Below are positions 1 through 64,000 of a stretch of 64,000 bases of DNA, one piece after another (positions within the stretch are counted from its first letter, which is position 1; each line of letters begins with the position of its first letter). Source of the stretch: Octopus sinensis (Eukaryota); contig NW_021836133.1 in NCBI RefSeq assembly GCF_006345805.1, forward strand, positions 1 to 64,000. Direction: 5' to 3'. The notes beneath the pieces are model-generated. The model had not been told where the DNA came from. It saw only the letters and a list, made by a program, of their open reading frames with translations, and did not search any database. The position numbers and the translations under genes are program-made.

Positions 1-2756
1 TCTCCGTCAGCCGAAGATGCTTTAAGATTCATCTATTCTTCTCGCCGTAACCGCCAAATTCCGGCACGGATACCGAAGGCAGCGAGGATTCAAGCTGCTC
101 TCTCTTTGTCCACAGCTATAAACCGCGCTTTGTCATCTAATGACCAGTCTGACTGGTTACTCCTTTTTGGTTTTGCTGTTTTCGGTATTGGGATCCACCC
201 CTCCGGCCCGACAGCGAGTCTAAAAAACTTTATCCCGCATCGATTATTAAACAGCAACTCGCCCTATTCGATCATTGTACTTCTCTGTTTCCCTCCCAGT
301 TCGATTCCCTCCACTCTGACTCTCACAAATGTGTCGCCCCTTTTGTGGTTAACATAAAACTTCCTCCGATTGCATTTACCTCCGTCGTAAGGTGAACAGC
401 AAGCTGTTGGATGGCGATGTCCGTGGAGCTGTCAGACTTGTTGCCTCCTCTAACCGGCTTTTGTCCCCATCTCCTTCCGTTTCGGCTAATTTGAGATCCA
501 AGCACCCCAGTCTTCCAGTAAACTCCCGCACCAACCCGCTATCGATACGACCGCCCTTCCGCAACTGCTGGTTACCGCTTCACAGGTGAGAAGGCACTGA
601 AAAGTTTTTCCCCAAGCAGCAGTGGGGGTATAGATGGGCTGAAGCCCGGACACATTAAAGACTTGACTTCACCTCTTACTGCTGAGGCAGGCCGTCTCCT
701 CTGGAATCTATCACCAATCTCTGTAACCGTCTTATCGGTGGAATTTACCGGATTTTGCCCGGGCGATTTTCTTCTCGGCTAATCTCACTGCTTTGGGTAA
801 AAAAGATAACGGGGTCAGGCCGATCGCCGTGGGTAATGTTTTTCCGCAATTGGCCGGAAAGCTCGTTTGCCACGTTGTGATCCCCGAGTTGGTCCCGAAA
901 TTTTTGCCAGTCCAATTGGGCGTCGGCGTCAGTGGAGGGTGTGAATCGGCTGCCCATGCCGTAAGAGAACTTATGGATTCTTCATTGGAATATCTTTTAG
1001 TTAAACTGGACATATCAAATGCGTTTAACACAGTGAGACGGGATCATTTGCTCGAGACCTGCCTTTCTCTCGCCCCCTCCGCTTATCCTCTGGTCCACCT
1101 TTCGTACTCACAACCCAGCCTCCTCCTGTTTTGGCGATTCCTTTATCGTCTCATCGACCGGAGTGCAACAGGGAGATCCCCTGGGGCGTTTCCTATTTGC
1201 TATGTGTGTCAACTCCGTCGCTCATTCTGTCCGCTCTCCGGTAAATATGCTGGTACTTGGACGACGCGACGATTTGTGGACCTCCCCGCTCTGTCTTAGA
1301 CGACCTGCGGAGCATTATCCCGGCCCTTTCATCCATCGGTCTGGAGATAAACTCAAGCAAGTCCGAAGTCCTAAATCTGAATATTCCTTCCGATTTTTTT
1401 GCCGAAACTCTGGACGCCCTGGAACCTATTCTAAAAGGCGCGCGGGTATCAGAAACAAAGGACCTTGTAATCCTTGGCGCCAATTGGTCAAGGCCTCTCA
1501 CAAACGCTCATCGCCAAGGCAAGCATCTGTCAAAATGATCGAACGGCTTTTCCTCATTGATGCCCACGTCGGGTTTCTTTCTTCTGCGTAACTATTTCTC
1601 TACTCCGAGGCTTTTGTACACCCTAAGGAGTTCTCCCTTGTTTTCGCATGCCTAATCTGTTATCCGATATCGATTCTATCTTGAAGTCTGGAGCCGAGTA
1701 TCTGTGCAACATCCATTTCGACGCTCTGGGGTGGCTTCAATCTTCCCTGCCTGTTAATCTTGGGGGGATTGGCCTTCGTTCGCCCGTTTATCTGGCTCTT
1801 CCTGCCTTCCTCTCGTCCCTGGCATCATCCCGTGCCCTCACTGACATCGTTCTCAGAAACCTTCCCGAACGAAAAGTGTCAGTTGATCACGTGGCCGCTC
1901 TGGACCTTTGGGATTCTGCGTATACCAAAAGACCTGCCGACCCATCCGTCCAGGGTCAGTGGGATTCGATCACTTGTGACACTCTCTCCTCTGTCTTGCT
2001 TCAGAGTTTCGATCAGCACGGCTGGCCTGTCTTCGTGCGGGCTGCAGTCCGGGCAGTGGGGCCTGGCTTGACGCCCTTCCCCTACCGAACATCGGGACAC
2101 TACTAGACGGCGACTGTCTCAGAGTCGCTATTTCTCTGCGTCTCGGTTTGAAGATCTGTGAAATTCACAAGTGCCGCTGTGGGGCCATGATCGACCAGCA
2201 CGGACTACACTCTCTTTCCTGCAGACGCAGTGCTGGGCGGGCACCACGCCACACAGCCTTAAATGACGTCGTCTTGAGGGGTTTTCATCGCTGCCGGAAT
2301 TTCATCAATCCTAGAACCGGCCGGGCTTGCTAGGGGAGACGGAAAAAGACCTGACGGTCTATCCATCTTCTCCTTTGAGTTCGGCAAGTCGCTGATTTGG
2401 GACGCGACATGTTCAGATACTTTCTCTGAACCTAATCTTCCCTTGTCAGCCGTCTCAGCCGGTTCGGTGTCCCTTAGAACAGAAAAGCTTAAGATTGCGA
2501 AATATAGAGAACTCTCGGAGCGATATCTATTCGCCCCTGTTGCTGTCGAGACTTCAGGGTCATTGGGGAAAAGTCTTTGACTTTCCTCTATAAGCTCGGA
2601 CGTCTGATCTCTCTGAAGAGAAATGACACACGCGAGACGGGCTGGCTCCTTCAGAGGATTTCCCTTGCCATCGTACGAGGTAACTGTTTCTCCATCTACG
2701 AAGCGGGGAAGTCCTCTAACTAACTTTATCACATTTAATTACATTGAAAAAAAAAA
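1..2756 (+). mobile_element. CRE-clade non-LTR retrotransposon (RT + RLE endonuclease), frameshifted, 5' end outside window
   Basis: Motifs across frames: GVRPIAVG, QLGVGVSGGCESAAH, KLDISNAFN, QQGDPLG, YLDD, LPVNLGGIG, CRCG..HSLSC..RH, KRPDG..LIWDATC, EKLKIAKY..VAVET. A10 tract at 2747-2756. Confidence 0.85.
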
Positions 2757-3379
2757 TTACCAAATTTATTTTAGTAACATATGGGCCAGCGAGGTTGTCA
2801 CCACTAAACGGATTACAGGAAAATTATTTACCATAGACATATTGTTTTTAATGTTTCAATTTTTTCGGATGTACTTTCAACAAATTTACTGTTTACTCGA
2901 GAAGAATTGGATATATTTTCTTAAGAAATTTGACCAGCATAAATAATATCTGAAATTTCTTTCAAGTTCTTAGGAGGATAGGATTTCAAATATTCTTTAA
3001 TTCCAAATAGTAGCGATCTATAAAATAATGAGAAAATGACCTTTTATATAATGGTTTCCTTCTTTTGCAGTATCACTTTCTTCAATAATTTCGCTCTCAG
3101 TTTCTTCTTCACAAACATCAACATGCATAATTAATGGATTTCTTTGTTCTCCAGTCTCACCTTCCTCAGTAATGTTTTTTCCAAGTTTAGAAACAGTTTC
3201 TTCTTCAAAGACATCATCATAAATAATTAATGGGTTAGATCCTTTAATACCGCGGTATCTATGAAATGGAGTATCACCTAAAAGTTTGAAAATGTGACAA
3301 TTTAACCTGTAGAAGAATGTTTGGTTAAATTGTAGAAATATACTGCCTCTTTAATATGCTTTGTCCAACATTTTTTCTG

Positions 3380-3545
3380 AAGATTCCGACATCATTTTAG
3401 ATAAGCTTCTCGTAATCGTTTGATTGATTTAAGTTGTTCCGCAACTTCTTTCCCACTTTTATTTCGCAAATTCTCTGTGTAGGCATACTTAGAATAAACG
3501 TCGATAATTGTGAGTAACCATGAATTTGACTCATCACCGAATAAT
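3380..3545 (-). mobile_element. Ginger/KRBA2-like rve integrase relic
   Basis: Minus strand reads SWLLTIIDVYSKYAYTENLRNKSGKEVA, the start of the integrase core. Confidence 0.6.
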
Positions 3546-3683
3546 TTCCCTTTTTATTCCAACCTCTGATTCATAGACAATTATTATTTGTCATAATTTG
3601 TGCAAAAGTAAAATTTTTTTAAATTCTTCCACTCCTAGATTTAATCATTTAAATTTCATGTCAGAATTGAAATAAAAGTTGTA

Positions 3684-5239
3684 CAGTCGGACCTCGTTAT
3701 GAGCCAGACCTCGGGTATGATCCATACTCGGTTTATGATACAAACTCTATTTTTGAGCCACATTTTTTGAAACTGCTTTTTTCCTAAGGGGTTTGTAAAA
3801 ATCAATTAAAAATAGACCTCGTTATGAGCCATCTAAAAATTGCTAAAAACTAAATATTTTGTAATATAATTATTTTTATTTTATATATTTTATCGTTTAT
3901 TTTAAAGAATTTTTTCCTTATCACGTTGTTATCTTTGTTGAAGTATTTTCCACTGTTCTATGTTTTCTAGATGCCTAAAATGAAAATTGATCACGAAAAA
4001 AAACTCGAAATAGCCCAATATATTAAACGGAACCAGCTTTCAGAGCGCAGAATTGCGGAAATTTTCAAAGTTAGCAGGGCTACAATTTTACGTATAAAAA
4101 AAAGATTTCCCTTTTCTTGACAATGGAACTATTTATTCTGATTTATCCGAGTAAACTAGTAATTCTGAAAAGCTTAAAAATCTCGATCTTAAAGTTTTCG
4201 AAATTTTTCACGAATTGCGACTTGAAAAAGTTCCCTTATCTGGACCGACCATTAAGAAAATTGGGTCGATGGTCGCTTCAGTCGCGATGGTCATTAGCCT
4301 GCTTCTATGCTGCAGTTATCTTGGAGAGAAACTGGAGCCTTTAATTATCGGCAAATATCGAAACCCTCGGTGCTTAAAACAATTCAATCCTGATGTTTTT
4401 AACGTCATGTACTCTTCTTCTAAAAATTCGTGGATGACAACTGAAATTTTTAAAAGCTGGGTTTTTAAATTAAATACCAGAATGCTTTCTGAAAACCGAA
4501 AAATATTAATGTTGTTGGATAATGCTAGTTCTCATAGACTATCCGATTATTCAAACATTGAATTTTTATATTTACCTAAAAACACTACATCGTTAGTTCA
4601 GCCATTGGATATGGGCATAATTAAAGCACTGAAGACAAATTACAGTAATTTACTTATCGAATTCGTATGCATTTGTGAAAATAGAAGCAATTTTTTGGAA
4701 GCAATCAAAAGTTTCAATTTACGGAATGTGATGCAACTAATTTCTGAAGCCTGGGCCAATGTAACTTCAAATCAAATTCAAAATTGTTGGAAAAAAATTT
4801 TTGAGTGTAGATGGGAGGAAACAATAAATATCAATTCGAAGATTTATACGGACATGACAGAAATGGTGAACGAAGTCTTTGTCGAAGAATTGCTTGAAAG
4901 CGAAATAAATTTTTATAATGGTCCTGAATCAACAGACATCATAGATCCACTGACTCTTATTAATAATATGGAGGAAAATATATGCAAACTTTCTCCAGAA
5001 TTATTAAATGATTTCTACGCCCTAAGGAAAAAATAATGATTAATTTACGGGATAAAAATCGTTTTGGAGAAAAGATTACGCATTATTTCAAAAAAGTATA
5101 ACTTATGAACTGTTTCTATCTGTTTCTTGTGAACTATTTTTTACTTAAAGTACTGTTAATTAGGATTATTAGCGAACCTCGGTTTATGATACAACCTCGG
5201 TTTATGAGCCACCAAGTGGCTCAAACCGAGGTCCGACTG
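3684..5239 (+). mobile_element. pogo/Tigger DNA transposon with TIRs, internally deleted transposase (3971-5036)
   Basis: TIR CAGTCGGACCTCG..TGAGCCA at both ends, TA flanks at 3682-3683 and 5240-5241, subterminal CTCGGTTTATGA repeats. CENP-B-like HTH from ATG 3971; DDE region LLLDNASSH and VQPLDMGII in ORF 4215-5036. Confidence 0.92.
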
Positions 5240-5822
5240 TATCAATTAATCAATTTACTAATTCGAAAATTACTTTGTAATTAAAATTGACAAATAGAAA
5301 AGATTATTTAAGAATTTTTGTTAATCTTCCTTTGAGTCGTAGACTTTTGATTTAAGGCAAGGTATGACATAGTGAGAATAAAGTGTCTGACTAGGTAGTT
5401 CCCACTAACCAAGGGATGTGACATAATTATTACAAAAGAAGCAATTTTCTGTCATGGTATTCCATCAGAATGTTAAAATCCCAATTCTCTTTCATTTCTT
5501 TTATTTTACACCGGCTTTAAAATAAACATTTTAAACCCCAATCGAAATATGTTTATCCAATACTTAGTATTTGTTTATGACAGAATTTGACATTGTCGTT
5601 AGTAATATTCAATAGGCTTAATTGTTATTAAAAATGGATTTTATAGTCAAGCAACAGTCACAACTTCCACTGTATTGACATAAAATGGCGAATTCGCCAA
5701 ATTCAATAAATCGTGTATTAAAATTGAGACATCCCAAACATCTGTTTGGTATGAAAATCGATAATTTTTGTGATAAAAATGTCAGGGAAACAAATTTTCT
5801 TATCGCTAAAGAAAATAAACTG

Positions 5823-5935
5823 CGAGTATCAGTTGACTTGTTAAATGAATAAGCTTCTTTAATGAAATACGACGCGGAAAGATGTCGAGACATGACGGGT
5901 CAACGGTGTAGTTGCCTCAAAGAAGATATTAATTT
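5823..5935 (+). mobile_element. 3'-end relic of the R4-like family at 56065-59592
   Basis: GAGTATCAGTTGACTTG...GACATGACGGGTCAACGGTGTAGTT aligns by eye with 59475-59590. Confidence 0.7.
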
Positions 5936-7619
5936 TAAAAAACTTATTACTGAACATACTTTTTACAACTTGATGTGGGAATATCCGAACAGCTGCAAAT
6001 TCTACCAACTCAGACAAGAAACCTCATCAAATAATATTTTGGATCATGTTGACAAACAATGTTAAATTCTATTGTAATTGACAAGGAGATAACATAGCAA
6101 TAAACAGAACTTTGTATCGAAATAAAAATTGAACTAATCTCAATAATATAAAAATTTCACTAAAAAGTTTTCTCCATCTTAATAAAATTCTTAAAAAAAT
6201 ATAGATATTTTCCTTGCATGCAAGCATTAGAAAATGAAGGAGAAAAAACAAAATTTACTTAAGGTTTTGGACATGAGTATTTTTTAATATTTCGGATTAC
6301 AAATAATAATTCTTGGTTTTTTCAAAACGGAATATATAGATCTAGACTATAACGTTACGTTTGCAGTTGAAATCGTTTAGAACGGAGTCATACGAACTTC
6401 ATAAAGAATATAATATCAGTCTATCTTATACAATATCAGTCTGAATTTTCAGAGTTACTAAATTTTAATTAGAAATTAGCACAAATATGATGGCTAACAC
6501 TTTTTTCCGACGACTTCGGTTTTATAAAGCTCACAAAAATCCCACTTTTCCGGAGAAAGAGAAAAGTCGGGGCAACACTTGATGACTTTAGAACCATATT
6601 TATCAAATCACATTTTTAGACTCATATTCCTCATTTTTGACCAGACCTAAACAAAAGTCAAAGGAATAATCTCCACAAGATTCATCGAAGTAAACGGAAT
6701 ATTCAACAGTATTGAAATGAGTACTGAAAAAATATTGTCGTGATGTATTCATGACAGTTACTTCAGGATTACTAGCTCACTGAAATCACCAAAGGCTACT
6801 TGACTGGATGACGAATGTTCGAGGTTAAATGGAATTTATATATCGATAACTGTAGCACGAACTACATCGTCGAAATACTCTCGTTTGACACTATTGAATT
6901 TTAAAATAATCAATTAGTGTAATTAAGAGATACATACATGCCTCTATACATGGCGAATAACTACAATCACACTGTATCAGTGATAGAAACGTATTTTAAA
7001 GGTGAATCTGAAGATACAACAAATTCCACACGCAGAAACGCGTATAATTCATATGAATATCCAATGAATTTTATTCCCTTCCAGCCTATCTATTCATGTA
7101 TTCAACAAAATAAATTGATTTATATGTTAGATCAATCACGAGTCTTCTATCAATTCTCGAACTGATCAACATTTGGATAAAGGGACCATTTATCTAGCAA
7201 ATCAATGTTGGTTGGTGATCCCCAAATTTGATTACTTTTTATAGTTTCCCTCAATCAAAAAACAGTGCAAGAAAGCAGCGATAAAATATAAGTCGATCGC
7301 CAAAAAATCGCAATATGAAAAGTAGCTTGCCGGTGAAAAAGGTTGGCCACCCCTGCGATAAACAAACCAATTCGCAAAACCGAAAATTTTAATATATAAA
7401 CAGATTATAGGAATAAACTCAAAAAATACACATGATGAATTTCCAGATAATGTAAGCATTAAAAAAATTACATCTCAGATTATTCCTTTTAAAGCCATTT
7501 ACATAAAAAATAAAGTGTGAGAGGTCTTAACTAAGCAATAGAAAGTGTGAGAAAATCCAAATAATGAAATTAGCGATGAATCAAATGTTAATAGTTTAGA
7601 CTAATTAAAAAGTGTTAAA

Positions 7620-8561
7620 CAAACCAATTCTCAAAAACGAATGACGAGTTAATATAGTTTAGAGTGGTTATCTGGAGAACATTGGAGAATATATGTGCAA
7701 AACATAAGTTTGAAATGGTCCGGCCGGAAGAATCCCTAATGGATTGGTTTATAAACGGAACAACGGAGTAAGCTTTGCCGAGTGTGCCCATCAAACTGAG
7801 AATGACCGCAGAGCCAAGCGCTGGCTCGAAAAGGAAGAAAATTGACTGAGAGCAAACGCATTAAACTTAATCACTCTTATTTACCACAGGATTATTTCCC
7901 CTCTTCTGTACTTTTCTTTGTTACCCAACAGGCCACATAACAAGGAAGATAACTCGATGGGAACGTAGTGGCCACTCCGCACTTTATCTAGCAATCTGGC
8001 TTTTCCCAACTACATAGATCTATTGAGAAAATAAAGTTGGTGAAATGTCCCGTGGTGGACAGAGTCCCTACACATTCTTCGACCACATGACTCACCAGCT
8101 CTCGTCAGTGTCTTATAAACTAAACACACTGAGATTTTCCGTATTTATGTAGTAGCACGCAATAATGGTCAAGTTGGGCATTTCCTTCTCAATCTGTGCT
8201 TGGTAACTTATCAGGGCATCGATAGTGTTCCGTATTTTCACACCGGTCTTTTGTTCCTGGTCTTATTTCCTTGAACTAGTAAGCACGGTTAATGAAACTC
8301 TATCATTGCCACAATGTCCGAGTTGGCGAGGTTGATATATTTATTATAAAACGTGGAATATGCTTTGAAAGGGAACAGAGATTTGTTGATGAGGTCGATT
8401 AGTCGATTCCGTAATTCCTCTACTTTGGGTTCATTTGATCCAACACTTTCTAACAGAGTAAATGTCCAAATAAGGGATTTCCCCTGCTCGTAAGATAAGA
8501 TGATCATTAACACTCTCTTGAAAAGAGAAAACATCGACACTATCAGAAAGAAGTTGCACAT
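7620..8561 (-). CDS. Unidentified multi-exon coding region, possibly decayed
   Basis: GC-richer segment with successive open blocks in changing frames (YINLANSDIVAM; DQEQKTGVKIRNTIDAL; LGKARLLDKVRSGHY; EPALGSAVILSLMGTLGK) separated by short GT..AG-like gaps. No family recognised. Confidence 0.35.
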
Positions 8562-9039
8562 AACGAACTACAGATTCCTAATAAATAAATCTTTTATTCC
8601 AATTTATAAATTAAATATTCTATATACTGGTTGTAGAAATCTATAGGGCTCTACGTTGATTAGTTTTATGTTGGTAATAAATTATTTCAATACTATAATA
8701 TTATTAAAATTTATTTCAAATTAAAATGAAATCGTGTTTGATAAATAAATTCTAAATACCAGATTATCACTTCTTGTGGACTGACCAGAAATGATTTTTA
8801 ACGTTTTTTTTATTTATAATAAAAAATTAGAACGATTTCCACAATACTTCATTAATATTCTCATTGATTTCTTTTTTATTAGGCTCTTCAATTATACTTA
8901 TTTTTTACCTCAAGAATGCTTATTTGGCATTCTTAATTTTCTTTGACACAATTTCGGTTTATTTTATCCTAAAAAATGGACCTCAAAATAATTATTCTGA
9001 ATATAAAAACGTTTCATTTTTAATTCAATTTTTGTAGAC

Positions 9040-9320
9040 TATAAAAAACTCAACGATTTTGGGATTAGTTTTGTCCATTGGGCTCTTTTTTGTACTATTT
9101 TGGTCAAAGCATATACTATTTGGAATATTTCTCATACAACTGTGCATGTTTCATTATTTAGAATTTATATGTGCCAATGTTGCAAAAGTGTATGATTTTT
9201 CGAACGAATCGTTTCTTTTTACAAATGGAGATTACTTTTATGCGATGGGGATAGCAATTTTTGAATATTATGTTTCTATTTTCTTATTTCCCGGTTTTTC
9301 ATCTTTTTTTATATTTCCAA
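9040..9320 (+). pseudogene. ICMT: Isoprenylcysteine carboxyl methyltransferase-like, N-terminal fragment only
   Basis: FGIFLIQLCMFHYLEF...ESFLF...EYYV..LFP resembles ICMT FGWY..SLSLFHYSEY..DSFLL..WLEF..FWP. The catalytic C-terminal half (RHPSY) is not convincingly found. Confidence 0.6.
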
Positions 9321-12300
9321 GGCTTTAGAGAAAATTTTAAAAATGATTATTGTTTATTGTCAATACCCTAACACATCAGCACATCTTCCTCCGTTTTATT
9401 GGTTACAACAGGCTCATTTAAAAATAGAGAGAATGTTATTTGTATTTTTTTATGACCAGGATAAAAAAGAAAATAGTTACTTTATATATAATCTATCCAA
9501 AAATAATAACAAGATTCTTCTATTCGTGTTTAAAATTATTTATAAGGTTTTTTGTTAATTTATTTTTATTAAAGTTCTAAATTTCTTCAAAAAGTAAAGT
9601 TTTTAAATTCTTTTTCTGAATTATATAATTTTATTGGAAATGCAGAAGAACCAATTGTACCACTTCAAATGAGAAGGTTTTGATATTTTTCAGAGAGTAA
9701 TTTTTAGATTTATTCATTAAACTGTTTAATTTCTAGATTTTATTTAAAAAATAAAATTCTTTAATAAGTTGATAATTAAAAAATCCTATCACATTTATTA
9801 AATAAAAAATTGAGATTTACAAATTAAACTCGACATCGATGATGGGAAAGTAGGTTGCTCAATCCCTAAACTTCAGAGAATTTTATCAATATCTTTTATG
9901 TCGGAAATATTATTTTATATTTAATAAAATAATAATGTAGATTGCACTTTTATATTCAAAAAGGGGAGACTCCACGAATCTTCCTCCCATCTTCTCTGTA
10001 AATCCTCTAATAAATACAATCCAACTCTTTTTGCTAATTAAATGGCTAAAAGGAATTTTTTATTTTATTTATTATGTCACCAAGACACGTTATAATGGAA
10101 CTAATTAATCTGTGATTATGTTGCACTTTGAAAGCGACCTCATCCTTGTTTGGTAATCTTCCTACGAGTCCACACAAAACCGTATCTGGCGGCTAATCGG
10201 TTTGCAGCATTTTTATGGACTTGGGAATTTTGTCTGGGATGGTTTGGTTCTATGGAAAGTATATCGTCCTGGTACGAGGATCTCCCATGGGTAGAGGTTC
10301 TTTTGATGTGGGTATTAGGTTCCTCCTGGGCGTTTCGAGATCCAACTGACTTGGTGGAGCAGATAAATCCACGCTAAATTAGTTGATTCAGGAATAAAAA
10401 GATTCCATTTTTCAACTGTATCATACCAAAAGGACTCATCGGTCTACGGCCAGGGAACGTTGACGAGATTTGATTCTAGCTGGAAAGTTGTTTCTTTTGC
10501 AATAAAACCAGACCAATTAAATCCAACTCGTGAAAGATTAGCAATCCAAAAGTTAAATAGACTTGAATATATCTTTATCAATCTTTACGACTCGATCACA
10601 TCATACGAAAAGGAATCCCACTCTTATTTCAGTTTAAAATTATAAATCTAAAATATGGATTTATTAGGTAATAACAAAGATTGTATAGCTTTGTAGGTCC
10701 TAAGAATGGGAAATAGATTTATTAAGTGCCTCTAAAGTTTATATCTCAAAAAAGTTAAAAGAAAACTACGAAACTTTAAACAAAATTTTTGTTTTAAAAA
10801 ATATCGAACTTGTAGAAAGGGCCTAATAAATTATCAAAAACTGAAAATCGTTATGAAATTTCGAATTTTGGAAATTCGGGTCATCTAATTTGAATTGGAT
10901 TCTTGAAAATCTTAAAAAGAAAAAACGAAACTTTAGCCAAAATTATTTTCTTAAAAAATCTTATGTAGTAAGAATTAGAAGTCAAAAAAATATCAAACTG
11001 GTTGAAAGACTCAGGTAGATTATTAAAAACTGAAAATCACAATAAAATCTCAAATTTCAAAATTATATTCTTTTATTTGGGTCATCTAATTTAAATTGCA
11101 TTCCTGAAAATCATTAAAAAACTGTTTTTTCATGTTTTTAATGAGCTATTTTTTTCAAAAAGAATAAAATATAATTTTTTGTGAGTTAATAACTAATTAT
11201 ATGATTCATTTGATCAATTTTTATTGTTTTTCCTATTTTAGTTCTTTTAAAGAATTCAGAAAATTCAACTGATATTTTAAAAATGTGAGCTATGTGTTAA
11301 TAATTTTAACAGTATATCTTTTTTCCTTCATTTATGTATTAGAGATATTGTCAAATCGTTTTAGGTGGTTATATTCGAAGAGAATTTGCTTAACTTGCTT
11401 TCGCAGTGGTTCTCTCGGGCAGTAGCATAGCACAAAAAAACTGATTCTTGTAGATTCGTTTTTGTTAAAGTTTTTTGCATTTCCTTTAGCATCCTTAGTT
11501 TTATGTCTAAGCAGGTTTAGATATTATATTTCCAAACAACATAATCTGTAGCCATGTGGGTTTTCTTCGACATAAAACCATTCCTGTCAAAATTTCACGA
11601 TTTAGATTTGGCAAGTGATGTATGTGAAGTGTTTAAACACTTTTTTTCTCTGAACTTGATCCTCATGTAAGACCATTTGTCTGGGTACTTTCTTTTCTTG
11701 ATGAAAGAGTACAGACTATTACTTGCCAACTTTCATATCTCCTCTTTGAGCCGTCTCCTGTTAAGCCCGCAAAGGTCTTTGTTGACTTTTTCCTGCTACT
11801 TTCCTCGTAGATTTCTTTGGATTGCTTAGAATCAATTGGATATTTTTAATCTGAGCACACAACTAAATGACAGTTCATTTATAAACCTCAACAGTTGACC
11901 CCACTACGCTCTTAATATTGGCAAGATTTTTCTGTAGAAAACTTCTGATTTTAATTCTCACCAATCAGAAATCATCTGCCACGGGCCTCCTCCCGAATTT
12001 TGCTTTGGCAACAATCACTATTTCCCAACTTAATGCGACTTTTCACAGTCATGTGCCTAAAAATAATATTAAATTTTTTTCAAACTATCATGATTCTTAT
12101 ACATGGATTTAAGAAATTTAAATTATATTATTATCGTTTAATTTATTAAATGGTAAACCTAAAAATTTATAAATTCACACTTTTAATTAATTATGACGAG
12201 TCGCACGTTCTTTTGTTGTTCTTATTTTGCTGCAAATATTAATTTTTTATTCATAATTATTATTATTTCTATTCAAGGACTTTATGCATATTGATATTTG

Positions 12301-14491
12301 CTCAGAACCTTCCATGAATTAAAAAAAATTGTTGGTTATGAGTTTGTTTTTACAATATTGTGATATGTATTATTCCTTAGTTTATGATTTAATAATATAT
12401 TATTTTATTCACTTTGATGACTTTTTTTGATGACCTAATTTTTTAAATTCCAATCGTCAAATCGATTCTAAATGTTATGTATAATTTTATTTTTCAGACA
12501 TTTTTTAATTTATTTTTCTATTTTTTTGAATCAACATTACTTAATGATTATTAATGTTTGCTATACTTTTATTCTATGCCGAATTTTCATTTCATAAAAT
12601 AAAACAGTTGTATTGTTTGATTTCCCAGTATTTATTTTTTGGCTTATCTGTTCTAAGTACAAATAAAGTAATATATTGTCAAATAATTTGAATTTAAATT
12701 TAATTGAAAACAATACTAAAATTGATTGTGTGGTACTTTTCAGAAATAGTTTCTGGAGCTTTACGCAGGATAGCGTAAGATAAGGCACAATTGGTGTATT
12801 CGTTTCTTGTCTTTTGTTTATTTCAACGAAGTATCTTTCGAGAAATTTTGCGATCAGCAAAAGAATAACATATACAATGAGTTCAAAAAAACCGGTTTTA
12901 TAATTTCTCCAATTTTTTTAAATTTGTAATTCTCGGAGAGTAAACTCGTATCCCTTTTTTTAATTATTTATTTTTTAAGAGATATTTTGAATTTAAATTT
13001 ACAACGCGCAAAAAATATATACAGAGAAATTCCTACAAAATGTGTTCTTTTGCTGCTGCAAGTCAGTGTCACCATTACTGTATTCACACGCACATTTGTT
13101 CTAAAGGAGTTTTGATTTTCGATTTGTGGATTTAATTCGTACTGAGTATATTCCTTGATGGTGAATTGCCACAATGTTTCATTTTATTCGTTGTTGAAAT
13201 TTTTCCTTATAACATTATAACAGTTAAATGAAATTAAAAAAATATTTATTTGACAAAAAGAAAGACATTAAATTCATTTGATTCCTATTAGGACACTGTT
13301 TTTCTTCAGGAACTGCGTTTATATATGGCACGATTGATATGTTTAACACTTCTGTCATGTCTTGCTAACAATATATCTTTTGGTTTAATTCCATTGTAAG
13401 TGAATTAACCCATCATATGCTTCTTCGGTGTTTGTGCTACGTTATCTCTGTGTAGTCGTTGTTGCAGTCGTTGCTTCCAAGGACCTCTTTGTTTGAATTT
13501 GTATTTATTTTTACACGTCTTTCGGAAAAGAAAATTAATGAAAAGGATAGTATCTCATTTGACCTTAATCATTATAATCATTATAATTATATATTTTTAC
13601 AGAGAATATTGCTTGATAAAGGATGGCGGCAGATGTTGCTTTTTATTTGTATTTGAAATAATTTGTATAACATTTAAATGAGATCAAAAATATTTATTTG
13701 ACGACAATAAAGATAGTTTTTTGAAAGATTATTGAAGTATCTTTGTCTAAATTAAAATTATCCCTATTTGTCGGTAACTTAATTTTGCTGCCAATGAAAA
13801 ACTGTTTCTACCAAAAGTTCACTGTTTACCGAATGCATCCAACGTCTGCATATTTAATACATGTACTTATTTTTGCAAGCAAAAATTTATTTTCACCAAC
13901 GTGTTTAAAAATATTTTGCTACAATAGAAACATTAATATTTGTTTAATGTTTTAATATAGAAATCGATTTTTGATCCAATATTTATGTTTATTAAAAATT
14001 TGTATTTTGCAAAAATCTTTACTACATCAATTTAAACGCATTTAAAGATGAATTCAGTTCTCTAACGCTGTAACGATCATATTTTGACAATAAAATGTTA
14101 TTTTGTTCACCAAAACTTAGTCATAAGCTAATTATTAAGTATTTTGAATAATTCACTCTATTGTCTCTTTCACAATATCTTCCAGCCAACAATGTATATT
14201 TCAATATTCTCATAGTAGGTTTACAACAGATTTTTTAGGGACAGTCTTCATTTCATAATTTGTTTTTCTAAAGAAACTGTGTCATTATCCTTACCGGGAA
14301 CAAAAAGAACTTGTTAAACATTTGGTATGGATTCATTACAGATCAATAAACTGCAACTCATGCTGACCGTAATGGCGAATAAAATGCTGTGAAATAAAGT
14401 TTTCATTAATTAAAACACCGGTTCTCAACCTTTTTAACTCGGGGCAATAAACAGTTCAGTTGCAAACCGGTGAAAATATTTTATTAAAGAA

Positions 14492-15315
14492 CAAGTCTGG
14501 GGATATCTTGAGCCAAATAGGGACCACCCTGTCCTCCACCAAGGAGTCACGTTCTTTGACCACCTATGGACTACTCAGGTGACAGTACACCGCCTGCAAG
14601 ACAGTCATCAAGTCCTCAGAAGTGGAGGAATCAGTCACATTAGAACATGATATATTGAAGACGATATAGTCCACCCTGTCCACAAATTGACGGAGACAGG
14701 TTATCAAGTCAGACTGAAGTGAGGAGGGCATTTCGTTGTTTTTGCAGACGTTGACTCCGACATATCCCTTCTCTACGGTAAACACAGGATGGCACTGTTT
14801 GGGTGGTGTGATTGTAGTCGATCGGCCAAAGCTTGAGCACCGTCGTTGGGGAGTCCGTATCTGAGTGACTCGTTATTTTTACCGGTTTATGACGGACTCG
14901 GACTTGGGGAGTCGAAATATCCTTGGTTTGGGGTTGCCGCGTTGAGGGAGGGGGGTCACACTCCCAACTTCCACAAAGGAAAACCCCCAGTTGAGAAGCC
15001 CGTCGATTGCCTCCCCGTTTTTGTCAAATCCTGCAGCCAATCCGAGAGGACTGTCAAATTGGGTACCCCACAGTGACAATTTCTGGTGATTGTGTGAATA
15101 TTGAGTACAAGCGTGTCCTTGGGAGTGCTCGAATGTAATAGTCCTGTGGAGGCTAATCGAATGGCCACTTTATGACTGGTCTCTGGCTCCAGTATTTTGC
15201 TCAAACAAGGCATTAGGAGTCCTCGGTAGAACTTTGGGTTGTTTGTGTAAATTCCATGAAGACAGAACATTCCGACAGCCCCTTCAAATACAAAAAGTAG
15301 GGATCTCTGTACCAT
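14492..15315 (-). pseudogene. DHODH: Class-2 dihydroorotate dehydrogenase, 5 exons, truncated after KISPDL
   Basis: [70 protein letters not shown] introns at 15083-15108, 14861-14882, 14773-14795 and 14564-14590 restore the frame. Homology stops at 14492. Confidence 0.9.
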
Positions 15316-15369
15316 CCGTAACTCACTAGAATATATAGTGAGAATAATATTGATTAGAATTAGTAAATG

Positions 15370-16002
15370 TTATTTATCTTGTGAATATGCTTGAATGGTT
15401 AGATAGGAGGCGGAGAGCATCATGAGGAGGAGTCCACAACAAATGGCAATGATTGTGGCAAGAGTGACCCCTCCATATTGTTTAACCAAATTCACCAACC
15501 TCCCCAGACACCCCACATTAGCATTCGACACATACAAATTGTGGTTTTCCGTGCATTCAGTCAGGAGGGTCTTGTCCTCCGTGGAACAACAACTGGCAGG
15601 CAAAATGGCAAGAGGGGAGTACCGGACAGTCCAGCTGGTGGTTTGGTTAAAGTCAGTGTAGTTCATTACTCCACAACATTTCAAATTGGACTGCAAAAAG
15701 TCCCAGGCCTTGGTGAAAATGTGAGAGGAGTCCCCCGTGTAGCGTTCTTGGAGACTATTTTGGAGAAAGTGTTTGATTTGAGCCACCACCTCGGTCTCGT
15801 AGACGGCCAGGAGGATAGTGGAGATGACCACAAACATTAAAATGACAAACAGCAATAAGGAATAGACGAGGAGGATCACTCGGCTGCCTTTGAGTGTCCC
15901 CAGAATGCCCAATAGACAGACCCCCGTGATGAAGAGGCCCACGGATATGAGGACGTAGGCGAATTGGGTGTACAGCATTTTTAGGTCTTTTAGGTCTTTC
16001 AC
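15370..16002 (-). CDS. Tetraspanin, open frame but lacking TM1
   Basis: TM2 and TM3, EC2 with CCG, PASCC and GC, then TM4. No first TM segment; the frame abuts hAT-derived sequence. Confidence 0.9.
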   Translation of the reverse strand: MKDLKDLKMLYTQFAYVLISVGLFITGVCLLGILGTLKGSRVILLVYSLLLFVILMFVVISTILLAVYETEVVAQIKHFLQNSLQERYTGDSSHIFTKAWDFLQSNLKCCGVMNYTDFNQTTSWTVRYSPLAILPASCCSTEDKTLLTECTENHNLYVSNANVGCLGRLVNLVKQYGGVTLATIIAICCGLLLMMLSASYLTIQAYSQDK

Positions 16003-16853
16003 ATTAATATGTTATAACAATGAATAAATTTAGAAGAAAATATCCATAAAAGTTGAATAAAGTGTTCATTAATCAATTTCAACACTTAGTTTGTATTTTC
16101 GTAAGTTTGCTGAAAACAGTTTCACATGCATATGTTGATCCGAAGTTCTTTAAAGAGCAAAGCAAACAACCTCTGCCTTGAATAAATGAAGAATTATGTT
16201 TTTGTTGTTACAAAAGGTTTCATCGTTTTCCTTTACTTTTTGAAGTCTGTCAGTTAATCAGTAAAGTTCTAAATGGTACACAAACATTTCAATTTTTATT
16301 ATAGAAAACATATGGGTTTTGAATTTTCGAGAAATTAATATTTTTTAAAGTTACTGCATTTGATTGGGTTTCCTTTTTGTATTTCCAAAAATTTAGAGCT
16401 AAAATACTAAAAAATAGTTTGTAATTAAATAGCCAAACAACTTTTAATAAAAATATAAGAAATATTTTTTTAAGAAAAGTCAAATAATATTTTAAGAAAA
16501 AATCATCACAAAATATTTTATGTCGTCAAGGAAATGTTAAACTCACTGTGATGATTAAAGATTATGAAAACAACAACATTTTAAATGACCAAATACATGT
16601 ATTTTCCATAACGTAAAACTTAACAGGGAACTTTAAAATCTTTTTTAGTGAGAAATAGATTTAAAAAGTTAAGAAAAAAATATGAAGAATTATTTTACGA
16701 AATAGGAGGAAATTCAAATTACATGATCCAATGGGGCCAAAATTGCTTATCAACTCCAAAAATAATTTTAAATTCACAAGAACCAATTAATCAAATTGTT
16801 AATTCTAAAAAGACAGAAAATGTTAATTTTGAAGAAACGGCAGTTATATCAAA

Positions 16854-17797
16854 CTAGCTCAGCAGTTCGCTTCGCTCACTGCGAGCTAGCTCCTGCGGAG
16901 GCCCTGCTCGCTACGCTCGCAGTTTCCTTAAATAAGTATAAATTTATGTAGATATATAAATGCGACCTGCTTTGATATAACCTTATTCTAAGGCCTGTGG
17001 ATAAACGATGTTTGCAGTCCGTCCATCCTTGGCAAATATAAATAAATTTTCTCTTCTACCTACCCTTGAGCACCCCACATACAGCTGGCCATGTGAAAAG
17101 CACTCGTTCTCTAAAAATAAGCCTACTACCTTTAAAGACTGTCCCTGGGCCTTGTTTATTGTCATAGCAAAACTTATCTTCAGCGGAAATTGTAGTCTCT
17201 TAAATCTAAAAGGTAATTCTTCCGAAATCAGAGGTATTCGTGGGATATAAACATCCTCACCTCTGTAATTACCTGTTAATATTGTCGCTTCTATTACGTT
17301 AGCCATCAAATTCTTGATAACCAACCTTGTACCATTGCATAATTTAGGTGGCGCAAGATTGCGGAGTAACACAACCGGTACACCTATTTTTAATTTCAAT
17401 AGATGATTCGGCATTCCAGATGGATCTAAGGAATTTAACACCATACCATTTTATTATTAAGAGCTCGAAGGTTTTGGGGGACCACACCATGTGAGTCGAG
17501 GACTTTCTTATTGTTCATTTTAACAAAAACGCAGAAAATAATTTGTTTTTAATTTTTTGACTTGAAGGTTTTGGGGGACCTCATCGTCGAGGATATTCTT
17601 TCTTATTAAATTTTTTGACAGGAAGGTTCTTAGAGGATATCAACCTTTTATTGTGCCTCATTATCGAATAACTACAAAAGGGAAGGTTTTGACAATTTGA
17701 TCTGGTTTGTAACAATTTGAATGTGGGTGTGCACAGACAGACAGACAGACACACAGACAGACAGACAGACACACACCATACCATTTTATTATTAAGA
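16854..17797 (-). mobile_element. Internally deleted Helitron with PIF1-helicase C-terminus (16983-17444)
   Basis: 5' TC at 17797 preceded by A; 3' hairpins plus CTAG at 16854 followed by T. Helicase motifs [15 protein letters not shown] and [31 protein letters not shown]. (GTCT)n microsatellite at 17732-17772. Confidence 0.92.
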
Positions 17798-19045
17798 TAA
17801 AACATCAAATACTGTACTTCACGCTGAAATCTCAACTCAAACAGAAGATGAATTAATAAAGGAAAACGAAAAAACTGAACAGACTGAGAATAATCAAATA
17901 ATTAAGAATAATAAATCAAAAATAAATCAAGACTGTTTTATTAATGCAATCAATTCATTTTTATCTCCATCTGATGAGAATCATGGAGATATATTTTTGG
18001 AAACTTTCAAATTAAAATATAATCAAAGTATTCATAAATTCTGATTTTAGTAACAAATAATAGTCAAAACTCAAACGACTCAATGGAGCTATTATGGATA
18101 AAGCAAGCAATGGAAAGTAGAAATAAAGTATGAACGTTTTGCGAAACTTTAGTTTTTGGAAGCCAAAAAAACTTTAATTACTACGAATCAATCAAACAAA
18201 AGTCCCCAAAATCTCCAGAAGAAAAAAAATAAACTCCCCAGTAAGGAAATGGAAAAATTTGAAGTTATTAATCATTAAATTACAATTTAGCACAGAATAA
18301 TTCAATTAGAAAAAAGTAGTAAAAATACATTTTCAAAATTGTCGTCAAAACACAATGATTTGTCCGAACTAATCAACGAAGTATAATTAAATATTAAATT
18401 TATTAGGTAAAAATGATAAAACTTGAAATTAAAAAAGAAAATGATGAACAAAAGCAAAATTTGGAAATTAAGCCACAAATCAACCTTCAGGAATTATTTA
18501 ATGAATACTACAAATTTAAGGAGGTATCTAATACCGAAAATAAATTTACTGATCTCCCCAAGAAAGAAAATAGTGTTTTAAATCGTGCTACAAAATTATC
18601 TAAAAAGATTATCTTAAAAATTATTAAAGTTTTCGAATTACTAAAAATTTTTTTGACTCATTATTTCCTATGTCAAAAAACAAGACATCAGCCAATGTAG
18701 ATTTAAAACCTCATGAATTGAATCAATAGTCATTCAACAAACTTATGTCCGTATTAATAAAAAGGCGGCTCTCGATCCGACAGTATATAAAAACGGACTA
18801 GAACATTTCCCTGAGTTAGAGAAAGGTGGCATCGAGGGGATAAAATATTGGAATTTTTTCTGAAATTTTTTTTAAATGAACATGAAAGACTTTATAAGGT
18901 ATTTAAATTTGTTTTTTGGCATTTGGAATTGAAATTGATTTCATTGATTGGGAGTAGTGTCATCATTTGCCGGGAAAAAATTGTTGAAAGTATTTATAAT
19001 AGTAGAATGTCTAAAATTGATAAGTAGATATTAAAAAAATTACTA

Positions 19046-19959
19046 CAGTAAAATCTCTGATGCTCGCCATTTTTGGGACCGAAGAAAAAATGGCGAAAAT
19101 CAACATTCGATCCATTTTGAATGTCCGAAACAATTTGTAATTGTTTTGGTCGTTACTTTTTTCCAGGCAAAATATGTAAAAAGAAGACCGTCTTTTAAGG
19201 TTAATTTTTTATGAGCTTCCAGTGGATTTTCTCCATTTTCAATTTTTTCTAACATAGACTCAAATTTAAGTTTGTTAAAAGGTCCTTTGAAGGATCTAAT
19301 GATTCCTTGATCCATTGGTTGTAGAATTGTTGTAGTCTTCGAAGGTAGGTAAAGAATTTCAATTGACTCTAAATCAGCGTAAAGTTTATGGGATGGGCAT
19401 CGATCCACAACTAAAAGAATTTTTCGTTTTTTTAGATGCCTTAGATGCCATAAATATTAGCAATGTTCTTTGCTTTCAACAAAATTGAATTATCGTCCGA
19501 AAACCCCACTCTAAGCTCAATGTATTCCATCCAAGTTAATAGTTCGGTGTGAATAACTGAATAAGTTAAGTTAGCTAATCTCTTCTTATTGGAGAAAATA
19601 TGATCAGTAGACATTATTTACTCTTTTCCAAGTCTTAAATCGTTCACAGCCCTTCGAGATATTTTTTTCTTCAAAACAGAAGAAAAAATGTAAGCTATAC
19701 GATCCATCGTGAGACTTTTGTTTTCCTCCATGTACGCAATAATGAGACGTATTTCATTAAAAAACAATCTTGTGCACTTACGAATGTTGAATTTAGCGTG
19801 GTTGAAATATTTTATATAAAAAATAGTTTAACCAAAAAAAATATGTTTAAAAATTAATGGCGAGATTTAGAAAATGGCGAGCAATAGAATATTTATCAAA
19901 ATTTACTAGAAATTTTAAATTTTTTGAAAAATATGTGGCGACCACCAGAGGTTTTACTG
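19046..19959 (-). mobile_element. pogo/Tigger element, decayed
   Basis: TIR CAGTAAAA(T/C)CTCTG with TA flanks. DDE remnant LLVVDRCPSH..LQPMDQGIIRSFK. Confidence 0.88.
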
Positions 19960-20149
19960 TATTGATTATATATTTAATTAATAAATTATTGAGATAACCC
20001 AGTTTGTTGGAAGTGGGGCCACCTGCATTTTCCTGTTATGTTCCTGTACTCAAAAGTGATGCGTCGACAATATATATAACAAGGTTTATTATACTAAAGC
20101 TATACTTAAAGAAATTTCAGCATTTATATCACGAAAGAATAGTCTAAAG

Positions 20150-22375
20150 CATGTGTTCTCAACCGGGGCGAATCGTCCCCCCAGGGGCGATAATTAGGTC
20201 AAAGGGGGCGATAATATATTTAATAAAATATTCGAATTTAAATATAATACAAGTATTTATACATGTTAATTTAATGTTTCAGATTTATTAATATTTCTTC
20301 TATAGTGTTTATCTTTAAATTTTATATTCAAAATAGCACGCTGTTTTTACATCTAAAATGTCTTCTCGCTCAAATAAGGAAAGTCGTCATTATCAAAACG
20401 AATATTTCAAAGTAGTGAAGATACAAAACAGCCTTATTGTCTTAATTGTCAATGTTCTTTCTCAAATGAAGCCATCACGATTACAGGATCATTTAAAACG
20501 TAAGCATCCGGATAAAACGTCAAAGCCGATTGAATATTTTCAAAATTTAAAATACAATTTTGAAAATAAGAAAACGATCAAGTCGTTATTCACAAAGCCA
20601 GTACATGATGGTTATTTAACATTTATTGTCACCGGTTGAGAGTGATTGCAGGCTGAGAACGATCGCGCAAAATCGATTTTGCCGTTAACGCCGTTGATAC
20701 GCAATATCGATTTCGCCGAAACGCCGTACCGTTGCTACGCTAAAACGAAACCTCAAAAATATAGATTATCAAAAAATTAAATTAATATAATCACAAAAAT
20801 CATTACTTTAGATTTTTTAGTTTAAAAAAGAAAGAAAATTTTAATTTTTTAGAATGGCTGACCTCATATGAAAATCGAAATTTTCCGAACACGTTACATA
20901 ATTTTTGTTATGAAATTCGTTTTATTGACCCTACAGAAAAAGTCGGAAATTATAGCATTTCTTAGGGATGGTAAATGCCAAATGAAGTGATTCAGAATCA
21001 GAATGAGTCAAATTTTAGGAGAACGGCATCATTATTTAGATTGTCGGACTCTAAAAATGACATTCTTTACTTCAAAACTTCGGGAATCTTACTACGTACC
21101 TTCGCTCTCGAGGAAGTAGAAGAAAAGACACTTTTTATTGAAAATCTCCATTTAAAAATCGACATCCAGGTCGAGACAAGCTGCTTTTTCTCCTTAAAGA
21201 TACTGTCTATGGGTCTGTCGGAATGAGGTTATGTCAGTTCTCAAATCATGCTGTCAATGTCAGGCGAGAAAGCTTATGAACACCAGACCTGCAATTAAGC
21301 CATAAGAGCCTATATCAGGGGCAGGTGGAAAGACTAACCAATCCTTGAAATATATGTTGTCCTCTACCTGTTTGTCTGAAAACCTCGATTATAAATGGAT
21401 TTCGATTATAGACCAGATAACCAGTTCATATAACTCAACAGTGCATTCCACTACGTCGTTTGCACCGTTCAGAATTATGTTTGGAGAAAATTCCGATCAG
21501 TCTGCAAACATACACTATAGCGAAGAGGAACTTAATCTCCTATTCGCAGATTTGGATTCACCCAACATGGATGAAAAAGATGACTTAGAGAATTATATGG
21601 CTTGGAAATGGTTTACCGTCAGTAGTACAAGGACAAAGGCTGTCCAGTACTCGGATGCGGCGGAAGAAAAAATGCTAAACTAATTAACACTTTTTTTCTT
21701 TAAATAAATTTTTCTTAATATCTTGGCTTTCTGATCTCTGAGTTGTCAGTCATTTAGTTCCCCCCATTGTGACCTGGAGTCTCAAATATCAGAAAAGATG
21801 GTCTCTAATCACTAAATATGTTGGGGATTTCTAAGGAGACTAGAAGACTTGCTTACAGAATGACAAATTATAGTGAAGATTTTTAGTAACAGAAAAGCAT
21901 ACTTTTTTGATTGGAAAATGTATCTTAAGAGTACCTCAAACGAAACGACACGTTTGTTTTTTTGTCCAAAGGGCAGAAATTAGAGTTTAGTAGGTTTGAA
22001 AACTTAATGACTCGTATTTAAATTTGTCGCTCGCTGCCGTTAACTACCGGTGTTACGGCACTTGAGGCAAAATCGATTTTGCGCGATCGTTCTCAGCCTG
22101 GTATCATTCACAACCGGTGACATTTATTTATATGTAGTTGTGGGTGCGCATATCGTTTCAAATAAAATTGCTGAAATTCAATGGTCTCACTAATAATTTT
22201 TAATAAAAATTCAATTTTTACATTGATTCATTGTTTTATATTTTGATTTTTGAGTTATATACAAAAAAACAACCAATTAAGGGACAATGCACAAAAATTT
22301 TTAAAATTGTATATGGACAAGGGGGCGATAAAATATCTAAGGGGGCGATGAACAAAAAAAGCTTGAGAATGCCTG
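20150..22375 (+). mobile_element. Non-autonomous hAT/Buster element
   Basis: Imperfect TIRs CATGTGTTCTCAAC / CAGGCATTCTCAAG; perfect 8-bp TSD GTCTAAAG at 20142-20149 and 22376-22383. BED-finger remnant MKPSRLQDHLKRKH. Confidence 0.92.
20627..22122 (+). mobile_element. Ginger/TDD-like TIR element nested in hAT
   Basis: ~57-bp TIRs starting TGTCACCGGTTG and containing the palindrome GCAAAATCGATTTTGC; 5-bp TSD TTTAT. Integrase C-terminal remnant WISII..YNSTVHSTTSFAPFRIMFG (21345-21683). Confidence 0.85.
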
Positions 22376-23307
22376 GTCTAAAGTTTGATCGAATTCACTA
22401 CGTGATCTAAATTGCCCTTTTATACGTCTTGGCTCGAAATAGCTCAATCAAACCACTTTAATCACTTAAAATCAAGTCTAATCAAATATTTTTAATATAA
22501 ACTCCATGTTTAGAACTTATAGCAAACACCGGCTAGTTTGGCTTTATCGGCGCTCATTTTGAACGATTTGAAGTTCCCACCCGAAAAAAATGTCGAATTC
22601 GACTGGAAAAAAGTTTTTGACTTTGATATCAACTCAGAGATATCCCTACATTATTTTCATGCAAGAATTCATAAGTTTGACCCGAATATGATATTAAGTT
22701 TACTCCAAAATGTCATATATAAAGACACGTGTTCAAACTCTAGCTCAGTGGTCTCTAATTTATCTTAATCAGAGGCAATTGATTTAATATTGCATTTAAT
22801 AACGTGATTGATTGGTGATATTACTTCTATAGTTATGAAAATATTCTCAAAATGTCGTATGAGACATTCGAGGCTTATTTGATAGTAAATTACCTGCTTA
22901 GATTGGGGTATTGTGTTTAGTAAAAAGGTGATAAATTGTTGATTTGGAGTTTTGAAGATTCAAGGGGTAGATATTAAGGGAGTTGTTTATGTAGATTTGT
23001 TAGGAAATGTTGTTTGTAGGCGCGTGTGGTGCTGTTTGAGCAATGCAGACGAACTTTGGCACATGGAATGCTTGTTTTGGAAATCGGCCGCTGATACATT
23101 TGAAGATAATGTTCTTTTTTGATAATTTTCTTTAAAAAATTATTTTTGATTTATTTTGTAATTCGAGTATTATTATCGTGTTTCATTATTGAATACTCGA
23201 TACACAACTGGTATTTTCAAAATTAAATAATTTTAATTTTGTTATTTTTAGTATTCTATTTTGTATATTTTTTCAATCTGAAATGTTTAATTTGAGTATT
23301 TTTAATA

Positions 23308-25277
23308 CAGGGCGACCTCGAATTGGGAAAAATCAACTAGCGGAAAACCTTTTTTGGGGAAAAACTTGCTTTTGGGGAAATATTTTCGTCATCCCTATCA
23401 AATAAGATGATTTTTAATAAAATAAACCCCATACTAGAAAAAAATTTTATATTCTCATAAACGATTCATTAATATATATCTATAATTTTTGATTTATTAT
23501 TATTTATTTATTTTAATTTGTTTTTCCAAATCTGTAATCAATAATTTTAAAATTTATTTAACCTGGTAATTTGCTCAAGCCTTTCGTCTATCGAGGGGTG
23601 AAGCCCCGGGATTTTCGTCTGGATAATTCCAGCTGGGAACAGCAAATGGTTGTTTTTTCTCGAATGCTCTAGGATCATTCTGTGCGCCTCCAGTGTTGCA
23701 ACAACTGGTGAACCACATGCCTTAAAATTGAGACTACACTATGCCGAACTGCGGCTAGCATAATTTAAATTTCCAATTTGAACAATATTATTTCAAGTCC
23801 ACTTGACAATCTATTTAAGAAAGATGGAAAGGGCTTCTTAGCCATTCAACAGAACAAACTGTCAAAAGACCATTATATATCAATTAGCAACCAGGAGCAC
23901 ATCACCCCGATTCAATTCCTTACGAAAACTGTTCCCCGTCCGTTCCGCACTTGCGTTGGGTTCAGAATCCAACATCGGGAAAAGCTAAGAAAGATCTTGA
24001 AGATTGTTGGAATCACTTAATTAATTACTTTAATTAACCTGATGGTGATTCTTTGGTTAAATAAAAAAATCTGGTAATTTATTTAGTTAAATAATTAACC
24101 TATTAAAACATTGAAATTATCAATTTTTAAAGTTAATTGCCTAGAAAATTAAATCAAAGTGAAAAGATCATAATTTGCAAGGATATACAGTCGGGTCATA
24201 AGGATAAAAAGATTTTTGAGGGATTTAACATCTTTAAGGGCAGGTGTTCTCAACCGGGGGCGAATCGCCCCCCTAGAGGCGATAATTTTTATTAATATTT
24301 TTTCTATAGTGTTTATCCTTAAATTTAATATTTAAAATTCCACGCTTTTTACATTCTTGTTTGGTATCTAAGATGTCTTCTCGCTCAAATAAGAAAAGTC
24401 GTCATTATCAAAACGAATATTTAAAAATATGGGTTTATTCAAAGTACTGAAGATACAAAACAGCCTTATTGTCTTATTTGTCAATGTTCTTTCTCAAATG
24501 AGGCGATGAAGCCATCCCTTAAATTAAGGGAATGCTATACCGACTTTGTAATCTCAGGTCAAAAGGTTTCCCAATCAATGGGTCAACCTTAAAGTTTATT
24601 GCACTTAAAATTGTTATAGAAATCACATGATTTGACTGCTTTTAATGGATAGCTTTACAGATTTAAGAAACAAATCGAAATAAAATTCAGAATATTAAAT
24701 GGAGAATCACAATCAGCTGATAAAGGAAGTGCGGAAAACTTCTAATTGACTTTCAATGATTTGCTCGAAAACTATGGCGGAGAAACTGTGACGAAACTGC
24801 ATTATTTTATAAAGCTTTTTTCAAAAAGAGTTTTGCTGAAAGAAATAAGTCAGTTACGCAGGAGAAAAATATATATGGAGAAAGTCTGATTGATTCGGAT
24901 ATTATGGAAAATGCGATTTTGAAGAGTTTTTGGGATGATGACAGTAGTGATGAAGAGGATTGCAGGGAAGAATTTCTGGAACATCTGGATGATCAATAAG
25001 TTATAAACAATCCTGGTAAGTGTTATTGAGCAAGAACTCAGGAAATGTACTTGATCTATTCAGATTTAAACCAAATATTATGAGCTTGATGCAAAAAAAC
25101 AAAACATTCGAATAAAATTAACTGATTTTTTTATTAAAAATAAACATTGTAGTTATCCGTTATGGTTATATTATTAAGGTAAGATATCGAACAGGAGAGA
25201 CCTAAATTTAAGGAAAACCCTCTTTTTGGTGAAAATCTTAAAATTGGGAAAAAATTTCCCCAATTCGGATCGCACCA
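23308..25277 (+). mobile_element. Degenerate pogo element with nested insertions
   Basis: Degenerate TIR pair CAGGGCGACCTCGAATTGGG / TGGTGCGATCCGAATTGGG. Transposase remnant at ~24600-24830 (NGESQSAD; DETALFYK). Confidence 0.6.
24241..24515 (+). mobile_element. Left-end fragment of the same Buster family as 20150
   Basis: CAGGTGTTCTCAACCGGGGGCGAATCG and ATGTCTTCTCGCTCAAATAAG match 20150-20490. Confidence 0.8.
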
Positions 25278-26401
25278 TAATGCGTGAAATATAAGTTCAT
25301 TTGATATTTAGTTGGTATCTATTTTTTCAGATGGGGGTTTTTTGTCGATATAAACGATGTTGTATCCCAGTCTATGAAAAACTCAATAAATGGCGGGGGG
25401 TTTATTTGCTTCACGATGGAACTACTTTTTTGTGGCCGAAATCAAAACTTTCTCTTTACCAATAAGATTTTGAAGCCATTGGCATTATACAAGCTTATCT
25501 GAAAATTTAAGAAGATAAGTTTTCTGCGTGTGCAGATACTCCATATCATTTTTACTACACAGGATGCCAACATTTTTCTGCGAGCTTACCCAAAAGGCTT
25601 ATCCAAAAGTATATGGCTTACTCAAAAGTATATTAATTTTAGCAACGTGGTTTCCCACACTTTGTGATGTCTGGGTTTAAGGGTTACGTCAGAAATATTA
25701 ACGAATACAATCAAATTAAGGAAGCGTTAATTGGGATATTCCCGGAGGATATGAATGCCCGAAGCAAACGCCGGTTAGCCAAAAAAGCTTCCAATTTTTG
25801 TCAAAAAATGATAAGTATTAATCTTTTTTAATTAAAGACTTTATTTGAAAGGGAAAATTTAAAAATTAGTCATTCCTTTGGACTGTCTAGCAGAGATGGA
25901 GACCCATGGTCGTTCTCTACATTTGATGTCTCACGGAGGCGTCAACAAAACTGAATTTCTCTGTCGCCGTCATTACTTCATCGTGAAAAGTGATGTTGTA
26001 AGAAAAGTCGTCAGAGTGTGATGTCTGCAAGTTTTCTTTTCCACATAAAGTTAAGTCTGTTTTAGTAATGGTTTAGACCGTGCATTGTTGTAAATACAAT
26101 TATGCGATAGGGACAAAGTTGTAAATTAATTTTTAATATTATTCAGGTTCGGATGGGAAGGGATTACGGGACGAATCCAGCTTTAATGTTGGATAAACTC
26201 GAATCCAAGCATTTCGATACTTGTAAAATACTCGCAATTTTGTCCAATTCATGAGTATAAGTATAGGTCGAAATTCATAGCTAGGTTGAATTTTCAAATG
26301 GTAAGAAAAAATCGATGTTAATGCCGCGTTTAAAACAATAACTATTAAATATCTATTAATTAATTTTCAAAGTTATTAGTATTAATTTGTTAAGTATTTG
26401 C

Positions 26402-26590
26402 CGACCTTATCAAGCTGAATCTCGGTCCGTCAGCAAATGCTCCGTCAAAAACGACCTGCCGCGCGGCGCGATCTTGTGTGGGCTCGTGAAAAGATCATCG
26501 AGCGAAAATGAGGTCCCTGGGTGCATCGGGATCATGTGACTTTCGTTTGACTCTTATAGTGGTCTTGGCGGTAAAATAAATAATAATAAC
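26402..26590 (+). mobile_element. Solo 3'-UTR of an I/Jockey-like LINE with TAA tail
   Basis: Homologous to 55696-55885; ends GGCGGTAAAATAAATAATAATAAC. Confidence 0.6.
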
Positions 26591-26724
26591 ACTTAAAGGA
26601 CAGGTTGCCCATAGGAACCTGATTACTCATGTCACAAGATATCAGTTGGAAATACGAACTTTTACGGATGGATCAAGATATATATGAAAACACAAGAAAA
26701 TATCCTCTGTATGACCAGATAGAT

Positions 26725-28902
26725 CAGAGGTTTCCAAATGGGGAGGCGCGCCTCCCTAGGGAGGCGTTGACTCGTGTCAAGGGAGGCGCGAAAAGTATTT
26801 CAGAAACATTTTTAGAAAATTATATCTATGTAAAAACGTGACTATATTCCGATAATAAGAGTTATTAATTTAAAAATTATATTTTTTCAAAAATTTATTA
26901 ATTTATTAGACAATTAAATAATTTTAAACACAAATAAATTCTTGAGTGGTTGCAAAAGAAAATTCACGAATAATAAAGATTTTGACGATGGTTCAAAAAA
27001 TCAAAATGATTGGAATATAATCAATACCACTCCAAAGACAAGAAAATACTTTCCATCTTACTTATTGTTAGGATTCACACGTATCTTTGTTGATTCTATG
27101 GAAAAACCCCTCTGTTTGCTTTGCCTCAAAACACTTGCAGCAGATAGTATGAGGCCATGCAAATTAAGAAGACATTTTGAAACGATGCATTCTGAACATG
27201 TCCATAAGTCTGAAGAATTTTTTAAAAGAAAATTAGAAGAGTTTGATAACCAAACGAAATCGTTAAAAAAACTGTTTCTGTCTCTTCAAATGCTTTACTA
27301 GCATCGTACAAAGTTTCTTACAGGATTGCAAAATGCAAGAAACCGCACAATATCGGAGAAACTCTAGTTTTGCCAGCAGCTATCGATATGGTTGAAGCAA
27401 TGTTTGGCGAATCCTATGCAAAACAATTACAGCAAATACCGCTTGCTGATACACAGTCGCTAGAAGAATTGATGACATATCTGAAGATCTTTGTGATCAG
27501 TTGGTTTCTCGACTACGTAACTGTAAATTTGCTATACAAGTTGATGAGGGAGCTGACATAAATAAAAATGCACATTTAATTGCATATGTCAGATATGCTG
27601 AAGAAAGTACAATAATAGAAGATCTATTATTCTGCAAACCATTTCCTGGAAGGAGCACGGCCAATGAAATTTTTAATATAATTGATACTTTTTTTGAAGA
27701 AAATAACATAGAATGGATCAATTGTGTTGGACTTTGTACAGACGGAGCACAGTCAATGTCAGGAAATAAATCTGGTCTTCAAGCTCTTGTAAAAAACAGA
27801 GCACCAGAAATTATCTGGACGCACTGCATGCTGCACAGATCAGCACTTGTCTCAAAGAATATGAGTCCAGAACTGAACGATATTTTTGCGCAAATTACAA
27901 AAGTTATAAACTACATAAAACACAGTCCTTTAAGAGCTAAGCTTTTTGCAAAGCTGTGTGAAGATATGGATTCAAAATATACATCGCTTTTATACTATTG
28001 TGAGGTACGCTGGCTATCTCGTGCAAAAGTGATTAGAAGGGTGTTTGAACTCAAAGATCAAGTTGCAGATTTTCTTGATGAAGATGCAAATTTGTTCAGG
28101 GATGATGATTTTATTGTCAAATTTGCCTATTTAGTTGACATTTTTGGGAAATTGAGTATATTGAATAAATCAATGCAGGGACCACAACTACATTTATTCT
28201 CTCAAAAGGACAAAATAAAAGCATTTATGAAAAAATTGGTATTATGGAAATCAAATATACAAAAAAAATCTATGACATGTTTCCACTTTTAAACACCTTT
28301 TGCGCCATAGTGAACATTGAAGCAAACAAAGACATATTTGCTGAACATTTGGATTGTTTGTTGAAGCATTTTGCTCACTATTTTAAAGATCTCGACTGTA
28401 AAATGTTCGAATGGATACAGAATCCATTTATTGATGAAGAAGATAATCAATTTGCATTGACAACTTTTGAAAAAGAAAAATTGATAGAATTGTCATGCGA
28501 TACATTATTGAAACAAAAAATTTGAGAGAGAACCGCTAATTTCTTTTTGGTTGAATGTAAGAACGGAATATGAAATTTTGTCGAATAAAGCAATGAAAGT
28601 TTTGTTGCCATTTGCTACTTCATATTTATGCGAAACTGGATTTTCTGCACTAGCTGCAATTAAATCTAAATATCGAACTCGTTTAGTAGTGACTAATGAG
28701 CTAAGAGTAGCACTCTCTGCGATGACACCAAGATTTGAAAAACTTTGCGCCAAGATGGAAAAAAAATTATCTCATTAACTTTTTGTTTTAAAAATTGTTT
28801 TGATAAAATAATAATTGTATTATATTATGGAATATAAAGGGAGGCGCAAGATTGTACTTTTTCTCTAAGGGAGGCGCGTAAAAAAAAGCTTGGAAACCTC
28901 TG
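26725..28902 (+). mobile_element. Full-length hAT/Buster (ZBED5-like) transposon, frameshifted transposase 26942-28778
   Basis: 13-bp TIR CAGAGGTTTCCAA; TSD AGATAGAT at 26717-26724 and 28903-28910. KPLCLLC..MRPCKLRRH, FAIQVDE, CTDGA, HCMLHR, EVRWLS, PFATSYLCETGFS. Confidence 0.95.
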
Positions 28903-31034
28903 AGATAGATACATCTGCATTGGAATTGTTGATATTGCAAAGACAAAAATGGAGAAGAGATTACTGAATTGTTTCGGAAAATTTTTTATGCATATCAACT
29001 ACCAACAATTCTGCATACCGACAATGGTAGAGAATTTAAAAATTCTAAAATGCATGCGATGTGCCTCGAGTTCGGCACTAAACAGATATTTGGTAGACCT
29101 CGTGCCCCTTGGATACAAGGTCAAGTTGAAAGGTAGATACAAGTTAATTTAACATTAAGATTCAATCAATCAATAAAAAAGTGGATTTCGTCAACAACTG
29201 CTTCAGAGAATAAATTTGGCAGTTATTTAACCTGCCTTAAACGAATTGTATTCATGTACAACACCATTCACGAGACAACAAGAAAAATATCATTCGAAAT
29301 TTTTATCGGAGCCAAATATCCGAATGAAGTTTGCCTTGAAGATTATCGTTTCGCATTGTGGACATAACACTCTCGAGTACATGTGCATGAAAGATACTTC
29401 ACTGTAAAACGACAAATAATTCGAAAAATTGTTGCCGATTGTGAATTTGCAAATTTTCAACTCCCTTGAGACTAGGGGATGAAGAAAATCATGTGATTGC
29501 CAATCGTCCAAATGAAAAAATTCCAGATGGATTTAATTGATCTGAGAGGTATCAATTTTTTGTATTATATATTAAAGATATAAAAAAACAAATGAAACTA
29601 TAGCATGGCTTTTAACGGTCATTGACGTCTCTCGAAGTTTGCATTCACTCAAAACCTAAAACATAAAAGCGGAATTGACGTTGCTGAAAATCTCAAAAAA
29701 ATTTTCTACGTTTTGGACTGTGTCAATATTTGCACTCGGATAATGGAACTGAATTCAAAAATCCACATGTCACTGCCTTGTGTGAATGTTTCAACATTCA
29801 ACAGATACACAGTAGGCCAAACAATCCGAGAAGTCAAGGCATCATCGAGCGTTTTGAAATGGCTTGGGAAGATGTGTCTGAAAAAACGATTGCAAATTGT
29901 TTCGGAATTTTAAGCAACCCATTCAAAAAGAATCATGTAGTTGAAGTTCAAGATATTGCAGTAGAAAAAACTGACATTTTTGATCCCTTAGAATTCGAAG
30001 AATTTCTTAATTTTGAATATTCTGAAAATGATACATTTCAAGACGTTGAGGATATTGAAAATATAAAAAATGAAGAAGAAATAGAAGCTGAAGTAAAATC
30101 CAATGAAGTAGAATCCAAAGATTCAATTGACAAAGAAGACATTGTGGTTAAGTTAACTAAAACTGAAAACGACCTCCTAAAAAACATTGAGAACGAACAT
30201 GAAGTTCAATTGATTACATCCATAAGGCGCTATAAGGAAAATGTCATTAAAACTCAAAAAAGCAGCAGATGGGCATCCAATTCTACTTTAAGAACATTAA
30301 TAATGCTTAATTACTTAAAATTTTCTGGATAAAAGTTGTTCTTATTCAAAATTTAATTTACACAAAAGATTGATTTTATTTCTCAAATTGGCCATTTCTC
30401 GAATTGACCACAAAACACGTGGAACCAAAAATGGCCAATTTCAGAGGAGTAACTGTATTTGCAAATAGAATAATGGAACTGAATTTAAAAATCAACATGT
30501 CAATGCCTTGTGTGAATGTTTCAACATTCAACAGATACACAGTAGGCCAAACAATCCGAGAAGTCAAGGCATCATCGAGCGTTTTAACCAGACGGTTACG
30601 AGGTCGCTACGAGGTCGGCTCGTTCAAATTTAATTTTCCTCCGACAAATTTGAATTCGTTATATTACAGAAAAATGAATCGAAAAATGGGAGTACATCAA
30701 TCAAAATATGCTTTTGAATTGGGCAACAAGGTAAAGTAAAAAAATATATTTATAAATAGGTTAAGATTCTTAAAGATTATGGGACCAACCCAGCACTATC
30801 GTTGAATAAATTTGAAAGCATTTATAGCAAAGAAGGAATAATAACAAAAATATTCACACACAATGTTTTAGAGGTCGAAATGCAAGATGGAAAGACAATA
30901 AAAACACACATGAAGAGAATTAAGAAGACGACTTAATTGAGATTTTAACATGATTTAAATTTTTAACATGATTTAAAATTAAAATTGAAATAATTTGAGT
31001 TTTCATTGAATTCCATAAAAAAAATTTATAAGCA

Positions 31035-31541
31035 TTTGTTGTCCCAGTCCTAATGTACAATGGATCGACGTGGGGAATCAGTAAGACCGATATGAACAAT
31101 TTGGACCGATTTCATCGGAACCAACTGAGAAGAGTGATAAACATGCAATTCTCAAGGAAAATAGCAAATTCCACCCTATACAAAAGATGCAATTCGAGAC
31201 CGATCTCTATGGACATCCTGGAGTCCAGATGGCGACTCTTTGGACACAATAAGACTTGACAGCCTCACTCCGCCGAATATCGCGATGGAAAACTACTTTG
31301 CCCATTCCAAAGGAGACTTCCGTGGAAGACCCAGGGTCACTCGGCTACCACGCTAAATGAAGATCTAGCTGGAATTAATAAAAAACTGAAAAATGGCGAT
31401 GATCTCGACTCACTCAGGACGATCGCAACTGACCGGAGAGCCTGGAGACGCATGACCGGGAGAATTTCAATGGTGGCACAAGGAAAGCTTAATTAACTTA
31501 TGACTTTTCCGAAAGTGCTTTATAATAATAATAATAATAAT
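31035..31541 (+). mobile_element. 5'-truncated RTE-clade LINE
   Basis: VVPVLMYNGSTW..LRRVI..RWRLFGH..RGRP. (TAA)n tail; 12-bp TSD AATTTATAAGCA at 31023-31034 and 31542-31553. Empty site at ~45993 and ~51210. Confidence 0.9.
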
Positions 31542-31639
31542 AATTTATAAGCAGACCATAATAGAAAAAGTAAAATCAATGAATACTGAACGCTAATCTG
31601 GTTCAAATTCTGAAGTTAATGATTTTCTCATTAATATAA

Positions 31640-31875
31640 GAGCAAAAATAAAATTATATAGTCGCGAAAATGTCTATAATGCAGATGAGACAGGATTATT
31701 TTATAAAGCTCTTCCATGTAAAAGCATTTGCAAGATCAAGAGATATGGACATAAATTATTGAAGGATCGAATATCGATAATGTTCTGTTCAAATATGACT
31801 GGGACCGATAAATAAACTCTCGAATCCGCCGTATTTCCAGGTCCCAAATTTGGCGGATTCGAGAGGTTTTACTAT
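31640..31875 (+). mobile_element. pogo relic with right TIR (also ~46105-46330 and ~51325-51540)
   Basis: NVYNADETGLFYKALP..KDRISIMFCSNMTG, followed by a terminus reading TAGTAAAACCTCTCG on the minus strand. Confidence 0.8.
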
Positions 31876-32537
31876 ATAACCAAATTAGTTTCGCCTTTTC
31901 AAGGCCATTGCTTAATAAGTCGGCAATTGAAGTATGCCACTATTTGGAGGATCTTTTCTACGTACATGGGCCATGTAAAAATTCTACAGTCGGATAACGG
32001 GACAGAATTTAAAAATGCAGAAATTCAAAGTTTATGTCAAAGGTTCAGATACTTCACATTCATGGAGGACCAAACAATCCCTAATCTCAGGTTATTCCAC
32101 TTCGGATAGATGGCTTTGTTAACTTCTAGTAAATAACAGTTTCATTCAAATTATAAAGATTCGAATTATTTCAAATTGCCGGGTTTTAGTGAAGCTTTTT
32201 TTGCAAGAAATAGAACAATTTGAAGATTATATTAATTCTGATCGCGATCCAACATCTTTTAAAGATGTCGACAAGAAAAAAAGATACAGACTAAGAAAAG
32301 AACATAATATGGATCACTTTGGACGTCTATTCGACAAACTTCGTAATCGTTATTACGATGTTACCCGATCCGAAGTTGCTCAGATTGTGTCAAAATGTTC
32401 ATTTTGTCAGGTATTTTTTTGATCTATATTTGTCAGTCAAAGAAATTGATGGCTACAAAGCCTCAAATAACTCCTATAATCGCTAAGAGACCTCGTGACA
32501 GATACATCGCTGATTTCGTGACATATAATATAAGATT

Positions 32538-32965
32538 CAATATCACAAAAGTATAAATAAGTAAAAAAGGAGATTAAAAGAAACAAAATCGGAAAATATC
32601 ACCAAAAATATAAATAGAAATAAGTAAAAAAGAAGATTAAAGAACACCTCGAAAAATATCGCAAAAAGTATAAATAGGTAAAATAAAGGAGATTAAAGGA
32701 ATAAAATCGAAAAATATCACAAAAAATAAAAATATAAATAAGTAAAAAAGGAGATTAAAGGAACAAACTCGAAAAATATCACAAAAAGTATAAATAAGTA
32801 AAAAAAGGAGATTAAAAGAACAAAATCGAAAAATATCACAAAAAATATAAATAGAAATAAGTAAAAAAGGAGATTAAAGGAACAAACTCAAAAAATATCA
32901 CAAAAAGTATAAATAAGTAAAAAAAGGAGATTAAAGGAATAAAATCGAAAAATATCACAAAAATG
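32538..32965. repeat. A-rich minisatellite, ~7 units of 57-62 bp
   Basis: Unit AATATCACAAAAAGTATAAATAAGTAAAAAAGGAGATTAAAGGAA(T/C)AAA(A/C)TCGAAA. Confidence 0.95.
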
Positions 32966-33324
32966 ATGAACTTTCAGATAATTAAATCATTAAAAGAAAA
33001 TACATCTTGAAATATTCCTTCTGAATCCAATTAAGATAAAAAAACTAAAGTGTAGCAAATAATTAAGAGAGCACCACAAAGTAAATCAACAGCGTGTTCA
33101 CACGTGGCTTAATTTATTAGGTATTAGGTTTACCATTTTAAAATTAAGATAATTAATAATAATTAATGAAAAAAACTTTATTTTTATTACAAAACAGTTT
33201 TGAATGTCAGTAATTCTCACCTTTAGAGAGAGCAAGGATCTAATAATAACCCGATTATTGAAAAAGGTTATTTAAAATTAATTAATCTTCGCTATACCAA
33301 TTGTAACTACTTCCTCCACTTGAT

Positions 33325-33420
33325 GCTAAATTGGCAGCGAAGAGTGTATGCCTCCGCCTCAGCTCAGAATTTGCTCCTTACCAACTCGGGGTGGGGATCG
33401 CCAACGGTTGCGAGTCCGAC
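33325..33420 (+). mobile_element. CRE RT micro-relic (also ~47783-47878 and ~52998-53093)
   Basis: KLAAKSVC..PYQLGVGIANGCES matches the CRE RT at 855-960. Confidence 0.7.
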
Positions 33421-33719
33421 ACCGCCAATTTATTTTTTGTATATCAATCTTCCCTGGTGACATAACTACCGAATTAGCAGTTATTTTTTGTTTTTTGCGG
33501 TGCAAGTGATTTCAATCTTCATTGCTATTTCGAATTTGCTTGGAGCGATTTATGGTTTTATGCCTGAAAAGTTGAATATTTTTTTATCTAAAAAAATATT
33601 GTTGTCACCACGCCTCGGAAAATAAGTGCAAAGTAACATATATTAGCAATAAAGTTAAACTCTGAAAAGAACACGTAATTATTAGTTATTCAATTTCCGT
33701 TTTTGTAATTTGTAGTATT

Positions 33720-34235
33720 TTTTTACATCAAACTCACCCTCTTAGGGCCCACGTATAATGCACCGATGGGCAGATTCATGTCAACGCAGAGTCTAGATTC
33801 AGGAACTACCTCTTTAACAGGCATCGATAACCCGTGCCTTGTCTCGGCTTGCATGCTTTCTAAGGTCTTCCGCAACACCAGTGTCTCGATGTATGCCTTC
33901 ACCCTGTCCTCCATGCCAAGCACCGCCAGATGATTTTTGAAGAATTTTGACACTATTCCGTCTCAGGTCATGACGACAGGAACGATCTTTACTTTCGCCC
34001 GGTAGATCGCTCCCAGTCCATTCGCCACCTAATCGTACTTTCACTTCGACCTGCTTGAAACAAATTTTTGAGGTGGTCTCAACTTCGATAAGAGTAATTG
34101 TGTTGCTCGATTTGTCATGAAAAAATATGTCTGGCTTGTTATTCTGGTTAGAATTATCAGTCGGTAGGTTTTTATCGACTCGAATTTCTACAAATTCATT
34201 GGTAGTAACAGATTGGACTGAACATTCTAAATATA
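33720..34235 (-). mobile_element. R4-like RLE-domain relic
   Basis: VQSV..VEIRVDK..NKPDIF..ITLIEV..KQVEV; VKAYIETLVLRKTLESM. Confidence 0.8.
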
Positions 34236-34399
34236 AGAAATAAAATAAGCCGGTTCTTCAGCCTGGGCAAATTTTTTTGAAAAAACTTTTTAAACGTATG
34301 TTTTTGCAGAATATTCTTATTTCGTTGTCATTATAAATATTTTCAGGTTCATATTTTCCCAATTTTGTGCAAATCACTAAAATAAAACAATTGATTTCA

Positions 34400-34740
34400 T
34401 CTTCAAGGTTTACGTCAGTCATATAAGACTATCCGTGAAAAGTTCTTAACTTTATATTGCTCCGTTTCTTGGATTTATAAAGCCACCCATTGCTACCCTT
34501 AAAATCAATGAATCCGTGTAGATCGGCAACTTTTTTCGCTTTCAAAAAAATAGAATTGTCGTCAATGAATCCGCCACAAAGTTTGATATGTTCCATCAAT
34601 GTCATAACTTCTGTATTAATGGTTGAATATGTTAAAATGAATGGAAGTTTTTTGCTTGAGAAAAAAGAATCACTATCAAGTATTTTTTCTCAATCCTGAG
34701 ATCATTGATTGATCTTGGTTAAATTTTATCTTAAACTTGA
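34400..34740 (-). mobile_element. pogo N-terminal relic (also ~48290-48600 and ~53500-53810)
   Basis: IFLKAKKVADLHGFIDFKGSNGWL, a CENP-B/Tc5 HTH motif. Confidence 0.7.
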
Positions 34741-35683
34741 AGAAAAAACAGAGGCTATATGTTCTATTGTTATATGTATGTTATCATCGATGTAGGCTAT
34801 TATGTGTCTTTTATCATTATACTTTAGTCTGATACACTTTCGCATGTTAAATAAAGCGTCGTCAAGATTATTTTATATTAAAAGATAGTTGAACTAAAAA
34901 AATTTTTAACATTGAAAAATAGCGGTGAGATTTAGAATTTAGCAAGCAATGGAGGTTTTTTTAGAAATTTTCAATTTTTCGAAAAAAGGTGTCGAGCAAA
35001 AGAGGTTTGACCTCTACATTGAAAAGTTGTCTATTGATCTAAATAAATCTAAATACAGTCTTGACGAAAACACTGGAGAGTATGATGGTCGAACCAAGAA
35101 TATAATCAAAATCCTTGAAAAGGAGATAAACTCAGCCGGGAGTTTCATCATTGACGCAAATCATTTGTATGAAGATAACATGGAAAGTGAGAAAAAAATC
35201 GTAACTGACTGAAAATAAAGTATTAGTTTTCTTTATTTCTTCCTCTTAAAGAAGCTTAATTTTCACCCAATAACTAGCGGATTAATACGTTTGGAATAAA
35301 TTATTCAACACAAGTGTGTTTCTCCATCAGTTATTTACAATATTATTATTAAAAATGTGTTCTCCACATTCGGAACTTGCTCAGTCAAAAAAATACTCCC
35401 GGTTATAATGTAACAGATAATCTTGGGAATATTTTTAAAAAGATATTTGAAATGTCAGAAACTAATGAGGAAATAAATGAAATAATTGTTATCTTAAAAC
35501 GCTGTTAATTTATATGACTTTTAAAGAAATTTGAGACAACTTTATTTCATGTAAAGACCTCCCGAATAATCTTTACTTTTGCTATATAAAGAACCGACTG
35601 TTTGTTTGCAGACAGGTTGTATCTGTAAAATTTCTCTACTTCAATTTGCTTTAAGTGATTTTGTATTCGAAAATAATGTTAAA

Positions 35684-36184
35684 TGTCACAGTCCAAACGT
35701 GTAAGACGCCAGGGCATGATAAGCTTAATTACAGGTTTAGTCGCAAGCATTTTTTAATACAAAACTTGTTAAAAATAATAAATAACCTGACAATAAACGC
35801 CAAACTTCAATGTATTTTAGCTTAAATTCAGCTTTCTCAATACAAAAGAATCTCAACTCTCGACCATTTTTAGTAATGTAGGCTGCGGATTTTTTGAAAC
35901 TAAAAATTTCGGCATATCGTTTGATTTTTGACCTTTCCCTCCAGTCAATGAATTCGTCAAGTGGTTTGGATTCAGTGAAAATCTTAATTTTTTTCAATTG
36001 TTTCGCGTGTTAATTCCATTAGAATCATATTTTATAAGAAATAAGTAAAATAAAACTATATAATAAGTTTTATTTTTGTATTATTAATAATTTCTTCAAA
36101 TGAAGAGTTTTCTGAAAAAATATTTTTTGGTATTTTAAGCATTGACTTCGGCGCCCTGGCGTTTCGCAGCTCTGGACTGTGACA
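35684..36184 (-). mobile_element. Non-autonomous Ginger-like TIR element (~500 bp)
   Basis: TIR TGTCACAGTCCA...ACGCCAGGGC; 5-bp TSD TTAAA at 35679-35683 and 36185-36189. Internal 86-aa ORF. Confidence 0.85.
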
Positions 36185-36269
36185 TTAAATATTGTAGTTT
36201 AACAAATAAATTAAAAATATAGAATTTTTTAGATTTGAAAAAACTATTTTAACTTTAGTTATTTAGTGC

Positions 36270-37050
36270 AATATCCGATGGGCATCGAATCCAAATTCTT
36301 TTAAAGCGGACCACAGCTTGTCGTGTATAACTAAATCGAAAGCTTTCCGATAGTCAATAAAGCAAATGTATACACTCTTTTGGGATTTATGGGTTTTCTC
36401 TATAATTCATCGGACATTTGCTATATGGTCAAATGTACCTCTCCCCTTGTTGAATCTTGCTTAGATAGCCGGTCAAATTATTTTGGCATTTGGCATTAGA
36501 TGATGTTGTATTGTATTTAAAAATATTTTGTACGATACTTTGAGCAGTCCGTAATTCGTCGTAAAGTAAATGTTGTCAAACCCCGGTGTTTTGTTGCCTG
36601 TAATTGCCGTGTTGTCCACACTCATTACAGGATTTTATGTCCCTCACCCAAAAATACTTCATCAAGATATATAGACTGACACACAGTTTTTAAATTGAGA
36701 CCTTTTCCGTATTCTCTCCAACGATTCCAGAGAGTTTAGCAGCTTTACAAACCTCAGCAATGTTTAGGGTGTTGACACTTTTATTTGACATTTTATTGCA
36801 CATCGTTCCAAAATCATCAGGAATCCTTCCGTTCAATTTATTAATTCAATTTGTGCTCAACTTCCGTGCTGTATGGTATGTTTGAGACATCGAATTTCAT
36901 TAATCGGAAAATATTCGAAGTTTTACTGTCAAAATTCAACACAACTAATTCAAGTGTTCTCAAAATAGTTTCAAAGCTTTCTCTAATTACTCCTTCACCT
37001 AAATAGCATAGGTTACCTTCAATACTATTCCTTTAGGAACATGGTGATAA
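36270..37050 (-). mobile_element. Decayed RTE-type RT relic
   Basis: DHIANVR*IIEK..VYICFIDYRKAFDLVIHDKLW. Confidence 0.75.
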
Positions 37051-37433
37051 ATCTAATCCTATATAAACAGTAGAAATCCAATTTTTTTATGGGGAACTAT
37101 ATTTACAGATATACATCCTATATGTCTTTTCTATCGACCAAATTGAACTGAATAAAGGTTTGGTTTATTAAAATCAAGTCAAAATAATATTTAAAGGATT
37201 AATTATTCCATAATAATTTTAATTTGGTGAAAAAGAATGTCTCAGCACCAGTGACGTAAACCGACAAAATTCTCAGGACAGCATTCACGTAAAAAATAAA
37301 TTAACAAACTAACTGAATATTTTAAGCGCAAAAAACATAGTTCAGTTTTTTACGTAAGAAAAAATATCAACAAATATCCAACAAAAAACATTTAAAATAT
37401 CAAACATTTTATTAAAAAATAATATAAAAAATA

Positions 37434-38302
37434 TTATTTATGTACATTTTTATAATGTTCATTCATTTTTTGCTATCATATTAGTAGTATGAATTCTACT
37501 TTAGAGGAAAAAGTCAAAGAGCACCCATCTCCAAATTTACAAGGAAAAGTGACCCCTTTATGTACTCGATTTATATGGCTTTGAAGATTGGATTTTGTTG
37601 TGTATTTTTTTAGGCAGAGGGGAAATTCGCAAGTAAAAACTTTCAGTTTTTTATTCGTATTGCACAATAAAGACATATTTTGATTGTGTGAGTGTAATGA
37701 TCGTTTTGATAGAAAAGACGTACCACAGTGATCACAAATAAACTCTGTTACAAATATTATTAATTTAATATATTAAAATTAAATTTGAAATTTAAAATGC
37801 AAATAGTATTTAAATATACCCTTCTGTTTATGTTGACGTTTGTGGATACAAAATTGTTTCCAAAAAATATTATCTCTCACATGTTTCCTGGTGTGACAAA
37901 AAAGTTGTCTTTTATTTGAAAATGTGGCATCACATTGATTGAATTTACATTTCAAGCTCAAATTTGAATGAAATCTATTTTTGTGTCGAGATAAGGTTTG
38001 TTTAGACACAAAAGTGGCATTACAATCCTCGAATGGACAACTTTAAATTTTAAAAATGCTAATAAACTTTAATTTTGTTGTTTCTTGTGGTTTGGTGGGA
38101 TGACTGATGGATTGATGTCTTAATAAATGTTGTTTGCGTGTATATGCTTTGTTACACCAGTCAATATTGCAGATATATGGTCTCTATTAATATTTTTGTT
38201 ATAATTAGTCATTACTTCGTCTAAATGTGTTCGAATGTGTGCTTCTAATTTGTATGGACGAGTAAATGACTTTTCACATGATTTAAACGTGCAGGGATGC
38301 AT
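37434..38302 (-). CDS. GTF3A: TFIIIA-like C2H2 zinc-finger gene, 5 exons
   Basis: CTFKSCEKSFTRPYKLEAHIRTH / RPYICNIDWC..; CEFPLC.KKYTTKSNLQSHI..H matches finger 8. Introns 38184-38215 (32 nt) and 37473-37499 (27 nt), plus 27-nt and ~74-nt introns. The frame is open, but the finger-5/6 region looks shortened. Confidence 0.75.
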
Positions 38303-38439
38303 TTTATTATTGTTTTTTTTTAAAATTATTAATATTTTTAATTTAATAAATAATTTGTTTGTATTACCTATAATATTGAAAAAATATATTATAAATAAAT
38401 AAATTTGGATCGGCTATCGTTTAACCTTTATATTGGGTG

Positions 38440-38833
38440 GCACACGTGAAGATTATGACCTCCCAATATAAAAAATCCCCCCACCAAATTTACCAAAGTT
38501 TCTCATCCGAGACTACCCAAATCACCCAATTTACACAAAATACCAAAAGACCGAGAATTTTTATCATTTCTGGGTAAAGTTCTCTCTCAACTGCTTCAAA
38601 CATAATACAAATTGATATCAGATCAAGAAATATGTTATTCATAAGTCCTGAAAACTTACTATAGTCCAAGAGAATGTGAAATCAGTCGGATAAAAAAGAC
38701 AAGAAGTATTCCACGTTCCATATGCCAAATCAACTACAGTAGATGACAGATTTACTAACAAAAATAAGACAATACAACGATATTTGGGGTCAGAACAAAT
38801 ATTTTTAACCACTGAGCCGATAAAGTTAGCCAC
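38440..38833 (-). pseudogene. ZnT5/ZnT7-like cation-efflux zinc transporter pseudogene
   Basis: LFLLVNLS..VDLAYGTWNTS, frameshift, LSD*FHILLD, deletion, then GLMNNIFL..IMFEAVER. Confidence 0.75.
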
Positions 38834-39260
38834 CGGTTTCCTTCAACTGAAGGGGTCGGGGGTAAATAAATAAATTATATGTATAAATCGATATTTTAGA
38901 AATATCCTTATGCGATAAAAATCTTCACATAAGCAAGCTTAAATTCAAACTAGTGTACCATGACTTTTTGATAACGATTCTCACTTTTACTCGGACTTTT
39001 CCAACGGATTTTCATGGCCAGTCAAAAAATGAACGCTAATTTGCTAGTCTGTAAATCTTTTATATTTCGGCAGCCTTAAATCAAAGACTTCTAGTTCCAT
39101 TATGATAATTTTCTATTCATTATGTGGTTGATTACTAGGTATTTTCTAATTAATTGGTGTTTTTGTTAGTTAAAAAAGTCAATTTTTTATTTATGTTCAA
39201 ATCCTAAAAATTGATTTAACACATTTTTTATGTCAGTGGAATCTAAAGGTAGTATAAAAA

Positions 39261-40482
39261 ATGAATAATTATTAAAGTATTATTCTGCTATTATACAAAC
39301 TAGGCGAAATACAGGCCAGAGGGGTTTGAATTCGATAACAGCCATTTAGAAAACCTTTGTACGCATATAATATATGCATTCTGCACCATTGATGTAAATA
39401 ATCTTTCTATTATTTCAAATGACAATTGGTCTGACTTGCCTGGAGGTAATTTTTTACATCTATATTAGTTCAATATAACGATTTTCATAGAATCACCTCT
39501 CTTAAACGTTTAAATCCTTGTTTGAAAATCCTGCTTTCTGTTGGAGGGTGGAACACACTGCTCAATGTGTTTACGACTGTATCAAGAAGCGACTTTAATG
39601 CAGAAACATTTGCTAAAAATACAAAAGACTTTTTAAAGAAATACAATTTTGACGGATTTGACATTGATTGGGAATTTCCTCACAATCAAAAACAAGCGTA
39701 CAGTCGACTTTTGAAAGCTATGAGCACAGAATTTCAAAAAACTCGAAAGATATTTGTTGACAGCAGCTGTTTCAGCAGGAGTTTCGACAATTCAGGTTTC
39801 ATATGAAATAAAAGAAATTTCTAGGTTAAATATTTACATTTTGACAATTAGATACCTTGATTACATCAATTTAATGACTTATGATTTTTACAGTCAATTT
39901 TCGAACACTGTTGGCCATCATACAGGATTATATGGAATAAACGATGCTGATACTTTCAACACGGTACTCAGATTAAATAAACTCTAAATTTACAGGATTA
40001 TGTAGTCAGATATTGGTCTAAGCACGGTGCTCCAAAGTCAAAACTACTCATCGGGTTACCAACCTACGGACAAGGATTCAAAACTAAATCAAAAAATCCA
40101 AAAATTGGAGATAAAATCGTTGGGGGACCTAGCGAAGGACCAATAACAAAAGAATCGGGAATTCTAGCATATATTGAGGTACTTTTTATTCTAAAAAAAT
40201 TTTTAGTATTCTAATCAAGGTTATAATGAAGTTTGGGACGATAAGCAAAAAGCTTCTCATGGAGTTAAGGACTATCATTGGTTGTGATATGAAAGTATCA
40301 GAAGTATTAAAGAAAAGGGAAATAAATTTTTCTTTACCTTGTAGGCAAAATATGTGAAAGATAATGGACTAGCAGGGATGTTTGTGTGGACTTTAGATTT
40401 TGACGATGTTAATGGAAATGAATGCGGCCAAGGACAATCGCCCTTGATATCACAAATGAAAAAATCACTGAATATTAGATAG
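39261..40482 (+). pseudogene. GH18 chitinase pseudogene
   Basis: CYYTN*AKYR (TAG 39301), CTHIIYAF, KILLSVGGW, FDGFDIDWEFP, DYINLMTYDF, LLIGLPTYG, WL*YES (TGA 40285), [11 protein letters not shown]. One frameshift; 23-28-nt introns. Confidence 0.9.
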
Positions 40483-42005
40483 AGGAATGTCTTAAATAAT
40501 TATTCACTCCTAGTCTCTGGAAAAATTCGATATAACTAACAATTTATTTTTTTGGACAAATACAAACCTTTATTAAAATCAAATATTAAAAAAAAATTTC
40601 CAATTAAGACTAAGTTGAATAAACTTTTTATCAAATATAACTTTGGTAATTTTTCTGTACAAAAATTCTTAAAATAAAATTGAATGATTATTACTTCTGA
40701 TAGTATAAGAAAAAAGAACTACAGAAAGTAAATAGAACAATAGTGGTTTGAATAAATAATTAATAGGTTTCTTTGCGGTAATAAAGAATGATGCTGTTTA
40801 AATTATAATTAGCTGATTTACCACGAGTTTTAATATAATAGTAAATTTATTCTGGCAAAAGTATGTCTTTAAAGTACAAAAACAACACAGTTACATTTTC
40901 TTGAAGAAACTTATTATTTATAATCATATAAGCGCACAGAAAAATCGTTAAATTTATCGTGAAAAACTGCCGCAAGTGCAATAAAACACTTAAAGAGAAT
41001 ATTTCATTGATATTTTTTCAAAAAGTTTACCAACGATCACCACTTAATTGAATATGTTAGATTTCCTAAAAAAATTTGTTGAATATATGACTGGGAAAGG
41101 AGAAATAACTATCCAAAAAATTTAAAGAGAAACGAAAATACTTATTTGTCTCAAACGTTGCGAAGATGCTGATTTGTAAATTATTGAAATCGACTATGAA
41201 AAAATTGTATTTGATATTATTCAAACATATTTGAGAATTCGAAAAAGCTTTTTTAAGAATTGGATTTTAAATTTATTTTCTTTAATTTAAAATCCCGATA
41301 TAGTCACTAATAATTACATTAATGATTCAAGCTTCAAAATGACAGAAATTTTAGATTCAGTAATTTGTTGTGTAAATTTGTAATTTCAGTAAAATTAAAG
41401 AATGTAAAATCCTTTGATATCGCGTAAATTTCGTCTCATTTGAAAGTTATTAAATTGTTGTATTGTAGCAAAAGACTACACAAAGAATTTTGTTACCGTT
41501 GAAGATTTTTTATTAATCTGAACATTACATGAACTATTTATAAGACTAGAAAAGTGAGGTTCTTGGTTTGGATCCTCAAAGTAACTTGCCTTTTTATTCA
41601 TGCATCTCCGACTCTCATTAATTATATAATTAGTTATTAAAATTAGACAAACGAGATATCATTAACTTATCTACTTTTATTTTCAAGATCACACCTAAAA
41701 CTAATGTAAAACGACTAAATGAGCAGTGAATTGTATCAGAAATTATAAATCAGTGTGCTTTTCATTTTCGACCCTTTGATAGATGTGAAACGACGGAAGC
41801 TTTTTTATACGAAATGTGTAATAATAAATTTAAATAAAAGATCTTTAATCTTTGCATAAAACTATTAAGATACAAAGACTTTAATTTTATAATATTTTTT
41901 AGGAAGCAGTTTGTCTATTCTACCATTTATTTTTATTTTTGAATATCAAATTAATACTTTCCAAACCAATAATAAATTAATAGTTAATCAGAAACTAAGC
42001 AGAGC

Positions 42006-43735
42006 TCACTCCAGCTCGCTGATATCCACTCTCCTTCTCTTGGAAGAAAAGTCTACTTCCAGCTGCCTCTTACTCCCCACTACCACATCTGATTCAACCA
42101 TTGCATCTTCTTTAGCATTCATTGGGTCGTCTTCATTTTTGCATGCCATCTCCACATACCGATTGGAAGCAGAAGCGTATTCTTCACCAGATACCTTCAT
42201 TCCGTGCTTGTGTTCGATCATCATACTCTCGAGCGTTCTTTTCAGTACAACGGATTGGATGTATGTCCTCGTTCCTGCTTCAATAGATAGTTTCTTCATA
42301 TAATTTTTGAAGCATTTCGAGACAACTCCATCCCATGTCATAACCACAGGAATTATTTTTACTTGACAGCTATACAGAAGCGAAAGCTCACTTGCCAATA
42401 GGTCATACTTGTGACACTTTTCAACCTCCACTTGCTTGAGGCGATCCTGTGAGGTAATACCCACTTCAATTAGATTTATTTCGTTTCTGACTTTGTCGTG
42501 GACAAAGATATCTGGCTTGTTGTATTCTACTTTTGTTTCGGTGAGGATTGTAGAATCAACCCTGATTTCAACTTTTCCCGTCGACAGTGTTGACTGAACA
42601 GAATGTCCCTTCAATCGTCTTGCTTTTTTGAGTCCATACATTCGGCACAAGTTAAGGTGAATACACTTCACAACTTCGTTGTGTCTCCGGAGATAATCAC
42701 TGTTGAGCATTTTACCACACTGAGTAGCCATGTGGTCAACAGTTTTCTTGCTTTTCTTACAATGATTGCATAATGAGTCAGCGGATGCAAAGAACAAGTT
42801 TCGATCTTGCAAAAGACAATACAATGCTTCGCTTCGTGGCCCATTATTTCCATTAGATAGCCATTCTGAGGATGCAGGTAAATCAACATTAGGTTCATCC
42901 ACACATTTGAAAAGCACAGAATGTAGTGCTTTAGAACTAATTTTCTTTTGTAAATATTGTATCTGACTGGACTTTAGAGACTCCATAGTAATACTCTTAT
43001 CAATAATTGCATATTTGGAGGATAGAAATCCTGCGATCATAGCCAAATGCCATTTATTCATTTTAATTACACGCAGAATCCCCGCCCTCCGTAAGCATAT
43101 AGTTGACATATTTTCCAGACTCGTAAGGAACTGGAAGAGCATTAGTTCACTTTTGAAAGTAACTGATGAAAGCCCTCTTCCAAGAGCCTTCCGATTTAAA
43201 TACAGTCTCTCTTTATTTGCAGGTTTGAGATGTAATCTGAGCGACGTAAGCAATTGCCGTATTTGTCTGTCAATATCATCAAATTCAGAAGGTTCAATAT
43301 TGATTAGCCCAATATAATAATTATATAGTGACAATGCATATTCATTTATAGCACGAAACAGATTCACAGAGTTGAGTTTTGTTTTCGATAGCATAGTTAT
43401 CCTCTTCTTAACATTCTCAAAGATAGAGTCCATAACTCTATTCTTAAGAACATTGCTTCCACCATCTTCAAGTACACCCAAATACCGATATCCATTGATT
43501 CCGTCAATAGTCTTACAACATGATAATGATTCCAAATTAGACGCTGATTTTTCTGAATTCATCTCCAAACCAACAATTTTAAAAAATCCGTTGACAGCTT
43601 CCATCATTTTGAGTAAAGTGTCTTGTTTGAGAGCAAATATTTTTAGATCGTCAATAAATAGCAAATGATTAGTAGAATATGTAACATATTGGGATCTTCC
43701 TGGTTAATTTCAAGTTTTGGAAACACGGAATTAAA
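42006..43735 (-). mobile_element. 5'-truncated R4/Dong-like non-LTR element (552-aa open frame)
   Basis: NHLLFIDDLK, YRYLGV, CNHC..TVDHMATQC..RRHNEV, KPDI..LIEVG..EK.HKY. Collinear with 56065-59592. Confidence 0.92.
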
Positions 43736-46700
43736 TTTATTTTATTAATTTCATTTTTATTAATTTATTTATTTTTTATTCGACATATTCATTTTTTAAT
43801 CCTATTCCAAGTAGTCTTATTAAGACAGTCTCCCGGGGCAAAACCGAAGTTGAGACCTTCGTGGCTCTCGTTATCAGCCCCCTAAGCTCTAATTCCTCGG
43901 CCACTTTTCTTTTGGAGCTATTGTATTAAATAAACCATATTCTATTCTACTGTTTCGGAAAATTTTTTATGCATATCAACCACCAACAATTCTGCATACC
44001 GACAATGGTAGAGAATTTAAAAATTCTAAAATGCATGCGATGTGCCTCGAGTTCGGCACTAAACAGATATTTGGTAGACCTCGTGCCCCTTAGATACAAG
44101 GTCAAGTTGAAAGGTAGATACAAGGTAATTTAACATTAAGATTCAATCAATCAATAAAAAGGTGGATTTCGTCAACAACTGCTTCAGAGAATAAATTTGG
44201 CAGTTATTTAACCTGCCTTAAACGAATTGTATTCATGTACAACACCATTCACGAGACAACAAGAAAAATACCATTCGAAATTTTTATCGGAGCCAAATAT
44301 CCGAATGAAGTTTGCCTTGAAGATTATCGTTTCGCATTGTGGACATAACACTCTCGAGTACATGTGCCATGAAAGATACTTCACTGTAAACGACAAATAA
44401 TCCAAAAAATTGTTGCCGATTGTGAAAATTTGCAAATTTTCAACTCCCTTGAAACTAGGGGATGAAGAAAATCATGTGATTGCCAATCGTCCAAATGAAA
44501 AATTCCAGATGGTTTTAATTGATCTGAAGAGGTATCAATTTTTTGTATTATATTAAAGATATAAAAAAACAATGAAACTATAGCATGGCTTTTAACGGTC
44601 ATTGACGTCTCTCGAAGTTGCATTCACTCAAACTAAAACATAAAAGCGGAATTGACGTTGCTGAAAATCTCAAAAAAATTTTCTACGTTTTGGACTGTTC
44701 AATATTTGCACTCGGATAATGGAACTGATTCAAAAATCCACATGTCACTGCCTTGTGTGAATGTTTCAACATTCAACAGATACACAGTAGGCCAAACAAT
44801 CCGAGAAGTCAAGGCATCATCGAGCGTTTTGAAATGGCTTGGGAAGATGTGTCTGAAAAAACGATTGCAAATTGTTTCGGAATTTTAAGCAACCCATTCA
44901 AAAAGAATCATGTAGTTGAAGTTCAAGATATTGCAGTAGAAAAAAACTGACATTTTTGATCCTTAGAATTCGAAGAATTTCTTAATTTTGAATATTCTGA
45001 AAATGATACATTTCAAGACGTTGAGGATATTGAAAATATAAAAAATGAAGAAGAAATAGAAGCTGAAGTAAAATCCAATGAAGTAGAATCCAAAGATTCA
45101 ATTGACAAAGAAGACATTGTGGTTAAGTTAACTAAAACTGAAAACGACCTCTAAAAAACATTGAGAACGAACATGAAGTTCAATTGATTACATCCATAAG
45201 GCGCTATAAGGAAAATGTCATTAAAACTCAAAAAAAGCAGATGGGCATCCAATTTACTTTAAGAACATTAATAATGCTTAATTACTTAAAATTTTCTGGA
45301 TAAAAGTTGTTCTTATTCAAAATTTAATTACACAAAAGATTGATTTTATTTCTCAAATTGGCCATTTCTCGAATTGACCACAAAACACGTGGAACCAAAA
45401 ATGGCCAATTTCAGAGGAGTAACTGTATTTGCAAATAGAATAATGGAACTGAATTTAAAAATCAACATGTCAATGCCTTGTGTGAATGTTTCAACATTCA
45501 ACAGATACACAGTAGGCCAAACAATACGAGAAGTCAAGGCATCATCGAGCGTTTTAACCAGACGGTTACGAGGTCGCTACGAGGTCGGCTCGTTCAAATT
45601 TAATTTTCCTCCGACAAATTTGAATTCGTTATATTACAGAAAAATGAATCGAAAAATGGGAGTACATCAATCAAAATATGCTTTTGAATTGGGCAACAAG
45701 GTAAAGTAAAAAAATATATTTATAATAGGTCAAGATTCTTAAAGATTATGGGACCAACCCAGCACTATCGTTGAAGAAATTTGAAAATATTTACAGCGAA
45801 GAAGGAATAATAACAAAAATATTCACACACAATGTTGTAGAGGTCGAAATGCAAGATGGAAAGACAATAAAAACACACATGAAGAGAATTAAGAAGACGA
45901 CTTAATTGAGATTTTAACATGATTTAAAATTTTAACATGATTTAAAATTAAAATTGAAATAATTTAAGTTTTCCATTGAATTCCATAAAATAATTTATAA
46001 GCAGACCTTAATAGAAAAAGTAAAATCAATGAATACTGAACGCTAATTTGGTTCAAATTCTGAAGTTAATGATTTTCTCATTAATATAAGAGCAAAAATA
46101 AAATTATATGGTCGCGAAAATGTCTATAATGCAGATGAGACAGGATTATTTTATAAAGCTCTTCCATGTAAAAGCATTTGCAAGATCAAGAGATATGGAC
46201 ATAAATTATTGAAGGATCGAATATCGATAATGTTCTGTTCAAATATGACTGGGACCGATAAACTAACTCTCGAATCCGCCGTAATTTCCCAGGTCCCAAA
46301 TTTGGCGGATTCGAGAGGTTTTACTATATAACCAAATTAGTTTCGCCTTTTCAAGGCCATTGCTTAATAAGTCGGCAATTGAAGTATGCCACTATTTGGA
46401 GGATCTTTTCTACGTACATGGGCCATGTAAAATTCTACAGTCGGATAACGGGACAGAATTTAAAATGCAGAAATTCAAAGTTTATGTCAAAGGTTCAGAA
46501 TACTTCACATTCATGGAAGACCAAACAATCCCTAATCTCAGGTTATTCCACTTTGGATAGATGGCTTTGTTAACTTCTAGTAAATAACAGTTTCATTCAA
46601 ATTATAAAAATTCGAATTATTTCAAATTGCCGCGTTTTAGTGAAGCTTTTTTTGCAAGAAATAGAACAATTTGAAGATTATATTAATTCTGATCGCGATC

Positions 46701-46996
46701 CAACATCTTTTAAAGATGTCGACAAGAAAAAAAGATACAGACTAAGAAAAGAACATAATATGGATCACTTTGGACGAGATCGTCTATTCGACAAACTTCG
46801 TAATCGTTATTACGATGTTACCCGATCCGAAGTTGCTCAGATTGTGTCAAAATGTTCATTTTGTCAGGTATTTTTTGGATCTACATTTGTCAGTCAAAGA
46901 AATTGATGGCTACAAAGCCTCAAATAACTCCTATAATCGCTAAGAGACCTCGTGACAGATACATCGCTGATTTCGTGACATATAATATAAGATTCA

Positions 46997-47418
46997 AATA
47001 TCACAAAAGTATAAATAAGTAAAAAAGGAGATTAAAAGAACAAAATCGGAAAATATCACCAAAAATATAAATAGAAATAAGTAAAAAAAAAGATTAAAGA
47101 ACACCTCGAAAAATATCGCAAAAAGTATAAATAGGTAAAATAAAGGAGATTAAAGGAATAAAATCGAAAAATATCACAAAAAATAAAATATAAATAAGTA
47201 AAAAAGGAGATTAAAGGAACAAACTCGAAAAATATCACAAAAAGTATAAATAAGTAAAAAAGGAGATTAAAAGAACAAAATCGAAAAATATCACAAAAAT
47301 ATAAATAGAAATAAGTAAAAAAGGAGATTAAAGGAACAAACTCAAAAAATATCACAAAAAGTATAAATAAGTAAAAAAAGGAGATTAAAGGAATAAAATC
47401 GAAAAAATATCACAAAAT
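46997..47418. repeat. Minisatellite copy 2
   Basis: Same unit and order as 32538-32965. Confidence 0.95.
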
Positions 47419-48627
47419 GATGAACTTTCAGATAATTAAATCATTAAAAGAAAATACATCTTGAAATATTCCTTCTGAATCCAATTAAGATAAAAAAACT
47501 AAAGTGTAGCAAATAATTAAGAGAGCACCACAAAGTAAATCAACAGCGTGCTCACAAGTTGCTTAATTTATTAGGTTTTAGGTTTACCATTTTAAAATTA
47601 AGATAATTAATAATAATTAATGAAAAAAACTTTATTTTTATTACAAAACAGTTTTGAATGTCAGTAATTCTCACCTTTAGAGAGAGCAAGGATCCAATAA
47701 TAACCAGATTATTGAAAAAGGTTATTTAAAATCAATTAATCTTGGCTATAGCAATTGGAAACTACTTCGCCACTTGACTGCTAAATTGGTAGCGAAGAGT
47801 GTATGCCCCCGCCTCAGCTCAGAATTTGCTCCTTACCAACTCGGGATGGGGATCGCCAACGGTTGCGAGTCCGACATCGCCAATTTATTTTTTGTATATC
47901 AATCCTCCCTGGTGACATAACTACCGAATTAGCAGTTATTTTGTTTTTTGCGGTGCAAGTGATTTTAATCTTCATTGCTATTTCGAATTTGGTTGGAGCG
48001 ATTTATGGTTTTATGTTTAAAAAGTTGAATATTTATATCATTTAATCTAAATTGGACCGGTGGTAACAGATTGGACTGAACATTCAAAATATAAGAAATA
48101 AAATAACCCGGTCTTTCAGCCTGGGCGAATTTTTTGAAAAAAACTTTTTAAACGTATGTTTTTGCAGAATATTCTTATTTTGTTGTCATTATAAATATTT
48201 TAGGTTCATATTTTTCCAATTTGTGCAAATCACTGAAATAAAACAATTAATTTTATCTTCAAGGTTTACGTCAGTCATATAAGACTATCCGTGAAAAGTT
48301 CTTAACTTTATATTGCTCCGTTTCTTGGATTTATAAAGCCACCCATTGCTACCCTTAAAATCAATGAATCCGTGTGGATCGGCAACTTTTTTCGCTTTCA
48401 AACAAATAGAATTGTCGTCAATGAATCAGCCACAAAGTTTGATATGTTCCATCAATGTCATAACTTCTGTATTAATGATTGAATATGTTAAAATAAAGTT
48501 TTTTGCTTGAAAAAAAAGAATCACTATCAAGTATTTTTTTTCAATCCTGAAATCATTGATTGATCTTGGTTAAATTTTTTTCTTAAAATTGAAGAAAAAA
48601 CAGAGGCTATATGTTCTATTGTTATAT

Positions 48628-49435
48628 TTTGAGTCAAATCTAGAGTTTGGTGGCCTTCTAACATAATTTTTTTGTGTTTGAATGCAAATTTATTTTGCAT
48701 TCATCACTAAAAATAATTTTACCCAATCATTTTGGCTCCAAGTTAATTTCTCAATGCACCAATTTTTTCTAGCCTTTTTATGGCATATGGAAAGACTTGG
48801 TTTTGGGCATTGCTTTCGCCCATTCAAATTATTTCTTTGTAGGCATCTTTTAATTGTATTTGTGCTTACAATAGAATTTAATTTCATATCAAATTTAATT
48901 TGATTTGCCGTTTTTGTGGGGTCTGCTTTCGAAATTCTCACTAATTTGCGTTCAGATCTTGGGGATAACAATCTCGGTCGACCAGATTTGGGTCTGTCGG
49001 AATATAGTCCAACGGATGAATATCTGGAAATTGTTCTTTGAACAGCAGTTTTGGATATTTTAATTTTTCGGCAATTTCTCTTTGTGAAGCTCCATCTTTA
49101 AAAAAAGTGATGATAGCGACCCGATCAACCAGTGAAACACGCGGCATTTGTTATTTATTAGTCTTTTGTTTTTAATTGAATCAAAAATTATTTAAATTTA
49201 AAGAGATTTAACTGGTTCGAAACATATGATTGCAACTGGTCCGGAACATATGATCGAGTCAAAAATCAATTATATTCAATTGGCGCCAAACAAAAATATT
49301 TAAAGAAAATTTTAGAATAGAATAAATGTATTTAAGCTTATCTAATAAGTTTCTCTAAAGAACCGTATAAAATAATTTAGGATTGACTTGGAAATTGAGA
49401 AAAATAGGGTGGTCCGAAACATTTGAGCGGTACTG
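48628..49435 (-). mobile_element. 3'-truncated Tc1 (IR/DR type)
   Basis: Terminus CAGTACCGCTCAAATG with TA; internal GGT(T/C)CG(A/G)AACAT repeats. MPRVSL..GASQREIA..SGRPR, TIKRCL..GRKQC.KP, W..IIFSDE. Confidence 0.88.
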
Positions 49436-49974
49436 TATATGTTATTATCGATGTAGGCTATTGTGTCTTTTATCATTATACGTCAGTCTGATACACTTTC
49501 GCATGTTAAATAAAGCGCCGTCAAGATTATTTCATATTAAAAGATAGTTTAACTAAGAAAATTTTTTAACATTGAAAAATAGCGGTGAGATTTAGAATTT
49601 GGCAAGAAATGGAGGTTTCTTTAGAAATTTTCGAATTTTTTGAAAAAAGGTGTCGAGCAATAGAGGTTTGACCTCTACATTGAAAAGTTGTCTATTGAAG
49701 TAGGAACTTGTATCTAAATACAGTCTTGACGAAAACACTGGAGAGTATGATGGTCGAACCAAAAATATAATCAAAATCCCTGAAAAGGAGATAAACTCAG
49801 CCAGGAGTTTCATAATTGACGCGAATCATTTGTATAAAGACAACATGGAAAGTGATAAAAAAATCGTAACTGACTGAAAATAAAGTATTAGTTTTGTTTA
49901 TTTCTTCTTCTTAAAGAAAACTAATTTTCTCCCAATAACTAGCAGATTAATACGTTTAAAATAAATTATTTTGG

Positions 49975-50435
49975 TTTAAAAATTCAGTTTCCTTTTTGAC
50001 ACGGGACCGGGACATCTAGAGAGCCTCTGAAAGGCTCCAAGCTAACCTGGATCGGCTAAACTAATGGCTGACGAACAACAGACTCGTGGTAAACCCGGCG
50101 AAATCCGCCACGTCACTTTTCACTTCCGACAAAAGATTGGGAAGGACTTCAGTCGACTTAAAGCTGAATAACGTGTCCGTACTCTTCTAGGGGTAACCTT
50201 CGACATGCACCTCTGCTTTCCCGCACGCAGACAACTTCCTTCGCAAATGCGAAAAAAATTGAATATCCTCAGAACTTTATCCGGCCTATAGAAAAACGGG
50301 TCACACCCGGTACTGACGAATATTTACCGCCAATACTTCGAACCATCAATTGCCTACGCCTGCGGATCATGAGGTTCGCGGTTATCGTGGTCCAACAGGA
50401 GGCGAATCCAGGAGATCCAACAAAGGGCCCACAGA
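49975..50435 (+). mobile_element. I/Jockey-like LINE RT-thumb relic
   Basis: LLGVTFDMHLCF..KKLNILRTLSG..IYRQY.EP.IAYAC. Confidence 0.7.
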
Positions 50436-52210
50436 TTAAAACTCAAAAAAAGCAGATGGGCATCCAATTCTACTTTAAGAACATTAATAATGCTTAATTA
50501 CTTAAAATTTTCTGGATAAAAGTTGTTCTTATTCAAAATTTAATTTACACAAAAGATTGATTTTATTTCTCAAATTGGCCATTTCTCGAATTGACCACAA
50601 AAACACGTGGAACCAAAAATGGCCAATTTCAGAGGAGTAACTGTATTTGCAAATAGAATAATGGAACTGAATTTAAAAATCAACATGTCAATGCCTTGTG
50701 TGAATGTTTCAACATTCAACAGATACACAGTAGGCCAAACAATCCGAGAAGTAAAGGCATCATCGAGCGTTTTAACCAAACGGTTACAAAGTCGCTACGA
50801 GGTCGGCTGGTTCAAATTTAATTTTCCTCCGAAAAATTTGAATTCATTACAGAAAAATGAATCGAAAAATGCGAGTACATCAATCAAAATATGCTTTTGA
50901 ATTGGGCAACAAGGTAAAGTAAAAAAATATATTTATAAATAGGTCAAGATTCTTAAAGATTATGGGACCAACCCAGCACTATCGTTGAAGAAATTTGAAA
51001 ATATTTACAGCGAAGAAGGAATAATAACAAAAATATTCACACACAATGTTTTAGAGGTCGAAATGCAAGATGGAAAGACAATAAAAACACACATGAAGAG
51101 AATTAAGAAGACGACTTAATTGAGATTTTAACATGATTTAAATTTTTAACATGATTTAAAGTTAAAATTGAAATAATTTGAGTTTTCCATTGAATTCCAT
51201 AAAATAATTTATAAGCAGACCATAATAGAAAAAGTAAAATCAATGAATACTGAACGCTAATCTGGTTCAAATTCTGAAGTTAATGATTTTCTCATTAATA
51301 TAAGAGCAAAAATAAAATTATATAGTCGCGAAAATGTCTATAATGCAGATGAGACAGGATTATTTTATAAAGCTCTTCCATGTAAAAGCATTTGCAAGAT
51401 CAAGAGATATGGACATAAATTATTGAAGGATCGAATATCGATAATGTTCTGTTCAAATATGACTGGGACCGATAAATAAACTCTCGAATCCGCCGTAATT
51501 TCCAGGTCCCAAATTTGGCGGATTCGAGAGGTTTTACTATATAACCAAATTAGTTTCGCCTTTTCAAGGCCATTGCTTAATAAGTCGGCAATTGAAGTAT
51601 GCCACTATTTGGAGGATCTTTTCTACGTACATGGGCCATGTAAAATTCTACAGTCGGATAACGGGACAGAATTTAAAAATGCAGAAATTCAAAGTTTATG
51701 TCAAAGGTTCAGAATACTTCACATTCATGGAGGACCAAACAATCCCTAATCTCAGGTTATTCCACTTCGGATAGATGGCTTTGTTAACTTCTAGTAAATA
51801 ACAGTTTCATTCAAATTATAAAGATTCGAATTATTTCAAATTGCCGGGTTTTAGTGAAGCTTTTTTTGCAAGAAATAGAACAATTTGAAGATTATATTAA
51901 TTCTGATCGCGATCCAACATCTTTTAAAGATGTCGACAAGAAAAAAAGATACAGACTAAGAAAAGAACATAATATGGATCACTTTGGACGAGATCGTCTA
52001 TTCGACAAACTTCGTAATCGTTATTACGATGTTACCCGATCCGAAGTTGCTCAGATTGTGTCAAAATGTTCATTTTGTCAGGTATTTTTTTGATCTATAT
52101 TTGTCAGTCAAAGAAATTGATGGCTACAAAGCCTCAAATAACTCCTATAATCGCTAAGAGACCTCGTGACAGATACATCGCTGATTTCGTGACATATAAT
52201 ATAAGATTCA

Positions 52211-52632
52211 AATATCACAAAAGTATAAATAAGTAAAAAAGGAGATTAAAAGAACAAAATCGGAAAATATCACCAAAAATATAAATAGAAATAAGTAAAA
52301 AAAAAGATTAAAGAACACCTCGAAAAATATCGCAAAAAGTATAAATAGGTAAATAAAGGAGATTAAAGGATAAAATCGAAAAATATCACAAAAAATATAA
52401 ATAGAAATAAGTAAAAAAGGAGATTAAAGGAACAAACTCGAAAAATATCACAAAAAGTATAAATAAGTAAAAAAAGGAGATTAAAAGAACAAAATCGAAA
52501 AATATCACAAAAAATATAAATAGAAATAAGTAAAAAAGGAGATTAAAGGAACAAACTCAAAAAATATCACAAAAAGTATAAATAAGTAAAAAAGGAGATT
52601 AAAGGAATAAAATCGAAAAATATCACAAAAAT
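52211..52632. repeat. Minisatellite copy 3
   Basis: Same unit; the fourth unit differs from copies 1 and 2. Confidence 0.95.
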
Positions 52633-53837
52633 GATGAACTTTCAGATAATTAAATCATTAAAAGAAAATACATCTTGAAATATTCCTTCTGAATCCAATT
52701 AAGATAAAAAAACTAAAGTGTAGCAAATAATTAAGAGAGCACCACAAAGTAAATCAACAGCGTGCTCACAAGTTGCTTAATTTATTAGGTTTTAGGTTTA
52801 CCATTTTAAAATTAAGATAATTAATAATAATTAATGAAAAAAACTTTATTTTTATTACAAAACAGTTTTGAATGTCAGTAATTCTCACCTTTAGAGAGAG
52901 CAAGGATCCAATAATAACCAGATTATTGAAAAAGGTTATTTAAAATCAATTAATCTTGGCTATAGCAATTGGAAACTACTTCCGCCACTTGACTGCTAAA
53001 TTGGCAGCGAAGAGTGTATGCCCCCGCCTCAGCTCAGAATTTGCTCCTTACCAACTCGGGGTGGGGATCGCCAACGGTTGCGAGTCCGACATCGCCAATT
53101 TATTTTTTGTATATCAATCCTCCCTGGTGACATAACTACCGAATTAGCAGTTATTTTGTTTTTTGCGGTGCAAGTGATTTCAATCTTCATTGCTATTTCG
53201 AATTTGGTTGGAGCGATTTATGGTTTATGTTTAAAAAGTTGAATATTTATATCATTTAATCTAAATTGGACCGGTGGTAACAGATTGGACTGAACATTCA
53301 AAATATAAGAAATAAAATAACCCGGTCTTTCAGCCTGGGCGAATTTTTTGAAAAAACTTTTTAAACGTATGTTTTTGCAGAATATTCTTATTTTGTTGTC
53401 ATTATAAATATTTTAGGTTCATATTTTTCCAATTTTGTGCAAATCACTGAAATAAAACAATTAATTTTATCTTCAAGGTTTACGTCAGTCATATAAGACT
53501 ATCCGTGAAAAGTTCTTAACTTTATATTGCTCCGTTTCTTGGATTTATAAAGCCACCCATTGCTACCCTTAAAATCAATGAATCCGTGTGGATCGGCAAC
53601 TTTTTTCGCTTTCAAACAAATAGAATTGTCGTCAATGAATCAGCCACAAAGTTTGATATGTTCCATCAATGTCATAACTTCTGTATTAATGATTGAATAT
53701 GTTAAAATAAAGTTTTTTGCTTGAAAAAAAGAATCACTATCAAGTATTTTTTAATCCTGAAATCATTGATTGATCTTGGTTAAATTTTTTCTTAAAATTG
53801 AAGAAAAAAACAGAGGCTATATGTTCTATTGTTATAT

Positions 53838-54646
53838 TTTGAGTCAAATCTAGAGTTTGGTGGCCTTCTAACATAATTTTTTGTGTTTGAATGCAAATTT
53901 ATTTTGCATTCATCACTAAAAATAATTTTACCCCAATCATTTTGGCTCCAAGTTAATTTCTCAATGCACCAATTTTTTCTAGCCTTTTTATGGCATATGG
54001 AAAGACTTGGTTTTGGGCATTGCTTTCGCCCATTCAAATTATTTCTTTGTAGGCATCTTTTAATTGTATTTGTGCTTACAATAGAATTTAATTTCATATC
54101 AAATTTAATTGATTTGCCGTTTTTGTGGGGTCTGCTTTCGAAATTCTCACTAATTTGCGTTCAGATCTTGGGGATAACAATCTCGGTCGACCAGATTTGG
54201 GTCTGTCGGAATATAGTCCAACGGATGAATATCTGGAAATTGTTCTTTGAACAGCAGTTTTGGATATTTTTAATTTTTCGGCAATTTCTCTTTGTGAAGC
54301 TCCATCTTTAAAAAAAGTGATGATAGCGACCCGATCAACCAGTGAAACACGCGGCATTTGTTATTTATTAGTCTTTTGTTTTTAATTGAATCAAAAATTA
54401 TTTAAATTTAAAGAGATTTAACTGGTTCGAAACATATGATTGCAACTGGTCCGGAACATATGATCGAGTCAAAAATCAATTATATTCAATTGGCGCCAAA
54501 CAAAAATATTTAAAGAAAATTTTAGAATAGAATAAATGTATTTAAGCTTATCTAATAAGTTTCTCTAAAGAACCGTATAAAAATAATTTAGGATTGACTT
54601 GGAAATTGAGAAAAATAGGGTGGTCCGAAACATTTGAGCGGTACTG
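53838..54646 (-). mobile_element. Duplicate of the truncated Tc1
   Basis: Same breakpoints as 48628-49435. Confidence 0.88.
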
Positions 54647-55194
54647 TATATGTTATTATCGATGTAGGCTATTGTGTCTTTTATCATTATACGTCAGTCT
54701 GATACACTTTCGCATGTTAAATAAAGCGCCGTCAAGATTATTTCATATTAAAAGATAGTTTAACTAAGAAAATTTTTTAACATTGAAAAATAGCGGTGAG
54801 ATTTAGAATTTGGCAAGAAATGGAGGTTTCTTTAGAAATTTTCGAATTTTTTGAAAAAAGGTGTCGAGCAATAGAGGTTTGACCTCTACATTGAAAAGTT
54901 GTCTATTGAAGTAGGAACTTGTATCTAAATACAGTCTTGACGAAAACACTGGAGAGTATGATGGTCGAACCAAAAATATAATCAAAATCCCTGAAAAGGA
55001 GATAAACTCAGCCAGGAGTTTCATAATTGACGCGAATCATTTGTATAAAGACAACATGGAAAGTGATAAAAAAAATCGTAACTGACTGAAAATAAAGTAT
55101 TAGTTTTGTTTATTTCTTCTTCTTAAAGAAAACTAATTTTCTCCCAATAACTAGCAGATTAATACGTTTAAAATAAATTATTTTGGTTTAAAAA

Positions 55195-55885
55195 TTCAGT
55201 TTCCTTTTTGACACGGGACCGGGACATCTAGAGAGCCTCTGAAAGGCTCCAAGCTAACCTGGATCGGCTAAACCTATGGCTGACCGACAACAGACTCGTG
55301 GTAAACCCGGCGAAATCCGCCACGTTACTTTTCACTTCCGACAAAAGATTGGGAAGGACTTCAGTCGACTTAAAGCTGAACAACGTGTTTGTACCCTTCT
55401 AGGGGTAACCCTCGACATGCACCTCTGCTTTCCCGCACGCAGACAACCTCCTTCGCAAATGCGAAAAAAATTGAACATCCTCAGAACTTTATCCGGCCTA
55501 TAGAAAAACGGGTCACACCCGGTACTGACGAATATTTACCGCCAATACTTCGAACCATCAATTGCCTACGCCTGCGGATCATGAGGTTCGCGGTTATCGT
55601 GGTCCAACAGGAGGCGAATACAGCAACAAAGAACCCACAGATTAACCGATCGTTGGTCACACGATAACGAACGCCTCGGTCCAGCTCCTCTGGAAGACCT
55701 TATCAAGCTGAACCTCGGATCGTCAGAAAATCCCGTCAAAACAACCTGCCGCCCAATGCGATCTTGTGTGGGCTCGTGAAAAGATCACCGAGCGAAGATA
55801 AGGTCCCTGGTCAAGTGCATCGGGATCACGTGACGCTTGTTTGATTTTTACCGTGGTCTTGGCGGTTAAATAAATAAAATAAATG
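55195..55885 (+). mobile_element. 5'-truncated I/Jockey-like LINE with structured 3'-UTR
   Basis: RT thumb LLGVTLDMHLCF..KKLNILRTLSG; 3'-UTR shared with 26402-26590; TAAATAAAATAAAT tail. Confidence 0.7.
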
Positions 55886-56064
55886 TCGGAATTTAACAAA
55901 TTGACTGCTTCCTCGTGGCTGGTCATGCTGGAAATAAAAATGTTTTGAATAAAGATTCCCTATTTAGTCGATATGCTTTTCATTGGGTTTGTTTCAGTTT
56001 ATTCCAGTTTTTCTCTTATATTTTCAAGAAATTATAATTCTAGTAACAAAAATAACAATTTCTT

Positions 56065-59000
56065 GTGGTGTCGTGTATGTCTGTTTTCACCAGTCTGCAA
56101 GCAAATCCTGAGGGCTCTCTTACAAAAGATATTAGAGATAACCGACAACTATTGGTAAGAAGCAAGTCTTCGGGGCTACATGATCCCCATGAAATTTGTG
56201 GAAACTCTCCTACCGAACATGTCTCACCCCATCTAATCCCTCTTAAATCGGTGATCGGTGAGGAACACTCTAACGACAAAGTCAAATGGATTTCTGGTGT
56301 TGTGGAGTCGGCGAAGAGACGATTTGGCAGAATTCCTCGTGGAGGATGGAGACTTATTGCCGAATGTTTCAACGTCCGCTTTCTCACTCAAAAGAGTGTC
56401 TCTGATGTGAAAAACTTACTGAATGTAAAGCCCTGCTCTAATGGCTGTGGCAGTCGAAATAATGTGGATACCTCAGATTACTTATTGCCAAAGACAGAAA
56501 TCTCCATTTATGGTAAATGCAAGGAAGAGTTTAATCTCCAAATTCAGGAACTTAAATCAATCCCACGAAATGCGAGAATGCCCACAAAGAAGATTCCGTA
56601 TAAATTGCTAAAGACTGATGTTCTTGTCGCAATTAATGCAGTGATTTCGAACTATATATTATCTTCTCCGCCTGCAAGCATAAATGAAATCACGGATATA
56701 ATTTATGCCGGGCAATGCTCATATGAAAACATTACGAGGCAACCCCTAACAAAAATCACATGGCTTGAGGATACGGAAAGAAAGATTTCCAAACTTAGAG
56801 AAAATCTAACTTTCGTTAATAAGTTTAATGGCCAGCAATCTAAAGACGAAAAAGAGAAGACACTGAACATTTTATGCTCGTTTGGATACAAAAAATCCAG
56901 GAAGGGAGAGCTGGCACGCGTATCTAGTCTTATTGAAGATAGAGTCAAAATTATGGAGAAAAAAATCTCAACCTATCGCTCCAGAAAGTCGTTTAGACAA
57001 GATAATTTCTGTTTTGAACTAAACAGGAGAAGATTCTATCGAAGACTGAACTGTGAAAACAAAGATTCTGATTGTCAAGTCCCAGAGGATAAGTGTCTAT
57101 CTTTCTGGAAGGGCGTATGGAAGAAAGAGGAGAACCGTACTCCTAAAGCTATTGTTGGTAAGCATATTACTGGAGCTGAACAGCTTCCAAGTGACGTGAA
57201 AACTGATTTTATCAAGAATGTTATCCAGTGTGTACCCAATTGGAAAGCCGCGGGTTGTGACGGAGTTTATGGATTTTTTATCAAAAAGTTCGAAGCTCTT
57301 CATGGCCATTTGTGCGATGAGATCCTTAAAATTGTGAACGGAGGCTATTCCCCTGCTGAGTGGTTTTACACAGGAGTAACATACCTCATTCCAAAAAATG
57401 AAAAGTGCCATTCCCCAAATGACTTAAGGCCGATTACCTGCATGCCTATATTGTACAAACTTGTCACTAAATGTGTGAATACAAAGCTTACAGACTATAT
57501 CGAAGCGTTTAACCTTATCTCGGATAATCAGCTGGGAGCTAGAAGGCAATGCCAAGGCGCAAAGGAACAAGCACTAATAAACCAGTGTGTCAATAGTGAG
57601 TATGGAAATAACTTATTTGCAACGTGGATCGATGTCAGAAAGGCATTTGATTCTGTCAATCATGAATTCTTATGTCAAGTGCTTGATCAGTCTGGAATTC
57701 CGAATTGGATCACAAATTTTGTGAAAACTTTAATCAAAAATTGGAATGTCATTTTGACACTTAACAATAAGAGAATTGGAACTGTAAAATTGGAAAGAGG
57801 AATCTTACAAGGAGACTCACTCTCTCCACAACTCTTCACTCTGGTAATGGATCCGTTAAGTAGGAGCTTGAATATGAAGTTCCCGAAGGTGCGTATAGGT
57901 CAAAATGACCCGTTCACGGTTTCATATTCAACAAACCATTTGTTGTTTATTGACGACCTGAAAATAATTGCTGAGAAAGAAGACACCGTTCTAAAAATGA
58001 TGGAAGATGTCGATGAATATTTTGATGCCGTTGGCCTCAAGAGGAACTCGGAAAAGTCTGCGACTAACCTGGACTATGTGAAAGATACAAAATGTCTGGA
58101 TGGGTGTGCTGGGTATCGATACCTGGGAGTCTTGGAGGATAGAGGAAGTGATGTCAAGAAAATCGAGGTAATGAAAACAATTGCTCGAAACGTGAAAGAG
58201 AGAATCGAGAGTCTTGCAAAAACAAAGTTAAGTGCAGTAAACCTCTTTAAAGCGATAAACGAATATGCACTCTCTCTCTACAACTACTATATCGGATTGA
58301 TCGACATTGAACCGAGTGAGTTTGATGCCATTGATCTGGTAATTCGTCGCATTCTAACTACTTTACGAATCCATCTGAAGCCCGCTAATAAAGAAAGATT
58401 ATATCTCGGCAGAAATGGTTTTGGAAGAGGCTTAATCTCAATTTCCAATAAGAGCGAATGCATCCTGCTCCAATTTCTCTCCGACCTTGAAAGAAAAGCC
58501 TCGTTGTGCCTCAGAAGAGCAGGAATCTTGCGGGTCTTGAGAGAAAAGAAAACACATATGACCACGATTGCAAGATTTCTCGCTCTCAAGTACAATCTGG
58601 AAGACCAATCAAAATTGGATGTAAACCTTATTAAGGAGTGCCAGAAGAAAAGACTAATGGACACCATTAAATCTAAGATGATACATTCAACGCTGTTTAA
58701 ATGCATTCAGGAACCGAGTGCTGATATCGTGGAGTCCAATGTATGGCTAGCCAATGGGAACAATGGCCCAAAGGCCGAGGCACTATATTGCTTGGCCCAG
58801 GATCGCAATTTGTTTTTCGGAGAGGCAAAGCCTAATTGTAACCATTGCGGCTCGGCAAGAAAAACCGTGGATCACCTAGCTACTCGATGTAGCAGAATGC
58901 TTCACGGGTCATACATGCGAAGACACAATGAAATTGTCAGATGCATACATCTACACGTCTGTCGTCAGTACGGAATAAAGAAATGCAAGAAATTGAAAGC

Positions 59001-59592
59001 ACACTCAGTCCAGTCGGTCGTGGAAAATAGTCGTGTTGAAATACGAGTAGACATGACGTTGCAGACCGACATTGAAGTTAAAAACAACAAGCCAGACATT
59101 TTCGTGCTTGATAAAATGAAAAATGAGATAACGATAATCGAAGTCGGGGTCACATCCCAGGACAGGTTAAAGCAAGTCGAAGTAGAGAAACTCCACAAGT
59201 ATGATCTACTTGCTGGAGAATTGGCACAGATTCACAAGGCAAAAGTCACGATAGTCCCTGTCGTATTGACATGGGATGGGGTAGTGACCAAGTTCTATAA
59301 GTCCTACATGAAAAAGTTGAATATAGAGGTCCCGACTAAGGCGTACATTCAATCAGTGACAATCAAGAAAACCCTGGAGAGCATGGTCGTTGAATACAAA
59401 CATGGCATGAAGGTCGACAACTACCAAATTGAGAAGGAAACGGATAGTCTTATCGCTAGAGGAGAAGAACTGGGAGTGTCAGTTGACTTGCCAGAGGAGT
59501 CTGCTTTCTTACTGCAATACGAAGAGGAGAGGTGTCAAGACATGACCGGTCAACGGAGTAGTTCCCCTAAGAGAAGAGAGAATATCAATTAA
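56065..59592 (+). mobile_element. Intact single-ORF R4/Dong-like non-LTR retrotransposon (Myb-like, RT, CCHC, RLE)
   Basis: 1175-aa uninterrupted ORF: W..VV..GGWRLIAECFN..SDVK (Myb-like), NWKAAG.DG, LRPITC, DVRKAFDSV, QGDSLSP, FIDD, YRYLG, CNHC..H..C, RHN, KPD..IEV..K..KY. Confidence 0.95.
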
Positions 59593-60039
59593 TTTTTTTT
59601 TTTTTTTCTTCGTTTAATTTTCTAATAATGTTTAATTTTAGTAATTATTTTAATTTGTTTATGTTTTTAAATTAATTAGGAAAAAAATTATTCAAATTTG
59701 TATTTGTCAGGCAGCACAACCTTTTGACAACCTCTAGTCTAGAGCTTAGTAATGACCAATGACATCGTGTAGTGCTCATATTGGGACAAACAGGATTTAT
59801 AAAAAAACACAATAAATTCAGGATTCGGTTCTTGAATCACGATGTTGACTATCAGTGCTCCAAATTCGATGCAGTACTCAGTAAACCACGTATTCAACTT
59901 GACGTTTTATTGCAGTGAATAAAAATAATCAAATGATTTATAAGATCAATCAAACACGGTATAACGTTGTCGACAGAATAATCTCCTTAATAAATCAATT
60001 GCCCAAAAGACGGTCGAATAGCTAATATCAATTTTTATA

Positions 60040-61503
60040 CATAGTCTGTAACAGCAAAAAGGAATATTCTTAAAACACCATTTAAAATTGAATTTAAAAT
60101 TGATTTGACGTATTAATTCATTCTTTTTCTTTTGAGCCATTCCTTAGCTCTCTAACTGCAATCTCTTGTCGACCATCACCAATCTGATCCTCACTCCAGG
60201 ATTGTTGTTCCATGGGCACGATTTCGTCGTCCTCAAATTGTTGTAGAGATTTTCGTTGTAGAAAATGAATGACTTCACTAACATCACTCTCTTGATAGTT
60301 CATCCCATGTCGGTTCTCCACTAACATGCTTTCAAGAGTTTTCTTTAGTACAATAGATTGAATATATGCCCTCGGAATAATATCCACACCCAAAATCCAT
60401 ATATGATTTGTAGAATTTACTCACAATTCCCTCCCAATCATAACAATAGGGACAATTTTAACTTTCGCTTTGTATATTTGGGACAACTCTCCAGCGAGGA
60501 GGTCGTATTTATGAAGTTTTTCAACCTCAACCACCTTCAGCATCTCCTGAAAGTGATTCCGACCTCTACTAAAGTAATCTCCCTGGTCCTTTTATCGAAA
60601 ACAAATATGTCCGGCTTGTTATGTTGTACTTTAATGTCTGTCATCAGCGTCGTATCGACTCTGATCTCAACATTCTCAGTTGTTACTATTGATTGGACTG
60701 AGTGAGTCTTCAGTTTTTTGAATATGTGATTCCATATTAAGGACACAGGTTTAAATGAAGACATCTCACCACCTCATTGTGACGGCGTATATAATCACTA
60801 TTTAACATTCTATTGCATCTCGTTGCCAATGATCGACTGTTTTTTTGGCAGATTTACAATGACTGCAATTTGATCCTTTTCCCACAAAGAACAAGTTTCG
60901 TCCTGTAAATATATATTTAAGATGAATTTGAGTTCCATTTTTCTAAAATTAATTTGGAGTCCCCATATTTTTTTTCCCCATATTATAAGAGAATGAATAA
61001 GAAAATGGGAGTACATGTCTCAAAGTATGACTTGGATGTTGGAGATATTGTATTCTATTTTAATTATTTAAAAGGCTCGGATTCAAAGGATTACGGGACG
61101 AATCCTTCGCTAAGATTAACAAGGTTTGAACAACCATATGGGAATCCAGTTACTATTGTTGCAAAATTGTCTAACAATTTTGTCAATTTAGAAAATAGAG
61201 ATGGATCAGTAACAAGAATGCATTTGAAACGACTAAAAAGTTAAAAAAGACTTAAGTTGATTATGGCAATAAAATTATTCTTAAAAAAATTAAGTTAATC
61301 TTACATTGACATTGATTGATCGCATCTAAACATTGATTGACATTCAAATAATTAACTAAATTATGCATTTTTAAAGATTTTTAAAATTTATAAAAACGTA
61401 ATTACATAATAATTAACGTCATTAGAGTGATTTAATATTTAAAATGAATATTATTTAATTTTAAATGGTGTTTTAAGAATATTCCTTTTGCTGTTACAGA
61501 CTG
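60040..61503. mobile_element. Tc1/pogo-type TIR pair enclosing only foreign relics
   Basis: ~48-bp inverted repeat AGTCTGTAACAGCAAAA(A)GGAATATTCTTAAAACACCATTTAAAATT at both ends, TA outside. Contains an R4-like relic (60118-60800, minus) and a Ginger C-terminus (60954-61244, plus; KDYGTNP). Confidence 0.7.
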
Positions 61504-61560
61504 TATGCATTTTAAACATTAAAAAAATTAAAGAACTGAGTTTAAATTGTAGAAAATATA

Positions 61561-64000
61561 TCAATAATGTCCATGCCTTTTCCTGGCACGCCTCTGACTG
61601 GCAGGCATGGTCGTTCGATTCTTTTTCCACGCCTTTTTACGCGACTTTTTGTCAACCAACTTCCTCCTTTTAGGTTTCACATCCAAATGAGGCTCGTCAT
61701 CCAAATCTCCACCACACTCCCCCATCACCACCAATTTCCCATCCTCCGTGACAGAAACAGCCGATTTCTCCCGGGTACTCACTCTAGCAACAGATTCTAA
61801 CAAAATATACATTTACACATTACCCATGGTCTTCCCGATGGCAGAAGGATCTGCCAAATCTACAATGTCTCCATCATTTTTTCTTAGTCTGACCACTCCC
61901 CTCACACTCTTAGAGGACACACAAGTCTCATCACACGAGTCACTCAATCCACCCTCACTGCAAATAAATACGAGAAAACAACATTTGGCCATGGAGTGTC
62001 ACGTCATCATCATTCTTTGTCTTTTTATTAGAACGAATTGATTTGGCAATATTTGACACAACCTTGTGGAACTCAACTGGGACTAGTTCCTTCAGTGAAT
62101 CAAGACTACTCATAACAGACATGAAACAACCCAATCATTTTACACGCTTTGGTCAAAATTCGTATTCTTTTGATTCTGATCTTACTGGAACAGTCCAATC
62201 CAGCCACCCTCATCACAGCAGGAATCTACTCAATCAGACAACACAATACCATTCTATGAATTGAACAAACTACCACTCCAAAGTTGAAGTAAATCAACGT
62301 GGAGTGAAGCAATCCGAGACTTTCGAGTACAACACCCGACTGAGGATGTCCCAACAGTCTGATTCCATTATCTATGCACAATTCCACCATCTTCTCAGTG
62401 AATGTCACTATATCGAGCTCTTACAAAGCAATACTCGACTCTCGACCAATGAGGCCTCTCAGTGCTACCAATACTCGACATATAAGTGACCCATCTCCCA
62501 CCAATCCAAGCATCAATTTGGAGACCACTTTAGTAGTAGCCCCACAACAATCCATATCCACGCCAGTCCTCAGAATATATTGCCGGGCACCATTAATAAG
62601 CACGTGCGCCCCATCTCTTGCCTTCCTTCCTACTTCCCCTAACCCAATAATTCCTTCTGCGACCATTCCGTCCACAATTTGTTCTGAGTAACCTGCAAGC
62701 CGCGTAGAAACGAGAAGAAGACATCGAAATCGAGCCTTCAATACTTAAATACACTGCAAACAGCTTTTGATGAACTCAACGAAGAGTCCGCAGTGTCTCC
62801 AAACAGCAATTGGGAGAGTTCCCCCAGTCGGGAGGATATATCAGCCCCTCGATAGTGGAGAATGTCACCCAAAAGCACATACCCTCTCTTCTGGACACAT
62901 TGGTCAATACAATGCCCACTCTACAATACACCCACTGCCCCACCTCCAATATTCTCACAATATATCCAAGCAGACCCCCAATCTGTTCATTTCCCAAATA
63001 AACAACTCCTGTTCTGCTCACACTCAACATTGCTCGTCTACTATAGTCAGCAAATCACTACAGCGATGGCATGTTACTCCTTATATTCATATCCACTGTT
63101 AGTTCACCCATTTTCCCCAAGACCATCGAGTAAACCAGAGCAATGTCCTACAATGACAGACTGCCGTCTCACCTGCTCACCAAGTAGCCGATTACTCTCC
63201 CTAATAGTAGTGATGTACTCCATTTCCATATTCTTCCCTTCATTCGAATGTTCCAATCCCATCACTTTGTTGATGCAAAAAGACACGAATGTTTTGGTAT
63301 ATTTTCCCACTACTTGACGATCCTCCACTAAAAATGAGGATTCCCAGTGACTGACAATTCGGGGACGACAGGGCAGTATCAATGAGTTTCCGCAGTGCGC
63401 GGAGAGCCATCCCCACAAGCGAGGAGTCGGACACACACAGGGAATACAACCTCTGCATTATAGGATCAACACTCTGGAATAACACACAAACACACATTTG
63501 ATATATCCGTCGCCCCGTCGCAGAACGATGGCAAAAGTGCCCATATTTGAGTCAGGAGTGTCGACAATTTCTTAGCACACACTGATCTCCCATTTTGTTC
63601 TAGCAGGTTACACCTGTCCTGTATTTGGTCAATCAGAGGGAGAAATCGGCAGACAAAGTACTCCAGCGGCACATTTTTAATATTTTTGGCCAATAATGGG
63701 AGGATCCAGCCATGTGTCAAGTCCCCAAAGTCATTATTGGGAAAGAATTCCACTGCCAGTACAGACAGCACAAATTGAGGGCCCATTGATTTGACCGCAG
63801 CTCCAATTGTCCTGTCGATCTGTTCGGAATACTCGAAGCCATTCGTGGAACGAAGGTTGGCCAGACACGACAGCGACTAAAATATTGCAAAATTTCAACC
63901 GAAGTGAAAACATGAGGAAAAGAAGATCCAAATTTCTAGATTTATTGGATGACAAATACAGAATAGATTTTTTCGAATACTTTAAATACGCATTCCAAGT
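61561..64000 (-). CDS. RRP12: Ribosomal RNA processing protein 12, 3' part; 5' exons beyond window
   Basis: IGAAVKSMGPQFVL..WILPLL.KNI..LEYF...QIWALLPSFC (NUC173), QKRGY, KARFRCL, EG..RKARDGA, EDGKLVV. Spliced frame stays open across the 21-28-nt introns checked (64000 to ~62420). Confidence 0.9.

Follow-up and report, generated by a model that had tools for sequence, protein, structure and literature searches.

Our analysis of the DHODH sequence at 14492–15315 (minus strand) of the window, the 64,000-nucleotide stretch of an octopus assembly studied here, leads to a reading that we hold to be probable: the window carries a dead partial duplicate of a Dicyema DHODH gene, and the intact parent of this duplicate encodes an animal class-2 enzyme in which an active-site Cys arose by convergence. 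A preliminary description had placed a truncated class-2 DHODH with class-1A-like active-site motifs at these coordinates, and both the position and the truncation were right, since homology to the parent stops exactly at 14491/14492. The peptides it quoted (NRYGLPNDG, NISCSNV, and a class-2 N-terminal stretch) are all found on the minus strand after splicing.

Dicyema is a dicyemid mesozoan that inhabits the renal sac of octopuses, and sequence comparisons identify the window contig as that of Dicyema rather than of octopus, co-assembled on the unplaced contigs of an Octopus vulgaris-complex assembly. This assembly (2.72 Gb, 13,516 contigs) has two eukaryotes inside. One RPB2 domain is laid out exon by exon over tens of kilobases on the chromosome-scale contigs C2, C9, and C22; a second RPB2 set is compact, contains in-frame stops, and lies on the unplaced contigs C9300, C6303, and C8851. 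An intact LINE in the window (56065–59592) is present in 12 or more copies that are about 100% identical and, in the scored matches, the copies of this LINE and of a Helitron-like repeat of the window are all on unplaced contigs, including C9300, C6303, and C9061. The last of these also holds a compact Pax6 gene whose hand-spliced product is 94% identical to Dicyema acuticephalum Pax6 (811 bits, 92% coverage), with the next-best matches at or below about 59% at comparable coverage. This identity gives a name to the parasite genome suspected in the preliminary description. The mitochondrial COI of the host (C13516) matches an Octopus vulgaris record at 100% identity, and a dicyemid COI minicircle, which would serve as a marker, was not found among the COX1 matches.

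Among animals, introns shorter than 30 nt have been reported only in D. japonicum and in myxobolid myxozoans (PMC13644364), and the D. japonicum genome is described as having 49% repeats including LINEs, 36.7% GC, and 1.24% heterozygosity (PMC6736024). These published intron, repeat, GC, and heterozygosity features fit the window. A myxozoan source is ruled out by the 94% Pax6 identity to Dicyema and by the octopus host. The octopus has a DHODH gene of its own at C18:26813385–26849083; the part that was modelled has eight coding exons, separated by introns of 2–7 kb, and the canonical motifs NRYGFNSDG and NISSPNTPGLR. The preliminary description had also listed a dead mitochondrial-type ArgRS; searches of the window with PF00750 and with a Dicyema ArgRS query returned none.

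As judged from its spliced translation and its homology to the parent, the DHODH copy in the window comprises exons 1–4 and the first 72 nt of exon 5. Its exons run on the minus strand from a start ATG at 15315 (15315–15109, 15082–14883, 14860–14796, 14772–14591, and 14563–14492). The reading frame is interrupted four times, in each case by a GT-AG intron of 22–27 nt, splicing being deduced from frame restoration together with homology. Intron 1 (15083–15108, 26 nt, phase 0) restores the frame and shares its position and phase with intron 1 of octopus DHODH, intron 2 (14861–14882, 22 nt, phase 2) cuts the Arg codon of NRYG, intron 3 (14773–14795, 23 nt) is in phase 1, and intron 4 (14564–14590, 27 nt, phase 0) contains an in-frame TAG. 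Because automatic splicing with tiny introns over-extends in AT-rich DNA, each of the gene models (DHODH, Pax6, and UMPS) was verified by hand. In the spliced product, 242 DHODH residues give way to 11 that are unrelated, and translation ends at a stop codon at 14458–14456; the product represents about the N-terminal two-thirds of a class-2 DHODH, and the last peptide shared with the parent is KISPDL (14509–14492).

The recognisable elements of this product all lie on the minus strand. An N-terminal hydrophobic segment, LLFVFEGAVGMFCLHGIY (15247–15300), is a predicted animal-type membrane anchor that aligns at the sequence level with the anchors of animal DHODHs, that of octopus included. EPETSHKVA is encoded at 15189–15163 and PKPRIFRL at 14932–14909. 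The NRYGLPNDG motif (14839–14887) spans the 22-nt intron 2 and stands where canonical class-2 enzymes have NRYGFNSxG. In the NISCSNV motif (14636–14656), a Cys codon (TGT, 14647–14645) replaces that of the catalytic Ser, and the Cys aligns with the Ser of the rat enzyme (vnvsspn). The same TGT is present in three independent contigs, namely the window, its haplotig C2705, and the full-length copy on C9480, and the Cys codon is therefore not a sequencing error.

The duplicated block as a whole extends over 1.5 kb of the window (14491–15989) and is 98% identical over 1505 nt to C9480:71598–73096 of the same assembly. Co-duplicated with the DHODH piece is the 3′ part of an intronless tetraspanin gene (15370–15989, minus strand), of which the full 265-aa gene is on C9480; the 55-nt spacer between the two genes is also inside the shared block. 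Contig C2705, an allelic haplotig of the window (98.8% identity over 20 kb) that has single-base indels, contains the block with identical ends. Contig C12471 carries a paralogous segment, 95–96% identical to both window flanks (12168–14491 and 16222–16853), in which the block is absent and 147 nt occupy the site where the window carries 1730 nt. The right junction of the block bears a TTAGGTCTT duplication. A piece of the Helitron-like repeat (PIF1-type helicase, 16854–17796) is also inserted relative to the C12471 paralog and has more than 35 copies at 99–100% identity, two of them on the Pax6 contig C9061. Given that the introns are kept and that the site is empty in the C12471 paralog, the block is a DNA-level insertion; a processed pseudogene is ruled out by the retained introns and intergenic spacer. 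The event itself may be pictured as the copying of about 1.5 kb of genomic DNA, introns included, from the tetraspanin 3′ part through DHODH exon 5, to a second locus.

The parent gene at C9480:71138–72422 is intact, encodes 378 aa, and has six introns of 22–27 nt, all GT-AG. Its motifs read NISCPNV and NRYGLPNDG. The DHODH exons of the window differ from those of the parent by six non-synonymous changes (G11E, R49K, L50V, A191V, L196F, and P201S) and five synonymous ones, and one intron site also differs. Three of the replacements in the window copy (A191V, L196F, and P201S) hit conserved residues, Pro201 being invariant in 50 sequences, and the Ser that follows the Cys occurs only in the window copy and in its allele. 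The Pro-to-Ser change in the motif and the further changes at conserved sites were probably gained after insertion. Moreover, the window copy is without the C-terminal third of the TIM barrel (NTT, GGLSG, GVGG) and thus cannot be an enzyme. It is a dead, decaying pseudogene fragment, an unprocessed (DNA-level) duplicate that combines truncation with changes at conserved residues, and it resembles other fragments of this kind in its retained introns and intergenic spacer, its two cut ends, and the empty site in the paralog. Its sole oddity in comparison with them is the tiny introns, which are typical of dicyemids, and taken alone the window feature is an ordinary pseudogene fragment. Several other DHODH fragments are scattered through the assembly as pseudogenes.

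The intact parent also settles a concern raised in the preliminary description, that a functional copy might read SSPNT and GFNS, with the unusual residues private to the truncated copy. The C9480 copy has Cys and GLPN, so neither is a product of decay; privacy holds for the Pro-to-Ser change and fails for Cys and GLPN.

Judged by its sequence, the parent protein appears to be a membrane-anchored, mitochondrial-type class-2 DHODH that was inherited vertically within animals. It passes the class-2 models TIGR01036 (333 bits, cut-off 200) and NF003652 (331, cut-off 267), and the class-1 models score far under their cut-offs (NF002702, 90.6 bits against 301; TIGR01037, 106 against 270). Its PDB matches are rat and human DHODH (1e-91 to 1e-88), Schistosoma mansoni DHODH (2e-72), and the E. 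coli enzyme (2e-58), whereas class 1A structures match it only at 1e-14 to 1e-16. The class-2 scaffold named in the preliminary description is upheld by these scores. The class-2 N-terminal extension is present at the sequence level, with ETSH(R/K) and PKPRIFRL aligning with animal enzymes, a hydrophobic segment at residues 6–23, and the quinone-tunnel residues His48 and Arg123 kept; the anchor would hold the enzyme in the mitochondrial inner membrane. All of the checked ligands of FMN and orotate are in the C9480 protein (AAGFDK, GSVTP, the Asn of NRYG, GVN, N197, N202, K237 of KISPD, NTT, GGLSG, VGG, and YT), and the window copy is without all of those after KISPDL.

A Ser base is usually treated as the hallmark of class-2 DHODH and a Cys base as the hallmark of class 1. 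In class 2, the proton leaves the catalytic Ser by a relay made up of a Thr three residues downstream and a water molecule; class 1 enzymes have Cys, with Val at the position of this Thr. To our knowledge, the few reported exceptions come from fungi of oxygen-poor niches. Where class-2 enzymes have the Ser base of N(V/I)SSPNT and its Thr relay partner, the Dicyema parent has Cys, aligned with the catalytic Ser of the rat enzyme, and Val. Compared with canonical animal class-2 DHODHs (human 1D3G, rat 1UUM, Schistosoma mansoni 6UY4, and octopus C18), it shares the anchor, the tunnel His and Arg, the ligands, and the exon–intron structure, and it is 45% identical to the octopus protein. It differs from them by the Ser-to-Cys change, by Thr218 to Val, F149 to Leu, and N150-S151 to Pro-Asn, and by the loss of G220-L221-R222 and Q225, in human residue numbers that we take to be approximate.

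Class 1A enzymes, such as Lactococcus lactis DHODA and trypanosomatid DHODH, are cytosolic and fumarate-dependent. Dicyema resembles them locally, in GLPN and in N(L/I)SCPNV with its Cys base, so that, as had been noticed in the preliminary description, its two substrate-site motifs are class-1A-like by identity with GLPN and NxSCPNV. This likeness is at motif level only: the protein as a whole has low class-1 model scores, and it has an N-terminal membrane/quinone domain, which class 1A does not. With a class-II scaffold and Cys at the position of the base, the parent falls among the Cys-type class-II DHODs.

The best database matches to the parent protein are only about 45% identical to it, and no DHODH orthologue of another dicyemid was found among the 120 matches of the database search. 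In six of these 120, NVSCPNV and NR(Y/F)GLNS were read, and a profile search of 1.8 billion representatives yielded more such sequences. Named members of this Cys clade are Batrachochytrium salamandrivorans KAH9247229.1, Smittium simulii PVU89987.1, Blastocystis KAK8797142.1, the pelagophyte (Pelagophyceae) KAJ1447538.1, and the diatom Rhizosolenia setigera; two more members lie in bacterial gene neighbourhoods.

We then compared the altered positions at 88 columns whose residue is shared by 90% or more of 51 Ser-type sequences. Dicyema departs from the conserved residue at 14 of the 88 (F139L, N140P, G167C, Y180L, S200C, T203V, G205D, L206S, R207S, loss of the following Gln, P291A, G309R, G315A, and K328R). 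The core Cys clade is altered at 11 conserved columns, nine of which are also altered in Dicyema (hypergeometric P = 1.7e-7), and at four of those nine the derived residue is the same (L, C, V, R). The Thr three residues downstream of the Cys is lost in every Cys-type sequence of the set except four that are affiliated with alphaproteobacteria, and the PGLRxLQ loop is lost and shortened in the Dicyema protein. Drift is a poorer account of this pattern of residues than a concerted remodelling of the acid-base machinery. Dicyema is thus like the NVSCPNV clade in the altered Phe-to-Leu, Ser-to-Cys, Thr-to-Val, GLR..Q loop, and Lys-to-Arg columns; it differs in having an animal N-terminal domain, GSVTP and GPP, animal intron positions, Pro-Asn rather than Asn-Ser after GL, and a shorter loop.

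Cys-type class-2 DHODHs have already been described in fungi (2021, PMC8520639), and the clade assembled here appears from its sequences to add stramenopiles, chytrids, and some bacteria. The Cys-type class-II DHODs of Schizosaccharomyces japonicus (SjUra9), Dekkera bruxellensis (DbUra9), and Anaeromyces (ArUra9, from A. robustus) support anaerobic, respiration-independent pyrimidine prototrophy in yeast, and Coemansia, Smittium, and Gonapodya also have enzymes of this type (Bouwknegt et al., 2021, PMC8520639). In SjUra9, C265S abolished anaerobic prototrophy; in other enzymes, Cys was not necessary (ArUra9 C168S) and not sufficient (KmUra9 S263C) for anaerobic function (PMC8520639). In common with the fungal enzymes, the Dicyema protein has a class-2 scaffold whose catalytic Ser is replaced by Cys and, like SjUra9 and DbUra9, it keeps the membrane/quinone N-terminus and the quinone-site residues. 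Its origin appears independent of theirs and its changes go further (GLPN, Thr to Val, and deletion of the PGLRxLQ loop). The fungal enzymes were shown to function in yeast, whereas the Dicyema enzyme is known here from sequence alone.

How the Cys-type state arose can be judged from the intron map, the N-terminus, and the trees. If the Dicyema gene belonged to the Cys clade by descent, either as a lateral acquisition whose donor was a protist, fungus, or bacterium or as a retained ancient paralogue, the shared altered columns and their identical derived residues would be expected, as would the all-column trees: FastTree grouped Dicyema, with support 95, in a set of 21 rows nearly all of which are Cys-type, and IQ-TREE (LG+C20) placed it inside a 26-row Cys clade (92/96). 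However, its sister in these trees is P0267, a long branch from a prokaryote-like contig. An animal clade was not rejected by the AU test (p = 0.52), the constrained tree being 2.1 lnL better, and in a tree with 36 motif positions removed Dicyema joined the animals, weakly (SH-aLRT 75). The N-terminal domain is of animal type (IYxxNxKFY..LMP), without the 4-residue insertion and YW motif of the Cys clade, and the clade's GGVTP and GPG signatures are absent; among the columns that separate the groups, those outside the motifs are animal-type (G92, S110, P348) and clade-type residues occur only inside them (L139, C200, V203). In the pairwise alignment with the octopus protein, the Dicyema introns fall at columns and phases 74/0, 140/2, 165/1, 229/0, 271/0, and 374/2, and those of octopus at 74/0, 140/2, 165/1, 229/0, 269/0, 321/1, and 374/2. 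Five of the six Dicyema introns therefore match an octopus intron exactly, in both place and phase; next to a 2-residue gap, the sixth is displaced by two codons. By a rough estimate, the chance of such a coincidence is about 1e-10, and a bacterial donor would have had no introns. We regard this intron map, as read from the sequences, as the decisive evidence for vertical descent. Given the AU test, the signatures, the N-terminus, the motif-free tree, and the introns, lateral transfer from the Cys clade is unsupported, and we judge membership of that clade by descent to be very improbable. The preliminary description had left the choice between convergence and chimerism. An N-/C-half chimera is ruled out, as the class-2 match runs over the whole length and the class-1-like letters are confined to two loops; the intron map, the N-terminus, and the scattered signature residues, all of animal type, together with the altered suite that recurs in other Cys-type class-2 enzymes, instead point to an independent convergence of Dicyema within animals. 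An artefact, whether an octopus pseudogene, a wrongly read base in the Cys codon, or a misassembly, might be suspected in an unplaced, repeat-rich contig whose haplotig contains single-base indels, and yet it is extremely improbable: the TGT codon is identical in three contigs, the octopus has its own canonical multi-exon DHODH, all four window introns and all six parent introns are GT-AG and frame-restoring, and the flanks and TE families belong to the Dicyema contig set.

Two further explanations concern what the altered protein does. In one, its chemistry would be class-1A-like, with Cys protonating fumarate in the orotate pocket and fumarate or free flavin replacing quinone. The near identity of GLPN and NISCPNV to the class-1A sequences NSMGLPN and NLSCPNV agrees with this proposal, as does the Thr-to-Val change, which takes away the class-2 proton relay as in class 1. 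Fumarase mutations were selected in yeast whose anaerobic growth depended on DbUra9. ArUra9 worked with free FMN or FAD, but showed no use of fumarate in extracts (PMC8520639). The Batrachochytrium member of the Cys clade is labelled 'DHODH (fumarate)', which is an annotation and not an assay, and Dicyema retains both its membrane anchor and the His and Arg of the quinone tunnel; on balance, we consider class-1A-like chemistry unlikely. The other explanation is relaxed constraint: Dicyema would salvage pyrimidines from host urine, its de novo pathway would be decaying, and DHODH would be drifting or repurposed as a redox enzyme. One line of evidence for this view starts from a PRT-like match 25 kb from DHODH on C9480, which led to a UMPS-like gene at about 96.9–98.4 kb of the same contig. 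In the hand-spliced model the OPRT half looks sound, but the decarboxylase half reads DDRRLADIG against animal EDRKFADIG and MIILSSL against LLKTHVD, so that both catalytic lysines are replaced, and it scores only 27.2 bits with PF00215 (cut-off 27). The OMP-decarboxylase family scan of the genome gave host matches only, with no further match on Dicyema contigs, and DHODH pseudogene fragments are scattered in the assembly. Against relaxed constraint, the DHODH frame is intact across 378 codons and six introns, the checked FMN and orotate ligands are all kept, an ATCase-type gene is present on C6303, and random drift does not predict that nine of the 14 deviating columns match the Cys-clade suite. 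The UMPS-like gene is, moreover, a hand-spliced model and the only such gene read on the Dicyema contigs, and C9061 carries two other PRT-like loci. If the last step of UMP synthesis is truly dead, DHODH may serve another role; the altered suite and the kept ligands nevertheless argue against its simple decay at the sequence level, and we regard relaxed constraint as improbable.

In the favoured reading, a class-2 animal enzyme with a convergent Cys, the catalytic Ser has become Cys, the relay Thr Val, and the Phe of NRYGF Leu, and the PGLRxLQ loop has been lost and shortened. By these changes the protein converges on a state known from Cys-type class-2 enzymes in stramenopiles, in some bacteria, and in zoosporic and gut fungi, as well as on GLPN and NxSCPNV, the motifs of class 1A. 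We propose that Cys200 acts as the catalytic base, and the protein would still bind FMN and orotate and keep its quinone tunnel at the N-terminus (His48 and Arg123). By analogy with the fungal Cys-type enzymes, dihydroorotate oxidation may depend less on oxygen-linked respiration; the literature searched contained no statement that the dicyemid renal-sac habitat is oxygen-poor. The adaptation to reduced respiration suggested in the preliminary description is a hypothesis drawn from this fungal analogy. From its sequence, the oxidant could be quinone, since the tunnel is kept, fumarate, since the pocket is class-1A-like, or flavin. A stronger version, in which the rebuilt active site releases dihydroorotate oxidation from its need for a quinone pool linked to oxygen, with fumarate, a free flavin, or a low-potential quinone as acceptor, and in which the protein may even have become a redox enzyme with a new role, given the apparently dead UMPS decarboxylase half, is a speculative suggestion to which we would assign a low probability.

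Ser was present at the base position in all 19 named animal sequences of the trees, and the literature searched contained no report of a Cys-type class-2 DHODH in animals or of a dicyemid DHODH, making Dicyema a possible first animal case. The switch involves not one residue but a suite of about ten, recurring in independent lineages. Such lineages may offer enzymology natural replicates for comparing the Ser/Thr–water relay with Cys, and for identifying the electron acceptor that goes with each. The octopus reference assembly, for its part, holds a sizeable Dicyema genome on its unplaced contigs, which calls for caution among users of those contigs.

A Dicyema genome is co-assembled in the Octopus vulgaris-complex reference, where it resides on unplaced contigs. 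The Dicyema set comprises the window's own contig together with C9061, C9300, C6303, C9480, and C8697 of the same assembly (G000). These contigs carry compact genes with introns of ~25 nt and young transposable element families of their own, and Dicyema haplotigs diverge by ~1.2%. Two such elements lie within the window. A LINE-type retrotransposon on the forward strand (56065-59592) retains an intact ORF of 1175 amino acids. Because at least 12 copies of this element occur at ~100% identity on other Dicyema contigs, it has been active very recently. A Helitron-like fragment of the PIF1-type helicase kind (16854-17796), present in >35 copies at 99-100% identity, is an insertion relative to the paralogous segment on contig C12471, which matches the sequence on either side of the duplicated DHODH block.

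Class-2-like DHODH proteins bearing the NVSCPNV motif form a broad clade that spans stramenopiles, chytrids, Harpellales, and some bacteria (database proteins P0040, P0048, P0068, P0078, P0106, P0113, P0121, P0123-P0149, P0183, and P0218, among others). Common to this clade is a co-varying suite of ~11 altered conserved columns. The Ser-type DHODH of Roseospira goensis resembles an intermediate state.

The Dicyema contig with the intact DHODH gene, C9480, also encodes a UMPS-like gene (G000:C9480:96893-98400, forward strand), for which the gene model was spliced by hand. Its OPRT half looks intact. The OMP-decarboxylase half of this hand-spliced model carries substitutions at each of the two catalytic lysines (DDRRLADIG, MIILSSL) and scores barely above the Pfam cut-off. 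On the same contig, positions 1-16000 read as N in the sequence analysed.

Within a stretch of ~17 kb on the Dicyema contig C8697 (G000:C8697:511960-513239 and 528575-528727), we detected pieces of the DHODH 3′ end (87%), the tetraspanin (91%), and an ArgRS, and this region looks like a collector of gene fragments. The preliminary description had also placed a dead mitochondrial-type ArgRS in this genome; searches of the whole window with the ArgRS catalytic-core family or with the Dicyema ArgRS from contig C9497 as query recovered none.

The octopus host's own DHODH gene, on contig C18, contains a tandem duplication of exon 2 (G000:C18:26845055-26845252 and 26842252-26842443). In the second copy, AAGFDK has changed to AVRFDK, and this exon copy is therefore probably dead. 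Numerous mitochondrial COX1 fragments are found on octopus chromosomes, across many chromosome-scale contigs, and a second full-length COX1 copy (G000:C1425:413645-414982) gives a score identical to that of the mitochondrial contig.
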